The notes under the pieces were generated by a model. That model was not told where the DNA came from. It searched no databases and saw only the letters and a program-made list of their open reading frames with translations. From contig JANXCY010000002.1 of the NCBI GenBank assembly GCA_025060135.1, positions 42,623 through 106,622 of the forward strand: DNA of 64,000 nucleotides. The letters are read 5' to 3'. Position numbers and translations under genes: made by a program. The number at the start of each line of letters is the position of its first letter. The first letter of the stretch is position 1. This document shows, piece after piece, positions 1 through 64,000 of this stretch. The stretch comes from Anaerolineae bacterium (GTDB lineage Bacteria; Chloroflexota; Anaerolineae; B4-G1; DUEL01).

Positions 1-1446
1 CGGGGGCCGGGCTACATGCGCGCCTCCCTCATCTTTGACACCCTGGCATGGCGGGATGCCAGCGGTCAGACCATCCCCTGGCTGGCCACCGACTGGACCG
101 TCTCCGCAGACCAGAAGACCTGGACCTTCACCCTGCGGGAGGGCGTGAAGTGGCACGATGGCCGGCCCTTCACCGCCGACGACGTCGTCTTCACCTTTGA
201 GTACGGCCAGGCCCATCCCGACGTCGGGTGGTTTATGGTCCAGTTGGGCGAGGTGGAGAAGGTGGAGAAACTCTCCGACCACCAGGTCGCCATCCACCTG
301 AAGCGACCCTTCGCACCCTTCCTGCAGACCGTGGCCGAGGCCCTCTTCATCATCCCCAAGCACATCTGGGAGAAGGTGGAGGATCCCAGGGCCTACACGG
401 AGCCGGACGCGTTCATCGGCACGAGCGCCTACCGGCTGGTGGAGTACAGCCAGGAGGAGGGGACGTATCTCTACGAGGCCAACCCCGACTTCTTCCTGGG
501 GACGCCCTACGTCCGGCGGATAGAGTTCGTGCCCGTGAGCGACGAGGCGATGGCGCTCCTGAACGGCGACATCGCGGCTTTTGACAAGTTCGGCGGCGTC
601 AACGAGGAGATGCTGGCTCCCTTCCGCAAGGAGCCCTTCCAGATCAAGCAGGCGCCGGGCGAATGGGGGATGTTCCTCTACTTCAACCTGGAGAAGGACA
701 CCCCCCTGAAGGATGTGCGGGTCCGGCGGGCTGTGGCCCACGCGGTGGACCGACAGGCGCTGCTGGACCGGGTGCTCCTGGGCTTCGGGGATAAGGGCCA
801 TCCCGGTTTCTTGCCCCCGGCCAACCCCTACCACAACCCCGATGTTGCCGATTACCCCTACGACCCGGAGAAGGCAAAGGCGCTGCTGGCCGAGGCCGGC
901 TACGACGGCACGCCCATCCAACTGGCCTACTCCCCCGACTGGATCATGGCCTCCACCCGGGTGCTGGAAATCCTCAAGGCCGGGTTTGAGGCCGCTGGGC
1001 TGAAGATAGAGCCCGTCCCGATGGACCAGGCCACCATAGACGAGGCGGCCAAACAGGGCAACTATGAGATGCTCCTGACGGGCTTCGGCGGCCTGGGCGG
1101 CGACCCCGACCAGTTGCGGCGGATGTTCCACAGCCAGAGCAAGATGGTCGGCTTCTCTCGGGCCCGGGGCTATCAGAACCCGGAGTTTGACCAGTTGGCC
1201 GAGGCCCAGGTCTCTATGCTGGACCCCGCCGAGCGCCGGAAGGCGGTGAACCGGATGCAGGAACTCCTGGCCGAGGACTTGCCCGTCTTCCCCCTCTACT
1301 ACACGGCGCGGGTCGTGGTCTACAACGCCGAGGTCTTTGACAACTGGTACTTCACCCCTGGCGGCTTCGGCGGCGGCGTGCCGATGCCCTACAACAAGCA
1401 TCAGTTCATCGTCGGCCGGCCGGAGGGGCTGGAAATCAGAAAGTAG
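1..1446 (+). CDS. ABC transporter substrate-binding protein, family 5 (peptide/nickel type); 5' end lies outside the window
   Basis: ORF 16..1446 translation (LAWRDASGQTIPWLATDWTV..., FTLREGVKWHDGRPFTADDVVFTFEY) has the family-5 SBP signature. No upstream stop in this frame before the window edge, so the N-terminus is missing. Confidence 0.8.
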   Translation, partial: RGPGYMRASLIFDTLAWRDASGQTIPWLATDWTVSADQKTWTFTLREGVKWHDGRPFTADDVVFTFEYGQAHPDVGWFMVQLGEVEKVEKLSDHQVAIHLKRPFAPFLQTVAEALFIIPKHIWEKVEDPRAYTEPDAFIGTSAYRLVEYSQEEGTYLYEANPDFFLGTPYVRRIEFVPVSDEAMALLNGDIAAFDKFGGVNEEMLAPFRKEPFQIKQAPGEWGMFLYFNLEKDTPLKDVRVRRAVAHAVDRQALLDRVLLGFGDKGHPGFLPPANPYHNPDVADYPYDPEKAKALLAEAGYDGTPIQLAYSPDWIMASTRVLEILKAGFEAAGLKIEPVPMDQATIDEAAKQGNYEMLLTGFGGLGGDPDQLRRMFHSQSKMVGFSRARGYQNPEFDQLAEAQVSMLDPAERRKAVNRMQELLAEDLPVFPLYYTARVVVYNAEVFDNWYFTPGGFGGGVPMPYNKHQFIVGRPEGLEIRK

Positions 1447-1550
1447 GACGCGGATGAACACAGAAAAACGCGGATTTTCAAAGAATCCCCGGTCGGCGCA
1501 GGCCGACCGCCGGCCAGAGGCCCGGAGAGGCCATCTTCAGTTGGCGCCGT

Positions 1551-2222
1551 ATGGACCCCCGCCGCGCTTTCTTTGAACGCCTGGCCGAAGAGTGGGACGC
1601 TCAGCAGCCGCCGGATCGGGAGGAGCGCCTTCGGGGGCTGCTGGCGCCCTTTCGGGAACACCTTCGGGACGCCCGGGCCGTGCTGGAAATCGGCACCGGC
1701 ACCGGCGCGCTGATTCCTATTATTCGGGAGATCGCCCCGGCTGCGCTCATCGTCTCGGTGGACCTGGCCTATAGTATGCTCTGGCAGGCCCGAAGACGGT
1801 GCCCCAACGCCTGGCTGGCCCAGGCCGACGCGCACCGTCCGCCGTTTCCCGCCGGGGCCTTTGACCGGGTGGTCTGCCACAACGTCTTTCCCCACTTCCG
1901 GGACAAACCGGCCGCGCTGGCCGAACTGGCCCGGGTTCTCCGTCCCGGCGGTCTCCTGCTCATCCTGCACGACCGGAGCCGGGAGGAGGTCAACGCTATC
2001 CACCGGAGCGTGGGCAGTCCCATCGGTAATGACCTGCTGCCGACGGGGGCAGAGTTATCTCTGCTTCTGACGCAAGCGGGATTCCGAAACGCAGAGGTGG
2101 AGGACGGGCTGAACAACTACTGGGCCATTGGGTCCAACGATGAGGACTTCTTTGGCCGGAAGGCCGCTCTTTCGCAGGTTCAAAACCTCACCGAAAGAAC
2201 TCCGCTTTCAAAACTTTCATAG
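1551..2222 (+). CDS. class I SAM-dependent methyltransferase
   Basis: Motif I LEIGTGTGAL and a typical MTase-11/UbiE-like fold signature (VVCHNVFPHF). Confidence 0.7.
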   Translation: MDPRRAFFERLAEEWDAQQPPDREERLRGLLAPFREHLRDARAVLEIGTGTGALIPIIREIAPAALIVSVDLAYSMLWQARRRCPNAWLAQADAHRPPFPAGAFDRVVCHNVFPHFRDKPAALAELARVLRPGGLLLILHDRSREEVNAIHRSVGSPIGNDLLPTGAELSLLLTQAGFRNAEVEDGLNNYWAIGSNDEDFFGRKAALSQVQNLTERTPLSKLS

Positions 2223-2233
2223 GGAGGCACAAA

Positions 2234-3541
2234 ATGAAGAGGTTGACGCTGGTAATCGGCGTTCTTATCCTGATAATTGCCTTTCTCTTTGGGTGTGCAA
2301 GACCCGAGAGACCGGCGGCAGATGTCGGGGTGCCACCCAAAATCATCCTGCGTGTGGGCACCGGCGACAGTGGGGAGGGCCTGAATCCCCATCAGGAGAT
2401 CATCGCCCGCTTTGAGAACGAGAATGCGGATATTCTGGTCCAACTGGAGGCGGTGGCTGGACGGGACTACTACACCCGTCTGCTGACCCAGATTGCGGCG
2501 AAGGATGCGCCGGATATCATGCAGATCGGCGACGACGCTGTCCCGATGTTCGCCAGCAAGGGGGCTCTGCTGCCGCTGGAGGACTACATTAAGGGGACTT
2601 ATCCGCTGGATACCCAGATGTATCTGCCGGGCGTTCTGGACCCAGGCCGCTGGGAAGGCAAACTCTGGCTGCTGCCCAAGGATTTCACCCCCCTGGGCGT
2701 CTATTACAACAAGAAAATCTTTGATCAGTTCGGGGTTGCCTATCCTCAGGACGGCTGGACCTGGACCGATTTGCTTCAGACCGCCCAGGCTCTGACCCGG
2801 GACGTGGACGGCGATGGCAAGACGGACATTTGGGGCATTCAACTGACGGCCAACTGGACCACCGGCTTTGAGTACTGGGTCGCTGCAGCGGGTGGTCGTC
2901 TCATCAGTGAGGACGGTAAGCGGTTCGTTGGCTATATGGATTCGCCGGAGACCATTGCGGCCGTTCAGTTCTTCGCCGACCTGTACAACAAGTACAAAGT
3001 GGCTCCGCCCCCTGCCGATTTCAATCTCTGGGCAGGTGGCAACACCGAGTTTGAGAACGGCAAGGCGGCCATGCGCATCTTTGGGCGCTGGCCTCAGGCC
3101 AGATACAGGGAAAACCCCAACCTGGACCTGGGCTTAGTGGGCGTGCCTGCCGGAAAGGTACGGGCCAACATTCTCTTCTGGAGCGGCTTCGGGATTTTTA
3201 GCGGAAGCAAGCATCCCGAAGCGGCCTGGCGCTTCCTGCGCTTCTATGCTGGCAAAGAAGGCTCCGAGGTGTGGAAAGACTGGGCCATCCCACCGGTCGC
3301 TTCCGTTGCGGAGGCCGCCGGCCTGACCACGGACTCCCTGGAAGGCGTCTGGATCAGAGAACTGAACTTCTTGGCGCCCCGGGCCTACGTGTTTACCCCC
3401 TACTGGAACGAGACGGCGGACCCGGCGCTGCGCAAAGCCCTGGAGACGGTTTTGACTGATCCTCAGGCGGACGTGGCCGCTGTTATGAAAAGGGCTGCAC
3501 AGGAAGCGCAAGCGGCTTTGGATGAGAAACTCGGTCAGTAA
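2234..3541 (+). CDS. sugar ABC transporter substrate-binding lipoprotein (family 1)
   Basis: Lipoprotein signal MKRLTLVIGVLILIIAFLFGC; family-1 SBP-like sequence; followed by two permease genes. Confidence 0.8.
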   Translation: MKRLTLVIGVLILIIAFLFGCARPERPAADVGVPPKIILRVGTGDSGEGLNPHQEIIARFENENADILVQLEAVAGRDYYTRLLTQIAAKDAPDIMQIGDDAVPMFASKGALLPLEDYIKGTYPLDTQMYLPGVLDPGRWEGKLWLLPKDFTPLGVYYNKKIFDQFGVAYPQDGWTWTDLLQTAQALTRDVDGDGKTDIWGIQLTANWTTGFEYWVAAAGGRLISEDGKRFVGYMDSPETIAAVQFFADLYNKYKVAPPPADFNLWAGGNTEFENGKAAMRIFGRWPQARYRENPNLDLGLVGVPAGKVRANILFWSGFGIFSGSKHPEAAWRFLRFYAGKEGSEVWKDWAIPPVASVAEAAGLTTDSLEGVWIRELNFLAPRAYVFTPYWNETADPALRKALETVLTDPQADVAAVMKRAAQEAQAALDEKLGQ

Positions 3542-3561
3542 CCGGAATCTCTTCTAAGAAC

Positions 3562-3607
3562 GAACGCAGGCTGCCCGACTGACGCAAAGCGGGGGCGGCC
3601 TGCGTTC
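3562..3607 (+). terminator. hairpin (15-bp stem, one mismatch) downstream of the binding-protein gene; possible intra-operon attenuator/terminator
   Basis: gaacgcaggctgccc ... gggcggcctgcgttc seen directly. No clear U-tract. Confidence 0.35.
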
Positions 3608-3638
3608 TAAACTTTCAGCAGGACTTTCGGGCTTCTCT

Positions 3639-4565
3639 ATGGCGGTTCAGAGTTACCCTCGCTCCCAACAGCGGACAGGCCGCCTGGAAAGGCGGGAAGC
3701 GCTTACGTTTTATCTATGCATTTCCCCCTGGTTGCTGGGCCTTCTTCTGTTTGTTTTGGGGCCGATGGTGGCCTCGCTGATCATCAGTTTCACCCAATGG
3801 GACCTGCTCAGTCCCGCCCGCTTCGTCGGTCTGCAGAACTATCAGAAAATGTTCAACGGCGATCCCCTTATCTGGCAGTCGCTGAGAGTGACGGTCGTTT
3901 ATACGAGCGTGTACGTACCGATGGAGATGGTAGGAGGACTGATTTTGGCCCTCTTGATGAATCAGAGGCTGCGTCTGTTCGGCCTGTTCCGCACGGTCTG
4001 CTACCTGCCTTCGGTCTTGCCTGGGGTCGCCTTCGTGATCGTGTGGATGTGGATTCTCCATCCGGATGTGGGGCTGCTCAACACCCTGCTCTCCTGGGTG
4101 GGGATTCAGGGTCCCCGCTGGCTGGCTGATCCTCGCTGGGCGCTCCCTGCCCTGCTGATGATGAGCCTCTGGGGGCTCGGCCGAAGTATGGTTATCTATC
4201 TGGCTGGCCTCCAGAGCATCCCTCAGTACCTCTACGAGGCTGCGGCCATTGATGGAGCCAGTGGCTGGCAATCCTTCTGGAAAATCACCTTGCCAATGTT
4301 GTCGCCTACCGTCTTCTTCAACCTGGTGCTCAGCGTTATCAGCACCTTTCAGACCTTTACTAGTGCTTTTATCGCCACCGACGGAGGGCCTTTGGACGCC
4401 ACACTGTTCTATGTGCTTTACCTCTTCCGTCAGGCGTTTCAATACTTCAACGTCGGCTATGCCTCAGCTATGGCCTGGGTGCTGTTCGGGATTATCTTTG
4501 CTCTGACGTTACTGATTGTGCGCTCCTCCGATCGCTGGGTCTACTACGAGGGCGAAAGACGATGA
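3639..4565 (+). CDS. sugar ABC transporter permease (MalF/UgpA-like)
   Basis: Six-TM permease with an EAAxxDGA-type motif (YEAAAIDGASGWQSFWKITLP). Confidence 0.85.
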   Translation: MAVQSYPRSQQRTGRLERREALTFYLCISPWLLGLLLFVLGPMVASLIISFTQWDLLSPARFVGLQNYQKMFNGDPLIWQSLRVTVVYTSVYVPMEMVGGLILALLMNQRLRLFGLFRTVCYLPSVLPGVAFVIVWMWILHPDVGLLNTLLSWVGIQGPRWLADPRWALPALLMMSLWGLGRSMVIYLAGLQSIPQYLYEAAAIDGASGWQSFWKITLPMLSPTVFFNLVLSVISTFQTFTSAFIATDGGPLDATLFYVLYLFRQAFQYFNVGYASAMAWVLFGIIFALTLLIVRSSDRWVYYEGERR

Positions 4566-5446
4566 AAAGTGGGGACATTCCGTCCATAAAGCCGATGTCT
4601 TACCGAAGGCTCTCTCACTACGCCTGCAAGGGGCTACGTATCGCCCTGGCCTACTTGCTGGCGGGAACAGTAACGTTCCTGTTCCTTTTGCCCCTGCTGT
4701 GGATGATTTCCTCTTCCCTCAAGCCCGATTACCAGGTTCTGGAGTTTCCGCCTCGCTGGTTTCCCACTCCCGTTCAGTGGTCCAACTATCCGAAGGCTCT
4801 CACCTACGTGCCCTTTGGTCGCTACATCCTCAACACCCTCTTCATATCGATGATGGTCATCGTTGGTCATATCCTATCCTGCGTTATCGTCGCTTATGGC
4901 TTTGCCCGGCTGCGTGCCCCGGGCAAAGACCTGCTCTTCTTGGTTTTGCTGGCCACTATGATGCTGCCCTACCCTGTGACAATGATTCCCCTCTACATCG
5001 GCTTTAAGACCGTTGGCTGGGTCAACTCCTTCTGGCCGCTGATCGTCCCCGCTTTCTTCGGTAGCCCCTTTTACATCTTCCTGCTACGTCAGTTCTTCCT
5101 GACGATTCCACCGGACCTGGAGGATGCCGCTCGTATTGACGGCGCCAACTTATTGCAGATTCTCTGGCACGTTCTGCTGCCTAATCTGAAACCAGCTATT
5201 GCCACGGTGGTCGTCTTTTCCTTTCAGGCATCCTGGAACGACTTTTTGCCCCCGCTCATCTATCTCCACGACCAGTCCAAGTATGTTGTATCCCTGGGGC
5301 TCAGTTTCTTTCGCAGTAGTTACGATATTCGCTGGAATTACCTGATGGCTGCCTCGCTGGTGACGATTTTACCGGTAGTGATTGTCTTCTTCCTGACCCA
5401 GCGGCTCGTTTTAAAGAGCATCGCTCTGACCGGAGTAAAGGCCTGA
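4562..5446 (+). CDS. sugar ABC transporter permease (MalG/UgpE-like)
   Basis: Permease with EAA-loop (DLEDAARIDGANLLQILWHVLLP). 4-nt overlap with the upstream permease gene. Confidence 0.85.
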   Translation: MKSGDIPSIKPMSYRRLSHYACKGLRIALAYLLAGTVTFLFLLPLLWMISSSLKPDYQVLEFPPRWFPTPVQWSNYPKALTYVPFGRYILNTLFISMMVIVGHILSCVIVAYGFARLRAPGKDLLFLVLLATMMLPYPVTMIPLYIGFKTVGWVNSFWPLIVPAFFGSPFYIFLLRQFFLTIPPDLEDAARIDGANLLQILWHVLLPNLKPAIATVVVFSFQASWNDFLPPLIYLHDQSKYVVSLGLSFFRSSYDIRWNYLMAASLVTILPVVIVFFLTQRLVLKSIALTGVKA

Positions 5447-5454
5447 TCGTTATT

Positions 5455-5482
5455 TTGACAATTCTCTGCAACAGCATATAAT
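5455..5482 (+). promoter_or_regulatory. consensus sigma70-type promoter (TTGACA-16-TATAAT) upstream of the Fur-family gene
   Basis: ttgaca attctctgcaacagca tataat read directly. AGGAGG-like RBS (taaggaggtagc) before the ATG at 5519. Confidence 0.6.
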
Positions 5483-5518
5483 TGCATTAACCCCCCTCCG
5501 CTTTTGTAAGGAGGTAGC

Positions 5519-6004
5519 ATGGCCCACTGCCACACCTTAATCGCGGCGTTGCGCCAGCAGGGATGTCGGATGACCCCTCAGCGGGAGATGATCGTGGAGG
5601 CCCTGGCCCACAGTGGCCGCCACATGACCGCTGAGGAAGTCCTAGGGGTTGTCCGGCAGAAGACGCGCGCGGTCAACATCGCCACCGTCTACCGGACGCT
5701 GGACCTGCTGGTGGAGCACGGGCTGGCGACCCGCACCGACCTGGGCGAGGGCCGGGTGGTCTACGCGACGGTCCGGCACGGGCCCCACATCCACCTGGTC
5801 TGTCGCCGCTGCGGACAGGTGCAGGAAGCCGACGCGGCCCTGCTGGCCTCCCTGACTGCCGCCCTGCAAGAACAATATCACTTCTGGTGCGACGCGGGTC
5901 ATCTGGCACTCTATGGGCTCTGTGAAGAGTGCGAGCAAACGGAGCACCGAATCCGCAACACGGAATACGTGAAACGTGAAGGAGGTCATCATGCTGCAGA
6001 GTGA
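5519..6004 (+). CDS. Fur-family metal-responsive transcriptional regulator (Zur/Nur-like)
   Basis: Fur fold: HTH region, HHH..LVC..CG and C-terminal CxxC pairs (CRRCGQVQEA..., CEEC). Confidence 0.8.
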   Translation: MAHCHTLIAALRQQGCRMTPQREMIVEALAHSGRHMTAEEVLGVVRQKTRAVNIATVYRTLDLLVEHGLATRTDLGEGRVVYATVRHGPHIHLVCRRCGQVQEADAALLASLTAALQEQYHFWCDAGHLALYGLCEECEQTEHRIRNTEYVKREGGHHAAE

Positions 6005-6959
6005 GGTCCTTCCATCCCCGACCCCTATGCACATCCCGGACGGGTTCCTGAGCATAGGTGTCGTCATCGTCTGCTGGGTGCTGAGCATCATCGGCATCGG
6101 AATCGCGCTGGCGCGGACCCGGAAGACCCTGGGCGAGCGGCAGGTGCCGGTGATGGGCGTCCTGGCCGCGTTCATCTTCGCCGCTCAGATGCTCAACTTC
6201 ACCATCGCCGGCGGCACGTCGGGCCACTTCCTGGGCGCGGCGCTGGCGGCCATTCTCCTGGGTCCCTGGGCCGCCATGCTCACCATGACCACCGTCGTCG
6301 CCATCCAGGCCCTCCTGTTCCAGGATGGGGGACTGCTGGCCCTGGGGGCGAACATCCTGAACATGGCTGTCATCGGCCCCATTGTCGCCTACGGCTTCTA
6401 TCGGGGAGTGCGGACCCTGGTGGGCAACCGCAAAGGGAGCACGCTGACGGCAGGTTTCGTCGCCGCGTGGGTCTCCATCGTGGTCGCGGCGGCCGCCTGC
6501 GCGGTGGAACTGGGCTTCTCTGGCACATCGCCCATCGGCATCGCGCTGCCCGCGATGGCCGGAATCCATGCCCTCATCGGCATCGGTGAGGGGCTGATCA
6601 CCCTGGGCGCGCTGGCGCTGGTGCTGGCCACCCGACCGGACCTGGTGGAAGCGGAACGGGCACCGGCTCCGGCCGGGATGCGCTGGGTCTGGGGCGGACT
6701 GGCCCTGGCCATCGTGCTGGCTCTTCTTTCCCCCCTGGCCTCCCCCCACCCGGATGGCCTGGAGCGGGTAGCGGAAGACCTGGGCTTCATCGAGCGGGCT
6801 CAGGAGCCCTTCTATGAAGTTATCCCGGACTACGTCTTCCCCGGCATCCCCAACGAAGCGCTGGCGACCATGATGGCGGGGGTCGTGGGGACACTCATCG
6901 TCTACGGGATCGCGGTCGGCCTGGCCGCGCTTTTCCGCCGGAGGGCCCAGACGGCCTGA
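5976..6959 (+). CDS. cbiM: ECF-transporter substrate-capture component CbiM/NikM with C-terminal PDGLE (CbiN/NikN-like) extension
   Basis: N-terminal MHIPDGFLS motif typical of CbiM/NikM; 327 aa with a C-terminal PDGLERVAEDLGF segment plus TM. Probable true start ATG at 5991. Confidence 0.8.
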   Translation: MKEVIMLQSEVLPSPTPMHIPDGFLSIGVVIVCWVLSIIGIGIALARTRKTLGERQVPVMGVLAAFIFAAQMLNFTIAGGTSGHFLGAALAAILLGPWAAMLTMTTVVAIQALLFQDGGLLALGANILNMAVIGPIVAYGFYRGVRTLVGNRKGSTLTAGFVAAWVSIVVAAAACAVELGFSGTSPIGIALPAMAGIHALIGIGEGLITLGALALVLATRPDLVEAERAPAPAGMRWVWGGLALAIVLALLSPLASPHPDGLERVAEDLGFIERAQEPFYEVIPDYVFPGIPNEALATMMAGVVGTLIVYGIAVGLAALFRRRAQTA

Positions 6960-6980
6960 CCTTCTACCCTGCAAACCACA

Positions 6981-7031
6981 TAGCGCAGGCCACCGTAGCG
7001 CAGGCTTCTGTAGCGCAGGCCGTCCGGCCTG
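6981..7031 (+). repeat. three tandem copies of (g)tagcgcaggc; the last runs into a 20-bp element agcgcaggccgtccggcctg containing a hairpin
   Basis: Read directly at 6981-6990, 6995-7005, 7010-7020. The 20-mer at 7012-7031 recurs with one mismatch at 8041-8060. Confidence 0.6.
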
Positions 7032-7071
7032 CAAGTGAGCGCCTTGGATCTGGCCAACCAGAAGATTCCCT

Positions 7072-8037
7072 ATGCGCAGAGCGATTCTTTTCTTGGGAGT
7101 ACTGGTACTTCTGGCCGGTTGTGCCCGGCCTCAGGCCCCTTCAGGCGGCGGGGAAGGAGCAACCCCGGCCCTGTCTCCGGCCGCGCTGGGGGCGGGGGAA
7201 AAGTTGCGGGTCGTCGCCACCACTACCATCGTCGGCGACGTGGTGGCTCAGGTTGGGGGCGACGCGATTCAGTTGTCGGTGCTGCTTCCCCTCGGCGCCG
7301 ACACCCACACCTACGAGCCCCGGCCGTCGGACCTGGCGGCCCTTTCCGGAGCCCATGTCCTTTTCATCAACGGGCTGGGCCTGGAAGCGTTTCTGGAGCG
7401 GGCGCTCTCCAGTGTGGGCGACATCCCCGTCGTCTCCGTATCCGAAGGCATCCGGCCCAGAGCCCTGGAGGCCCACGAGCACGAAGAGGGGCATGAGGGA
7501 GAGCACGAACACGAAGTGGACCCCCATGTCTGGACGGACGTGCGCAACGTGATGGTCTGGGTGGAGAACATCCAGCAGGCCCTCAGCGCGCTGGACCCCG
7601 GGAACGCGTCCCTCTACGCCGCCAACGCCGCCGCGTATCGCAGGGAACTGGAAGCCCTGGATGCCTGGATTCTGGAACAGGTGGCCCAAGTCCCTCTGCA
7701 GAACCGGAAACTGGTTACCAACCATCCGACCTTCGGCTATTTCGCCGACCGGTATGGTTTTGAGCAGGTGGCAACGGTCTATCCGGTGAGCCCTGCGTCT
7801 GAGCCTTCGGCCCGGGAGATCGCCGAACTGGAGGAGACCATCCGGCAGTTCGGCATTCCCGCCGTCTTCGCCGAGACGACGGTCAACCCCAAACTGGCCG
7901 AACAGGTGGCGCGCGATACGGGGGTTCGCCTGGTTACCCTGTACACGCACTCCCTGGGCGGCCCGGGCAGCGGTGCAGAGAGTTACATTGCGATGATGCG
8001 CTACAACGTGGCGGCCATCGTGGACGCGCTGAAATAG
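7072..8037 (+). CDS. metal ABC-type substrate-binding protein, TroA/ZnuA family, with His-rich loop
   Basis: Cluster A-I SBP signature (VVATTTIVGDVVAQVGG..., NHPTFGYFADRYG) and a HEHEEGHEGEHEHEVDPH loop characteristic of ZnuA-type proteins. Confidence 0.8.
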   Translation: MRRAILFLGVLVLLAGCARPQAPSGGGEGATPALSPAALGAGEKLRVVATTTIVGDVVAQVGGDAIQLSVLLPLGADTHTYEPRPSDLAALSGAHVLFINGLGLEAFLERALSSVGDIPVVSVSEGIRPRALEAHEHEEGHEGEHEHEVDPHVWTDVRNVMVWVENIQQALSALDPGNASLYAANAAAYRRELEALDAWILEQVAQVPLQNRKLVTNHPTFGYFADRYGFEQVATVYPVSPASEPSAREIAELEETIRQFGIPAVFAETTVNPKLAEQVARDTGVRLVTLYTHSLGGPGSGAESYIAMMRYNVAAIVDALK

Positions 8038-8040
8038 TGG

Positions 8041-8134
8041 AGCGCAGGTCGTCCGGCCTGAGAGATGCAGGCTCCAGCCTGCGTTGGACCACCTGTGGCA
8101 TTTTGAGGTACAGGCTCACAGCCTGCGCTACGCC
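8041..8134 (+). repeat. downstream copy of the 20-bp element (agcgcaggtcgtccggcctg) plus an inverted copy of the tagcgcaggc motif (cagcctgcgctacgcc)
   Basis: Direct comparison with 7012-7031. Together these flank the ZnuA-like gene. Confidence 0.55.
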
Positions 8135-8210
8135 ACCTTTGGCGTTTTGAGTCCGTTGCAAAAAGCCCGCTTCACCGCCGAGACGCAGAGCACGCAGTTG
8201 ATCCTGGTCT

Positions 8211-9011
8211 ATGCACTTCCACGCGCTGGATACATACGTTCCTGGTCAAAGTCCGGTCCACCGGCTGGACCCCCGGGTCAAACTGGTGCTGACGGTTCTG
8301 TTCATCCTGACCGCCGCGCTGACGCCCGACCGCGCTTGGCTCATCTTCGGGCTGCTGGAAGGGCTGATTCTGGCGGCCATCCTGACCTCGCGGGTCGGGC
8401 TGGCGCTGGTCCAGAAGCGGTCGGCGCTGGCTCTGCCCTTCCTGCTGGCTGCACTGACGGTGGTCTTTGCCCGTCCCGGGGACGCCGGAGATGGGTGGGT
8501 TCTCTTCCTGCCAGGGACACCCTGGGCCGTCAGCGAGGCCGGAATCGGGCGGTTCCTCTCCATCGCTGCCCGGTCGTACCTTTCCGTTCAGGCGGCAGTC
8601 CTCCTGGCCGCCACCACCCAATTCCCCGACCTGCTCTGGGGAATGCAGGCGCTGAAGGTCCCCCGTCTTCTGGTCGCCGTGGGAGGATTCCTGTACCGCT
8701 ACCTCTTCGTCCTGGCCGACGAGGCCCGGCGGATGATGCAGGCCCGGGAGGCCCGGTCGGTGGTATCCGGTGATGAGCGGGCGGGCCGGAGCGTGGCCTG
8801 GCGGGCCCGGGTGACCGGCGCCATGGCGGGAACGCTCTTCCTGCGAGCCTACGAACGGAGCGAGCGCGTCTGGGCGGCAATGGTCGCCCGGGGATACGAT
8901 GGCGAGGTGCGGGTCCTTTTATCTCCCGTCCTCCGCCCGAGCGACTGGCGGGCCGGCGTCGGTTTGGGGCTGCTGCTGGCCCTGATTCTGGCCGCCGCGC
9001 GCGGGCTATGA
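8211..9011 (+). CDS. cbiQ: ECF transporter transmembrane (T) component CbiQ
   Basis: CbiQ-like N-terminus (HRLDPRVKLVLTVLFIL), multi-TM, conserved ARxxR region. Confidence 0.8.
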   Translation: MHFHALDTYVPGQSPVHRLDPRVKLVLTVLFILTAALTPDRAWLIFGLLEGLILAAILTSRVGLALVQKRSALALPFLLAALTVVFARPGDAGDGWVLFLPGTPWAVSEAGIGRFLSIAARSYLSVQAAVLLAATTQFPDLLWGMQALKVPRLLVAVGGFLYRYLFVLADEARRMMQAREARSVVSGDERAGRSVAWRARVTGAMAGTLFLRAYERSERVWAAMVARGYDGEVRVLLSPVLRPSDWRAGVGLGLLLALILAAARGL

Positions 9012-9024
9012 GAGAGGTTGGGCA

Positions 9025-9768
9025 GTGACCCTTCACCACCGCCCAACCCCTCCTTTCCAATCCATGCAACCGGTCATTGAAATTCGCGATTTCCACCTGA
9101 CCTACCCGGACGGGCGGGAGGCACTGCGGGGTGTCCACCTGACCCTGAGGGAGGGGGAAAAAGTGGGGCTGGTGGGGCCGAACGGCGCCGGGAAATCCAC
9201 CCTGATGCTGGCCCTGGTCGGCCTGCTGAAAGGCAGGGGGACGCTTCGCGTATTCGGGGAGGACCTGCACGACGGCAACGCGCGCCGTCTGCGGGCCCGA
9301 CTGGGTCTGGTCTTCCAGGACCCGGATGACCAGTTATTCTCCCCCACCGTCTTTGACGATGTAGCCTACGGGCCCCTCTACGCGGGACTGCCGGAAGCGG
9401 AAGTCCGCCAGAGGGTGGCTTTTGCTCTGAGCCAGGTGGGACTGGACGGGTTTGAGGAACGGCTCTCCCATCACCTGAGCGAGGGGGAGAAGAAACGGGC
9501 CGCCATCGCCACCGTCCTGGCGATGCGGCCCGAGGTGTTGCTGCTGGACGAGCCGTCGGCGGGGCTGGACCCGCGCGCCCGCCGACGGCTGATAGAAGTG
9601 TTGCGGTCTCTACCCCAGACGATGCTGGTCGCCACCCACGACCTGGGGCTGGTGGCGGAACTCTTGCCCCGAACGGTCATTATGGATGGCGGAGTCATTG
9701 TCGCCGATGGCCCCACGGCGGCCCTTCTGGCGGACCACGCTCTGCTGGAACGGCACGGATTAAGATGA
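9025..9768 (+). CDS. cbiO: ECF transporter ATPase component CbiO
   Basis: Walker A GPNGAGKST, signature LSEGEKKR, Walker B LLLDEPSAGLD. Likely start ATG 9064. Confidence 0.85.
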   Translation: MTLHHRPTPPFQSMQPVIEIRDFHLTYPDGREALRGVHLTLREGEKVGLVGPNGAGKSTLMLALVGLLKGRGTLRVFGEDLHDGNARRLRARLGLVFQDPDDQLFSPTVFDDVAYGPLYAGLPEAEVRQRVAFALSQVGLDGFEERLSHHLSEGEKKRAAIATVLAMRPEVLLLDEPSAGLDPRARRRLIEVLRSLPQTMLVATHDLGLVAELLPRTVIMDGGVIVADGPTAALLADHALLERHGLR

Positions 9769-10389
9769 GGCTGGACCCTGGCGATGGCTCCTCATAGCCG
9801 CCAGCACCAGAGCCAGTCCTGCCAGGAAGAGCACCCCGATCCAGAGCCAGTCCAGAAGACCGCCGAGGCCCAGTCCCAGGACCGCCGCGAACAGCACCAG
9901 GGCGATGGCTGGAACGTAGGCCCACGAACGACGGGTCAGCAGGGCCACCAGCAGAAATGTCAGGCCCAGACCCAGGAAGAAAATGCTGCCAGTATCCACA
10001 TCCTCCACCGATTCCGAGAGGCCCGCAACAGCCGCCAGAGTCAGCAGGACACCGCCGTTGAGGATAGCCCACCAGTGATAAGTGTTGGTCAGGTAGATAG
10101 CCCAGAAGGCCAGGCCAATGCTCCCCAGGAAGATGACCCCGTTCCACTCGCCCGGCAACAGTCTTGCGATGCTCAGCCCCAGCAGAAAGAATCCAGGGAT
10201 CGCCGCCCACCATTGGGCACGGGGATGGACGAAAAACAGGTAAAGGAAGGCTGCTCCTCCACTGAGACTCACCAGTCCCCAGAACAGGTCCACCCCCCAT
10301 GGGATCACCCCCACCCGCTCCAGCAATGTGAGGGCTCCCCAGATAATGAGCAACAGACCCACGATGATGCGCCAGTCTAAGCGTTTCAT
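9760..10389 (-). CDS. hypothetical polytopic membrane protein
   Basis: Internal start MKRLDW at 10389 is preceded by AGGAGG and avoids overlap with the next gene. Six or more predicted TM helices; no recognisable family. Confidence 0.5.
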   Translation of the reverse strand: MKRLDWRIIVGLLLIIWGALTLLERVGVIPWGVDLFWGLVSLSGGAAFLYLFFVHPRAQWWAAIPGFFLLGLSIARLLPGEWNGVIFLGSIGLAFWAIYLTNTYHWWAILNGGVLLTLAAVAGLSESVEDVDTGSIFFLGLGLTFLLVALLTRRSWAYVPAIALVLFAAVLGLGLGGLLDWLWIGVLFLAGLALVLAAMRSHRQGPASS

Positions 10390-10399
10390 CGATTCCTCC

Positions 10400-11197
10400 T
10401 CAGTGGATGTGGACGGAACCGATGCCCCCGCCCAGTTGAAGTTCCACCCGGTGCGCTGCCTGGTCGTAATTGGGTGATTGGTACAGCCCGCGGGCGACCG
10501 GCAGGAACCGGTTCGGGTCAATAGTCCGCGCGGTTAGGCCATCTTCCAGGCGGATTCGGGCAGCGATGCCCTCTGGAATCCGCACGCTCAGGACGGCCAC
10601 TCCGGCCTCCACGTCCAGTAGCGCGTTCGCCATCCGCGCCGGTGGAATCAGCGTGATGCTACTGGCACCGGCCTCCAGTTTGCAGTAAGTGACCGGCAGG
10701 TTCTGCAAGTCCAGCATGATCTGGCTGGCGACGCTCTCCATACTCAGAGTGAGCGGGACCTCATCGGTGAGGCGGAGCCGCCAGACTCCACTCTCCGGCC
10801 CGAGGACGGGCAGGAAAGAGAGGCCACATTCCACCTTCACGGCCAGACGGTCCCCTTCCAGATGGCTGGAAGCCTTCATGCCGATCCCCCGACTGGCCGT
10901 CAGCGCGGCACCCGGCGAGGCCCCACTGGTTACTTCTATCGGTCCGCCCCCATGCTCAATGTCCACGCTGACCTGTCGGGCACCCTGTAGGTCTACAGTG
11001 ATAGTCTCTTCCCCCACTACTGGCCTTGCAGGGACCAAGGCGCTGATCAGCAAGCCCGCTCCCGCCAGGAGGAGAAACCCGGGCCAGAACACTCCCAGCA
11101 CGTCGCGGGTAACCTCCAGAGCCCTGAGGAGAAAGCACAGGGCCAGCCAGATCAGGACGACCCCCCAGAATAGCAACCAGCGCTGAGGACTGGACAT
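10400..11197 (-). CDS. membrane protein with two N-terminal TM helices and a beta-rich extracytoplasmic domain (LiaF/DUF4097-like)
   Basis: Topology and repetitive beta-strand-like C-terminal domain. Family assignment is tentative. Confidence 0.45.
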   Translation of the reverse strand: MSSPQRWLLFWGVVLIWLALCFLLRALEVTRDVLGVFWPGFLLLAGAGLLISALVPARPVVGEETITVDLQGARQVSVDIEHGGGPIEVTSGASPGAALTASRGIGMKASSHLEGDRLAVKVECGLSFLPVLGPESGVWRLRLTDEVPLTLSMESVASQIMLDLQNLPVTYCKLEAGASSITLIPPARMANALLDVEAGVAVLSVRIPEGIAARIRLEDGLTARTIDPNRFLPVARGLYQSPNYDQAAHRVELQLGGGIGSVHIH

Positions 11198-11198
11198 C

Positions 11199-11726
11199 TC
11201 ACTCCTTTCGGGAGCGTGTCAGGCTCCGCACGATGAACCAGAGGCCCAGCAGGAAACAGAGACCGGCCAGCAGGTATTCCCGATAGGGACGCAGAATGAC
11301 CAGTCGGCCAAAGATAGCAGCGAAAACCACAAACAGCACGACGCTGATCACGATCAGGTTCAGGCCCTGGCGGACCGACGTGCGGAAATTCTGGCCGAGA
11401 ATGCCTGCCAGGATGTTCCCTGCCCCGACAAAGCCGGGGATTAAAGTCCAGGCATAGGCCCACGATTCCCAATCGTCCGTGATGTTCTGGTAGTAGAGGA
11501 TGCCGCCGATACCCGCAACGATGCAGGCCGGGACCGCCATGCCCGGCGCCCCGACCAGCAGCCCAATGAGGAGAATGATCCCTCCGGCAATGATGACCCA
11601 CATTGGCCAGTCCAAGGGCGGGACCAGGGCCCGCAGCGGGGGATAGAAGCGAAGCGCGGCCAGGAAGGCCGCTACCAGGATGAGGAATAGTCCCAGAGCC
11701 AGTTGAGTACGGGCGCGTCTTTCCAT
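11199..11726 (-). CDS. hypothetical small polytopic membrane protein
   Basis: Four or five TM segments. Abuts the previous two membrane-protein genes on the same strand. Confidence 0.45.
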   Translation of the reverse strand: MERRARTQLALGLFLILVAAFLAALRFYPPLRALVPPLDWPMWVIIAGGIILLIGLLVGAPGMAVPACIVAGIGGILYYQNITDDWESWAYAWTLIPGFVGAGNILAGILGQNFRTSVRQGLNLIVISVVLFVVFAAIFGRLVILRPYREYLLAGLCFLLGLWFIVRSLTRSRKE

Positions 11727-11776
11727 GAGATGATCTCCTTTCTGAGGATAAGCGATGGGATAAAGAAGGATTCCAT

Positions 11777-12622
11777 TTATTCTACGTTCTGTCCCCCCGA
11801 AAAGTCGCCGAGGTCGGATGATTCTGTGCCTTCTCCGGTAAACAGCGCGCGGGCGAAAATCAGGAAACCGGTATGGGCCACCATCCGGTCCTCCGGGCGG
11901 AAGCGGGCAGAGACGGCCTTATAGGGTCGCAGCAGAATCTCTTCTACCTCCACCAGTCCCCACTGGGGCGATTCCAACGCTTCCAGCAGGCGCGAGACCT
12001 GATTGGCCGTCGGGAGAAGAGAGCCCAGATATCCGCCATTCGTCAGCGCCGCGTGGGCCTGGGTCAGGTAATCCCAGGGATTGGGCAGGTCCAGGAACAG
12101 CGCGTCCACGCCGCTCTCGTCAAACCCCTCCGCGATATCGCGGGTCTTGAACTCCACCACACCCGCCAGGCCCAGCCGCTCCAGGTTACGGCGAGCCAGT
12201 TGCTGCATCTCCGGGCGAACCTCGTAGGAATACACCCGCCCATCCGGCCGGACGGCATGGGCCAGTACAGCGGTCAGCGCGCCACTGCCGCTTCCTGCTT
12301 CTACCACCCGGCACCCCGGTCCGATGTTCATCTTCAGCAGGATATACCCGGCCTCCTTGGGGTAGACGATCTGGGTGGTCCGCCGCAGGCGGAGAATCAG
12401 GTCGTGGAGCGATGGGCTCAGGAGCAGAAACGGTTGCCCGGTGTGCGAGAGCACCCGGCTCCCCCAGGGACGACCAATGAGGTCATCATGGGCCAAAACC
12501 CCCCGATGGGTGTGGACGCTCTGTCCTGGCTCCAGACGGACAATCTGCCCGCGACGGTCCGGACCCATCAGCAGAGCCAGGTCGCCTGCACGGGCCCATG
12601 CAACGGGTCTCCTGGCCATCAT
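11777..12622 (-). CDS. trmI: tRNA (adenine-N1)-methyltransferase TrmI (GCD14 family)
   Basis: GCD14/TrmI pattern: IVYPKEAGYIL, VVEAGSGSGALT, FLDLPNPW. Confidence 0.8.
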   Translation of the reverse strand: MMARRPVAWARAGDLALLMGPDRRGQIVRLEPGQSVHTHRGVLAHDDLIGRPWGSRVLSHTGQPFLLLSPSLHDLILRLRRTTQIVYPKEAGYILLKMNIGPGCRVVEAGSGSGALTAVLAHAVRPDGRVYSYEVRPEMQQLARRNLERLGLAGVVEFKTRDIAEGFDESGVDALFLDLPNPWDYLTQAHAALTNGGYLGSLLPTANQVSRLLEALESPQWGLVEVEEILLRPYKAVSARFRPEDRMVAHTGFLIFARALFTGEGTESSDLGDFSGGQNVE

Positions 12623-12825
12623 CCTCCGGCAATCAGATGAATGACCCGTACGTCGGCGCGGTCGGGGATCGGACGGGTGGGAAACTCCTCTTCGGGAATC
12701 ACCTCGCCGTTAATGGTAACCACGATCGCGGGGAATGTGTATCGGAACCGGCGGAGAAGTTCTGCCACCGTCAGCCCCGGCTCCCATTCTACCTCATCCC
12801 GATTGTTGACGCAAATGGTTCCCAT
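12619..12825 (-). CDS. ThiS/MoaD-family sulfur-carrier protein (C-terminal GG)
   Basis: 68-aa product MGTICVNNRDEVEW...VRVIHLIAGG; beta-grasp carrier signature ending in Gly-Gly. Start moved to the internal ATG at 12825. Confidence 0.65.
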   Translation of the reverse strand: MGTICVNNRDEVEWEPGLTVAELLRRFRYTFPAIVVTINGEVIPEEEFPTRPIPDRADVRVIHLIAGG

Positions 12826-13409
12826 AGTGCATCCAACCGATGAACACTGCTTATCCCCTATTTTACACCCATCTGGCCGACTTTGCATCTCGGGCCCTGA
12901 AGTAAGGAGGGGTGCGTCCCAACGGAGGGTGGAAAAATACGGCGAAGCCCTGGCGCAACGATGGCAGGCCGAAGCCGAGGCATTGGGGAAGAGCGGGGTG
13001 GAGGGGGAGGAGATTCCTCCTCCCCGGGAGGGACAGAAAGCGGAGATGGAGATCAGTCTGGACGAGGTTATGGTTTGGGTGGGTGACGACTGGCACGAGG
13101 TGAAGGTCAGGTGCTGTTTGGAATTTGGGCCGGAGGAATCAGGAGAAGGGGAGGCCGGACGGGTCGGATACCGGGCGACCTACGGGGAGGTGGAGGCATT
13201 CTGGCGAATGGAGAAAGGGCGAAGGATGAGGAAGGGATGAGGGCCGCCTTGTGGAGGGGCCAGGTTGCAAAGGTGGTGGAAGGGTGTGAAGCCGTTTTAG
13301 CGACCTGAGCGGAATGGAAGGAGAGGATTAGCCGGACAGCGGATTACTTGCGGGAGCGAGCGGAGCGGATGAAATATCCCGATTTTCGGGCGACGGGTTA
13401 TCCCATTGG

Positions 13410-13570
13410 GACGGTAGAAAGCGGGCGTAAAGGGATGGCCTGGCGGTGCAAAAATCGGGGGCAGCGATGGAAGAGCAGAGGTTGGTGGCGATTCTGGCGT
13501 TACGGATAAAGGAAAAGCAGGCGGCCGGTTTGGCATCTGGCCACTTCATGGTAAAATTTAATATAACGGT
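13410..13570 (+). promoter_or_regulatory. candidate cobalamin-riboswitch-like leader (weak) upstream of the AcsE-like gene
   Basis: Segments AGGGAUGG..GGUGCAAAAAUCGGGGGCAGCG, GGUGGCGAUUCUGGCGUUACGGA and GCCACUU resemble conserved blocks of cobalamin riboswitches. Alignment done by eye only. Confidence 0.3.
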
Positions 13571-13614
13571 CATTCAGAGGATGCCCGCTATCTTGCCCAG
13601 GAGGTTCGTAACTC

Positions 13615-14418
13615 ATGCTCATTATTGGAGAAAAGATTAACGGCACTTTGAAAAAAGTGGGACAGGCCGTCTTGGATCGGGATGGGGCTTTTATCCAGGA
13701 CCTGGCCAGGCGGCAAGCAGAGGCCGGGGCCGATTACATTGATGTCAACGCGGGGACTCCCGCTGCCCGTGAGCCGGAAGATCTGGTCTGGCTGGTGGAG
13801 ACCGTCCAGGCCGTTACAGAACTCCCCCTCTGCCTGGATAGTGCCAATCCGAAGGCGCTGGCGGCGGCGCTGGAACGGACGGCCCGTCCTCCTCTCATCA
13901 ATTCCATCAGCGGCGAAGAGTCCCGGTTGACCGAAATTCTTCCCCTCGTCCCGGGTCGCGCAGCCGGGGTGATTGCTATGCTGCTGGACGATACCGGCAT
14001 GCCTCAGGGAGTGGAGGACCGACTGCGGGTGGCACACCGCATTCTGGAACGCACCCGCGCAGCGGGCATCCCCGATGAGCAGGTCTATATAGACCCCCTG
14101 GTGATGGCGGTGGCCACCCAGCAGGATGGAGCACTGGTGGCGCTGAAGACGATGCGAACTCTGCGAGCTCAGTACCCGGATGTCCGGTTCAGTGTCGGAT
14201 TGAGCAACGTTTCCTTCGGACTGCCGGTGCGGACCCTGGTCAACCAGGCGTTTTTGACGTTGGCTCTCTACGAGGGGTTGGACGCAGCGATTATGGATCC
14301 CCTGGACCGAGGGGTGATGGGGATGTTACTGGCAGCGGAGGTGGTGCTGGGGCGAGACCGGTTCTGCCGGCGGTACGTGGGAGCGTACCGGTCCGGCCAT
14401 CTTGGTCGGCCTCAGTAG
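13615..14418 (+). CDS. methyltetrahydrofolate:corrinoid methyltransferase (AcsE/MtrH-like pterin-binding protein)
   Basis: MLIIGEKINGT..., ARRQAEAGADYIDVN, LCLDSANP, IDPLVM, GLSNVSFG match the AcsE/DHPS-fold pterin-binding family. 267 aa. Confidence 0.75.
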   Translation: MLIIGEKINGTLKKVGQAVLDRDGAFIQDLARRQAEAGADYIDVNAGTPAAREPEDLVWLVETVQAVTELPLCLDSANPKALAAALERTARPPLINSISGEESRLTEILPLVPGRAAGVIAMLLDDTGMPQGVEDRLRVAHRILERTRAAGIPDEQVYIDPLVMAVATQQDGALVALKTMRTLRAQYPDVRFSVGLSNVSFGLPVRTLVNQAFLTLALYEGLDAAIMDPLDRGVMGMLLAAEVVLGRDRFCRRYVGAYRSGHLGRPQ

Positions 14419-14445
14419 GCACTGCTCCGTTCGGGGCTTTGCGCA

Positions 14446-15144
14446 ATGAATGGGCCAAATGTTTCCATGCCTCGGGTGCTGGCTCTGATCCCGGCCTGGA
14501 ACGAGGCACCGAGAATCGGTCGGGTCGTGGAGGGCGCCCGGCGGTTTCTGCCGGTCCTGGTGGTGGACGACGGCTCCACTGACGGGACCGCTGACGTTGC
14601 TCGCGCGGCTGGCGCGATGGTGGTTCAGCACCCTCGCAATCAGGGCAAAGGCGCCGCGCTGAAAACAGGGTTCGCCTGGGCGCTGGAGCAGGGCTACGAC
14701 GCGGTTCTCACCCTGGATGCCGACGGGCAACATGACCCGGCGGAAATCCCCAAATTTCTGAACGCGCTGGAAGCAGGAGCCGGAGACATCATTATCGGAC
14801 GGCGACAGTTTCGCCGCATGCCCTGGCCGCGCTGGTGGTCCACTCCTCTGGGTACCCTTCTGCTTTCACTGGCTCTGGGCCACTACATTCCCGATAATCA
14901 AAGCGGCTATCGGTTGATTACCCGGCGAGCCTTGGAGACTCTCCGTCTGACCAGTACCGGCTTTGAGATGGAAGTGGAGATGATCGCCGAGGCGATCCGG
15001 CTGGGGTTATCTATTGGCTGGGTGCCTATTCGCACTATCTACGGTATTGGCAAATCCAGTTATTTTCATCCCATCCGGGATACTCTCCGGTTTCTGCGAA
15101 TGGTCTGGCGGATCGGTACCCGGCGCCGGGCCGCCTCTCTCTAA
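14446..15144 (+). CDS. family-2 glycosyltransferase (polyprenol-phosphate glycosyltransferase-like)
   Basis: LIPAWNE, VVDDGSTDGT, LDADGQHDP motifs of GT2. Confidence 0.8.
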   Translation: MNGPNVSMPRVLALIPAWNEAPRIGRVVEGARRFLPVLVVDDGSTDGTADVARAAGAMVVQHPRNQGKGAALKTGFAWALEQGYDAVLTLDADGQHDPAEIPKFLNALEAGAGDIIIGRRQFRRMPWPRWWSTPLGTLLLSLALGHYIPDNQSGYRLITRRALETLRLTSTGFEMEVEMIAEAIRLGLSIGWVPIRTIYGIGKSSYFHPIRDTLRFLRMVWRIGTRRRAASL

Positions 15145-15502
15145 GGAGAATCCTAGGACTTGCGCACTTGTGCAGTGAACTCTCAACGCCGATGGCATAT
15201 GGTCGGCGTCAAATAAACGCTGTCGTCGTCAGCAGAACTTGTCAGGCCAGTCTCCGGAACGTCGGGCCCGGTGGAACTCCAGAAGGCAATAGCCCTTCAG
15301 CGGGGAGAGCGTGGTCTCCCACCGACGGCGGACCCGATTGACGGTTCACCCAGAAAAGGTAAAAGTCGCCTTTACGAGACCTAACAGATGTATGTCCCAT
15401 TTCTGTCGGAATCGTCCTGGCCGGAGGCTCGGATGGAAAATCCGCTTCCCTGGGCACGGAGTGTCCCTGAAAATTGGGACATACCCAACAGAGGATTCGC
15501 TC

Positions 15503-15530
15503 TTGACAATCAGGATATCTTAAGTATAAT
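15503..15530 (+). promoter_or_regulatory. consensus sigma70-type promoter (TTGACA-16-TATAAT) directly upstream of tRNA-Met
   Basis: ttgaca atcaggatatcttaag tataat. The -10 ends 8 nt before the tRNA 5' end. Confidence 0.6.
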
Positions 15531-15538
15531 ATTCTTCA

Positions 15539-15610
15539 GGCGACGTAGCTCAACGGTAGAGCAGGGGACTCATAAGCCCTTGGTTGGGGGTTCGAATCCC
15601 TCCGTCGCCA
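15539..15610 (+). tRNA. tRNA-Met (anticodon CAU; elongator-type G1-C72; tRNA-Ile2/lysidine not excluded)
   Basis: Manual fold: acceptor GGCGACG/CGTCGCC, D-arm GCTC-AACGGTA-GAGC, anticodon loop CUCAUAA, T-arm GGGGG-TTCGAAT-CCCTC, discriminator A, no encoded CCA. Confidence 0.85.
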
Positions 15611-16298
15611 TCTGAGGTGATGGAGCGCAAGATGATGTGTACGATTCATCTTGCGCCCACATACCATACCCCGAAGGGCGCAGGAATAATAAGAGCCTTT
15701 GGGGTGTTGAGCCTCATAAAACCGTGCCGGGTAAAAGTCCTGAATTGGTGCCTCCCTCACCCCCTTGGATCCCCTCTCTGCCTCCTCGCTCCGCTTGGGG
15801 AAAGGGGGAGGAAGAACGGGGTTTTGCGGCGACCTCTGGACGCTGCAAAACCCCTTCTCTTTCCCCCTGAAGTTTGGCTTTTCAAGGGGGTGGCTGCAAA
15901 ATATCCGAAAACCGCCTTCATCGGGCTGAAAAGAATAAAGATAAAATATTTTTCGTTGCGGCGGCAAAGCCGTTGCAATGAAAACAATATTTTTTATTTA
16001 GTCGCGGGAGCGGCCACAGGCTATGCAGAAGCGCCGAAGGTAAAGAGACCAAAGTTGAGGGGGAGGGGTGAGGTGCCAATGATCCCAGGGATATACGGCC
16101 CCGAATGGCGGAGCCTCTCGGAAGCCCCAGCCCTTTCGCGGGTCGGATCCCGTGCTGTTGGATTCCTCTGCGATGCTGGCGGGAATGCCCTGGAAACATA
16201 TAATAGAAGAGCCTGCAGGAAGACCAGGACACCGCACCGGAGGTGGCCCAGGGGCTGTGGGGTGAGCGGCCAGCCTGTGCTCTAATACGGCTGACAGG

Positions 16299-17345
16299 AT
16301 GATGGCCCTTGTTTGTCCCGTTGATGCGCGCAACCCCGACCCCCAGCCTATCGCCGAGGCAGCGGCGATCATCCGGGCTGGGGGGTTGGTTGCTTTCCCC
16401 ACTGAGACGGTCTACGGCCTGGGCGCGGATGGCCTCAACCCCGCTGCTGTCGCCCGTATCTTTGCGGCGAAAGAGCGCCCTGCCACTGATCCTCTCATTC
16501 TCCACGTTGCTGAGCCGGAGGCTCTGTCCCTGCTGGTTCTGGAGGTGCCTCCCACCGCCATAGAACTGGCCCGCCGTTTCTGGCCCGGCCCTCTGACCCT
16601 GGTACTTCCCAAACGGCCCATCGTGCCGGACATCGTAACGGCGGGGTTGCCAACAGTGGCGGTACGGGTACCTGCGCATCCGGTCGCGCTGGCTCTCATC
16701 CGCGCCGCCGGGACCCCGATCGCCGCCCCCAGCGCCAACCGCTTCGGCCACACCAGTCCCACCACTGCCCAGCATGTCCAGGACGACCTGGGAGACCGGA
16801 TAGACCTGATTCTGGACGCTGGACCGACCTCCATCGGGGTGGAGTCCACTGTCCTGGACCTCACTCGTCCGGTGCCGACCATCCTGCGTCCGGGCGGACT
16901 GCCGCGCGAGACGCTGGAGGCCGTCCTGGGCCCGGTGGCCGTCCAGACCCGGGTAGCCGAAGGCCCACAGCCATCGCCAGGGCTTCTGCCCAAACACTAC
17001 GCGCCCCGGACGCCGATGATCCTCGTCGTTGGCCCGCCGCCGCAGATGCGTTCCGTTCTGCGGGAACTGGTCGCGCGTTACGCTGCCCAGGACCACCGTA
17101 TTGGCCTGCTCGTCGCCGAGGAGGACCGCGAGGCGATCGCTGATCTGCCGGTGGAGATGGTTGCCCTGGGGCCGGAAGGGGACCTGGAAAGGGTTGCCCG
17201 ACGGCTCTATGAGGGGCTACGGGAATTGGATGCCCGGGGGCTTTCCCTGATCATCGCCCGGGACTTCGGAGCGCACGGGCTGGGCCTGGCCATCCGGGAC
17301 CGCCTGACGCGGGCATCCGGAGGACAGGTGATCCCGGTGGGCTGA
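16299..17345 (+). CDS. tsaC: L-threonylcarbamoyladenylate synthase (Sua5/TsaC type with C-terminal Sua5 domain)
   Basis: YrdC-domain motifs (AFPTETVYGLGAD, AAKERP..DPLILH) and 348-aa length with C-terminal extension. Confidence 0.85.
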   Translation: MMALVCPVDARNPDPQPIAEAAAIIRAGGLVAFPTETVYGLGADGLNPAAVARIFAAKERPATDPLILHVAEPEALSLLVLEVPPTAIELARRFWPGPLTLVLPKRPIVPDIVTAGLPTVAVRVPAHPVALALIRAAGTPIAAPSANRFGHTSPTTAQHVQDDLGDRIDLILDAGPTSIGVESTVLDLTRPVPTILRPGGLPRETLEAVLGPVAVQTRVAEGPQPSPGLLPKHYAPRTPMILVVGPPPQMRSVLRELVARYAAQDHRIGLLVAEEDREAIADLPVEMVALGPEGDLERVARRLYEGLRELDARGLSLIIARDFGAHGLGLAIRDRLTRASGGQVIPVG

Positions 17346-17391
17346 GCGGGATCACCCGAAGAGACATAGGCTCAGTGCCCAATCCTGCAGA

Positions 17392-17501
17392 CTAAAGGCA
17401 CGGCACCGGTGCGTTGGGCGATGCGCCATTTTACGGTCCAGGCGGGGCTGTTCGCGAGGAAGGAACTAAAGGCACGGCACCGGTGCGTTGGGCGATGCGC
17501 C
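17392..17501 (+). repeat. two identical 36-bp direct repeats (ctaaaggcacggcaccggtgcgttgggcgatgcgcc) separated by a 38-bp unique spacer
   Basis: Copies at 17392-17427 and 17466-17501 read directly. Each contains the perfect palindrome gcaccggtgc. Confidence 0.7.
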
Positions 17502-17702
17502 TGTATTCGGGGATGGAGAGGCGGATGGGCATCTCCAGAAAATCCGCGCCGTCCGTGTGCCGATTTCAGGATAGAACGCGAAGGGACATGACAGGTCTAC
17601 CGACAGGCACGGATAGGGGTAGATTTTTCGGAAACGCCATGGAATGCCGTGTCTTCCCCGTCCGATTTCCGCTGCGGTTTATGAACCGGGGGCCGGCCAG
17701 TG

Positions 17703-20489
17703 CTACCTTTTCCGGAGGAGTACCACCAGCAGGGGAACTGCCGCTCCGGCTGCGGTTAGAAGGAGGGCTCCCCATTCGCCGAAGGGCCGGAGTTCTCCAC
17801 TGCTCACCACTCCCAGGAACAGCAGGTAGCCTATCAGCCCGCCACAGAACACCCAGAGGCTTCCCCTCAGGGCGCGAGACAGGGCCTGCCCGCGCTTCCA
17901 GAGGCGAGCATAGCCGATAAGGGCCCCGGTCAGCGCCATCAGCACTCCTTGGGTGAGGTCCGAACCGCGCGCCCGGTCCGGGGGGGGCGCTGGGCCCTCT
18001 GGCGGCGGAGTCGGCTCCACCACCGGCGTAGGAGAGGGAACCGGACTGGGCGTGGGCGGCGGTTCCGGGCTGGGCGTTGGCGTGATGGAGATGATCACCG
18101 CTGGTTCCCCCGGTCGGATTTCCATTTCCAGCCGCACCGCGCGCGGAACCGGCTCGGCGCGCACGGAAATCTGCAGTTGTCCTGCCCGATCCAGCGTTAC
18201 CATCGTCTCCGCCACTCCGCCCCGCGTGGTGGCCTGCACGGTCCGCTCCAGTCCCTCCTGAGGATAGGTGAAGATAAATTCCACCAGGGTCCCGTCCGGT
18301 ACCGGATTGCCGTTCCGGTCCACAATCACGCCGGTACGCAGGCGAAGGGTGTCTCCTTGATAAATCATTGGAGGTTGAGGTGTTTCCTCACCCGTCTCCT
18401 CTCCGATGAGGACAGGGATGACCTGGCCCGGGTCCGGCTGGGTCTGCAGGAGAAGGTTATAGTTGATCCCGGGAACAGAGACAGGGGGCTTGCCGGTGAA
18501 CGGGAATTCGGCAAAGAGGGCACGGATGGCCGCCTCCACAAAGGGCGGCGACGGGCTGTAGATACCGAAGTAAGCGGATAATTTGGCGATTTCGGTGGTA
18601 TCCAGATAATACGGCGCGCCCAAGGCAAAGACGACCACCTTCTTGCCCCGCAGGGTATCGGCCCGTTCGGCGAGAAAACGGCGTACAGCGCCGGAAGGAG
18701 ACGCTCGGTCGCCAGCGTCTAATATGGCGAAGACGACCCAGTTGGCCCGTTCCAGTGCAACGGCGATCGGATGCGGGGCGGGGGTGGATTCCAGCGCGGC
18801 AGTGATCGGGGATTGGTTGAGCAGGTCCAGCAATTCGCTGAACGTGAAACTCTGAACCTGCCGAGGGGAGATCTGTTCCGTAGCCTGTGGGCCGTAGAGA
18901 TGGATCATCGTTTCGGCCAGCGCGTCGGGCGAAAGAACAGGCACCGGTGCACATTCGGAACAGGGCACTATCGGCTGGTCATCGGTGAACACGACGATCT
19001 GCTCCTCTGCTACCGGAGGATCGGGAAGCAGGTCCGGTGAAGGGGGAGAGAGAAGGGTAACTGCCACTCGGGCGATGGACGCTACGGTTTCCCTGGAACG
19101 GCCAACTTGGCCAGCCGCCACCTCGGGGGTGCGGTGGGTAGCGCTAAGGGTAAATCGGGAGCCGTAGAGCCGCAGTTTCAGCCGAAGAATCCGCAGTACG
19201 GCTTCATCCACCCGTGCCTGGAACGAGGGGTCGGAGGCGTACTTTTCCCGAAAGAAGGATAGCGTTGCTTTCACGTTGGCGATATGGGATTCCCAATCGC
19301 TCCCAGCGGTGAAGTGGGACAGGATCAGGAGGTCGTTGCCGGCCAGGAAGGCCTCCTGGGCTACCCGCAGGGGGTTGAATTTCTGCTCCGAGGGGTCGTA
19401 AAAGCGGCGAATGGCGCGCACTCCCAGTTCGTCGGCCACGACTACCCCGCCAGCCTCTCGCCAGGGCGCTACTTCCGGCAAGGCCAGGAGGGATTGCAGC
19501 GCTTGAGGATCAAAGGTAACCGGTTTGGTGGAAGCGTAGAGGTTGCCCAGAAATCCCCGGTACCGAATCGGCGCGACCAGGAGGCCATCCGGACGTTCCA
19601 GCGCTTCGCCGCTCCCGGTAACGCTCAGAAAGGGAGCCAGTTCAATCTGTTTGAGTTGTTCCAGAGACTTCTGGACGGTGGAGACTTCCTCAGAGAGGGG
19701 TCGGTCGGCAGCCCCCAGGCCCGGGAAGTGCCCCGGGACTACGGCCACCCGGCCATTGCTGCCGGTATGGACCCCCCGGATGTAGGCCCGTCCCATCTGC
19801 CCGACCCAGAAGGGGTCGCCTCCGAAGCATGCCGTGCCCAGATCGGCCGCGCTGCCCGGCCGGGGCATATCCAGAACATCCAGCATTGGGCCCAGCAGGA
19901 GGTTCACTCCCAGTGCATCCAGTTCGGCTCCCACGATTTGCCCCACCGCCTCGGCGTTGGCCGGGTTCCATGTCGCGCCGATAGCCATCGGTGATGGCAG
20001 CGGGGTGGTGCCGCTGATAGGAAGCATAGGAGCACCCGTCCGTTCCCCCTGGCGGATAGCAATAAAGAGGGGCACATACGGGCTGAGGATCGTCCCCTCC
20101 CCAGAGGCGGGGATAGGTGTCTGGGCCGCGTCCCATGCCAGCCGCTGTAACTGACCCGTCAACGTCGCAACCTGGGCAGGAGTATTGCCTTCGTTCACAA
20201 TGTTGCCGTTTTGGGGACTCAGCATGACCCCGCCGATGCGCTCGTTCACAATCAGGTCGTAGATGGCAGAGGTCTCCGTGGTATCGGTCCCAGGAAATGT
20301 AACAACGAAGAGCTGTCCCACGCGCGCCGCAGGCGGCATGCGGGAAAGCAGGTTCACCGCCGGGTCAGTCGGCTGCTGGGCTGCAACCGGCGTCAGGCTC
20401 CCGATCAGCAGTATGCCCAAGAAAACTCCCGTGAGCAATCGTCTCATGATCCGTGACCCGTGGGAGATTTGCGGGAGGAATTGTAACAC
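17703..20489 (-). CDS. family-3 glycoside hydrolase (beta-N-acetylhexosaminidase/NagZ-like) with PT-rich linker and C-terminal membrane anchor
   Basis: Signal peptide, GH3 N-domain motifs (GGVMLSPQNG, GHFPGLG), C-terminal TPTPSPEPPPTPSPVPSPTP linker and a C-terminal TM segment. Likely start MRRLLTG at 20447. Confidence 0.75.
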   Translation of the reverse strand: MLQFLPQISHGSRIMRRLLTGVFLGILLIGSLTPVAAQQPTDPAVNLLSRMPPAARVGQLFVVTFPGTDTTETSAIYDLIVNERIGGVMLSPQNGNIVNEGNTPAQVATLTGQLQRLAWDAAQTPIPASGEGTILSPYVPLFIAIRQGERTGAPMLPISGTTPLPSPMAIGATWNPANAEAVGQIVGAELDALGVNLLLGPMLDVLDMPRPGSAADLGTACFGGDPFWVGQMGRAYIRGVHTGSNGRVAVVPGHFPGLGAADRPLSEEVSTVQKSLEQLKQIELAPFLSVTGSGEALERPDGLLVAPIRYRGFLGNLYASTKPVTFDPQALQSLLALPEVAPWREAGGVVVADELGVRAIRRFYDPSEQKFNPLRVAQEAFLAGNDLLILSHFTAGSDWESHIANVKATLSFFREKYASDPSFQARVDEAVLRILRLKLRLYGSRFTLSATHRTPEVAAGQVGRSRETVASIARVAVTLLSPPSPDLLPDPPVAEEQIVVFTDDQPIVPCSECAPVPVLSPDALAETMIHLYGPQATEQISPRQVQSFTFSELLDLLNQSPITAALESTPAPHPIAVALERANWVVFAILDAGDRASPSGAVRRFLAERADTLRGKKVVVFALGAPYYLDTTEIAKLSAYFGIYSPSPPFVEAAIRALFAEFPFTGKPPVSVPGINYNLLLQTQPDPGQVIPVLIGEETGEETPQPPMIYQGDTLRLRTGVIVDRNGNPVPDGTLVEFIFTYPQEGLERTVQATTRGGVAETMVTLDRAGQLQISVRAEPVPRAVRLEMEIRPGEPAVIISITPTPSPEPPPTPSPVPSPTPVVEPTPPPEGPAPPPDRARGSDLTQGVLMALTGALIGYARLWKRGQALSRALRGSLWVFCGGLIGYLLFLGVVSSGELRPFGEWGALLLTAAGAAVPLLVVLLRKR

Positions 20490-20521
20490 GCCCCAGGGGA
20501 AAACACAAGCCCAGGGCAGGC

Positions 20522-20549
20522 TTGTATCTCTTCTTTAGCGCGGTATAAT
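20522..20549 (+). promoter_or_regulatory. sigma70-type promoter (TTGTAT-16-TATAAT) for scpB
   Basis: ttgtat ctcttctttagcgcgg tataat. Confidence 0.45.
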
Positions 20550-20701
20550 AGAATTCTCCAGTCAAGGATAAGCCTCATCCCAGGACTGATCCGCTTGCTC
20601 CGGAGCGCAGGCTGCCAAGCCTGGGGAACTGCCTGTGTGCTACGCCCCCAAAGAGGTAAGGGCGTAACTTCTGAAGGGTTGCCCCGCAGGGACGATGAGG
20701 G

Positions 20702-21217
20702 ATGGCCGAGGAACGAAGGTTGTCCGGGTTGGTAGAGGCTCTCCTGTTCGTGGCCGACGAGCCGGTCTCCGTAGACCGGTTAGCTCGGGCACTGGAAACG
20801 CCTCTGGTGGAAGTGGAGGCGGCGCTGGAAGAACTGGAAAGGGCCCTTCAAGAACGCGGCCTGCGTCTCCAGCGGATGGGAGAGCGGGTGCAATTGGTAA
20901 CGGCTCCCGAGGCGGCTCCCTGGGTGGAGCGCTTCCTGGGATTAGGGGAGCGGCGGCGCCTCTCCCAGGCCGCTCTGGAGACCCTGGCCATCATTGCCTA
21001 CCGACAACCGGTCTCCCGTCCGGAAATAGAGGCCATTCGGGGGGTCAATTGCGATAGTGTCCTCCGAACTCTCCTGGCTGCGGGTCTAATTGAAGAAGCG
21101 GGACGGGCACCGGCACCCGGACGGCCCATTCTCTACGTAACCACCTTCGCCTTTCTGCAGCATTTCGGCCTGACGCGCCCGGAAGACCTGCCGCCGCTGG
21201 AACTGGAATCCCAGTAA
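20702..21217 (+). CDS. scpB: segregation and condensation protein B
   Basis: ScpB winged-helix repeats (LVEALLFVADEPVSVDRLA, TLAIIAYRQPVSRPEIEAIRGV). Confidence 0.85.
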   Translation: MAEERRLSGLVEALLFVADEPVSVDRLARALETPLVEVEAALEELERALQERGLRLQRMGERVQLVTAPEAAPWVERFLGLGERRRLSQAALETLAIIAYRQPVSRPEIEAIRGVNCDSVLRTLLAAGLIEEAGRAPAPGRPILYVTTFAFLQHFGLTRPEDLPPLELESQ

Positions 21218-21227
21218 GCAAGGTTGC

Positions 21228-22586
21228 GTGGGAGTTCGCGGGAGCCTCGGGCTCTCACCGGAATGGGCGGCGATAACGAGCCCCCGCTTCCTTGAAGTGT
21301 CTTGTTGGATGGACCTCCATACCCTTAACGAGGGCCTGCTCTTCGCCATTCTGTGGGAAGAGCGGTTCCAGGAAATTCACCCGGAGCGGGTTATGGACCC
21401 GTTACTCTCGTTTCTGCTGGCCCTGGCCGTCATTATCTTCGCGGCCAAAGCCTCCGGCTATCTGAGTGTCCGCTTGGGACAGCCGGCGGTGCTGGGAGAG
21501 TTGCTCATTGGCCTTATCCTGGGCCCAACGGTCCTGGATATGCTCAGATGGCCAGTTTTCGCCGGTGGACATCTGGAGGAGGCTCTCCGTTACCTGGCCC
21601 ATCTGGGTGTGCTCTTCCTGATGTTTATCGCAGGCCTGGAGGTGGACATGGAGGCCATGCGGCGGGCGGGACGGCCTGCCTTGCTGGCAGGTATCCTGGG
21701 TGTCCTGTTTCCCATCCTTCTCGGGCTGGGCGTATCGCTCCTCTTTGGTTTCACTCCGCCGGAGGGGGTGCTGATTGGCCTGATGCTGGCTGCGACCAGC
21801 GTCAGCATTTCCGCACAGACGATGATGGAACTGGGTGTCCTGCGCAGCCGGGTGGGGGTGGCGCTTCTGGGCGCCGCCGTGGTGGACGACATCCTGGTCA
21901 TTCTGCTATTATCCGTCTCCATGGCCCTGATCGGTAAGGGCGGTGGCTTCTGGCACATCCTCTGGGTTCTGGTGCGAATGTTGCTCTTCCTGGTGCTGGC
22001 GGTCTGGGTGGCGGCGCGGCTGATCCCCCGCCTGCCAGTTCGGGTAGAGCGGCTCCCGATCAGTGAGGGGGTGATGGCTCTGGGGGTGATCACTCTGCTG
22101 TTTTTCGGCTGGGCAGCGGAAGTGTTAGGGGGCATCGCTGCCATTACCGGTGCCTTTCTGGCCGGCCTGGCTTTTGCTCGTTCGCCGCTCCACCAGCACG
22201 TGCGGGACCGGATGCATACCCTGGCCTATGCCTGGATTGTGCCTATTTTCTTTGTCCACATTGGCCTGGAAGCGAACGCGCGGGCGATCGGAATTGGCGG
22301 CATCGGCTGTGCTCTGGCGCTCATCGGAGCCGCCATGCTCTCCAAAGTGATTGGCTGTGGGCTCGGCGGCCTGGCAGGAGGCTTTTCCCCTACGGATGCC
22401 CTGCGCCTGGGCGTGGGGATGATGTCCCGGGGCGAGGTCGGCCTGATCGTAGCCGCCGTGGAACTGGAGCGGGGACTCATCACCCAGCAAATCTTTGCGG
22501 ATATGGTCATAGTGGTTCTGACCACGACCCTGGTAACGCCAGCCCTGTTGCGTCTGCTGTACCAGAAACCGGCCCGGCGGATATAG
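21228..22586 (+). CDS. cation:proton antiporter, CPA2 family (KefB/NapA-like)
   Basis: Na+/H+ exchanger-family TM domain (LGQPAVLGELLIGLILGP...). Start may be a later ATG (about 21308 or 21394). Confidence 0.8.
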   Translation: MGVRGSLGLSPEWAAITSPRFLEVSCWMDLHTLNEGLLFAILWEERFQEIHPERVMDPLLSFLLALAVIIFAAKASGYLSVRLGQPAVLGELLIGLILGPTVLDMLRWPVFAGGHLEEALRYLAHLGVLFLMFIAGLEVDMEAMRRAGRPALLAGILGVLFPILLGLGVSLLFGFTPPEGVLIGLMLAATSVSISAQTMMELGVLRSRVGVALLGAAVVDDILVILLLSVSMALIGKGGGFWHILWVLVRMLLFLVLAVWVAARLIPRLPVRVERLPISEGVMALGVITLLFFGWAAEVLGGIAAITGAFLAGLAFARSPLHQHVRDRMHTLAYAWIVPIFFVHIGLEANARAIGIGGIGCALALIGAAMLSKVIGCGLGGLAGGFSPTDALRLGVGMMSRGEVGLIVAAVELERGLITQQIFADMVIVVLTTTLVTPALLRLLYQKPARRI

Positions 22587-22674
22587 CGCGCGGGCCACCC
22601 GACTGGCAATGGAGCCAAAGAGGCGAGGCGGCCAGAGGCCATGTTTCCCCTGGCCCTTCGCTAGGAGGCGTGGT

Positions 22675-23025
22675 ATGGCCTATCTGGTGGTTCTGGTCCT
22701 GGATAATCCCGACCGGTGCCCGGATGTCCTGCGGGCGTGGGATGAAGCCGGGGTTCCCGGCGTTACCATCCTAGAGAGCACCGGCCTGGCGCGTATGCAG
22801 AAAGTCATTTGGGATGATCTGCCGCTCGTTCCGTCCGTTCGGGACCTGCTGGGCGCCCGGGAATTGCACCATCGTACCCTCTTCACCGTGGTCCCGGATG
22901 AGGAAGTGGTGGACCGGGTCGTTGACGCGACCCGGCGGGCCGTTGGCGACCTGGAGACTCATCATAAGGGCATCCTTTTCGTCGTTCCGGTAATTCGCGT
23001 CCTGGGTCTGAAGCCACGGCCCTGA
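22675..23025 (+). CDS. PII-like (GlnB-fold) small signalling protein adjacent to the antiporter
   Basis: About 116 aa, MAYLVVLVLDNPDRCPDVLRAWDEAGVPGVTILESTG... resembles PII-like/DUF190-type proteins. ATG at 22675 is preceded by GGAGG. Confidence 0.5.
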   Translation: MAYLVVLVLDNPDRCPDVLRAWDEAGVPGVTILESTGLARMQKVIWDDLPLVPSVRDLLGARELHHRTLFTVVPDEEVVDRVVDATRRAVGDLETHHKGILFVVPVIRVLGLKPRP

Positions 23026-23041
23026 GGTTCGAACGTAAGTT

Positions 23042-23073
23042 GGGGAGGGTGTAGGAAAGGTTTCCTCACCCCC
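23042..23073 (+). terminator. GC-rich hairpin after the PII-like gene (candidate intrinsic terminator, no U-tract)
   Basis: gggagggtgtaggaaa gg tttcctcacccc. Confidence 0.3.
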
Positions 23074-23673
23074 GTCTCCGCCGACTTCGACGGTGCCCTC
23101 AATGTTGGCCGTTTTGCCTGCAACGCTTCTGTATAGTCTGTGGTCGTTCCCGCAGCGAAATCACAAGAGGTTGTATCCAACGGATCATTCCCTCCGCCCC
23201 CATCTCCCCCTCCCGAATCCCCAGCGCGGTAAAGACGACGGGTTGCGGGTGATGGGAAAGGTCCACCTGATGGGGTAGACCGCCTTCTATATGACCTGCA
23301 GGACAAACCCCGATACCGGCGCGCCTGCCACTCCCAGTTCGGTCAACCGGACGATAGGGACTCCGTTCTCCAGAATGCATAGTCGCCCGGTCATTATGGA
23401 GACCTCTCCTGGAGGGCCTCCTGGGTCTCTCCGGCTGTGGGCGGGGGGAGGGAGACCCAGCGCGACCTCCAGTTCCCGCGCGCCGGACGCAGGAGGGCCC
23501 GCAACCGCTCCCGCACCGCTGATGGTCGTTCGGACCCTTCTCCCAACCCCGCCAGCAGGTAGCGGATGTGGGCCGGTTTCTCATGGTCTCTGTTGGGCCG
23601 GCGAACCCGCAGCCGGGGCACGGTGCCGTCGGTTTGCCGTTTTGTGGTATAATCTACCCCTGCGAGGCATCGG

Positions 23674-24198
23674 ATGCTGGTCTTTGATCTGGAAACACAA
23701 CACACGTTGGATGAGGTCGGCGGACGAGTCCACATCCGTCGTCTGCGGATGTCCGTAGGCGTTACCTACGACCCGGAGCGAGGCCTGTATCAGGCCTATA
23801 CCGAGGAGCAGGCGGGGGACCTGATTGCCGCGTTGCAGGCCGCCGACCGGGTCGTGGGCTATAACCTCTACGGCTTTGACTACGAAGTCCTCCAGGCCTA
23901 CGCCCGAGAACGGCTCACCTTTCCGCCAACGGTGGACATGCTGGTCGATCTGGAACGCACCCTGGGCTGGCGGCCCAAACTGGACGACGTGGTCGCAGCG
24001 ACACTGGGGGAGCGGAAAAGTGGAGACGGCCTGGACGCCGTCCGCTGGTTCCGGCAGGGCCGCCTGGACCTGGTAACCGAATACTGTCGCCGGGATGTGG
24101 AGGTAACCTGGAAACTCTACGACTTTGGCCGTCGCCACCGTTACGTCCAGGTGTTGGACCGCCGGTATAGCCTGCTCAAAGTGCCGGTAACATGGTAA
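23674..24198 (+). CDS. DEDD-type 3'-5' exonuclease (RNase H-like superfamily)
   Basis: FDLET...YNLYGFDYEVL pattern of predicted exonucleases. Extended -10 (tgtggtataat) about 20 nt upstream. Confidence 0.65.
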   Translation: MLVFDLETQHTLDEVGGRVHIRRLRMSVGVTYDPERGLYQAYTEEQAGDLIAALQAADRVVGYNLYGFDYEVLQAYARERLTFPPTVDMLVDLERTLGWRPKLDDVVAATLGERKSGDGLDAVRWFRQGRLDLVTEYCRRDVEVTWKLYDFGRRHRYVQVLDRRYSLLKVPVTW

Positions 24199-24241
24199 GG
24201 AGTCGGTCCGAAAGGGGTAGACAGGAGATAGTCGGTCAGGT

Positions 24242-25180
24242 ATGAAGGAATCATCTTTTGAACCGGTCTATCGGGCTTTGCTTTCTACCGGTGAACTGCG
24301 CCGACGGGTACAGATGGCCTACGACCGTCTCCATGCCTGCGACTTTTGTGGCCGCCGGTGCCGGGTGGACCGGTATCGGGAGGTCGGCGCGTGCCGTACC
24401 GGGGTGCGGGCCCTGGTCTCCAGTTACGGTCCCCACTTCGGGGAGGAGGATCCGCTGCGGGGATACCGGGGTTCCGGCACGATCTTCTTTGCCTGGTGTA
24501 ACCTGAATTGCCAGTACTGCCAGAACTACGACATCAGCCAGTTCGGGTATGGACGGGAAGTGGAGCCGGAGGACATCGCCGCGATGATGTTGGCCCTTCA
24601 GGCTCAGGGCTGCCACAACATCAACTTCGTCTCGCCGACCCACGTCCTGGCACCGATCCTAGCCGCAGTCCTGGCCGCGGCCGAGGCCGGTCTGCGCCTG
24701 CCCTTGGTCTGGAACACCGGTGGTTACGACTCGCCCGAGGCACTGGCTCTGCTGGATGGCATCGTGGATATCTATATGCCCGATATGAAGTACGCCGATG
24801 CCGAGATCGCCTACCGCTACTCCCGGGTACGGGATTACCCGGCGGTGAACCGGGCGGCGGTCAAAGAGATGCACCGGCAGGTCGGCGACCTGGTGCTGGA
24901 CGAGCGGGGGATTGCCCGGCGCGGCCTCCTGGTCCGCCACTTGGTCCTGCCCGGCGGCCTGGCGGGGACGGCCGAAATCGCCCGGTTCCTGGCCGAGGAG
25001 GTCTCCCGGGATACCTACATCAACATTATGGACCAGTATCGCCCCTGCTACCGGGCCCATGAGTACCCGCCGCTGGACCGGCCCATCACCCGCCGGGAGT
25101 ACGAGGCAGCGGTGGACGCCGCCCGCCAGGCGGGACTCCATCGCTTTGACCGCCGCGTGCCCCGCCTGCTGTTGGTTTAA
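24242..25180 (+). CDS. radical SAM protein, pyruvate-formate-lyase-activating-enzyme-like (PflX type)
   Basis: [10 protein letters not shown] radical-SAM cluster motif and PflX-like architecture. Confidence 0.8.
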
Positions 25181-25283
25181 TCACCGCCAAGACACAAAGG
25201 CACGAAGTTTTATCTGTTTTTCGTACATTCGTACCGCTGGTGGCTTTATGCCTTCTTCAGCGTCTGAGCTTCAGGAGCCAGAA

Positions 25284-25583
25284 ATGAGAGAACCGAAACC
25301 GACAGACACGGCCCGGCTTCACGCGGTGGTGTCGGGCATTGTCCAGGGAGTGAACTTCCGCTATTACACCGTCCGGCGGGCCCGGGCCCTGGGCCTGACG
25401 GGCTGGGTGGCCAATCGCCCGGATGGGACGGTAGAGACTGTTGCCGAGGGCCCCCGGGCGGCCCTGCGGGAGTTTCTGAACTTTCTCCACGAGGGGCCGC
25501 CCGCTGCTCACGTTACCCACGTTGCCGTTCAGTGGGAAGAGCCGCGAGGCGAATTTGCTGACTTCCGGATTATCTACCTATGA
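25284..25583 (+). CDS. acyP: acylphosphatase
   Basis: [14 protein letters not shown]...[12 protein letters not shown] acylphosphatase signatures. Start at ATG 25284 inside the longer tracked ORF. Confidence 0.85.
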
Positions 25584-26815
25584 CCCAGAACCGGGAACGG
25601 CTGGCCTGGATCATTCTGCTGGTCTCCTTTACCCTCTGTGTGGGTCTGGCGGTGGGCGTGCCGCTGGGTGTCCGGCAGTTCCTGCGGATGGCCACCCGCG
25701 CACAGCCCATCCTGCTGCAGCCCTTGCATGGAACACCGGGCCTGCAGCGCGGTGGACACGGCGAATTCATCGCCCTTCAGAGTCCCACTTGGGACGTCCC
25801 GGCGGGCAGTTTCCTGGTTACCGACAGCGCGGCCCAGGCCCTCCTGACCTTCCACGCGCCCGCCTCTGGGTCCGAAGTCGTGGCGACGGTCCAGGTCTAC
25901 GGCGACACCCGGCTGCGCTTCCAATCCGCCCGTTCCCCGCGATTTGGCCTCAGCTCGCTCCCCCACCACGTCGGCCTGCGAGTGGAATCCGGGCGGGTGC
26001 GGATCACTGTCTCCCCGGCGGGTGGACGGAGAACGGTGGCCAAACTCCATACCCCCCATCTCACTGCGGAACTGACGGCGGGCAGTTATGAGGCGCGCGT
26101 TTACGGTCCCTTCACCGAATTCATCGTCCGCGAGGGGGATGCAAAGGTAGTCTCCGCTGGAGGGTCCGTCGTCTCCCTCAACGACAACCAGCGCACCATC
26201 GCCCAGGCCGGCCCGGCACCGCTGGAAGCGCTCCCTACCGCACGCAACCTGCTGATCAACGGCGACTTTCGCCAGCCGCTGGAAGTGGGCTGGGAGACCT
26301 ATACCGTAGAAGTCAGTACCATTCAGCCTCCCGCTTATCCGATCACCGTCCCGGCCACTGTTCAGACCACCACCTTTGCGGGACGTCCGGCGGCCCGTTT
26401 CTTCCGGGAAGGCATCGGCCACGCCGAAGTGGGCATCCGGCAGACGCTGAACCAGAACGTGCAAGACCTCGCCTCTCTGATCCTCCACCTCAACGTGATG
26501 GTGCAGAGCCAGAGCCTGCCCGGCTGCGGCTCACGCGGCTCCGAATGTCCCATCATCGTCCGGATCGACTATCAGGACGTTTTTGGGGGAGACCAGACCT
26601 GGTACCATGGCTTCTTCTCTTCCCCCCGGGCAGAAACGGACCCTTTGTACTGGTGGAGTGATCAGATTCCTTTTCAAACCTGGGTCTCTTATGACTCCGA
26701 AAACCTCATGCAGAGCGGCGCACCTCCGGCTGTCATCAAGTCGGTTACCATCTACGCCTCCGGCCACTCCTTTGACGCGCTGGTTACTGAGGTAGAGTTG
26801 CTGGCGCAGGAGTAA
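25580..26815 (+). CDS. hypothetical membrane-anchored protein
   Basis: N-terminal TM helix, no recognisable domain. Overlaps acyP by 4 nt and abuts the decarboxylase gene. Confidence 0.5.
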
Positions 26816-27837
26816 TGGAAGCCATCCGCGTCTATCCGGATTCCTCCATGTCCGAACTCCGGGCCACCGCTGAGGCTGGCGCCAATATCGCGCTGACCAA
26901 GTACTGGGGCAACGCCGACCCTGACCTGCGCATCCCGGCCAACGATTCGGTCTCCATCACCCTGGACTGCACCCGCACGGTTACCACCGTTGCCTTTCAG
27001 CCCGACCGGCCAGAGGATGAGATCACGGTGGACGGCCGGCTACTGACCGGCCCGGCCCGGGAGCGGGTATCCCACCATTTGGACCTTCTCCGGGAACGGG
27101 CAGGCGTCCCCTGGCGCGCGCGGGTCGTCTCCCGGAACAACTTTCCGGCCGGCGCGGGGATTGCGGCTTCCGCTTCCGGCTTCGCCGCGCTCACCCTGGC
27201 CGGCGCGGCCGCCCTGGGCCTGGATCTGTCCCCCCGCGATCTGAGCGTTCTCGCCCGACGGGGCTCCGGCTCCGCTGCCCGCTCCATCTTCGGGGGATTC
27301 GTCCTCCTGCACACTGGTGCCCGGGACGAGGACGCCTTCGCCGAACCCCTCTACGGTCCCGACTGGTGGGACGTCCGGGACCTGATCGTCGTCGTCTCCC
27401 GGGCCGAGAAGGCGGTCCCTTCCAGCGAGGGGCACCTTTTGGCGCCGACCAGTGCCCTCCACCGGGCCCGGGTGGCCCGGGTGGCCGAACTGAACCGGCA
27501 GTTACTGGATGCCCTGGCCCGCCGGGATTTTGCCGCGCTGGGCCATGCCGCCGAGGAGGACGCACTCCTGATGCACGCTGTGATGATGACTTCCCGTCCG
27601 TCCCTTATCTACTGGCTCCCGGAGACGGTGGCCCTCATCCGCCGGGTACAGGCCCTCCGGGCAGAGGGCATCCCCGCCTACTTCACCATAGACGCCGGGC
27701 CCAACGTTCACGTCCTGACCCTCCCGGCCTACGCCGACCACCTCCAGGCCGACCTGCGGGCCCTGCCCGGCGTCCAGGCCGTTATCTCCTGCCGTCCCGG
27801 CCCGGGAGCCTCCGTCATCCCGCATCCTGGAGAGTAG
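26815..27837 (+). CDS. mvaD: diphosphomevalonate decarboxylase (GHMP kinase family)
   Basis: IALTKYWGN, NFPAGAGIAASASGFAAL GHMP/MVD motifs. Confidence 0.85.
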   Translation: MEAIRVYPDSSMSELRATAEAGANIALTKYWGNADPDLRIPANDSVSITLDCTRTVTTVAFQPDRPEDEITVDGRLLTGPARERVSHHLDLLRERAGVPWRARVVSRNNFPAGAGIAASASGFAALTLAGAAALGLDLSPRDLSVLARRGSGSAARSIFGGFVLLHTGARDEDAFAEPLYGPDWWDVRDLIVVVSRAEKAVPSSEGHLLAPTSALHRARVARVAELNRQLLDALARRDFAALGHAAEEDALLMHAVMMTSRPSLIYWLPETVALIRRVQALRAEGIPAYFTIDAGPNVHVLTLPAYADHLQADLRALPGVQAVISCRPGPGASVIPHPGE

Positions 27838-27840
27838 CCG

Positions 27841-28947
27841 ATGCGTCCCGCGACCTGCGCCCTGCAACCTGCGGCTTGCGACCTGCGCTCTGCGGCCTGC
27901 GACTTGCGACGCGCGTCCTGCTTCCTGCTCCTTGTATCCTGTTTCCTGCTTCCCCTTTCCGGCTGTATCCCTTCCGACTCCACTCCGGCAACAGGCCAGG
28001 CGACCTACATCCCGCCCACTTGGTTGCCGCTGGCAACGGCCACCCCATCCCCAACGGCGACACCGGCCCCGGCGCTGACACCGCTTCCCACTGCCACCCC
28101 GATGCCAACGGCCACCCCGATCCCAACGCCCACTTTCACCCCCCGGCCAACGGCGACGCCGACGCCGACGCCAACGCCCACTCCCATCTGCGCGGGTCTC
28201 TCCGGTCGGATCGAGGTCGGCTCCTATCCCAGCCGGGTCCTGGGCCGGGCTGCAACGTACCGGATTTATCTCCCTCCGGGCTACGACTCCTCGCCCGTGT
28301 CCTACCCGGTGCTCTATCTCCTCCACGGTTATCCATACAACGAGACCCACTGGGACCGGTTAGGGGTGGATGAAGCCGCCGAAGCGGGCATCTGCTCGGG
28401 GGCTTACCCGCCCTTCATCATCGTTATGCCCAACTGCGACCCGGCCCCGGATGGGATTTTCGTCCGCACCAGCGGCGGAGACCACTCAGTAGAAGGGTTG
28501 ATCGTGAACGAACTTATCCCCCACATCGACCAGACCTACCGGACGTGGGGCAGCCGGGAGGGACGGGCGATTGGGGGCATCTCCCGGGGCGGTGTCTGGT
28601 CGCTGGAGATCGCCTTCCGCCGTCCGGACCTCTTTGCCACGGTGGGTGCACACAGCCCAGCCCTCTCGGTCAACTATCCGTTGCCCGTCTACGATCCCTT
28701 TAACCTACTGACGCAACCGGCGGTGGCCTCCCTGCGCATCTGGCTGGATGCCGGGGATACGGACTGGGCCTGGGTGGGCACCGACCGGATGCATCGGGCA
28801 TTGGTGGAAAAGGGGATTCCCCATGAATACGCCGTGGGTGAAGGCGGCCACACCGATGATTACTGGTCGCGGATGATCCCGGCGTATCTGGCCTTCTACA
28901 CGGCCGCCTGGGTGGGCGAGTTGCCTACTCCCACACCTGGGCCGTGA
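27841..28947 (+). CDS. secreted lipoprotein esterase (putative esterase / enterochelin-esterase-like alpha/beta hydrolase) with PT-rich linker
   Basis: Lipobox LSGC, TPTPTPTP linker, LYLLHGY...GGISRGGVWSL esterase family motifs. Probable true start TTG at 27904 (M-RRASCFLLLVSCFLLPLSGC). Confidence 0.75.
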   Translation: MRPATCALQPAACDLRSAACDLRRASCFLLLVSCFLLPLSGCIPSDSTPATGQATYIPPTWLPLATATPSPTATPAPALTPLPTATPMPTATPIPTPTFTPRPTATPTPTPTPTPICAGLSGRIEVGSYPSRVLGRAATYRIYLPPGYDSSPVSYPVLYLLHGYPYNETHWDRLGVDEAAEAGICSGAYPPFIIVMPNCDPAPDGIFVRTSGGDHSVEGLIVNELIPHIDQTYRTWGSREGRAIGGISRGGVWSLEIAFRRPDLFATVGAHSPALSVNYPLPVYDPFNLLTQPAVASLRIWLDAGDTDWAWVGTDRMHRALVEKGIPHEYAVGEGGHTDDYWSRMIPAYLAFYTAAWVGELPTPTPGP

Positions 28948-30509
28948 TCCGAAAACACTATATACCATTCTCTGAACGGAGCAATGACACCCAGATGACC
29001 ACTCTACCTGTATCCCAATCTGCTCTTCCTGGCTATCGCCGGTTCTTCTTCCGGGGCCTGGTCCTCCACCCGATCTGGCGGATCATTATCTATCTGATCG
29101 TGATGGTGGTCGTGGAACTGGTCGCAGGCTTCACAATCGGGATTCTCTATGGCCTGGTGCTTTTCCTTACAGGAGCCAGTGCGCAGGAGGTCCTGGATGC
29201 CCTGACGGTCGGAATGGCTTCCAGCCCGCTACTGTTGATGGTGGGCATCTCCCGGCTGGTCATCGCGCTGGGGCTGGCCCTGCTGATGAGTCGTTTCCTG
29301 GATCGGGAGCCCATAGAGACCATGGGGCTGGAGCCGACTCGCGGCGGGAAGGATACGGCGGTCGGCCTGGCGTTGGGAGCGGGGACGATGGTGCTGATCG
29401 GAGCCGTCCTGCTGGCCCTGAACCCGCAGCCCTCCTGGCCGGGCCGGGGGGATGGGTGGAAGTTTCTGCTGGACGCGGTGGCCCTCCTTCCGGCCGCAGC
29501 GGCTGAGGAGATCGCCTTCCGGGGATACCTTCAGCGCGCCCTCACCACCTGGCGCGGCCCGATAGTCGGGGTCCTGGTTCCCTCCGTCCTTTTCGCCCTG
29601 TTTCACGCGCTGAACCCGAACGTCTCTCCCCTGGCGCTGGTCAACATCGCGCTGGCGGGAGCGGTCTTCGCAGTGGCGGCGGAGCGGACCGGCACCCTCT
29701 GGCTACCCATCGCCTACCACTACGCCTGGAACCTCACCCAGGGCCCGGTCCTGGGGCTTCCGGTGAGCGGGATGGCCTGGAATGGCCTGCTGGCGCTGCC
29801 AGTGGGCGGCCCTTCCTGGCTCACCGGAGGTGCCTTCGGGCCAGAGGGAGGACTGCTCTCCACTGCGGTTCTGGCCCTTAGTCTGCTTCCACTCTGGGCC
29901 CTGACCCGCTGCCCGGCCAGCCTATCCGGGGTGGCCCGCCGTCAGCGCGCGCAGGCGGAACGGGAGGGCGCTCTCCCCTTCCAGCACCACACCCTCACTG
30001 TCTCGGCCCCATTTTTTGACGACTTTGTCTGCTCCCTCCGTCATCGGGCCCGACAGGGAGAGGTCGTCCTGCTCCTGCGCCGACCGGACGGCCAGGTCCT
30101 TCTGCACAGCAAGTCCTTTTATCCGGCGGGGGTGTTCCGCCTACCCAGCGGAGGGGTGCTCCCTGGCGAATCGGTACTGGACGCGGCCCGGCGGGAAGCA
30201 CAGGAGGAAACCGGGCTGGACCTGCGGGATCCCCGTCCGCTGGGCCTGCTCAGCGTTACCTTCCAGCGAGGCTGGAATCGCCGCTACTTCCACTCTTGGC
30301 TGGTCCTGGCCGATGTGGAAGGAGATCCCCGGCCCGGTGATTCCGGGGAACAGATCAGCGGCTTCCGCTGGGTGCCACCGGAGGCGCTGGCGGAAGTGGC
30401 GGCCCAGTTGCGGGCCCTACCTTCCAGATGGGCGGACTGGGGCCGCTTCCGTGCCCTGGCCCACGAGGTCGCCCTTCGCTGGATAGGAACGGAAATCGCC
30501 ACGAATTAA
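28944..30509 (+). CDS. fusion protein: CPBP-family intramembrane metalloprotease (CAAX protease/Abi) + C-terminal NUDIX hydrolase
   Basis: CPBP motifs EEIAFRGYLQ, FALFHALNP, HYAWNL in a multi-TM N-half. Nudix box GGVLPGESVLDAARREAQEETGL in the C-terminal 150 aa. Confidence 0.75.
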   Translation: MIRKHYIPFSERSNDTQMTTLPVSQSALPGYRRFFFRGLVLHPIWRIIIYLIVMVVVELVAGFTIGILYGLVLFLTGASAQEVLDALTVGMASSPLLLMVGISRLVIALGLALLMSRFLDREPIETMGLEPTRGGKDTAVGLALGAGTMVLIGAVLLALNPQPSWPGRGDGWKFLLDAVALLPAAAAEEIAFRGYLQRALTTWRGPIVGVLVPSVLFALFHALNPNVSPLALVNIALAGAVFAVAAERTGTLWLPIAYHYAWNLTQGPVLGLPVSGMAWNGLLALPVGGPSWLTGGAFGPEGGLLSTAVLALSLLPLWALTRCPASLSGVARRQRAQAEREGALPFQHHTLTVSAPFFDDFVCSLRHRARQGEVVLLLRRPDGQVLLHSKSFYPAGVFRLPSGGVLPGESVLDAARREAQEETGLDLRDPRPLGLLSVTFQRGWNRRYFHSWLVLADVEGDPRPGDSGEQISGFRWVPPEALAEVAAQLRALPSRWADWGRFRALAHEVALRWIGTEIATN

Positions 30510-30537
30510 AACGAATTCCACGAATTTTTGGGCAACC

Positions 30538-32298
30538 ATGAGCATGACCAACGGATTGGTGCGACCGTCCTCTCCACGCCAGACCGCTCAGGCCACCTTT
30601 CCGGACGGGCGGACATGGGAGGCGCCGGTCGGGACGCCGGTGGAGGCCTACATACGCGCTGCCTATCCCGACCATCCCGTCCCTATCATTGCCGCGCTGG
30701 TAGATGGAGAACTGCGAGAATTAACCTACCCGCTCCAACGGGATGCTTGCGTGATCCCGATCTTCCTTTCCGATTCGGACGGAGTGCGTATTTATCGGCG
30801 CTCCCTTTCCTTCCTGCTGGTTACTGCGGTCTCTGAACTCTTTCCGGAGGCCCAAGTGGTCATAGACTACTCCGTCCCCTTCGGTGGATTCTACTGCCGG
30901 GTACTGAACCGCGATCCCTTCTCGGCAGAAGAATTGGGAAAGATTGAAGCCCATATGCGGCGCATAGTGGAAGAGGATGTACCCATCTGTAAGGAGCGGG
31001 TGCCGGTGGAAGACGCCCTGGCCCTCTTCGAGGCGCGCGGCCAGCAGGATAAGGTACGACTCTTCTCCCGCCGCCGGAAAGACTACCTCATCCTCTATCG
31101 CCTGCGGGCCTATCGGGACTACTTTCATGGGTACATGGTGCCTTCTACAGGATACCTGAAATACTTCGCCCTCCATCCTGCGTTGCCCGGATTCATCCTC
31201 CAGTATCCCCGGCGCCACTGGCCCACCCAACTGCTTCCCTATACCGATTCCCCCCGCTTGCGCGCCGTTTTCCAGGAATACGGAGAATGGCTGCGATTGC
31301 TGGGTGTGGAGGACGTGGGAAGCCTTAACGATGCCATTGAGCGGGGGCGCATCCAGGAGATTATCCTGGTTTCTGAAGCCCTGCACGAGGAGCGTATTGC
31401 CCAAATTGCCCACGACATCGCCGACCAGCATCATCGGGTCCGGCTGGTGCTCATCGCTGGGCCCTCCGCTTCGGGTAAGACGACCTTCTCTAAGCGGCTC
31501 TCCATCCAGTTGCTGGCTCATGGCATCCAGCCGTTTCCGATTGCCTTGGACGACTATTTCGTGGACCGAGAGAAGACCCCCCGAGATGAGCAGGGGCAAT
31601 ATGACTTTGAGGCGTTGGAGGCGCTGGACCTGGCCCTCTTCAACCAGCAATTGCTGGCCCTGATGGACGGACAGGAGGTTACCCTGCCCCGATTTAATTT
31701 CCACACCGGTACCCGCCAGAAAGGGCCTACCGTGCGGCTGACGGCTGACCATGTTATCATCGTGGAGGGCATTCACGGATTAAACCCCAACCTGGTGCCG
31801 ATGGTCCCGCCGGAGCGGATTTTCCGCATCTACGTCTCGGCACTCACCCAACTGAACCTGGACCGGCATAACCGGGTGCCGACGACGGACACCCGCCTGA
31901 TCCGACGCATCGTGCGAGATGCCATGTACCGGGGGTACACTGCCGAGGAGACACTGGATCGATGGGAAAGCGTACGGCGGGGGGAGCAGCGGCACATCTT
32001 CCCCTACCAAGAAAACGCCGACGTGATGTTCAACTCCGCGCTGGTCTACGAACTGGCGGTACTGAAGCCGCTGGTAGAGCCTCTCCTGCGGCAGGTGGAG
32101 ACCCCCGGCCCGCGTCGGGTAGAAGCGAAGCGGCTGCTGGCTTTTCTGGAGTGGTTCACCTCCTGCCCTCCAGACATGGTGCCCGATAACTCCATCCTGC
32201 GGGAATTCATTGGCGGCTCCATTCTGCAGGATTACTTACCGATAGGAGTGCGCGAGAAACCAGACCCAGTCGTTATCTCGCGGTGCACAGGCTGTTAA
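30538..32298 (+). CDS. uridine-kinase/phosphoribulokinase-family nucleoside kinase with N-terminal ThrRS-like TGS domains
   Basis: N-terminal TGS-like region. P-loop GPSASGKTTFSKRL and PRK/UDK-family C-half. Confidence 0.7.
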   Translation: MSMTNGLVRPSSPRQTAQATFPDGRTWEAPVGTPVEAYIRAAYPDHPVPIIAALVDGELRELTYPLQRDACVIPIFLSDSDGVRIYRRSLSFLLVTAVSELFPEAQVVIDYSVPFGGFYCRVLNRDPFSAEELGKIEAHMRRIVEEDVPICKERVPVEDALALFEARGQQDKVRLFSRRRKDYLILYRLRAYRDYFHGYMVPSTGYLKYFALHPALPGFILQYPRRHWPTQLLPYTDSPRLRAVFQEYGEWLRLLGVEDVGSLNDAIERGRIQEIILVSEALHEERIAQIAHDIADQHHRVRLVLIAGPSASGKTTFSKRLSIQLLAHGIQPFPIALDDYFVDREKTPRDEQGQYDFEALEALDLALFNQQLLALMDGQEVTLPRFNFHTGTRQKGPTVRLTADHVIIVEGIHGLNPNLVPMVPPERIFRIYVSALTQLNLDRHNRVPTTDTRLIRRIVRDAMYRGYTAEETLDRWESVRRGEQRHIFPYQENADVMFNSALVYELAVLKPLVEPLLRQVETPGPRRVEAKRLLAFLEWFTSCPPDMVPDNSILREFIGGSILQDYLPIGVREKPDPVVISRCTGC

Positions 32299-32367
32299 CC
32301 TGCATATGCTTCCCCATCATTATCATTATCTTGCAATGCGCAGGCTGTTGGTCTGCATACCCTTCCC
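32285..32367 (+). repeat. two imperfect 30-bp direct repeats (gcRcaggctgttRRYctgcataYSCttcccc) spanning the stop of the kinase gene and upstream of the sugar operon promoter
   Basis: Copies at 32285-32315 and 32338-32367 compared by eye. Confidence 0.45.
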
Positions 32368-32448
32368 ACCTCCCAGAAATTAGCGGCATGGATTCGGAGA
32401 GAGCAACTCCCTCCATGGCCGATTCGCCCGGGCGATGGACTTGCATGC

Positions 32449-32476
32449 TTGACAATGATTGCGAAGGGATTATAAT
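32449..32476 (+). promoter_or_regulatory. consensus sigma70-type promoter (TTGACA-16-TATAAT) plus AGGAGG RBS for the second sugar ABC operon
   Basis: ttgaca atgattgcgaagggat tataat. RBS taaggaggcccc before ATG 32542. Confidence 0.6.
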
Positions 32477-32541
32477 AAAGAATGCCTGCACTGGCAGGCG
32501 GATCATTGTTGGCCCTTTCAATGACTCCATAAGGAGGCCCC

Positions 32542-33900
32542 ATGAAGAAAATGACCCCCCTGTACTCCATGCTGCTGGTGCTGATTTTGCTCCTCAGCGC
32601 CTGCGGCCCGGCCCGGACGCCGACTGCTCCTGCGCCCGCTGTCACAATCGTGGTGGTAACTGCCACACCGGCTCCTGAACCCAAGAAACTGGAAATCTTC
32701 CACTGGTGGACCGCGGGCGGTGAGCGGGAAGCGGCCGACGCCATGTTCAAGGCCTTCAAGGACAAGATGCCGGACGTGGAGATCGTGGAGAACCCGGTTG
32801 CGGGCGGCGGTGGCGTGAGCCACCGGGTCGTCCTCCAGGCTCGGCTCTCCGCTGGCCTCCCCCCGGACACCTGGCAGACCCTGGGCGGCGCCGAACTGAA
32901 GTCCTACGTGGACGGCGGCTACCTGGAACCGCTGGATGACCTGTGGGCGGAGTTGAACTACGCCGCGGTCATCCCGGGCCCGCTGGCTAAAGCCGTAACC
33001 ATCAATGGGCACCCCTACGTTGTCCCCCTGAACATGCACATCCAGAACATCCTCTACTACAACAAAGCCCTGTTTGATGAACTGGGCCTGCAACCGCCGG
33101 CCACTTACGACGAGTTGATCGCGGTCGCCAAGGCGATCAAGGAAGCCCGGCCCGAGATGAGCCCGCTGGCCCTGGGTACCAAAGAGAAATGGGAAGCGGC
33201 CTTCGTCTTTGACAGCATCCTCCTGGAGGTGGGAGGCCCCGAACACTACGTCAAAGTCTACAAAGGCGAAGTGGACGTGAAGAATGACCCCGCCTATAAG
33301 GAGGCGCTGCAAAAACTGGAGGCGCTGATTCCCTACATCTATCCCTACCATGCTGGCCTGACCTGGGATGAGTCCTGCGGCCTGGTCGTCGCTGGCGATG
33401 CGGCGATGGTGCTGATGGGGACCTGGGCCATCGGCTACTTCCAAAGCCGGGGCTGGACGCCAGGTAAGGAGTTCAGCGCGGTAACCTTCCCCCAGAAACC
33501 CGAGCGTATCCTCCTCTTCCACCCGGATACCTACGGCCTGGCGAAGGGCGCGCCCCATCCGAAGACCACGATAGAATGGCTGAAGGTCGTGGCCTCGCCG
33601 GAACTCCAGATTCCCACCGACGTTACCCAGGGCGGTCTGTTTGCCCGGATCGATATTGACCCGGCCAACTTCCCCGATCCCATCCGGCGGGAACTCCAGA
33701 CCTACGTCCGGAACAACCCGGACAAACTGATCCTGGACCAGCACGGGAGCATTGCGCCCTTCAGTTTCACCCAGGCCTACTGGGATGTGATTGCCGCGTT
33801 CATCGCCCAGCCCAATGTGGACGGGACCCTCTCCTCGGTGGCGGACCTGCTGACCACCTACAACGTGAAAGCAGAGGCGGCCTGGTATCAGTGGCCGTAG
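32542..33900 (+). CDS. sugar ABC transporter substrate-binding lipoprotein (family 1)
   Basis: Signal MKKMTPLYSMLLVLILLLSAC and a family-1 SBP-like sequence. Confidence 0.8.
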   Translation: MKKMTPLYSMLLVLILLLSACGPARTPTAPAPAVTIVVVTATPAPEPKKLEIFHWWTAGGEREAADAMFKAFKDKMPDVEIVENPVAGGGGVSHRVVLQARLSAGLPPDTWQTLGGAELKSYVDGGYLEPLDDLWAELNYAAVIPGPLAKAVTINGHPYVVPLNMHIQNILYYNKALFDELGLQPPATYDELIAVAKAIKEARPEMSPLALGTKEKWEAAFVFDSILLEVGGPEHYVKVYKGEVDVKNDPAYKEALQKLEALIPYIYPYHAGLTWDESCGLVVAGDAAMVLMGTWAIGYFQSRGWTPGKEFSAVTFPQKPERILLFHPDTYGLAKGAPHPKTTIEWLKVVASPELQIPTDVTQGGLFARIDIDPANFPDPIRRELQTYVRNNPDKLILDQHGSIAPFSFTQAYWDVIAAFIAQPNVDGTLSSVADLLTTYNVKAEAAWYQWP

Positions 33901-33990
33901 TCTGCCGACCGTCGGGAGCCCCAACCCGATGATGTGGCGTTGGACTGCCAGTGCAGGCCGCTGACATGAAGCGGGGGTATTTGCGGAGAA

Positions 33991-34950
33991 ATGACCGCAA
34001 ATACCCCCTTTCCTTCATTAGTTAATCGGAACATCCCCATGAACCGAAAGCCGCGACGCACTTTCCGGCAACGCCTCTTCACAGTGCTGGAATCCTTGCC
34101 CTTCCTGGCCCCTCTGCTGATTTTCCTGGCGATCCTCTACGGTATGCTCGCCTGGACCCTTTATGTCTCCATGGCCAACTGGGTCGGGACGGCGCCCAAT
34201 TATGAATTCGTCGGGCTGAAGTGGTACCAGATGATGTTCCGCCTGGACCGCTTCCGGGTGGATATGACCAACAATGTCAAGTGGCTCTCCCTGGGAGTAC
34301 TGCCCACCGTGGCTCTGGCACTGTTTCTGGCCTATATGCTGGAAATCGGCTCGGTGAAGCGAATTGAGGGCTACGTACGAACGCTCATTCTCTACCCGGT
34401 TGCCATGTCCTTTGTCGTCACCGGGACCATCTGGTCGTGGATGTACCAGCCGGATAAAGGGGTGCTCAACACCATCCTGCGCGCGATCGGGCTGACGGAA
34501 CTGATAGGACGGTATACTACGAATCCCGCTACGGCTACCTACTGGCTGATTCTGATCTTTATCTGGCAGTATCTGGGATTCGCCGTGATTATTCTGCAAT
34601 CTTCCTTCCGAACGACCGAACTACAGGAGATGGTGGAAGCCGCCATTGTGGATGGGGCTTCCAAATTGCGTATCCTTTTTTCGGTCATCGTCCCCAATAT
34701 CCGGGGCGGTATTCTCATCCTGATCTCGCTCCTCCTGATTTCGGCGCTGAAAGTGTTTGACATCGTCTACGTAGTTACCTTTGGCGGCCCCGGCTACTCT
34801 ACCGACGTGCTGGCTCTCTTTATGTTCATCGCCACCTTCCAGCAGCATCTGGTTGCACTGGGGGCCGGGCTGGGGATGATCATCTTCTTGATGGCTCTGG
34901 TGATCGTCATTCCCTACACCATCTACGCTTTCCGGAAGTGGTTTGAATGA
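33991..34950 (+). CDS. sugar ABC transporter permease
   Basis: MalF-type TM permease with EAA loop (VEAAIVDGASKLRILFSVIVPN). Possible start at 34036. Confidence 0.85.
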   Translation: MTANTPFPSLVNRNIPMNRKPRRTFRQRLFTVLESLPFLAPLLIFLAILYGMLAWTLYVSMANWVGTAPNYEFVGLKWYQMMFRLDRFRVDMTNNVKWLSLGVLPTVALALFLAYMLEIGSVKRIEGYVRTLILYPVAMSFVVTGTIWSWMYQPDKGVLNTILRAIGLTELIGRYTTNPATATYWLILIFIWQYLGFAVIILQSSFRTTELQEMVEAAIVDGASKLRILFSVIVPNIRGGILILISLLLISALKVFDIVYVVTFGGPGYSTDVLALFMFIATFQQHLVALGAGLGMIIFLMALVIVIPYTIYAFRKWFE

Positions 34951-35771
34951 GGATCCGAGGCCTTTCCACCCAACTCATTGTCCTGTTGGTTACCCTGGTG
35001 CTGACCGGGGTATATGTTCTGCCCATTTACGTGATGGTGATGACCTCCCTGAAGACACCGGTGGAGATCAGCCAACGGGCCTACCTGATCCCGACCCGGA
35101 ATCTGCAATTTCAGAACTACGCGGAGGCCTTCCGGCTGATTTATCCCTCCCTGATCAACTCCTCCATCATTTCTTTCGCTGTTACCCTTCTGGCCGTGTT
35201 CTTCGGGGGACTGGGGGGATACTATCTGAGCCGCTCCCGTTCCCCATTTGTCCGGGTCTTGTTCATCCTGGTGGGCGTGGCTCTTTACCTGCCCTATCAG
35301 GTCATCCTGATCCCGTTGGTCCAGTTGATGGCGAAGACCCGTCTGGCGTTGACCTACGCGGGCCTGATTGTGAGTTATTTGATCCTGAACGTCCCGCTGG
35401 CGTCCGTGTTAATGGGGACTTTCTTTCTCTCCATCCCGCGAGAATTGGAGGAGGCGGCCCAGGTGGACGGAGCCAACCGGCTGCAACTCTTTTTCCGGGT
35501 GGTCTCCCCGATCTCCCTGCCGGCCTATGCTTCCACGGCCATCATTGTCTTCACACAGGTCTGGAACGAATTCCTGCTGGCCTTGACGCTTTCCACGCCA
35601 GCCACGACAACCATCCAGGTCAAATTGGCCGAGGTAAAAGGGAGTTTCGTGGCCCTTTACAACATCCAGATGGCCTCTGCGCTGATTGGAGTCCTGATTC
35701 CCCTGTCCTTCTTCCTGTTCCTCGGACGCTATTTCATCCGGGGCGTTCTGGCGGGGGCCCTGAAGGGATAA
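34947..35771 (+). CDS. sugar ABC transporter permease
   Basis: MalG-type permease (LEEAAQVDGANRLQLFFRVVSP). Confidence 0.85.
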   Translation: MRIRGLSTQLIVLLVTLVLTGVYVLPIYVMVMTSLKTPVEISQRAYLIPTRNLQFQNYAEAFRLIYPSLINSSIISFAVTLLAVFFGGLGGYYLSRSRSPFVRVLFILVGVALYLPYQVILIPLVQLMAKTRLALTYAGLIVSYLILNVPLASVLMGTFFLSIPRELEEAAQVDGANRLQLFFRVVSPISLPAYASTAIIVFTQVWNEFLLALTLSTPATTTIQVKLAEVKGSFVALYNIQMASALIGVLIPLSFFLFLGRYFIRGVLAGALKG

Positions 35772-35823
35772 CCGCCGGTGATATGGGGAAAGCGAAGGGG
35801 GTAGTGGCGGGATCAATCCTGCG

Positions 35824-37119
35824 CTACCACCTGCTCGGGTCTATGTGTCTGCCAATCGGGCTCTCCGCCACCGCCTCCAGAAATGCCTCCGGAGGCACCA
35901 CGCCGGTCGCCCGCAGGATGGTCAGCAGGGCATAGAGGGCGGCGTTACGCGCGCCGGCCCGTCCGCGAAAATCGGTTATCCGGACCTCCGCGCCTGTCTC
36001 CGGCACCGGCAGAGACGCGTCCAGCCAGAGGATGCCGCCCCGCATTTGGTCAATCCGCTTCCGTTGATTCTCCAGCCCATCCGCCGAGGTTACCACCATC
36101 ACATCGGGTTCGGAGACGCCGTGGTAGAAAATAGGGCTCCGGGAAAGGACGATTTCGGCCGTGGAGAACCCCACGCCTACGGTAACCGGATACATGCTCT
36201 TCTTGGTAGCATAAAGGCCCGCAGCGATGGCCGCTTGAGCCAGCAGTTCCGCCGCCTGCTGCACGCCTTCTCCGGCTGAGCCGGCCAGGATCAGGGTCAT
36301 CCGGCCTGCCAGGGGAGACGAATGCTTCGGGAGGACCGGAGGCATATCCAGCAAAGACGCCGTCTCCCGGCGGGCGGGGCGAAAGGCGGGACGGGTGGGG
36401 CCCGTCCAGACCCCCGGTTCATAGCCGGTCTCCCGGGCCAGTTCTCTCAACCGGGGGCCCGGGTTCGCCCCTCCCAACCCGGTCTGGGCATCCGGCCTCA
36501 GCCCCAGGTCCGGGTTCATCTTCACGCCGTAACTGACGCAGATTTCCAGTACCTCCACCAGCGCGAAGCCCTCCACCTCCAGCGCCTGGCGCAGGACGTC
36601 GGAAAAGTCGCCCAGGCCGACGACGCGGGCCGCGAAGGGCGCGCCCGCATCCAGCACCAGCCGGGGCAGGTCGTGGTGGGGGAGAGGGTAGCCCTGGGGG
36701 GTAAGAACGGTCCGGAAGCCGGTGGGGGTCAGGCCGCTGGGTTGCCCGCCCGTCATCCCGTAGAGCATGTTGTTGTGGACGACGACGGTCAGGTCCACAT
36801 TCATCCGGGCCGCCTCCAGGATGTGCTGGAGGCCAATGGTGGCGCCCCCGTCGCCGATGTAGACGATGACCTTCTTCTCCGGCGGGAGGCCCATGGCGAT
36901 GCCCGCCGCCAGCGCGACGGACCGTCCGTGGAGGCCGTGGACGGTGTGGGTGGCGAAGTTCCCGTCCACAATGCCATGACAGCCGATGTCGGTGACCAGC
37001 ACCACGTCCAGTGGGGAGGCGCCCAGTGCCTCCAGCGCCTTCACGGTGTTGCGAACGATGAGGTGGTGCCCACAGCCCTTACAGTACGGGAGTTCGGGTT
37101 TGATCAGGAAGCGGCTCAT
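35824..37119 (-). CDS. korB: 2-oxoacid:ferredoxin oxidoreductase beta subunit (TPP-binding) fused to gamma subunit
   Basis: N-terminal CKGCGHH and GDGG TPP motif (beta). The C-terminal about 150 aa match the gamma-subunit family (ILAGSAGEGVQ..., VVTSADGLEN). Confidence 0.8.
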   Translation of the reverse strand: MSRFLIKPELPYCKGCGHHLIVRNTVKALEALGASPLDVVLVTDIGCHGIVDGNFATHTVHGLHGRSVALAAGIAMGLPPEKKVIVYIGDGGATIGLQHILEAARMNVDLTVVVHNNMLYGMTGGQPSGLTPTGFRTVLTPQGYPLPHHDLPRLVLDAGAPFAARVVGLGDFSDVLRQALEVEGFALVEVLEICVSYGVKMNPDLGLRPDAQTGLGGANPGPRLRELARETGYEPGVWTGPTRPAFRPARRETASLLDMPPVLPKHSSPLAGRMTLILAGSAGEGVQQAAELLAQAAIAAGLYATKKSMYPVTVGVGFSTAEIVLSRSPIFYHGVSEPDVMVVTSADGLENQRKRIDQMRGGILWLDASLPVPETGAEVRITDFRGRAGARNAALYALLTILRATGVVPPEAFLEAVAESPIGRHIDPSRW

Positions 37120-38243
37120 CGGACCACCTCCCGGGCAATTTCGTCGGGCCGGATCATCCGCCCAATGGCGGTAACAAGCCGGACGTGGGGCGGGATGCGC
37201 CGCCCGAAGAGCAGGTGTGCCAGTTGGCCCTGGTGGTTCTCCTCGGCAATGACCACACGCGGGTAGCGGTCTACCGTCTCCAGGTAGACGGCGGGAAGCG
37301 GTAGCAGGGTCCGGGGAATCAGCAGGGAGACCGGCACACCCTGGGCCCGCAGGGCCGCCACCGCCTCGCGCGCCGCGCCGGAGGTGATGTCCCAGGTTAC
37401 CACCAGCGTCTGGGCGCCCTCCTGTTCGTCCAGGCTGTAGAGGACGGGGGTCCGGGACTCCACTTTGGCCGGGAGGCGGCGGGTGTTGGCCATGGATTCA
37501 TCGCTGGTATGCTGAATGATGCCGCAGCGGTCGTGGGTGGAGGCGTTCAGCCGTACCTGATGCTGGTCGTTGCCCACCGGCAGGAAGGGCGGGACCAGCC
37601 CGTCGCCGGGGTCATAGGTGCAGTACGGGCCGGGGCCGTCGTAGAAAGTCCGGTGGACCGGTTCTATCTCCGCCAGGCGCGCCAGGTCAAAACTCTCCTG
37701 GGTCATCACCATCTCTTTGGAGGTCAGGAGCACCACCGGCGTCCGCAGGTCCACCGCCGTCTGCAGGGCGACGGGCGGGAGGAGCCAGCAGTCTTCCAGA
37801 TCAGAGATGCAGAAGACCGGGAGCGGGTAGCCGCCGGACATCAGGCCGTTCAGCAGGAAGAGGTCGCCCTGGGCGCCGGCCGTGGCCGAGCCGGTGGCCG
37901 GGCCCAGCCGCTGGACCAGGATCACCAGCATGGGGAGTTCCATCATGTAGGCCATATTGACGGACTCCACCATCAGGGCGAATCCCGGGAAGGAAGTGGC
38001 CGAGACGGGAAGGTGCCCGGCGGCGGAGAGACCGGCCATCCACTGCAGGGCGGTGATTTCGTCCGGGGCTGGCAGGGCAATGGGAAAGCGACGGCTGGCG
38101 TAGAAGAAGATGAGGCTGGCCGGAGTAATCGGGTAGCCCACGTAGGCATCGGCTCCGGCCCGGACGCAGGCCTCGGCGATCAGTCGGGAACCGTCAACCA
38201 GGACAGGGTAGGATCGGGTTTCGTTCATATGCTTTACCACCAA
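37116..38243 (-). CDS. korA: 2-oxoacid:ferredoxin oxidoreductase alpha subunit
   Basis: KorA/PorA family (YVGYPITPAS). The tracked ORF begins with TTG; the ATG at 38228 is the likelier start. Confidence 0.8.
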   Translation of the reverse strand: MVVKHMNETRSYPVLVDGSRLIAEACVRAGADAYVGYPITPASLIFFYASRRFPIALPAPDEITALQWMAGLSAAGHLPVSATSFPGFALMVESVNMAYMMELPMLVILVQRLGPATGSATAGAQGDLFLLNGLMSGGYPLPVFCISDLEDCWLLPPVALQTAVDLRTPVVLLTSKEMVMTQESFDLARLAEIEPVHRTFYDGPGPYCTYDPGDGLVPPFLPVGNDQHQVRLNASTHDRCGIIQHTSDESMANTRRLPAKVESRTPVLYSLDEQEGAQTLVVTWDITSGAAREAVAALRAQGVPVSLLIPRTLLPLPAVYLETVDRYPRVVIAEENHQGQLAHLLFGRRIPPHVRLVTAIGRMIRPDEIAREVVR

Positions 38244-38314
38244 GACACGAAGACACCAAGTTTAATTTTTAATTGTTAATTTTTTAGTTTCTTCGTGTCT
38301 TGGTGTCTTCGTGG
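38238..38314. repeat. perfect 15-bp inverted repeat (cacgaagacaccaag / cttggtgtcttcgtg; extendable to about 23 bp) flanking a 38-bp AT-rich core
   Basis: Arms at 38246-38260 and 38299-38313. Lies between the recombinase gene 3' end and the korA 5' end. Confidence 0.6.
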
Positions 38315-38317
38315 TTT

Positions 38318-39211
38318 CTACTCCCTCTCAGCCAGGCGGGCGAGTTTGGGTTCTACCTCCCGCCAGGAGATGCGGGTGAGGCCCAGTTTCTGTCGCAACT
38401 TCTCCGGGGGCATCCCGGCCCGGTAGTCCCGTACGGCGCAGGTCCAGCGCAGCATTTCAAAGGAGAGCCCTTCGGTCAGCCCGGCCTGCTGGGCCACGTC
38501 GTCCAGCACGTACTCCAGGTTGCGCGCGGTGCAGGGGAACAGTCGGTCCTGGGGGTCGTATTGGGCGCGGTATTCGGCCAGCACCGCCGGCCATTCGGCG
38601 GGCAGGGGCAGGCGCCGCTCCTTGTGCTTGCGGCGCGGGCTGGCGTACCGCACCCACAATACCGGCCGCGCCGGATCGGAGAGGTCTATGTGGTCCAGCG
38701 CGATGTTCATGCATTCGCCCTTTTTGATGCCGGTGTGCAGGAGCAGGGTAACCAGGAGGTGCGGTCGGGGATCGGGTGGGTCGCGGCGGCGCAGGGCCTG
38801 GGTAACTTCCAGCACGCGGGCTACCTCCTCGTCGCTGAGCACCCGGGGCGGTCCGGTCAGAACGGGACGGTGGATGACCGGCGCGGCGGGGTCCTCCGGC
38901 AGGACGCCCGTCTCCGCCAGCCAGCCGAAGAAGACCTTGAGCGTCGTGATCCGGCGGGAGAGGGACTTGGGGGTGCATGGGACATCCCGCTCCTCGGTGA
39001 GCCAGTGGACGAATCGGTTCAGGTCGCGGGTGCCGATGTCGCCCACGGCCCGCTCCATACCCAGGTACTCGCCCAGGATGCGCAGGTCGGAGGTGAAGGA
39101 GCGAATAGTGTGCTGGCTGAAGTCCCGCGCGCGCATATAGTCCTGGAAAGCCGGAATGGCCTCTCTCAGGGACGAGCGCGCGGTCAGGCCGACGCCCTCC
39201 GCCATAACCAC
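38318..39211 (-). CDS. tyrosine-recombinase/phage-integrase-family protein (XerC/D-like, divergent catalytic residues)
   Basis: N-terminal SAM-like core-binding domain and integrase-fold C-domain (LLLHTGIKKGE, LRWTCAVRDYRAG). Lys replaces the usual first catalytic Arg. Confidence 0.6.
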   Translation of the reverse strand: MVMAEGVGLTARSSLREAIPAFQDYMRARDFSQHTIRSFTSDLRILGEYLGMERAVGDIGTRDLNRFVHWLTEERDVPCTPKSLSRRITTLKVFFGWLAETGVLPEDPAAPVIHRPVLTGPPRVLSDEEVARVLEVTQALRRRDPPDPRPHLLVTLLLHTGIKKGECMNIALDHIDLSDPARPVLWVRYASPRRKHKERRLPLPAEWPAVLAEYRAQYDPQDRLFPCTARNLEYVLDDVAQQAGLTEGLSFEMLRWTCAVRDYRAGMPPEKLRQKLGLTRISWREVEPKLARLAERE

Positions 39212-39363
39212 CTCCGGAATTGGCCACCAATCACTTTGTACTTCCCGCTAAACCGGATTGTGGAACGCCAAAGCGGAATGGGCCGGAGAGGTCTCCGGCT
39301 CTCTGCCCTGGCTCGACAGATGGACTTTATTTTCCGCTCTTGGGCCTATAAGGGGTGCGTTTC

Positions 39364-40536
39364 TTATCTTCGTATCGCCTCCAGGAGGATTTCCGCGACG
39401 TCTTTGACTCGCAGGCGGAGGCGTTCGGTGCGGGCGGCATTGGAGAGCGTGCGCTCGCACTGCTGGCAAGCAGAGACGACGACCTGGGCACCGGTCTCCA
39501 CAGCCTGGCGGATGCGCTGGACGGCCACCGCCTGGCTGAGGGCGGGGTCCATACTTTCCAGGTTGCCTCCACCTCCGCAGCAGTGGGACCCGCCCTGGTT
39601 CTCCGTCATTTCCACCAGGGTTACCCCTGGGATGGCATGGAGAATCCGGCGGGGGGCGTCAAAGACGCCGCTCTTGCGGCCCAAGTCGCAGGGGTCGTGG
39701 TAGGTAACGGTCTGCTCCGAAAGGTCGTCTCGAAGAGGAATCCGCCCGCTTTCCAGCAGGTCTGCCAGAAACTCCACCGCGTGATGGACCTCCAAGCCCA
39801 GGTCCTCCTCCAGCGCGGCCGGGTAGGCATGCTTCCAGAAGTGGAAGCAGGAAGGGCAGGTGGTAACCAGTGTCCGGGCGCCGGTAGCCCGAACCACCTC
39901 CAGGTTGTGGCGCATGATCTCTCGGGCTCCCTTCAAGTCGCCGTTGATAGCCAATGGGTAACCGCAGCACCACTCTTCAGCCCCCAGCAGGGCGTAATCT
40001 ACTCCGGCCCCCTCCAGAATCTGGACGAAGGACTGGGGGATGGCGTAACTGCGGGGGAAGAGCGCGCCGACACAGCCAACGAAATAGACCACCTCGGCTG
40101 GATGCTTCTTTCCAAGACCGGTAGGGGGCGCGGGGAGGTTCTGAGCCCAGAGGAGGCGGCTTTCGGGCGGTTCGGCGGAGATGTTGTGGCTCTCCCGGAT
40201 CCGTGCGTTCAGCGTGGCCAGGGGCTGAGGGAGCAAGCCCAGACCGGACATCGCCCCGCGCGTTAGTTCCAGGACCCGGTCCACCGTTACACCACTGGGG
40301 CAGGTAAAAGTACAGGCGCCGCAGAGGAGGCAGCGGAAGAACTGAGCCGCCGTCCGGTCCGTGGGCTTTTCCAGCAGCCCCTCCCGGACCGCCCGCAGCA
40401 GCGCGACGCGGGCGCGGGGAGAGTCGGTCTCGTTCAGCGTCAGCCGGTAGGTGGGGCAGACGGCCAGACATTGGCCACAGCGGATGCAGTGGAGGTCGTG
40501 GTCCTCAGCGATGTGAGGTTGGGATGAGGGTACCAT
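39364..40536 (-). CDS. (Fe-S)-binding oxidoreductase subunit with two 4Fe-4S motifs and two CCG domains (GlcF/HdrD-like)
   Basis: CIRCGQCLAVCP, CLLCGACTFTCP, and CCG motifs (CPSC..., DPCD..., HCCGGGG). Confidence 0.75.
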   Translation of the reverse strand: MVPSSQPHIAEDHDLHCIRCGQCLAVCPTYRLTLNETDSPRARVALLRAVREGLLEKPTDRTAAQFFRCLLCGACTFTCPSGVTVDRVLELTRGAMSGLGLLPQPLATLNARIRESHNISAEPPESRLLWAQNLPAPPTGLGKKHPAEVVYFVGCVGALFPRSYAIPQSFVQILEGAGVDYALLGAEEWCCGYPLAINGDLKGAREIMRHNLEVVRATGARTLVTTCPSCFHFWKHAYPAALEEDLGLEVHHAVEFLADLLESGRIPLRDDLSEQTVTYHDPCDLGRKSGVFDAPRRILHAIPGVTLVEMTENQGGSHCCGGGGNLESMDPALSQAVAVQRIRQAVETGAQVVVSACQQCERTLSNAARTERLRLRVKDVAEILLEAIRR

Positions 40537-40650
40537 CGCTGGTCCTCGTCGGAGGGAGTTTCACCGCAGAGAACGCGGAGAACCCAGAGGGAAAGGGAAC
40601 AATGAAAAATTCGGTGTTCTGTGCCCTCTGCGCCTCTGCGGTGAGAACCA

Positions 40651-41895
40651 TCACGCGCCGAATTTGGTCAGGCGGCCAGCGTAGGCCATTGCCAGAGGCA
40701 TCAGGTCCACGTGGCGGATGTGGCCTAGCCCTCCCCGCATACAGGCCCGCTCACCGAACTGGGTGACGTCGTCCGGGCAGATGTAGCGGGACCAGAGGAG
40801 GACAGGGAGTTCGTGCCAGGAGTGGGCCTTCCAGAGAGCCGGCGTGGCGTGGTCGCCGGTGATGATGATGACATCCGGCTCCAGCGCCAGGATGTCCGGA
40901 AGAACCCGGTCCACATGTTCAATAACCTCCACTTTCCGCTGGAAGTCGCCGTCCTCGCCGGCGCTGTCAGTCTTCTTCACGTGGAAGAAGAAGAAATCGT
41001 ACTCGGCCCAGTGGGCCCGCAGGGTCTCCACCTGGTCCTCCAGCGTCTCGCCGGTGGGGAGGACGTCCATCCCGGCCAGTTTCGCTACGCCCCGGTACAT
41101 CGGGTAGGTGGCGATAGCCGCGCAGCGCATCCGGTAGATTTCGGGCATTTTCGGCAGGCCCGGGTCTTTGGCCATCCCGCGCAGGTTGCAGCCGTTGGCG
41201 GGGTACTCATCCGCCAACAGTTTCCGGGCCTCGGCCATCCACTGGTTGAGGAGTTCCGCTGTCCGGGCCGCCTCCGGACGGGTGGGATACACCGGCAGCG
41301 GGGGCTTGCCTACCTGCTGGGGGTCGGTCTCGGTGAGTCCGTCCTCCAGCCCTTCGCCCCGGAGGACCAGGACGAATCGGTACTCCTTGACGGGCTCCAC
41401 GAAGACCTGCACGCCGGGGAGTTGGATGGTGCGGAGTTTGGCACAGAGGCGCGCGCCTACCTCGGTGGGAATGCGACCGGCCCGCCGATCGGTGATGACG
41501 CCTGTCTCGGGGTCCAGTGTACAGAAGTTGCCCCGCGCGGCGATGTCCTGGGGCTGAAGGTCAAAGCCGATGCCCAGCGCCTCCAGAACGCCCCGGCCAA
41601 TTTCGTAGCGGAAGGGGTCGTAGCCAAAGAGGGCCAGATGCGCCGGGCCGCTCCCCGGGGCGATACCCGGAGCGATGGGCGTGCTCAGCCCGCAGATGGA
41701 GCGGGCCGCCAGCGCGTCCATGTGAGGCGTGTACGCGGCCTCCAGTTCCGTTGGGCCGCCGGGGGTCATCGGCAGGCCGCCCAGACCATCCATCACCAGC
41801 AGGAGAATTTTGCCTTTCCCTTCTATAGCCAGTTCACGAATCTGTTCCAGAGACTCCATTGTGCGATCCTCCGTCAGAGGTCGGGAAATCTTCAA
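40651..41895 (-). CDS. apgM: 2,3-bisphosphoglycerate-independent phosphoglycerate mutase, archaeal type
   Basis: LLLVMDGLGG, metalloenzyme-superfamily ApgM sequence. Likely start MESLEQ at about 41859. Confidence 0.8.
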   Translation of the reverse strand: MKISRPLTEDRTMESLEQIRELAIEGKGKILLLVMDGLGGLPMTPGGPTELEAAYTPHMDALAARSICGLSTPIAPGIAPGSGPAHLALFGYDPFRYEIGRGVLEALGIGFDLQPQDIAARGNFCTLDPETGVITDRRAGRIPTEVGARLCAKLRTIQLPGVQVFVEPVKEYRFVLVLRGEGLEDGLTETDPQQVGKPPLPVYPTRPEAARTAELLNQWMAEARKLLADEYPANGCNLRGMAKDPGLPKMPEIYRMRCAAIATYPMYRGVAKLAGMDVLPTGETLEDQVETLRAHWAEYDFFFFHVKKTDSAGEDGDFQRKVEVIEHVDRVLPDILALEPDVIIITGDHATPALWKAHSWHELPVLLWSRYICPDDVTQFGERACMRGGLGHIRHVDLMPLAMAYAGRLTKFGA

Positions 41896-41999
41896 GAGTA
41901 ATCTTACCTTTATTCCAGGCCTCTGTCAAGTGAACACAAAAATAACAGAATATATTTTTTATTACCGCGACGCCGCGCCCCGTACAAAGAACGACGTAC

Positions 42000-42028
42000 T
42001 TGTCAAAGAGAGACGAGGATGGTAGAAT
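42000..42028 (+). promoter_or_regulatory. sigma70-type promoter (TTGTCA-17-TAGAAT) for tatA
   Basis: ttgtca aagagagacgaggatgg tagaat read directly. Confidence 0.5.
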
Positions 42029-42061
42029 GCTGGCAGAATTCTCCAGTGAGGGTGAGCAACT

Positions 42062-42241
42062 ATGGGCTGGATTCGCGGTTGGGAATGGATTATTGTTCTG
42101 GTCATCGTCCTCCTGCTCTTCGGAGTTGGACGACTGGGACAACTGGGCGCGGAATTGGGGAAGGGCATCCGGAATTTCCGGGAAGCCCTCTCGGGCAAAT
42201 CGGCCAAACCTGAGGAATCCGAAGGGGAACCCAAGACCTGA
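42062..42241 (+). CDS. tatA: twin-arginine translocase subunit TatA/E (59 aa; below the 60-aa cutoff of the ORF track)
   Basis: Manual translation [59 protein letters not shown] shows the classic TatA TM + amphipathic helix signature. Confidence 0.8.
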
Positions 42242-42350
42242 TCGCTGATCCCTTTTCGGGCTCGAGGCGTTCGACCCTCTCCCGAGCGAAAAGCCGATTC
42301 ACCGGATTTCCTCGGGCATTGGCCGTGGCTGGTTTCTCCGATACGCCAGG

Positions 42351-42716
42351 ATGGACTTTCTGAACATCGGTTCGGGAGAGTTTTTCTTTCTGGTGCTGCT
42401 GGCCATTCTGCTGGTTGGCCCCAAACGGGCCGTGGAATGGACTCAACAGGCTGTTCGCTTAATGGCCCGCATTCGGCAGGAGTGGCTTGCGGTCCAGCGG
42501 GATGTGGTGCGCGAGGTCCAGGCCCTCCAGCAGGAGACGGTGAGTACTCTTCAACCAGCCCTCCAGGAGGTGGTGCCAGGCCATCCCGATTGGCAACAGG
42601 AGGTGGCGGAGACTGTTCAACCGATTCGGGAAACCGCGCGGGAGATCCAGGTTCTCCAGACCCAGGTGGCTTCCCTGACTGAGAAACTGAAACCGACCAG
42701 CGATTTCGCGGGATAG
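42351..42716 (+). CDS. tatB: twin-arginine translocase subunit TatB-like
   Basis: MDFLNIGSGEFFFLVLLAILLVGPKR N-terminus typical of TatA/B family with a longer helical C-terminus. Confidence 0.65.
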   Translation: MDFLNIGSGEFFFLVLLAILLVGPKRAVEWTQQAVRLMARIRQEWLAVQRDVVREVQALQQETVSTLQPALQEVVPGHPDWQQEVAETVQPIRETAREIQVLQTQVASLTEKLKPTSDFAG

Positions 42717-43008
42717 AGTAGAACACAAGGGCGGGATGAGCAGCGGCAGAAAGCCGCCGTGATATCTCGCCCGCTTTTTTAGAAGCCCGATCGTTCTCAA
42801 ATTTCTCGCCTCCGGGCGAAGTGGGAAGGCAGAGAGGGGATCCAGGGAGAATAAGGGAGGCACGAATTTTCAGGACTTTTGTCTGGCGGGATTGGAGGAG
42901 ACTCAACCACTGGTTGGATATTTTAGTCCTCATAAGGCTACAGACCACTCTCCAGAACAGGCTATTTATGCCATCGTCGGATCGCGACAGCGGTGTTCGC
43001 TCGTGCGC

Positions 43009-43036
43009 TTGACAGACCACCGGAACCGACTATAAT
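43009..43036 (+). promoter_or_regulatory. consensus sigma70-type promoter (TTGACA-16-TATAAT) about 195 nt upstream of the hydrogenase small-subunit gene
   Basis: ttgaca gaccaccggaaccgac tataat. Confidence 0.55.
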
Positions 43037-43231
43037 CGGCCTTGCCAAGGATAAGGAGATACCTTCTGATACACCTCCGTATATCCTGAGCCTGGTACCA
43101 GCGGATGCACGCGGGTCGGCTGCTGCATCCGGCGAGCGAAGGGCCGAACGTCCCGAACGGATCCGGAAGCTCGCTCCGGTGGCTGTTCTACGGTTTCCCC
43201 ATGGTTGAACCTTGTAACTGGAGGTGCTTTG

Positions 43232-44317
43232 ATGAATCGCTCCACGACTCTGGCCGAAGAACTGGCCGTCCGGGGTATTACCCGCCGGGAATTCCTGAAG
43301 TTCTGTACCATTATGGCTGGCGTGCTGGCCCTGCCAGTGGACCGGGCGGCCAGAATTGCCCGGGCGCTGGAGACCGTCCGGCGGCCACCGGTCATCTGGT
43401 TGCACTTCCAGGAGTGTACCGGCTGTACGGAGTCCCTCCTGCGGGCCAACCGCCCCACAGTGGCCGAACTGGTGCTGGATGTCCTCTCCCTGAACTACCT
43501 GGAGACCATCATGGCGCCCGCTGGCCACGCGGCGGAGAAATCCCTCCACGATACCATCCAAGAAGGCGGCTATATTACCATCGTGGAGGGCTCCATCCCC
43601 ACCGCCGACGACGGCATTTATTGCTGTATCGCTGGCCGCACCGCGCTGGACATTCTCAAGGAGGTAGCGGCCAACACGGCGGCCATCATCACCGTAGGCG
43701 CCTGCGCCTTCTACGGCGGCTGGCCGTCCACACCCCCCAACCCCACTGGCGCCAAAGGGGTGAAGGACATTATCTCAGGCGTCCCCATCGTCAACCTCTC
43801 GGGCTGTCCCCCCAACGTAGATAACATCACCGCCACGGTGGTCCACTATCTGACCTTCAACGAACTGCCTGCGCTGGACGACCTGGGCCGGCCCCTTTTC
43901 GCCCATGGCCGTCGCATCCATGATAACTGTGAGCGGCGCGGCCACTTTGACGCCGGCGAGTTCGTGGAGGCCTGGGGCGACGAAGGCCATCGTAACGGCT
44001 GGTGCCTTTACAGAATGGGCTGCAAGGGGCCGGTGGCCTTTATGAACTGCCCCTCCATCCGCTGGAACGAGGGGACTTCCTGGCCCGTGGGCGCCGGGCA
44101 TGGATGTATCGCCTGTGGGGCCCCCAACTTCTGGGAGATGCCTGCTTACGAGCCTGTGCCCATCCACGTCCTGACCCCCCCCACTACCTACCCCGAAGTG
44201 GAGCCGGTCAAGGAGATGTCTCCTATTACTGCTGGCGTCATCGGCGCGGCGGTGGGTGTGGCCGCTGGCGTGGCCGGCGCGGTGGCGGTGAGCCAGATCG
44301 CCAAGAAGGAGGAGTAA
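43232..44317 (+). CDS. hyaA: [NiFe]-hydrogenase small subunit, group 1 (Tat signal, C-terminal membrane anchor)
   Basis: Tat motif RREFLKF, HFQECTGCTES proximal-cluster motif, C-terminal TM helix. ATG 43232 preceded by GGAGG. Confidence 0.9.
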   Translation: MNRSTTLAEELAVRGITRREFLKFCTIMAGVLALPVDRAARIARALETVRRPPVIWLHFQECTGCTESLLRANRPTVAELVLDVLSLNYLETIMAPAGHAAEKSLHDTIQEGGYITIVEGSIPTADDGIYCCIAGRTALDILKEVAANTAAIITVGACAFYGGWPSTPPNPTGAKGVKDIISGVPIVNLSGCPPNVDNITATVVHYLTFNELPALDDLGRPLFAHGRRIHDNCERRGHFDAGEFVEAWGDEGHRNGWCLYRMGCKGPVAFMNCPSIRWNEGTSWPVGAGHGCIACGAPNFWEMPAYEPVPIHVLTPPTTYPEVEPVKEMSPITAGVIGAAVGVAAGVAGAVAVSQIAKKEE

Positions 44318-44318
44318 G

Positions 44319-46037
44319 ATGGCACAGAAGATCGTCATTGATCCCATCACCCGCATAGAGGGCCATCTGCGCATTGAGGCCCGGATTGAGGACGGGCGCG
44401 TCGCCGAGGCCTGGGCCTCGGGCACCATGTTTCGGGGGCTGGAAATCATCCTCAAGGGCCGCGACCCCCGCGAGGCCTGGCTGATGGCCCAGCGAATATG
44501 AGGGGTCTGAACGACGGTGCATGCCGTCGCCTCCGTGCGAGGCGTAGAAGACGCTCTGGGCATTCCGATTCCGGATAACGCGCGGATTATCCGCAATCTC
44601 ATTGCGGGCATTCAGTACGTTCAGGACCACGTCATCCACTTCTACCACCTCCATGCGCTGGACTGGGTGGATATTATGGAAGCGTTGAAGGCCGACCCCC
44701 ACAAAACGGCCCAACTGGCGCAATCCATCTCCGACTGGCCCAATTCCAGCCCTGACTATTTCCGCACCCTCAAGGAGAAACTGGATGCCTTCGTCCGCAG
44801 TGGCCAACTGGGCATCTTTGCCAATGGCTACTGGGGCCATCCGGCCTACCGGCTGCCACCGGAGGCGAACCTGCTGGCCGTAGCCCACTACCTGGAGGCG
44901 CTGGACTGGCAGCGAGACGTCATCCGGGCCCACGCCATCCTGGGCGGTAAGAACCCCCATCCCCAGACCTATCTGGTAGGCGGGGTGGCCATCCCGGTGG
45001 ACCCCGATAGCGAGACGGCGCTGAACGCCGATAAACTGGCTTTCCTGAAACGGCTGTTCACGAAGGCCCTGACCTTCGTCCAGCAGGTCTACATCCCCGA
45101 TCTGCTGGCGATCGCCTCGTTTTATAAGGACGAATGGACAGGCATTGGCGAGGGGCTGGGCAACTTCATGGTCTACGGCGACTTCCCGGACCGGGCTGGG
45201 AATTTCCTGTTCCCATCGGGCATCATTCTGAACCGGGACCTGAGCCAGGTCCATCCGGTGGACCAACGGAAGATCGCCGAGTATGTGGCTCACTCCTGGT
45301 ATCAGTATGCGGAGGGCGATCGCGTCGGCAAGCATCCCTGGGAAGGAGAGACGACACCGAACTACACGGGCCCCCAGCCGCCCTACCAGTACCTGAACAC
45401 TGCGGGCAAATACTCGTGGTTAAAGGCGCCCCGGTACGACGATCAGCCTATGGAAGTGGGGCCGCTGGCGCGGGTGCTGGTGGCCTATGCCTCCGGCCAC
45501 AAACGAATAAAGGAACTGGTGGATAGCGTCCTGAAGACGCTGGGCGTGGGGCCCGACGCCCTCTTCTCCACCCTGGGCCGGACCGCGGCGCGTGGGATTG
45601 AGACCCTGGTCGTTGCAGAGAAACTGAACGCGTGGGTAGACGAACTGGCAGAGAACATGGCGCGCGGCGACCTGGCGGTCCACAACGGGGAGAAATGGGA
45701 CCCGGCCACCTGGCCGAAGGAGGCAGAAGGATGGGGGCCGCATGAAGCGCCGCGCGGTGCCCTGAGCCACTGGGTGCGCATCGTGGACGGCAAAATCGCC
45801 AACTATCAGGCGGTGGTCCCCTCTACTTGGAACGGGTCCCCGCGAGACGCGCAGGGGCGGCCTGGCGCCTACGAGGCCTCCCTGGTGGGCACCCCCGTCG
45901 CCGACCCGGAGCGGCCCATAGAAATCCTGCGCACCATCCACTCCTTTGACCCATGTATGGCCTGCGCGATCCACGTTACGGACGCGCGCGGCCAGGAGGT
46001 AACCCGTATCCGCCTGAATGACTGGACCTGCCCGTGA
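44319..46037 (+). CDS. hyaB: [NiFe]-hydrogenase large subunit; single reading frame with two in-frame TGA codons at the N-terminal Cys-x-x-Cys Ni-ligand positions (candidate Sec codons)
   Basis: N-terminus MAQKIVIDPITRIEGHLRIEA... and L1 motif read as AQRI-[TGA]-GV-[TGA]-TTVH (44499-44501, 44508-44510). C-terminal DPCMACAIH motif plus cleavable extension intact. Track ORFs 44319..44501 and 44517..46037 are in the same frame. Confidence 0.8.
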
Positions 46038-46540
46038 AGACACTGGTCCTGGGAGTGGGGAATATTCTTCTGAGCGACGAGGGCGTGGGTGTCCATGTCG
46101 TCCGCCTCCTGCAGGAACGGTACCGGTTCCCGCAGGAGGTGGAAATCCTGGACGGCGGGACGCTGGGGCTGAACTTGCTGCCCTACGTGGAGAACGCGGA
46201 CCGGCTGGTGATCGTGGACGCTGTCCAGATGAACGTCCCCCCAGGGACGCTGGTTCGGCTGGAAGGAGCGGAGGTCCCGGCGGTGCTGGGCCTGAAGTAC
46301 TCCTCCCATCAGATGGGAGTGAGTGAGCTGCTGGCTGTCGCCCGCGTGCTGGGACATTCCCCGGCCGAAGTGATTCTCTTGGGCATCCAGCCGGCCTCGC
46401 TGGAAGTGGGGCTGGACTTATCTCCGACCGTCGCCGCTCAGGTGGAGACCCTCGTCCAGAACGTTCTGGCAGAACTGCAGCGGTGGGGAATCCGCCCCCT
46501 GGACTCCCCAGGAAGCCGTGGTCCTCACCAGGAGGAGTGA
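46034..46540 (+). CDS. hyaD: hydrogenase maturation endopeptidase (HyaD/HybD family)
   Basis: LVLGVGNILLSDEGVGVHVV...LVIVDAV motifs. Confidence 0.85.
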   Translation: MKTLVLGVGNILLSDEGVGVHVVRLLQERYRFPQEVEILDGGTLGLNLLPYVENADRLVIVDAVQMNVPPGTLVRLEGAEVPAVLGLKYSSHQMGVSELLAVARVLGHSPAEVILLGIQPASLEVGLDLSPTVAAQVETLVQNVLAELQRWGIRPLDSPGSRGPHQEE

Positions 46541-46543
46541 ATC

Positions 46544-47446
46544 GTGAACGGAGAAAAGACCGAACGCAGGATGAGCCGTCGGGAGTTTCTAGGCCTCTCC
46601 GCGCTGGGGCTGGGCATCTCCCTGATCGGCGCCCGTCCTGTGGCTGCGGCCCGCGCGGCCTCTCCTGACGAAGTGGCCATTCTCTACGACCCGGTCAAAT
46701 GCGTCGGCTGCAAGGCCTGCCAGATGGCCTGCAAGCGCTGGAACCGACTCCCTGCCGAGAGCACCGACCCGCTGGGCATCTACGAATCCCCCCGGGACCT
46801 CTCGGCTATCACCTGGAACATCATCAAACTACGGCGGACGCAAACCGGCTGGCATTTCTTCAACTACCAGTGCATGCACTGCACCGACGCAGCCTGTGTG
46901 GAAGTCTGCCCGACAGGTGCACTGGCCCATGACCCGCTGGGGTTCGTCGCCCTGAACCGGGATCGGTGCAATGGGTGTGGCTACTGTACTCAGTTCTGCC
47001 CCTACGGCGTCCCCCACCTGCGGGTGGAGAACGCGCTGACCGGAGCGGCGAAGTCGGCCAAGTGCACCTTCTGCCAGGACCGCCTCTGGGAGGGCATCGG
47101 AGGGCCTGCCTGTGCCGAGGTCTGTCCCGTTGGCGCACTGGCCTGGGGCCGGCGCGGGGAACTGCTGGAAAAGGCCTGGGCCCGGGTGGCGGAACTGCAC
47201 GCCCGGGGGATGGATGTCCGCATCTACGGCGAGACCGAGGCGGGAGGACTCCATCGGCTGAGTATCCTGCTGGATGAGCCGGAGCAGTACGGCCTGCCCT
47301 CTGCCCCGAAGACCCCGGCCTTTGCCCGGGCCTGGCAGCGGATCATTCAGCCGCTGGGCAATGTGGCCTTCGGCGCCGCGCTCTTGGGCATCCTGGGCGC
47401 CTTCCTCTTCGTCCGTCGGAAGATCCGCATGGAGGAAGTGAAATGA
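46544..47446 (+). CDS. hydrogenase-associated 4Fe-4S ferredoxin-type subunit (HybA-like) with Tat signal and C-terminal TM anchor
   Basis: SRREFLGLSALGLG Tat signal, four CxxCxxCxxxCP-type cluster motifs, C-terminal hydrophobic helix. Confidence 0.8.
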   Translation: MNGEKTERRMSRREFLGLSALGLGISLIGARPVAAARAASPDEVAILYDPVKCVGCKACQMACKRWNRLPAESTDPLGIYESPRDLSAITWNIIKLRRTQTGWHFFNYQCMHCTDAACVEVCPTGALAHDPLGFVALNRDRCNGCGYCTQFCPYGVPHLRVENALTGAAKSAKCTFCQDRLWEGIGGPACAEVCPVGALAWGRRGELLEKAWARVAELHARGMDVRIYGETEAGGLHRLSILLDEPEQYGLPSAPKTPAFARAWQRIIQPLGNVAFGAALLGILGAFLFVRRKIRMEEVK

Positions 47447-48162
47447 CCGTCCAACTGAAGGGCAAACCGGAGGTCGTAACGATTCAATGGATCCCTAAGT
47501 ACACCTTTATGGAGCGGCTGGGGCACTGGCTGCATACGGCCACTTTCATCCCCCTGGCCATCACTGGGATGATTCTGTACTTCCCGTTTCTGGAGCCCCT
47601 GGCCCAGGGGGAGGCAGGGCTGTTTGTCCGGCTGGTCCATCGGGTTGCGGCGGTCATTTTTGGCCTCCTCCCCATCATCTACTACATTGTGGAGCCTCGC
47701 CGGCTGCTCCTGCACATCCGGGAGTTTCTCCCCAGGAAGGAGGACATCGGCTGGCTGAAGGCCGCCCCTGCCTACTACCTGCTGGGTAAGCACGAAGCCA
47801 TGCCACCCCAGGGCCGTTTCAACGCCGGAGAGAAACTGAACGGACTGATGATGATCATCACCTGGTTCATTTTTGGCATCACCGGGGTGCCGATGTGGTT
47901 CGGCAAGGGGGTGATCCCGCCGGAGATTTTCCGCTGGCTGGTGGTCTTCCACGACCTGGCGATGATCGTCTCGGTCTGCATGCTGATGGTGCACCTCTAT
48001 CTGGCGGTGGCGCACCCGCTGATGTGGGCCGGTCTGGTGAGCATGCGCTTCGGGGTAACGTCGGCGGAGTATGCGGCAGAGCACCACGCGAAATGGTACT
48101 ATGGCCCCAAGCGGGCGATGGAGATATGGGAGGCAAAGAAGCGAGAGGGAGCCCATCATTAG
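47443..48162 (+). CDS. Ni/Fe-hydrogenase b-type cytochrome subunit (HyaC/FdnI-like)
   Basis: Four-TM cytochrome b with conserved His (ERLGHWLHT..., VVFHDLAM..., HLYLAVAHPL). Confidence 0.75.
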   Translation: MTVQLKGKPEVVTIQWIPKYTFMERLGHWLHTATFIPLAITGMILYFPFLEPLAQGEAGLFVRLVHRVAAVIFGLLPIIYYIVEPRRLLLHIREFLPRKEDIGWLKAAPAYYLLGKHEAMPPQGRFNAGEKLNGLMMIITWFIFGITGVPMWFGKGVIPPEIFRWLVVFHDLAMIVSVCMLMVHLYLAVAHPLMWAGLVSMRFGVTSAEYAAEHHAKWYYGPKRAMEIWEAKKREGAHH

Positions 48163-48306
48163 CCATTAACAACCACGAAGGACAGGAAGGGTGGCGCGGG
48201 CTGTTGGCTGGCATCTTGCGGGCCGGGCGGCCTGTGCTCCGTAATCCGGTTCCCTTTGTGTCCTTCATGTACCCTTTTTGTCCTTTGGGGTTGCAAGGAG
48301 GCCGAT

Positions 48307-48693
48307 ATGGCGAAAATTCTGGTGGTAGACGACGACCCGGATTTTGTTAACTTGATGCGGCGGATCCTGCGCGGGAAGGGATACGAAGTGGTTACAGCGT
48401 CCAGCGGGCAACAGGCGCTGCGCGTGATGCGGCAGGAGAAACCGGACCTGGTCTTGCTGGACATTATGATGTCCTACATCCTGGATGGGCTGGACGTGAG
48501 CCGGGAGATGGCGCAGGACCCGGAGTTGAAGGACGTGCCGGTCATCATGGTTACATCGCTGACCGGAGCGCGGGCGCAAGGAGTGGTACCTTCCGGGGAA
48601 TACATCCCGGTGGATGAATGGATTCACAAGCCGATCGACCCGGATCGGCTGCTGGCGCGGATAGAGGAGATGCTGGAAAGGAAAGCGGGATAA
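48307..48693 (+). CDS. single-domain response regulator (CheY-like receiver)
   Basis: KILVVDDDPDF...DLVLLDIMM receiver motifs. ATG 48307 preceded by AGGAGG. Confidence 0.85.
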   Translation: MAKILVVDDDPDFVNLMRRILRGKGYEVVTASSGQQALRVMRQEKPDLVLLDIMMSYILDGLDVSREMAQDPELKDVPVIMVTSLTGARAQGVVPSGEYIPVDEWIHKPIDPDRLLARIEEMLERKAG

Positions 48694-48796
48694 CGGGCTT
48701 GCCGATGCAGATGATGAATGCCGGGCACCGAAGAAGTGCCCGGCTTTTTCTGGGGCATAAGCGGGCCGGCGGCCATCTGGCCGCCGCCCCTTCCCC

Positions 48797-49933
48797 TCAG
48801 GGAGATACCGGCAGCCGGAAGGTGAAACGGCTCCCCCGCCCCAGTTCCGATTCCACGGTGATGCACCCCCCATGCCCCTCCACAATCTGCTTGACCAGTG
48901 GGAGCCCCAGTCCCGTCCCGCGCGGGGCGATTTCTCTGGCCTGAGGGGTGCGGTAGAACTCCTCAAAGACGCGCTCCCGGTCCTGGGGAGCGATGCCGAT
49001 CCCCGTATCCTCCACAGCACCAATGGCCCATCCGTCTCTTTCTTCCAGAATGACCTGCACCTGGCCTCCCGCCGGGGTGTACTTCACCGCGTTGGAGATC
49101 AGGTTGCTCCATACCTGGGCCATCTGGTCGGGGTCGGCCTGCACCACCGGACGGGCCCGCACGTCCACTGCCCAGGTAATCCCTCTGGCCTCTGCTTCCT
49201 TCCGGAAGAGGGGGGCGACCTTTTCCAGGATGTCCGCCAGAGAGACCGGTTCCCGCTTTTCCAGGCCTTTCTCGCTTTTGGCCGCTGCCAGTTTCAGGAG
49301 GTCGTCCACCAGGTCCAGGAGTTCCTGGACCCGCTGGGCGGCCCGTTCCAGCACCTCCTGTTGCTCCTCCGGGGGAATGTACCCTTTGAGGATAGCCAGC
49401 AGGAAACTCTGGAGGGCGTTCAGCGGCGCGCGCAGTTCGTGGGCGACCGTCCACATAAAGGTTGTCTTGAAGCGGTCCAGCCGCTCCAGTTCCGCTTTGG
49501 CCCGGGCCAGTTCCTGGGCCTCCTCTTCTATCTTCTGCAGACGTCGGGCTTCCAGGGTGAGCCGCCGCCGTTCCAGTCCCTGGGCCACCGTCATCCGTAG
49601 GATATCGGCGGTGAAGGGCTTAGAGAGAAAGTCGTAGGCGCCGGACCGAATGGCCTGGACGGCCAGTTCCACGGTGGCGTAGCCGGTGATAACCACACAG
49701 ACCACGTCGGGGTCCTTCTCCAGGATGGGCCTCAGAAGGTCTACCCCGCGCATGTCGGGCAGGACGACGTCCACCAGAACCAGGTCAAAGCGCCCCTCTT
49801 GGACACGGTGGAGCCCCTCCTGTCCGGTGGAAGCCGTCTCCACGATATATCCTTCCGGCTCCAGGGCCCGCCGACAACCGGCGCGAATACCCTCCTCGTC
49901 GTCAATCACCAGGATGCGCGGTGGTTCGTTCAT
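48797..49933 (-). CDS. hybrid receiver-histidine kinase (REC-HisKA-HATPase_c)
   Basis: N-terminal receiver (ILVIDDEEGIR...DLVLVD), H-box VAHELRAPL, G-boxes (GTGLGLPLV). Start likely at MNEPPRIL (49933) rather than ORF start 49996. Confidence 0.8.
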   Translation of the reverse strand: MNEPPRILVIDDEEGIRAGCRRALEPEGYIVETASTGQEGLHRVQEGRFDLVLVDVVLPDMRGVDLLRPILEKDPDVVCVVITGYATVELAVQAIRSGAYDFLSKPFTADILRMTVAQGLERRRLTLEARRLQKIEEEAQELARAKAELERLDRFKTTFMWTVAHELRAPLNALQSFLLAILKGYIPPEEQQEVLERAAQRVQELLDLVDDLLKLAAAKSEKGLEKREPVSLADILEKVAPLFRKEAEARGITWAVDVRARPVVQADPDQMAQVWSNLISNAVKYTPAGGQVQVILEERDGWAIGAVEDTGIGIAPQDRERVFEEFYRTPQAREIAPRGTGLGLPLVKQIVEGHGGCITVESELGRGSRFTFRLPVSP

Positions 49934-50053
49934 GGCGAGCATCTGGCACCGTTGGGTCGCACAGGCCGCCTGGCCTGTCCGATGCAGGGCCCCCATCCCC
50001 GGGCGACCAACGCGCGGCCCGGTGCCCGAAAGGCCGGTACGTAACGTCTGTCC

Positions 50054-52033
50054 TTACCCGATGATCGCTCCCTGAGGCCCAGGAAGGGGACGCCCGGTCT
50101 CTCCGACCCACCGCACGGGTAGCGTGAGGGTGAAGGTTGTCCCCTTCCCGACCTGACTCTGGACGGTGATCTGGCCCCGATGCATTTTGACGATGCCGTA
50201 AACAATGGAGAGGCCCAGGCCGGTGCCCTTCCCCGGTGGCTTGGTGGTGAAGAAGGGAGTGAAGAGTTTATCCATATGCTCCTCCGGAATGCCACAGCCG
50301 GTATCGGTGATAGAGATTTCTACCTGTCCGTTCAGGCAGCGGGTGGCAATCGTGATGGTCCCCGGCCCCTCTATGGCCTCCGCCGCGTTGTTCAGGAGGT
50401 TGACGAAGACCTGCTGTAACTGTGCGGGGTCGGCCTGGATGATACGTACCCGGGGATCGTAGCAACGGATAATCTCCACCCCGGCGAACGTGGGCTGATG
50501 CCGGACACTCTCCACGGACTGATCCAGCAGAGTATGTAGGTCTGTCTCCTGGGCCAGGACCTCCTGTTGACGGGCGAAGTTCAGGAGGTCGGCGACAATC
50601 TTTTTGGCTCGGTTGGCCTCTTTCAGAATCATCTCCAGGTCGCTCCGATGGGGATCATCGGGCGGAAGTTCCCGATGCAGGGCATCGGCGAAGAGCATGA
50701 TGGTGCCCAGGGGGTTATTGAGTTCGTGGGCTACGCCTGCGGCCAGTTGGCCCATAGAGGCCAGTTTCTCTTTGTGGAGCAACTCCTGCTGGGTGCGGCA
50801 AAGGGTTTCGGCCATGCTGTTGAAGGAGCGGCCCAGTGTGGCCAGTTCTCCGTCGCCATAGGTGAGCACCCGGACGGCCATATCGCCCGCTGCCAGTCGG
50901 CGGTGTGCCTCGACCAGTTCGGAGACGGGACGGGTGATCACATAACTAATCGGGACCGCAATGATGCTTGCCAGCAGGATACAGATAATGGCGATCAGCG
51001 CGACCCGCTGGTTGAAGGATTGGACCAGCCCCCGAAATGCGGCCTCGCGCGCCCCGACATACAGGATACCCACCACATTGCCCTGGTGGTCCCATAGCGG
51101 CTCATAGCGGGTGATGTACCATTCCTTGACCACGAAAGCGCGGCCGACGTACTCCCTCTTCTCTTCCAGGACGACCTGACGAACGGCCTGAGAGAGGCGG
51201 GTGCCGATGGCCCGGCGTCCTGCCTCATCCGTTACATTGGTGGAGACTCGCAGGTCGCCCAGGAAGATGGTCACGGTATCGATTCCAGCCACTTCTTTGA
51301 TCCGGTCCACCAGCGTGTAGTCGTTATTGAACATATAGGCGGAAAGAACGGCGCCCATCAGCTGCCCCGAGGGGTCCCGGAGAGGGGATACGCCCACCAG
51401 TGCCAGCCCCGCCGTCCCTTCCCGGGGATCAAAGGGTTCTGGCGCAGCCAGTGGGGTCTCTAGAAGCGGAATAAAGGCCTGGTTGTCCAGCCCCACCTGG
51501 GCCAGAAACTCTTTGGGAATGACCTCAGTGGCGGCTTGGGGCCTGCCCGTTTCCAGCACGGTACGGACGATAGGTAGATCGCCAAGGTGGCCCCGGGTGA
51601 GGGTTGAGGAGAGGCTTCCCTCCGGCCAGAGGACTTTGCCGACTACCAGGTTGCCCTGCGCGTCCAGGACGGCGATGAGGTGAGTACCGCCCAGGGCCAG
51701 AACGATGATTTTGTTGGTGATCTGGCGGTCAATAATCTGGATGGCCTGCGGGTCCCCTCTGGCAGCGGCGGCGAAATTCTCTACCACCCACTGGTCTAAC
51801 ACCAGCCGGTGGCTGATGGCCGCGACTTCGTCCAGTTTCAACTGGTAGAAGGTCTCGGCCAGTTTCATATCCCGTGCCACTCGCTCTGCCTCAGCGGAGG
51901 CCAGGTATTCATGGATGACGTGGGAGACGACCAGCGCGTTCAGCCCCACCGTCAGCGCGGCAATCAGCGCAAAGGAGACCGTCAGGACGATCCGCAGTTG
52001 TCCGCCCAGAAGCCCGAGAAAAAATGCGCGCAT
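50054..52033 (-). CDS. membrane sensor histidine kinase with large extracytoplasmic sensing domain and HAMP
   Basis: Two TM segments bracketing about 280-aa periplasmic region, HAMP, H-box (VAHELNNPL), N/G boxes. Confidence 0.8.
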
Positions 52034-53890
52034 GGTGCTCCTACAGACTATCTTCTTCCGCGAAACGTGGCGATACTGACAACGGAGAATATATCCCTCT
52101 CCTCGCGGAAGGCGCGAAAAAGGCTTTCTGTCATTATGCCAGAAGGATAGTTCGTTAATATGAATATGCTTGGGTGTTCTCCGGTCTTTCCCTGGCTCAT
52201 GGTACCGTACCTTAAAGTTAAAGGCCGATTTGCCGCCTTTTTCAACATAAACCGAGTGTCATTAGATGTTGTGTGGATCAGGTCTGGGCCAGTCCAGGTT
52301 GTCGTCACTGAAAACCTCCTAGTTACGAAGATAGATCAGCAGGTACCTATGGATGATCTGCAGGCTCTCGTCTGAGGGGGGACAGGGCGGGGGATTGGGG
52401 ACAACAATCACGATTTCCTTCAGAGATAAGTGCCGCTGTCCTTGGAGCGCCTCGTACACGAGAAGCCCTGAAGGGATCAAACGTCCTCCGCTGCGGAAAT
52501 CCACCGCTTCTACAATCAAAACCGCCCCCGGAGGAAGCCAATTCCAACTCCGTTGCGCAAGATGGACCACAAGGCCGCGATATCCGACAAATCTGGATTC
52601 GGTCATTGGGGGAGGAGGACAGCGGATGAAGAGAGTATCTGCAGGGGGTTCATCCAATGGCCATTCTTCTTTCTCGCCATACCGTACTTCCAGAAAATGG
52701 CCTCCGCTGCAAAACCGTTGAATCAGGTTGCGTCGCATCTCGGCATCCAGTTGGTCTTCAGGGAAAATCCAGACCGTAGTGGTTTCCAGATTTTCCTTTT
52801 TCGCTTCAGGGACTGCTTCCCGATGTAGCCAGCAGGACGGGCTTTCTTCCCAGAGAGGCAATTGTTCCCGAATCTCTCCAATCAAAGGTTTTTCAAAGAT
52901 CGGCAAATATTCGTGCGCCAACAATAGGAAGTTGTGCTGGATGCTCCGTGTGTACCAGAAGCCGGTTGTCCTGCAGTTATGCTGCCGCTTGATCACCAGT
53001 TCTTTCAGCACAAGACCGGTATCCAGAAAGACCCGGATGGTTTGGAACCCGATGGGAATCACGTTTTTTGATCTCCGGGCGTCTCCCACGAGGATGGCAC
53101 ATTTGCCACCAGGTTTCAAGACCCTCAGGCTTTCCTGCGCGACTTTTCGCATTTCCCGCAGAAAATCTGGCACTGAGAGCGCAGAGAGGTCGCCGGGTAT
53201 TCGGGTACTGTACCGGATAATTCCCGCGTAGGGCGGGTGAGCACAGATCAGGTCCACCGAATTATCTGGTATGTCGGAGAGGTCCCGAGCATCTCCAATC
53301 CTGACTTCGGGATCGTATATTACCGGTTCCGCCTCTGCTGTCAACGAGCGAGGTGGCGAAAATCTGAGATTTTCCAAGGTTATCCCGACTGCTCCGGGAT
53401 TGATGTCTCTGGCAATACAGCGGCGGCCTAGCAGTTTGGCCTCAACAGCCGTAGTCCCCCCACCCACAAAATAATCCAGCACCAGGTCGCCCGGCCTGGA
53501 GTACTTCAGAATGACATTGCGAGGGATATAAGGAGACCAATTTCCCCGATAGCGTCCATTATGGGTGGCCCAGTCGCCGCGCTGTTTAAAACTCCACACG
53601 GTAGTGGTCTCTTCCTGGAACGAGCGGGGTTCCCAGCGTTTGATCGTTTTGGAGCGCTGGAGCACGCTGATATTCGCTCCATAGGCCTCGGTAATGATTT
53701 GTTGAAGGGTGTTGAAGGAGATACCGTACCGCGCGCCAATTTCCGGGTCGGAAATCCCGCGCTCTTTGTCCGTCAGCACCGCCCGCTTGAATGCTGCCTC
53801 TCCGTGCATCTGGAGAATGTGCGGACGCAACGGCCCTTCTATCCGCAACTCGCAAATCGGGCACCGAAAAACCATCAGCTCTCCCATCCC
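52034..53890. other. low-GC islet (roughly 50-55% GC against about 65% background) carrying the methyltransferase gene
   Basis: Visibly A/T-richer codon third positions and AT-rich flank 52034-52318 compared with neighbours. Judged by eye, not computed. Confidence 0.5.
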
Positions 53891-53983
53891 ATTACCCCCA
53901 AGAGGGTACGGCTCATTCCGATCTCCGCACCTCCGCATCCTCTGCGGTGAAAAGCGGAACCGCCCCCCGTTTTCTACGTCCAA
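52319..53983 (-). CDS. SAM-dependent N6-adenine/N4-cytosine-type methyltransferase (motif I FVGGGTT then motif IV HPPY) with N-terminal zinc-ribbon + HTH and large C-terminal domain
   Basis: DYFVGGGTTAVEAKLLGRRCIARDINP and CAHPPYAGII. N-terminal FRCPICEL and a sigma-70 region-4-like HTH (GISDPEIGARYGISFNTLQQII). Start probably MGELMVF at 53887. Confidence 0.6.
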   Translation of the reverse strand: MDVENGGRFRFSPQRMRRCGDRNEPYPLGGNGMGELMVFRCPICELRIEGPLRPHILQMHGEAAFKRAVLTDKERGISDPEIGARYGISFNTLQQIITEAYGANISVLQRSKTIKRWEPRSFQEETTTVWSFKQRGDWATHNGRYRGNWSPYIPRNVILKYSRPGDLVLDYFVGGGTTAVEAKLLGRRCIARDINPGAVGITLENLRFSPPRSLTAEAEPVIYDPEVRIGDARDLSDIPDNSVDLICAHPPYAGIIRYSTRIPGDLSALSVPDFLREMRKVAQESLRVLKPGGKCAILVGDARRSKNVIPIGFQTIRVFLDTGLVLKELVIKRQHNCRTTGFWYTRSIQHNFLLLAHEYLPIFEKPLIGEIREQLPLWEESPSCWLHREAVPEAKKENLETTTVWIFPEDQLDAEMRRNLIQRFCSGGHFLEVRYGEKEEWPLDEPPADTLFIRCPPPPMTESRFVGYRGLVVHLAQRSWNWLPPGAVLIVEAVDFRSGGRLIPSGLLVYEALQGQRHLSLKEIVIVVPNPPPCPPSDESLQIIHRYLLIYLRN

Positions 53984-53986
53984 TCT

Positions 53987-55126
53987 TTACCCCAGGGGCA
54001 AGGTGAAGCGAAAGGTGCTCCCCCGACCGACCTCCGATTCTACCTCAATAGTCCCCCCGTACATTTCCACCACCTGCCGGACGATGGGCAAGCCCAGGCC
54101 GGTACCCGTCTCCTGTAACCGCTTCCCCTCTTCGGTCCGGTAGAACTCCTCAAAGATGCGGGGGATTTCATCGGCCGGAATGCCAATGCCGGTATCAGAG
54201 ACCGCGCCAACAGCCAGACCGCGCTCCCGGTCCACCGCCAGCGAAACGGTTACCCGGCCGCCGGAGGGGGTGTAACGGATGGCGTTATCTATCAGATGGA
54301 TCAGGAGGGCCCGGATGTGGTCCGGGTTGGCCCGCACCCGGGGGGAATCCTGCACGTCCACCTCCAGGGCCACCCCCTGCCGCTCCGCGCGCGGCCTCAG
54401 GGCCGCCAGCACGCCCTCCAGTATTTCCTCCAGGGAGATAACCTCCACCCGGCTGAGGCCAATGCCCTCCTTCAGGTGGGCCAGGAGCAGGAGGTCGTCC
54501 AGCGTAGCGAGCAGTTCGCCCGCCCGCGCCTCCGCCCGGGCCAGCACCTCTGGCTGTTCCTCCGGAGGGATGTAGCCTTTCCGGATCCACTGGAGGGTGT
54601 TCTGAAGGACCGCCACGGGCGCCCGAAGGATGTGGACCAGGGTGAGCATAAAGCGGCCTTCCACCGCTTCCAGTTTTTGCAGTTCCGCTTTGGCCCGGGC
54701 CAGTTCACGGGCCTCTTCCTCCAGGGCCCGAAGCCGTTCCGCCTCCCGGCGCAGGGCCCGCCGCTCCAGTTCCCGGTGGACCACCTGAAGGAGCTGGTCG
54801 GCGGAGAAAGGCTTGGCGATAAAGTCGTGGGCACCTTCGCGAATGGCCTGGACGGCCAGTTCCACGGTGGCGTAGCCAGTAATGATGATACAGATCAGGT
54901 CAGGGTCCATCTGGCGGGCCTGGCGGAGGACTTCGATACCACTCATACCGGGCATCATAATGTCCAGGAGGAGGACATCATAGCGGGCTTCCCGGAGTTG
55001 GCGCAGACCCATGGGGCCGTTCTCCGCCACGTCCACGTCAAACCCTTGGGGGACCAGCACCCGTCGGCAGCCTTCCCGGATGCCGACCTCGTCATCCACC
55101 ACCAGAATGCGACAGGGGATACTCAT
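53987..55126 (-). CDS. hybrid receiver-histidine kinase (REC-HisKA-HATPase_c), paralog of 48797-49933
   Basis: Same architecture and collinear similarity to the other hybrid (ILVVDDEVGIREGCRRVL..., ITGYATVELAVQAIR..., EEFYRT...GTGLGLPIV). Start moved to the internal ATG at 55126 so as not to overlap mobA. Confidence 0.8.
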   Translation of the reverse strand: MSIPCRILVVDDEVGIREGCRRVLVPQGFDVDVAENGPMGLRQLREARYDVLLLDIMMPGMSGIEVLRQARQMDPDLICIIITGYATVELAVQAIREGAHDFIAKPFSADQLLQVVHRELERRALRREAERLRALEEEARELARAKAELQKLEAVEGRFMLTLVHILRAPVAVLQNTLQWIRKGYIPPEEQPEVLARAEARAGELLATLDDLLLLAHLKEGIGLSRVEVISLEEILEGVLAALRPRAERQGVALEVDVQDSPRVRANPDHIRALLIHLIDNAIRYTPSGGRVTVSLAVDRERGLAVGAVSDTGIGIPADEIPRIFEEFYRTEEGKRLQETGTGLGLPIVRQVVEMYGGTIEVESEVGRGSTFRFTLPLG

Positions 55127-55737
55127 CGGGCCCGCTCCACTTCCGCCAGCAGGGACTCCCAATCCTGAGGCGTATTCACGTTCCGAAAGGAGCGGAGGCC
55201 CGGGTCCAAGGCCTCTGCCTCCTCCCGCGCGATGTACCGGACCCGGACGTAGGGGAAAAACGAGATAATGCGCTGCTGGCCGGCCCGAATGACCGCTTCC
55301 ATCGCCGGGAGGCAGGTCCGCCGGTAGGCGGCGTGGAGCGTTTCCACCTGCTCGCCTCGCCGGAGTGCGACCACGTCGTATCCCTCTGCCCAGACGACGA
55401 AGGCCCGCAGGAGGGCCGGATTCAGGAAGGGCATGTCGCAGCCAACGGCCAGGATCAGGTCGTGCTGGGCGGCGCGGAGCCCGGCATGCAGACCGCCCAG
55501 CACCCCCACGCCAGGAAAGACGTCAGGCACCACCCGGGTGCCCAGGCCCGCGTATCGGGAGACGTCGCTGGCGACGATCAGGACCTCCTGGCAGAGTTCT
55601 GCCATCCGGTCCAGAACGTGGAGAATCAGCGGACGGCCAGCCAGTTCCAGGAACGCTTTGTCTTTACCCATCCGACGACTGGCCCCACCCGCCAGAACCA
55701 CCCCCGTTACCGGCCAGCGGAACCCCGCCGTATGCAT
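55123..55737 (-). CDS. mobA: molybdenum cofactor guanylyltransferase
   Basis: GVVLAGGASRRMG...DKAFL and LILAVGCDMPFL MobA motifs. Confidence 0.8.
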   Translation of the reverse strand: MHTAGFRWPVTGVVLAGGASRRMGKDKAFLELAGRPLILHVLDRMAELCQEVLIVASDVSRYAGLGTRVVPDVFPGVGVLGGLHAGLRAAQHDLILAVGCDMPFLNPALLRAFVVWAEGYDVVALRRGEQVETLHAAYRRTCLPAMEAVIRAGQQRIISFFPYVRVRYIAREEAEALDPGLRSFRNVNTPQDWESLLAEVERAR

Positions 55738-55792
55738 AGTAGGAGTGAGGACCTCTTCGTAGTACCTGCGTGAATAGATTGGGGATACGCTG

Positions 55793-57304
55793 TCATTCGC
55801 GTGCCTGTTGCAAGTAAGCCGGGACGATGTCTCGGCTGAAGACCTCCTCCTGCCGCTCCCGGCGGCGGATGAGTTCGGCCCGATCTCCGGTCACCAGCAC
55901 TGCTGCCGGTCGGGGGAGGGCGTTGAAATTGCTCATAGAGACTTCCTGGTAGGCTCCGGTATCCAGAATGGCCAGGATGTCTCCCACCTGGACCTCCGGG
56001 ACGCGCACGATGGGCAGTAACCGGTCGCCGTAGCAACTGCGGCCCACGATGTCGGCCTTGCCGACCAGGGGGGCATCCGCCTTGTTGGCAAACAGGTAGT
56101 GGTGGAGGTGGTGTTCGTATCGCCCGCCCGTGAACCAGAACTCCGTGGTGTCCACCACAATGATGGTCCACCGGATGGGAGAGGTGATGTGTTTGATGTT
56201 GCGGACGGTAGTCAGATGAATTCCGGCGTTGCCGTGGATGGCCCGTCCGGGCTCCACCTGGAGCATCAGCCCTTCGGTGCGGATTCCGTGGCGCGGTAGT
56301 TCCTGCCGCAGAGTACGGGTACAGATTTCCGCGTATTCCTCAATGGACGGCGCCGGGGTCGGATTCGGCTCGCTGAGCAGTGTGTCAATCAGTCGGGCCA
56401 GGACCGCATACCGGAGGTCATCTCCCAGGGGTTTCAGGGCCCGGGAGATGGCGTGGAGTGTGGCGAACTCCACCGGCGCGGTGTAGTCCGTGGCTGCATT
56501 GAAGGGGTCGCGCGGGACTGCGAAGCCCCCACCAATGTCAATTTCCTGCGGCTGGAATCCTCCCAGGGCCTGGCAGACCTCTCCGAGGTCGCGGGCGAAG
56601 GCTTTCATCTGCTCCTCCCAGTAACGGAGGGAGCGGTGATGCCGCCCGTGGTGCTGGTGGAAACCCACCAGTTTCACCCGTTCCATATTCAGGATCCGTT
56701 GTCCCAGCGCGATCACCTGGTCTTTGGTCAGGCCGCCTTTGTAGACCATCGCCGCCAGGTCGGTCGGCACCAGCCCCTCCGGGACAAAGTCCGAGTGGCG
56801 CACGAATCCGGAGATGGCGGGCTTGAGGCGCAACCGCACCTTGACGGTGCGGTCCAGTTCCTCGGCGGCCCGCGCGATGACGTCCAGTTCTTCCATGCTG
56901 TCAATGGTGATCCGGACCCCGGCCTGTACGCACCGGTAGATGTGGTCCTCGTCTTTGGGGACGCCGTTGACTGAGATGAATTCGGGGTTGAACTCGGCCC
57001 GCAGGGCGATTTCCAGTTCTCCTGGCGAGTAGATGTCGCAACCGCAATCCTCGTCGGCCAGGATGTACTGAATAGCGGTGATCCAATTGGCCTTCGCCGC
57101 CGGGAGGATTTTGACCGGGCCATCCGGCCAGCCGGCCTCAAACGCCCGCTGGAACCGGCGTACGTTGCGCCGAATCTGGTCTTCCGAGAACACAAACAGC
57201 GGCGATCCGAACCGCTGGACCAGTTCAACAGTATCACATGCTTCTATGAAGAGATGTCCATCCCGGATGGAAAGGCAGTCATCCAGACGGGTATATGAGC
57301 CCAT
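55793..57304 (-). CDS. PLP-dependent fold-III decarboxylase (Orn/DAP/Arg decarboxylase family)
   Basis: GSPLFVFSED... N-terminal TIM-barrel PLP-binding region and C-terminal beta-sandwich typical of LysA/SpeA-type enzymes. Substrate not assignable. Confidence 0.65.
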   Translation of the reverse strand: MGSYTRLDDCLSIRDGHLFIEACDTVELVQRFGSPLFVFSEDQIRRNVRRFQRAFEAGWPDGPVKILPAAKANWITAIQYILADEDCGCDIYSPGELEIALRAEFNPEFISVNGVPKDEDHIYRCVQAGVRITIDSMEELDVIARAAEELDRTVKVRLRLKPAISGFVRHSDFVPEGLVPTDLAAMVYKGGLTKDQVIALGQRILNMERVKLVGFHQHHGRHHRSLRYWEEQMKAFARDLGEVCQALGGFQPQEIDIGGGFAVPRDPFNAATDYTAPVEFATLHAISRALKPLGDDLRYAVLARLIDTLLSEPNPTPAPSIEEYAEICTRTLRQELPRHGIRTEGLMLQVEPGRAIHGNAGIHLTTVRNIKHITSPIRWTIIVVDTTEFWFTGGRYEHHLHHYLFANKADAPLVGKADIVGRSCYGDRLLPIVRVPEVQVGDILAILDTGAYQEVSMSNFNALPRPAAVLVTGDRAELIRRRERQEEVFSRDIVPAYLQQARE

Positions 57305-57512
57305 GGTCTCTTCTCTCCCGGTGTGGGGAAAGATCGCGCTTGTCCTCTGGGAGAATCATATCCCGATATGGCGGATTGTCAAGAACCGGTACTGAAACCG
57401 ATGATTCACACCCCCGTCGTCCCATCTCTCCCTTTGGTCCAGCGATGTTGTTGTGACCCCGCGTAGACGTAATCCGTATAGAGCAGGTCCCAGCCTCTGG
57501 GGGCATTTATCT

Positions 57513-58562
57513 TCATTCCTCCAGGTGGGCCAGGATCTCTGCCACCGGAGGGCGATCAGTGGGGCTCTGGCCCACGTAGGACCAGCGGATGCTCCCGTTC
57601 TTCAGCACGAAGACCGCCGGAGCCGCCAATCCATCCCCCAGAAGGTTGTATACCCCGTACATCTCAGCGACCCGGTGGTCCGGGTCGGCCAGGATCGGGA
57701 AGGGCGCACCAACGGATGTCCGGACTCCTTCCACCGCCTCCAGCGATGCTACTGCCAGCGCGACCACTTCTGCGCCCCGAGCCTGGAATGCTCCATAGTG
57801 ATCTCGCAACTCCACGAGTTGCGTTCGGTCTGGCCCTCAGCCGCACCGCTGGAAAAAGACCAGGACGACCGGCCCTCGGGCCAACCGCTCAGAGAGGGTC
57901 AGCGTGCCCCCTCCGGCCTGCTCCAGTGTGAAGTCCGGGGCCTGGGCCCAGGCCAGCGTGGGGGTAGCCGCCGGGGTGGGGAACCGGAACGAGCCCTCCA
58001 TCTGTTCCCGGTAAATGACCACCCGGACCCGAGACCGTTCCTGAGACAGCCACTCCTGAATGGATGTCCCCTGGGCTTCCAACGCGACCTGGGCTTGCTG
58101 GACTCTCAGGAGCCGGGCAACGGCCCGCTCCAGAGCATCCCGGCCCAATCCGACTTGGGCCAGCGCGGCGGTTATCTGTTCCTCGGAGGCGCCCCATTGC
58201 TGCTTCAGGGCCGCGATCTGCGCCTCTACCGCTTCCCGGGCCGGCTCCGGTTGGGGCGCCGCGCGCAGGACCAACACTTCGTTCACCAGTCGGTCCAGCG
58301 TCTCCTCTGGCCCAGGGGCCGGGACACCTGCCAGTTGGCTCATCGCCCAATCCAGTCGCACTGCCTCCGCCCAGAAGTTCCGCCCAATCGGCTGGTCCTC
58401 CACCACGGCCACCGGTGGGTCAGCGGGAGTGGAGGTGAACACCGGGGGCGGGGAAGCCACTGGCGTCTCCTGACTGAGCACTCCGATGACCAGCCCCACC
58501 AGCAGGAGCGCGATGACCCCCGTGGCCAGTATCCATCGCCAGCGAACACCAGGCGCTTTCAT
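57513..58562 (-). CDS. membrane-anchored thioredoxin-fold redoxin (AhpC/TSA-Bcp/TlpA-like) with N-terminal SurA-N-like domain; one in-frame TGA beside the active-site Cys (candidate selenoprotein)
   Basis: Track ORFs 57837..58562 and 57513..57815 share one frame; junction reads VVLVFFQRCG-[TGA]-GPDRTQLVELRD. Palindrome cgcaactccacgagttgcg (57805-57823) lies 13 nt 3' of the TGA on the mRNA. C-terminal part aligns with Bcp (LRD...G.EVV.L). Confidence 0.6.
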
Positions 58563-58716
58563 CTATCCGTTCTCCTAGAGAGGATTCAGGTTCCCTTTGC
58601 TCAAAATCTCCGAAGTTCTCCCCTATATGCCGGGTATTTTCAAGCATATCATGCTCAACCCGGAAAGTCAACCGTGTTCTGATTGTGGAACATCCGCTCT
58701 GACTAGGGAGCGGTCA

Positions 58717-58745
58717 TTGACAAAAGTGCTCAAGCATGCTACAAT
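58717..58745 (+). promoter_or_regulatory. sigma70-type promoter (TTGACA-17-TACAAT) for cysE, overlapped by an AGCATGCT palindrome
   Basis: ttgaca aaagtgctcaagcatgc tacaat; 109-nt leader to ATG 58855. Confidence 0.55.
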
Positions 58746-58854
58746 CCGCCCCACGATACGGCTCCCCTACCCGAGGCCGATTAGGCAGCAAACGTGGCAA
58801 TGGTGGACCCGCGCCTGTATGATGATCCCTGAGCGTTGAAAGCGAAAGGAGCCT

Positions 58855-59613
58855 ATGTCCGATTCTTGGATACCAGCGAGCATCCGTCGCGTGGCAGAAC
58901 GACTCCGGGAAGATGTCCGGGCTGCGCTGGAGAACGACCCGGCGGCCCGGTCGGTCTGGGAGGTCGTCCTCTGTTATCCGGGAGTCCACGCGCTGTGGCT
59001 CCACCGTGTGGCCCACTTTCTTTGGAAGAAGCGCCGATACCTGCTGGCCCGGTTGGTCTCCCACCTGAACCGGGCGCTGACGGGGGTGGAGATTCACCCC
59101 GGCGCGCGCATCGGGCGCCGGGTCTTCATTGACCACGGGATGGGCGTTGTGATCGGGGAGACGGCGGAGGTCGGGGACGACGTCATCCTCTACCAGGGGG
59201 TGGTGCTGGGCGGGACCAGCCGTCAGAAGACGAAGCGACACCCCACGGTCTGCAACGGGGTGGTCATCGGCGCAGGGGCTATCCTGCTGGGGCCCATTAC
59301 CGTTGGGGAGCACGCCCGCGTGGGGGCGGGGTCGGTAGTGGTCCGGTCGGTGCCGGCCCACGCCACAGTGGTGGGGGTGCCCGCGCATGTGGCCCGGCTG
59401 GGCAACGGGGCCCGTCCGGAGACCGCGCTGGAGCACAACCGTATCAACGATCCGCTGGCGGGCGCGCTGGAGGAACTGAGCCACCGGTATCTGGAACTGG
59501 AGGAGCGCATCGCCCGGCTGGAGCGACGACTGCTGGGTGAGGGAGTATGTGCGGAAGACCCCATGTTCTCCCTGGTGCGGGAGCCCGAGGATCAGGGAGG
59601 GTACCGGCGATAA
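58855..59613 (+). CDS. cysE: serine O-acetyltransferase
   Basis: SATase N-domain plus hexapeptide repeats ([28 protein letters not shown]). Confidence 0.85.
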
Positions 59614-59657
59614 CGGCGGTGGCTGTGGGTGGCGACCGGGGAGGTTCCATGGGGGAG

Positions 59658-61028
59658 TTATTCCCCTAATATCCGCCGGGCGCGCGCGATCTGTTCCTGG
59701 AGAGCTGCCAGAGCCGTTCCCCCTTCCGAGGAGCGGGCCTCCACGGACCGGCGGTGGTCAAAGACATCGTACAGGTCAGGGCCGAAGGCAGAGGAGATGG
59801 CCTGGAATTCTGACAGAGGGAGCGCGCGCAACGGGATGCCCAACTCTTCGGCCCGTCGGACGGCCCGCCCCACCAGGTGATGGCTCTGCCGGAAGGGGAC
59901 GCCTCGCCGGACCAGGTAGTCTGCCAGGTCTGTGGCCAGCATCCCATCATCCAGCGCCCGGACCATCCGCTCCGGGTGTATATGCAGCGTCCGGATCACA
60001 CCTGCAGCCACTGGCAGGGCCAGGTGGAGCGTGTCTATCGCATCAAAGAGCGGTTCTTTATCTTCCTGCAGGTCTTTATTGTACCCCGTCGGAAGTCCCT
60101 TTAGCGTGGTCAGCAGGCCGGTCAGGGAACCGATCAGCCGCCCCGCCTTTCCCCGCAACAGTTCCAGCGAATCCGGGTTGCGTTTCTGAGGCATCAGACT
60201 GGAGCCTGTTGCATAGGTCTCATCCAGTTCCACAAACCCGAATTCTGCCGATGACCAAAGGATGAGGTCTTCTGCCAGCCGGCTTAGGTGCACCTCCAGG
60301 AGGGCCGCCCAGAAGAGAAACTCGGCGACGAAATCCCGGTCGGAAATGGCGTCTATGCTGTTCTCGGCGATGGCCCGGAATCCCAGTTCGTCTGCCAGGT
60401 ATCGGCGGTCAATGCCCAGGGAATGGCCCGCCAGAGCACCGGAGCCCAGGGGAAGCACCGCGATCCGCCGTTCTATCTCCTGGAGCCGCTCCTGATCCCG
60501 CGCGAAGGCCCAGAAGAAACTCATCAGCCAGTGGCTGAAGCGGACCGGCTGCGCGTGCTGGAGATGGGTGTAGCCCGGCATAATGACTTCCAGGTGCTCC
60601 TCGGCCCGGTCCACGATCGCTCTCTGGAGGTCCTGCAGGCGGCGGCGCAGGACAGGGATTTCCTCCAGAAGATATAGCCGCAGGTCGGTAACGACCTGGT
60701 CGTTTCGGCTCCGGCCGGTGTGCAGTTTATCGGCCACGGAGCCCACCCGCTCCCGGAGCCGTCGTTCCACCGCTGTGTGAATGTCCTCATCGGAGGGGAG
60801 GAAAACGAACTCGCCCGCTGCTAGTTCCCGGGCCACTTCCTCCAGCCCTTGAATGAGCGTGTCGCGCTCTCCAGCAGAGATCAGACCGGCCCGTTCCAGG
60901 GCGCGGGCATAGGCGATACTCCCCCGGATGTCCGCTGCCCACATTCGCTGGTCAAACTGGATGGAGGCGTTAAAGGCCTCCATCTGGCGGTCCGTTTCCC
61001 GGGCGAATCGGCCTCCCCAGAGTTTCAT
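59658..61028 (-). CDS. argH: argininosuccinate lyase
   Basis: MKLWGGRF... N-terminus and fumarate-lyase signature GSSLMPQKRNPD. Confidence 0.9.
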   Translation of the reverse strand: MKLWGGRFARETDRQMEAFNASIQFDQRMWAADIRGSIAYARALERAGLISAGERDTLIQGLEEVARELAAGEFVFLPSDEDIHTAVERRLRERVGSVADKLHTGRSRNDQVVTDLRLYLLEEIPVLRRRLQDLQRAIVDRAEEHLEVIMPGYTHLQHAQPVRFSHWLMSFFWAFARDQERLQEIERRIAVLPLGSGALAGHSLGIDRRYLADELGFRAIAENSIDAISDRDFVAEFLFWAALLEVHLSRLAEDLILWSSAEFGFVELDETYATGSSLMPQKRNPDSLELLRGKAGRLIGSLTGLLTTLKGLPTGYNKDLQEDKEPLFDAIDTLHLALPVAAGVIRTLHIHPERMVRALDDGMLATDLADYLVRRGVPFRQSHHLVGRAVRRAEELGIPLRALPLSEFQAISSAFGPDLYDVFDHRRSVEARSSEGGTALAALQEQIARARRILGE

Positions 61029-61113
61029 CTGGTTCCCCGTGGGGTAAAAGGATACAGAACACGGGTTTCATTGCGGCGAGATAGTCGCCGTAATGAAACC
61101 GTTCTCCTCCCCC

Positions 61114-62340
61114 TCAGTCCCGCTGGATGTCGGATACGGGCACTACGGGCACTCCCTGCGCTACCAGGGCCCGGATTTTCAGCGGCAGGCCGAAGAGGTT
61201 GATGAAGCCCTGCGCGTCGGCCTGGCAGTACACTTCGTCCTTGCTGAACGTGGCGTAGTCCTCCCGGTAGAGGCTATACGGGGACCGGCGTCCAACAGCA
61301 GTGCAGTTGCCTTTAAACAATTTCACCCGCACCGTACCGGTAACGGTCTCCTGGGTCTTGCGGACGAAAGCGTCCAGCGCCTCCCGCAGGGGGGTGTACC
61401 AGAGGCCGTAATAGACCAGTTCCGCGTACCGCAGGGCGACCAGGTCCTTGAAGTGGAGCGTCTCCCGGTCCAGGCAGATGGTCTCCAGGGCCCGGTGGGC
61501 GGTGTAGAGAATGGTCCCACCGGGGGTCTCGTAGACGCCGCGCGATTTCATCCCCACCAGCCGGTTCTCCACCATATCGGTCCGACCAACGCCGTGTCGA
61601 CCGCCTAGATCGTTCAGCCGGACCATCAGGTCTACTGGCCCCATCCGTTCTCCATCGATGCCAACGGGAATCCCCTGCTCAAAATCTATCTCCACGTATT
61701 GGGGCTGGTCCGGCGCGGCTTCTGGGGCAACGGTCAACTGGTACATCTCCTCGTCCGGCTCATACCAGGGGTCTTCCAGGGGGCCGCCTTCGTGGCTCAG
61801 ATGCCAGAGGTTACCATCGCGGCTGTAGATGGTGCGGGAGGTGGCGGAGACGGGAATCCCGTGCGCGGCGGCGAATTCCAGCAGGTCTTCCCGGGAGCGC
61901 AGGTTCCACTCCCGCCAGGGTGCGATGACCTTCAGTTGAGGGGCCAGGGCTTTGTAGGTCAATTCAAACCGGACCTGGTCGTTCCCCTTGCCGGTGCAGC
62001 CGTGGGCGACGGCGTCGGCGCCTTCCTGCAGGGCAACCTGAACCTGGTATTTGGCGATGAGGGGGCGGGCGAAAGAGGTGCCCAGCAGATACTGTTGCTC
62101 ATACATCGCCCCGGCCATCATTGTCGGGAAGGCGTATTCCATCAGGAACTCCTCCCGCAGGTCCGCCACGTAGGCCTTGCTGGCGCCGGTGGCCAGCGCC
62201 TTCTGCTGGATGGCCTTCAAATCGTCTCCCTGGCCCAGGTCGGCCGTGAAGGTGATCACCTCGCAGTGGTAGTGCTCTTTCAGCCAGGCCAAGATAACCG
62301 AGGTATCCAGCCCTCCGGAGTAGGCCAGTACCACTTTCAT
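61114..62340 (-). CDS. argG: argininosuccinate synthase
   Basis: AYSGGLDTS and [13 protein letters not shown] motifs. Confidence 0.9.
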
Positions 62341-62421
62341 AACAACCTCCTGATAATAGGGATTTGTACCAACCGCGCTCCGCTACCCTGACCACGAACC
62401 GGTCATTGGCTCATTCTGTAT

Positions 62422-63465
62422 TTACGACTGGGCTATTTCTTGAATCACCGCCTCCAGCACCCGGATGGCCCGTTGGAACTCTTTCAGGTCCAGGTGCTCC
62501 TCCGGGGTGTGGTCCAGGCGGGAATCGCCTGGCCCATAGGCGACGATGGGGCAACGCCAGGCGGGCCCGACGGTGTTCATATCCGAGGTGCCCAGTTTTA
62601 CCTTAAAGGTCGGGTTTCCTCCCAGGCGCCGGATGGCCTGGAGGAATGCGCGCACCAGGAGGGTGTTCTTCTCCGCCTTGTACGGGACGTCTTCCCCGCT
62701 GAAGCCGACGGCGGCGTCTCCGGCCCAGGAGCGAATCCGGTCTTTGATCTCGGGGATGCTCATCCCGAGGGGAAGACGCAGGGTGATGTCCATCACCACT
62801 TCTTCCTCAAAGCCGCCGTTATAGGTGGTGATTTTGTGGAGGGTGGGGTCCAGCGTGTGAAAGCGGAATCGTTCGCCCCGGTTGAGTTCCCCGGCGAATT
62901 CCGTCAGGCGGTTCCAGAACCGGACGGCCTGTTCAGCGGCAGAGGGACCTTCAGCGGTGGAGTGACGGACCGGCGCGGCCAGCCGGTAGAGGACCCGGAG
63001 GCGGCCTTTATAGCCCAGCGTGATGTGCTCCCAGCCGCTGGGTTCGCCAATGATGACGGCGCGGGGGGAGAAATGGCCCAGCAGGTGGCGGGCCCCCCGG
63101 GAGGAAGATTCTTCCTCTACGGCTCCCACCACCGCAATCCGCCAACCCGGGATCGGCCCCACTCTGGCGGCGGCCAGGATGCACGCCGCCAGCGGTCCTT
63201 TCGCATCCACCGCGCCTCGCCCGTAGAGGCGACCGTCCTGAATCCGGACCGGGATGAACCCTTCCACGGTGTCCATGTGGCTCAGGAGCATCAATTCCCG
63301 CTCTCCTTCGCCCATGATCCCCACCGCATTCCCGGCCCCGTCCAGGTACGCGCGGAAGCCCATCTCCCGCATCCGGGCCACCAGGTAGGCCGCGATCTCC
63401 CCTTCGCGGCCCGACGGGCTGTAGATTTCCAGCATCTCCCGCAGGAAAGTAACCTCATCCGTCAT
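62422..63465 (-). CDS. M20-family deacylase (acetylornithine deacetylase ArgE / [LysW]-ornithine-lysine hydrolase LysK type)
   Basis: SHMDTV, GAVDAKG metal-binding motifs of M20 ArgE/LysK; 347 aa; located in the arg cluster. Confidence 0.75.
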   Translation of the reverse strand: MTDEVTFLREMLEIYSPSGREGEIAAYLVARMREMGFRAYLDGAGNAVGIMGEGERELMLLSHMDTVEGFIPVRIQDGRLYGRGAVDAKGPLAACILAAARVGPIPGWRIAVVGAVEEESSSRGARHLLGHFSPRAVIIGEPSGWEHITLGYKGRLRVLYRLAAPVRHSTAEGPSAAEQAVRFWNRLTEFAGELNRGERFRFHTLDPTLHKITTYNGGFEEEVVMDITLRLPLGMSIPEIKDRIRSWAGDAAVGFSGEDVPYKAEKNTLLVRAFLQAIRRLGGNPTFKVKLGTSDMNTVGPAWRCPIVAYGPGDSRLDHTPEEHLDLKEFQRAIRVLEAVIQEIAQS

Positions 63466-64000
63466 CCCCGTCCTCCGATAGAGATGTTTCGGCCAGCGCT
63501 TCCTCCAGTTTCTGAACGACCCACTCCAGTTCCTCCTGGGCGATCACCAGTGGAGGAAGGAACCGGAGCACAATGGGGCCGGCGGTCAGAGCCAGGACGC
63601 CCCGTTGGAGGAGGGCCCGGAGATACGGTCGGGCCTTCCGCCGGAGTTCCACGCCCGCCATCAGCCCCAGCCCCCGCACTTCTCGGATCAGGGGGGAGCG
63701 GACCTCTCGCAGGCGGGACAGGAAGAACGCGCCCAGTTCAGCGGCCCGTTCCGGGAGTTTCTGTTCCCGGAGGGTGCGGAGGGTTGCCAGCGCCGCCGCG
63801 CAGGCCAGCGGATTCCCACCGAAGGTGGAGCCATGAGCAGCGGGGGGTAACTTTCCCACGCGAGGGCCCAAAAGGACGGCACCCATCGGGACTCCGCCCG
63901 CGATCCCCTTTGCCAGGCAGACCATATCGGGCTCCAGGCCGTGGTGGTCGCAGGCCAGCATCCGGCCGGTCCGGCCCAGGCCGGTCTGAATTTCGTCCAC
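63455..64000 (-). CDS. argD: class-III aminotransferase (acetylornithine/LysW-aminoadipate-semialdehyde aminotransferase ArgD/LysJ), C-terminal part; N-terminus beyond window
   Basis: LACDHHGLEPDMVCLAKGIAGG (PLP-lysine region) and C-terminal domain. ORF runs to the window end. Confidence 0.8.
   Translation of the reverse strand: MDEIQTGLGRTGRMLACDHHGLEPDMVCLAKGIAGGVPMGAVLLGPRVGKLPPAAHGSTFGGNPLACAAALATLRTLREQKLPERAAELGAFFLSRLREVRSPLIREVRGLGLMAGVELRRKARPYLRALLQRGVLALTAGPIVLRFLPPLVIAQEELEWVVQKLEEALAETSLSEDGDDG

Follow-up and report, generated by a model that had tools for sequence, protein, structure and literature searches.

Can a gene in which both N-terminal nickel-ligating cysteine codons are replaced by stop codons still encode a working hydrogenase, and if so, which amino acid is placed at these positions? 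The question is raised by a [NiFe] hydrogenase large-subunit gene in the window, i.e. the whole 64-kb stretch of DNA that was analysed. An earlier note on this DNA had proposed recoding of both UGA codons as selenocysteine (Sec) as the simplest reading. On the results of the current analysis, we consider it rather probable that the gene encodes the functional large subunit of a Group 1 periplasmic, membrane-anchored uptake hydrogenase, in which the UGAs are read as Sec by way of SelB and an mRNA hairpin.

The large-subunit gene and its operon

The large-subunit gene is split into two open reading frames, which the earlier note had placed in one frame, and a single translation across both bears this out (Table 1). 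Translated directly, the gene has the two TGA codons of Table 1 as its only internal stops, in the context ...AQRI*GV*TTVHAVASVR..., where asterisks mark the stops. The RIEGH motif (residues 12-16), the C-terminal DPCMACAIH and the 20-residue tail are intact, and the N-terminal nickel-binding motif R-I-x-G-V-x-T-T-V-H is otherwise complete, with UGA at both ligand codons. The C-terminal motif keeps its cysteines, as the DPCMAC codons are TGT..TGC. Translation and Pfam searches thus uphold the claims that TGA occupies both cysteine positions of RxCGxC whilst the other conserved blocks and the maturation protease are intact, and that cysteine is retained in the C-terminal DPCxxC.

Table 1 Features of the hydrogenase locus and of the second UGA-containing gene, in window positions.
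Feature	Position	Strand	Details
Hydrogenase small subunit	43205..44317	+	Tat signal (RREFLK), C-terminal membrane anchor; PF01058, PF14720, TIGR00391 (435 bits)
[NiFe] hydrogenase large subunit, Group 1 type	44319..46037	+	one frame, 572 codons including two UGAs
First UGA recoding site	44499..44501	+	first Cys of RxCGxC; terminal Ni ligand; equivalent to C76 of E. coli Hyd-1
Second UGA recoding site	44508..44510	+	second Cys of RxCGxC; Ni-Fe bridging ligand; equivalent to C79 of E. coli Hyd-1
Lineage-specific upstream hairpin	44512..44529	+	CGACGGU-GCAU-GCCGUCG; -9.9 kcal/mol; starts 10 nt after the first UGA
Conserved SECIS-like hairpin	44528..44544	+	5-6 bp stem (C)GCCUC/GAGGC(G); apical loop CGUGC at 44534-44538; invariant G at 44535
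Hydrogenase maturation endopeptidase, HycI/HyaD family	46034..46540	+	PF01750 (127.8 bits), profile positions 1-129 of 130
HybA-like 4Fe-4S electron-transfer subunit	46544..47446	+	PRK10882 HybA, E 2.7e-54, below its cutoff
Membrane cytochrome b subunit	47443..48162	+	PF01292
Candidate selenoprotein, membrane-anchored AhpC/TSA-redoxin fold	57513..58562	-	in-frame UGA at 57837-57839, ...FFQRCG[U]GPDR...
Redoxin SECIS hairpin	57805..57823	-	perfect 8-bp stem CGCAACUC/GAGUUGCG; loop GUG; UGA-loop spacing 21 nt

The family assignment points to Group 1. The match to PF00374 is full-length, with 731 bits on the downstream piece of the gene, and the closest similarity is to Group 1 enzymes. The best solved relative is 3MYR, the membrane-bound hydrogenase of A. 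vinosum (768 bits), followed by 4C3O (675 bits), Hyd-1 (644), D. vulgaris MF (about 615) and Hyd-2 (579), so that the nearest solved structures are those of A. vinosum MBH, Hyd-5 and Hyd-1. Database homologues reach 88% identity across 100% of the length. A NuoD-like model scores 26 bits only, and with both the architecture and the nearest relatives belonging to Group 1, the enzyme falls outside Group 4. The NCBIfam models for NiFeSe enzymes remain below their cutoffs (NF033181, 556.7 against 600; HysA model NF045518, 404 against 780). The operon is complete, as a Tat-dependent small subunit, an endopeptidase, a HybA-like FeS protein and a cytochrome b flank the large subunit, which is the neighbourhood of a Group 1 enzyme. 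The real start of the small subunit is probably the ATG at 43232.

Conservation of the two UGA codons

Aligning orthologues at the two codons, which the earlier note had put forward as a check, was carried out on the nearest 84 gene copies from species-representative genomes, the close relatives of the window gene. TGA..TGA (UXXU) is found in 39 of these, TGY..TGA (CXXU) in 17 and the cysteine form CXXC in 28, and UXXC is absent; UXXU is hence the commonest state in the set. The first codon is TGA in 39/84 copies, without exception paired with the second TGA, and the second codon is TGA in 56/84 (the 39 UXXU and 17 CXXU genes together). That two stops had landed by chance on exactly the two cysteine codons was judged very unlikely beforehand, and the same pair now turns up at identical positions in 38 other species-representative genomes. 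By their record titles, the UXXU genes span five phyla: Chloroflexota, Nitrospirota, Thermodesulfobacteriota/'Deltaproteobacteria', Methylomirabilia and Acidobacteriota. All 39 are otherwise intact, the open frame extending over no fewer than 57 codons before the UGAs and 511-515 after them; the further disruptions by which the earlier note would have recognised a pseudogene are absent, there being no other stop in any of these genes. The rare Ile codon ATA immediately precedes the first UGA in 35 of the 39.

Cysteine codons alternate with the UGAs at short evolutionary distance. Relatives 88% and 87% identical to the window gene have TGC..TGT at the two codons, so that in-frame UGA aligns with Cys in close homologues, and the tree of homologues is a mosaic of UXXU, CXXU and CXXC types. 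In the Nitrospirota clade all members are UXXU whilst adjacent third-codon positions vary freely; judged by this pattern of substitution, UGA is specifically maintained there. One UXXU gene (L006) and one CXXC gene (L083) are 97.1% identical, and 42 of their 49 differences lie within the first 300 nt. Since this segment holds both codons and the hairpin, the crowding of differences suggests that Sec and Cys versions may be swapped as a 5' cassette. Because the TGAs are conserved across phyla and alternate with Cys codons, and because the gene and its operon are intact, we read the two TGAs as programmed recoding sites and not as damage.

Hairpins downstream of the UGA codons

The earlier note had described two hairpins after the UGAs, and both were found where it had placed them, at -9.9 and -9.0 kcal/mol; as for their standing, the downstream one proved to be conserved and covarying across the Sec types, and the upstream one lineage-specific. 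The UGAs are separated from the apical loop of the downstream hairpin (44528-44544; -9.0 kcal/mol) by 23 nt (second UGA) and 32 nt (first UGA), and both distances fall in the 16-37 nt range of bacterial SECIS elements. The hairpin agrees with the published bacterial SECIS model (PMC13188914) in its loop of 5 nt, the second being G and the third U, its 5-6 bp stem, its energy of -9 kcal/mol and its spacing. This hairpin, with a G among the first two loop nucleotides, is present in 39/39 UXXU and 16/17 CXXU genes, and the remaining CXXU gene has a hairpin of its own. Pairing is retained in 88.9% of cells in the 56 Sec-type sequences versus 56.9% in 26 Cys types. Compensatory changes occur at four of the five stem pairs among the 56 Sec-type sequences (AU/UA/GC, GC/CG, CG/UA), and these forced coupled amino-acid changes (Ala..Gly, Ala..Ser, Ser..Ala, Cys..Ala). 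The mean dG is -9.1 for UXXU, -8.0 for CXXU and -5.1 kcal/mol for the Cys types, i.e. the structure is backed by covariation and degraded in Cys-type homologues. The fold energy of 44493-44580 alone is unremarkable (z = -0.22), so the structural case stands on covariation and not on stability. Rfam at permissive E-values returned chance matches only on 44440-44640 and no SECIS family. The two UGAs are conserved recoding sites, and the hairpin that follows them is conserved, correctly spaced and covaries with them.

The upstream hairpin (44512-44529) overlaps the SECIS stem by 2 nt. Outside the window's clade, only some CXXU Anaerolineaceae have it in a strong form; its mean dG is -4.3 in UXXU, -3.6 in CXXU and -1.2 in CXXC genes, and pairing in the window's register is 62% in Sec types versus 61% in Cys types. 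On this near-identical pairing, and on its strength in CXXU genes, we rejected the notion that it generally serves as the dedicated SECIS of the first UGA. A design of one hairpin per UGA is unsupported in general, because the upstream hairpin also occurs in CXXU genes, which lack the first UGA.

A second UGA-containing gene and the selenocysteine machinery

A second gene in the window, a candidate selenoprotein of redoxin fold (Table 1), has an in-frame UGA of its own. Taken alone, the piece after the UGA aligns with the AhpC-TSA profile from position 47 onwards only; reading through the UGA completes the domain (positions 4-123 of 124, 82.8 bits). All 57 database homologues end at the UGA. 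Four relatives (L087, L088, L090 and L092) share the UGA and the frame that follows it, the hairpin likewise recurs in four relatives, and a Sec-type FdhA adjoins the redoxin homologue in L092. As a predicted selenoprotein gene with a textbook SECIS of its own, it gives supporting evidence for UGA recoding in the window's organism. The other in-frame TGA candidates in the window turned out to be adjacent genes or off-frame overlaps, which leaves the redoxin as the sole real candidate besides the hydrogenase.

The 64-kb window contains no selA, selB, selD or tRNASec. A Pfam scan of those window ORFs that have the size of SelA, SelB or SelD gave unrelated families, and Rfam at gathering threshold found tRNA-Met only in the whole window. 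When E. coli SelA, SelB and SelD were searched by tblastn against the window and all homologous loci, the outcome was a single selB, in L026 (TIGR00475, 331 bits, cutoff 242), 8 kb from a UXXU hydrogenase on the same contig. Weak SelD matches in L031 and L050, with partial coverage and 25-27% identity, were taken for unrelated paralogues (probably HypE). With the L026 SelB as query, many Anaerolineae and Caldilineae SelB proteins were matched, none of them assignable to the MAGs that hold the closest UXXU relatives. Anaerolineales have been reported as Sec users (PMC4959059).

Proposed mechanism and alternative explanations

We propose that both UGAs of the large subunit would be read through by the bacterial selenocysteine pathway. 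SelB-GTP with Sec-tRNASec would bind the mRNA hairpin at 44528-44544, and Sec would be delivered first at the UGA at 44499 and then, three codons on, at the UGA at 44508. SelB would thus act as the reader, a single hairpin would serve both UGAs and Sec would be inserted at both positions; we know of no experimental demonstration of two UGAs 6 nt apart being decoded from one SECIS. The mature enzyme would carry selenium at one terminal nickel ligand and at one Ni-Fe bridging ligand, both N-terminal, whilst the two C-terminal ligands would stay sulfur. The engineered single variants C76U and C79U of E. coli Hyd-1 are active (PMC8020662), and selenium at these ligands is therefore chemically feasible. 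The variant is probably selenium-containing. The whole picture is that of a natural two-selenium site (terminal and bridging) made from two UGAs and one SECIS, predominant in a cross-phylum Group 1 clade that annotation truncates, with 5' cassettes swapped by recombination between near-identical genes; we give it slightly better than even chances.

The likeliest alternative accepts decoding by SelB and SECIS and differs in the amino acid, with one or both UGAs read as cysteine by a tRNASec-like tRNACys (selC*/tRNA-ReC). The product would be an ordinary [NiFe] or a mono-selenium enzyme, and the UGAs an evolutionary intermediate or a regulatory device. Such tRNAs, with U73 and a GCA or UCA anticodon, are established and insert Cys at UGA, and they are known in Thermodesulfovibrio, Nitrospirae and deltaproteobacteria (PMC5389517), lineages to which many UXXU genes belong. 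In Group 4 hydrogenases, tRNA-ReC accompanies about 56% of genomes with the UXXU type versus about 2% of other Sec-type genomes (PMC13582414). Among our own loci, L020 contains at 12562-12657 an Rfam tRNA-Sec match (59.9 bits) with anticodon GCA and discriminator U73, directly after a homologous hydrogenase-cytochrome b operon; the hydrogenase gene beside it is, however, of the CXXC type, so that the tRNA is linked to UGA decoding by neighbourhood only. Neither the window nor any of the seven UXXU loci closest to it contains a selC*-like tRNA. The literature searched holds no report of selC*/tRNA-ReC in Chloroflexota, a phylum unlisted in the 2017 survey (PMC5389517), and the Group 4 study placed tRNA-ReC in Armatimonadota, Desulfobacterota and JAPLJL01 genomes (PMC13582414). 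Moreover, were UGA read as Cys, TGY could replace TGA without altering the protein and with better translation, yet both TGAs are kept throughout the deep Nitrospirota clade. We regard the cysteine reading as doubtful, and the corresponding view of the UGAs as an intermediate or regulatory device as equally tentative. As for the proposal of the earlier note, programmed recoding sites with a covarying SECIS-like hairpin are upheld, and Sec at both sites is a step beyond this that we favour against the documented alternative of a Cys-inserting tRNA.

Readings in which the UGAs are not decoded by a dedicated system fare much worse. Gene callers do split or truncate the large subunit, and database entries begin at VHA.. 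or MR.VE.., as would be expected of a pseudogene or of two sequencing or assembly errors. The same two codons are, however, TGA in 39 assemblies that were made independently, by many projects and with many assemblers, none of the 39 genes has another lesion, the N-terminal 60 codons are conserved in frame, a covarying hairpin follows the UGAs and the operon is intact; this reading is highly improbable and effectively refuted. That UGA is a sense codon genome-wide, as in codes 4 or 25, has nothing in its favour beyond the in-frame TGAs themselves. Against it, TGA is the commonest stop in the window (22 of 51 predicted genes), genes ending in TGA have full-length Pfam matches up to the TGA, the hydrogenase gene included, and the window has a GC content of about 63%. 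In-frame TGA occurs in only two genes of the 64 kb, both times at a redox or metal-binding Cys and with a SECIS-like hairpin downstream. We attach practically no weight to a reassigned code. Sec insertion through SelB and the hairpin remains our preferred reading.

Significance

To our knowledge, Sec in natural hydrogenases has been studied only at the C-terminal terminal ligand, and no double N-terminal Sec variant, natural or engineered, has been characterised. The effects of C-terminal Sec on O2 tolerance and H2 production underlie the current view of the role of selenium in hydrogenases. Widespread natural selenium at the other terminal and the bridging ligand would, if true, be the evolution-tested counterpart to the poorly active C76U and C79U variants, and would allow a direct test of how the effect of selenium depends on its position. 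The hydrogenase would also be a natural test case for SelB and one SECIS facing two UGAs three codons apart. Dozens of MAG annotations hold the large subunit as a 500-506-residue fragment without two nickel ligands, and since surveys are built on such annotations, the clade is likely under-counted or misclassified in hydrogenase surveys.

Comparison with known systems

N-terminal UXXU, UXXC and CXXU have been described in silico among Group 4 [NiFe] hydrogenases by Takano et al. in September 2026 (PMC13582414). There, the Sec types are rare (47 sequences, about 0.2%); for Groups 1 and 3, the study counts only three known CXXU sequences, and it notes CXXU for two Group 1 sequences (PMC13582414). 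The window gene resembles these Group 4 types in having UGA at both cysteines of the N-terminal CXXC, in the stem-loop that follows, whose apical loop has a conserved G among its first two nucleotides, and in its mosaic of Sec and Cys forms; the caveat of tRNA-ReC and the question of one SECIS for two UGAs are shared as well. The two differ in that the Takano types are energy-converting Group 4 enzymes, whereas the window enzyme belongs to Group 1 and has a Tat small subunit. Unlike in Group 4, UXXU outnumbers each of the other types in the window's clade, as judged from the nearest 84 copies, and UXXC is absent. The literature searched contains no description of UXXU in Group 1. As UXXU has been described for Group 4 only and the window enzyme is of Group 1, its occurrence here is a new variant. 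The earlier note had spoken of an undescribed active-site variant; this holds for Group 1 as far as the literature searched goes, but UXXU as such had already been predicted in Group 4 (PMC13582414).

The classical [NiFeSe] hydrogenases (HysAB of Desulfomicrobium baculatum and D. vulgaris in Group 1a, Fru/Vhu of Methanococcus in Group 3) likewise have a large subunit of the [NiFe] family, UGA at a nickel-ligating Cys, decoded by the Sec machinery as proposed here, and Cys-type paralogues or orthologues. They contain one Sec, at the first Cys of the C-terminal DPCxxC, whereas the window gene has Cys there (DPCMAC) and its UGAs are N-terminal. HysA matches the window protein over part of its length only (about 330 bits, residues 177-564), and the C-terminal Sec that marks HysA and Group 1a is absent, as is any further stop in 39/39 UXXU genes. 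The engineered C76U and C79U variants of E. coli Hyd-1 concern the same ligand positions in an enzyme of the same Group 1 (PMC8020662). They are single substitutions made with an EF-Tu/UAG system by Evans et al. in 2021, and have 3% and 13% of native activity, respectively, with poor O2 tolerance (PMC8020662). Bacterial UxxU selenoproteins (a Prx-like oxidoreductase, a putative mercuric reductase and the FmdB family; PMC13188914) also carry a pair of UGAs, spaced by 6 nt, within a motif of the CxxC type, presumably with one SECIS downstream. Those proteins are thiol-redox or metal-binding predictions, whereas in the window the paired UGAs stand in the active site of a hydrogenase.

Results

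Direct translation of the large-subunit gene gave a single frame of 572 codons, interrupted only by TGA at 44499-44501 and at 44508-44510 (...LMAQRI*GV*TTVHAVASVR...), which fall precisely on both cysteines of the RxCGxC (L1) nickel-binding motif. No lesion affects the RIEGH block, the C-terminal DPCMACAIH with its two Cys codons or the 20-residue C-terminal extension, and the hydrogenase operon around the gene is complete. The earlier note had described one frame across both open reading frame pieces, TGA at both of these cysteines, otherwise intact conserved blocks with Cys in the C-terminal motif, and two hairpins just downstream; translation and folding confirmed this observation in every detail. 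Directly downstream of the operon lies a two-component cluster (48256-52033 and 53987-55162), comprising a stand-alone response regulator, two hybrid receiver-histidine kinases and a Cache/HAMP sensor kinase, which may regulate the hydrogenase.

Features of the hydrogenase operon and of the second candidate selenoprotein gene in the window
Feature	Position	Strand	Remarks
Hydrogenase small subunit	43205-44317	+	Twin-arginine signal RREFLK, C-terminal membrane anchor
Hydrogenase large subunit	44319-46037	+	
Upstream hairpin	44512-44529	+	-9.9 kcal/mol
SECIS-like hairpin	44528-44544	+	Stem 44529-44533/44539-44543, extendable to 44528/44544; apical loop CGUGC 44534-44538
HycI/HyaD-type endopeptidase	46034-46540	+	
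HybA-like 4Fe-4S protein	46544-47446	+	
Cytochrome b	47443-48162	+	
Candidate selenoprotein, membrane-anchored AhpC/TSA-redoxin fold	57513-58562	-	In-frame UGA 57837-57839
Redoxin SECIS hairpin	57805-57823	-	Perfect 8-bp stem, loop GUG, 13 nt after UGA

Both ligand codons, whose comparison among orthologues had been proposed earlier, were read directly in 84 homologous copies (the window, L001-L080, L083 and L084), drawn from a one-genome-per-species scan that yielded 80 loci, from the window and from two Cys-type metagenome contigs fetched separately. TGA..TGA (UXXU) was present in 39 copies, TGY..TGA (CXXU) in 17 and TGY..TGY (CXXC) in 28. TGA..TGY (UXXC) occurred in none of the 84, and the first UGA was seen only alongside the second, which suggests either that CXXC gave rise to CXXU and this in turn to UXXU, or that function at one site depends on the other. 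Record titles place the UXXU copies in Chloroflexota (Anaerolineae, Thermoflexus and others), Nitrospirota (Thermodesulfovibrionales and others), 'Deltaproteobacteria'/Thermodesulfobacteriota, Methylomirabilia and Acidobacteriota, and they stem from many independent projects and assemblers. All UXXU genes are otherwise intact, with no fewer than 57 open codons before the motif, 511-515 after it and no additional stop, and the N-terminal 60 residues are conserved in frame among homologues. Public protein sets hold UXXU-type genes as fragments of 500-506 residues starting just past the second TGA, and the variant therefore goes unrecognised by automated gene calling; the double-TGA feature is real and is mis-annotated in public data. 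One Nitrospirae contig (L030) encodes two paralogous large subunits 4 kb apart (6236 and 10166), the one a divergent CXXU form (RFCGV[UGA]TSVH) and the other UXXU.

In an alignment of 72 nt from the first ligand codon, the stem of the SECIS-like hairpin was paired in 88.9% of cells among the 56 Sec-type (UXXU and CXXU) sequences (alignment A1), with both-side changes at four of the five pairs (AU/UA/GC, GC/CG, CG/UA). The observed covariation score and percentage paired were reached by none of 500 column shuffles, and slid registers all scored far lower. Among the 26 Cys-type genome sequences (alignment A2), the same columns were paired in 56.9% of cells, no better than shuffles. The covariation is coupled to protein changes in two flanking codons (Ala GCC/Gly GGC, Ala GCU/Ser AGC, Ser AGC/Ala GCU, Cys UGC/Ala GCA). 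Folding of each sequence placed the hairpin at the same position, with a G within the first two loop nucleotides, in 39/39 UXXU and 16/17 CXXU genes; the seventeenth, the divergent L030 paralogue, has its own strong SECIS hairpin in another register. Mean hairpin dG was -9.1 kcal/mol for UXXU, -8.0 for CXXU and -5.1 for Cys types, the structures of the last being heterogeneous. Strong forms of the upstream hairpin are confined to the window's clade and to some CXXU Anaerolineaceae without the first UGA, and in the window's register Sec types do not pair better than Cys types; the hairpin is therefore treated as lineage-specific, its role being uncertain. Its placement relative to the first UGA is much like that of the E. 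coli fdhF mini-SECIS. Both hairpins proposed earlier thus fold in place, but only the SECIS-like one covaries in Sec types. The published bacterial SECIS model includes a stem of at least 4 bp, a UGA-to-loop distance of 16-37 nt and a dG of -7.5 kcal/mol or lower (PMC13188914), and the predicted SECIS-like hairpin fits this model; with 23 nt between the second UGA and its loop, and 32 nt for the first UGA, one hairpin is formally compatible with both.

On a neighbour-joining tree of the 84 proteins the three types are interleaved, with a deep Nitrospirota clade that is uniformly UXXU, an Anaerolineaceae clade that is CXXU and, in the window's own clade, two CXXC genes nested within nine UXXU genes. 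A UXXU gene of Thermoflexus sp. (L006, 1586-3301) and a CXXC gene (L083, 3901-5616) share 97.1% DNA identity; of the 49 differences, 42 are in the first 300 nt, against only 7 in the other 1416 nt. Because the differences are so concentrated, the 5' segment with the two ligand codons and the SECIS seems to have been swapped as one unit by recombination. The hairpin is kept in L083 and is decaying in L084, a second Cys-type relative. In 35/39 UXXU genes the Ile codon before the first UGA (44496-44498) is ATA, against 0/17 CXXU genes and 3/17 of the CXXC genes that encode Ile there; within the window, ATA is the least used Ile codon (6%).

None of selA, selB, selD or tRNASec was found within the 64-kb window, but indirect evidence for a capacity to decode Sec comes from a second UGA-containing gene there and from relatives. 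The UGA of the redoxin gene lies within a redox motif (...FFQRCG[U]GPDR...), and its distance to the hairpin loop is 21 nt. Downstream of the UGA, the match to the AhpC/TSA profile begins only at position 47, and reading through the UGA completes the domain (positions 4-123 of 124, 82.8 bits). All 57 database homologues end at the UGA as annotated hypothetical proteins of ~243 aa, with a separate 83-100-aa 'AhpC-TSA' fragment called downstream; four relatives conserve the UGA, the downstream frame and the hairpin. At two loci (L092/L093, 4775-6816, +), a redoxin homologue adjoins a gene for a typical Sec-type formate dehydrogenase alpha subunit, FdhA (..IEHQARI[UGA]HSPTV..), which is split at the UGA by gene callers and has a strong hairpin after it. 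Short 'Molybdop_Fe4S4' fragments lie upstream of the Cys-type hydrogenase in L084, L085 and L086, and may be similar UGA splits or remnants. A Chloroflexota MAG with a UXXU gene (L026) encodes selB, passing the TIGR00475 cutoff, 8 kb from the hydrogenase. A search with SelB found it to be common in Anaerolineae and Caldilineae MAGs, and Anaerolineales single-cell genomes are reported to use Sec (PMC4959059).

Discussion

We consider UGA recoding of some kind to be highly probable. Damage or sequencing error is ruled out by the recurrence of the same TGAs in 39 of the 84 copies, across independent assemblies, and by the lack of any other stop in the UXXU genes. A reassigned genetic code is likewise ruled out, because TGA is the commonest normal stop in the window, where it ends 22 of the 51 predicted genes, the hydrogenase gene among them. 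Within recoding, the serious rival to double Sec, less likely but of appreciable probability, is that a tRNASec-like tRNACys (selC*/tRNA-ReC) inserts Cys at one UGA or at both; this tRNA works with SelB and SECIS (PMC5389517) and was reported to be enriched among genomes that encode UXXU-type Group 4 hydrogenases (PMC13582414). A tRNA of this type, with a 96-nt tRNASec fold (RF01852 tRNA-Sec, 59.9 bits), anticodon GCA (Cys) and discriminator U, is encoded in a Thermodesulfovibrionales MAG (L020, 12562-12657, +), ~240 nt past the cytochrome b gene of a CXXC-type homologous hydrogenase operon. However, none was found in the window or the nearest loci. With Cys inserted, moreover, replacing TGA by TGY would be silent and advantageous, yet the UGAs are retained across deep divergence although third positions nearby are variable.

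The evidence best supports read-through of both UGAs under the direction of SelB and SECIS. In the resulting Group 1 uptake hydrogenase, selenium would occupy the terminal ligand position equivalent to C76 of E. coli Hyd-1 and the bridging one equivalent to C79, whilst the two C-terminal ligands would stay sulfur. Hyd-1 variants engineered to carry C76U or C79U alone retain 3% and 13% of native activity, respectively (PMC8020662), and selenium at either position is therefore chemically tolerated. The large subunit is very probably a selenoprotein; Sec at both UGAs, as proposed in the earlier note, we judge moderately likely.

Classical [NiFeSe] hydrogenases carry a single Sec at the first Cys of the C-terminal motif, whereas the window enzyme has Cys there; it scores below the cutoffs of the NCBIfam NiFeSe models and its similarity to HysA is partial, and membership of that family is rejected on these grounds. 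The nearest solved structures are those of A. vinosum MBH (3MYR, 768 bits), Salmonella Hyd-5 and E. coli Hyd-1. CXXU, UXXC and UXXU were reported in silico in September 2026, in Group 4 enzymes only; for Groups 1 and 3, the authors put the number of known CXXU sequences at only three, and they describe UXXC and UXXU as not recognised before (PMC13582414). In contrast to those Group 4 variants, the window enzyme belongs to Group 1 and has a Tat small subunit. The claim of an undescribed active-site variant must therefore be narrowed, as UXXU itself has this Group 4 precedent; it holds for Group 1 UXXU as far as the 2022 and 2026 selenoproteome catalogues go, in which no such hydrogenase appears. 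The concept thus has a very recent precedent, and the novelty lies in the hydrogenase group, in how prevalent the variant is within the clade, in the covariation evidence and in the cassette-like exchange.
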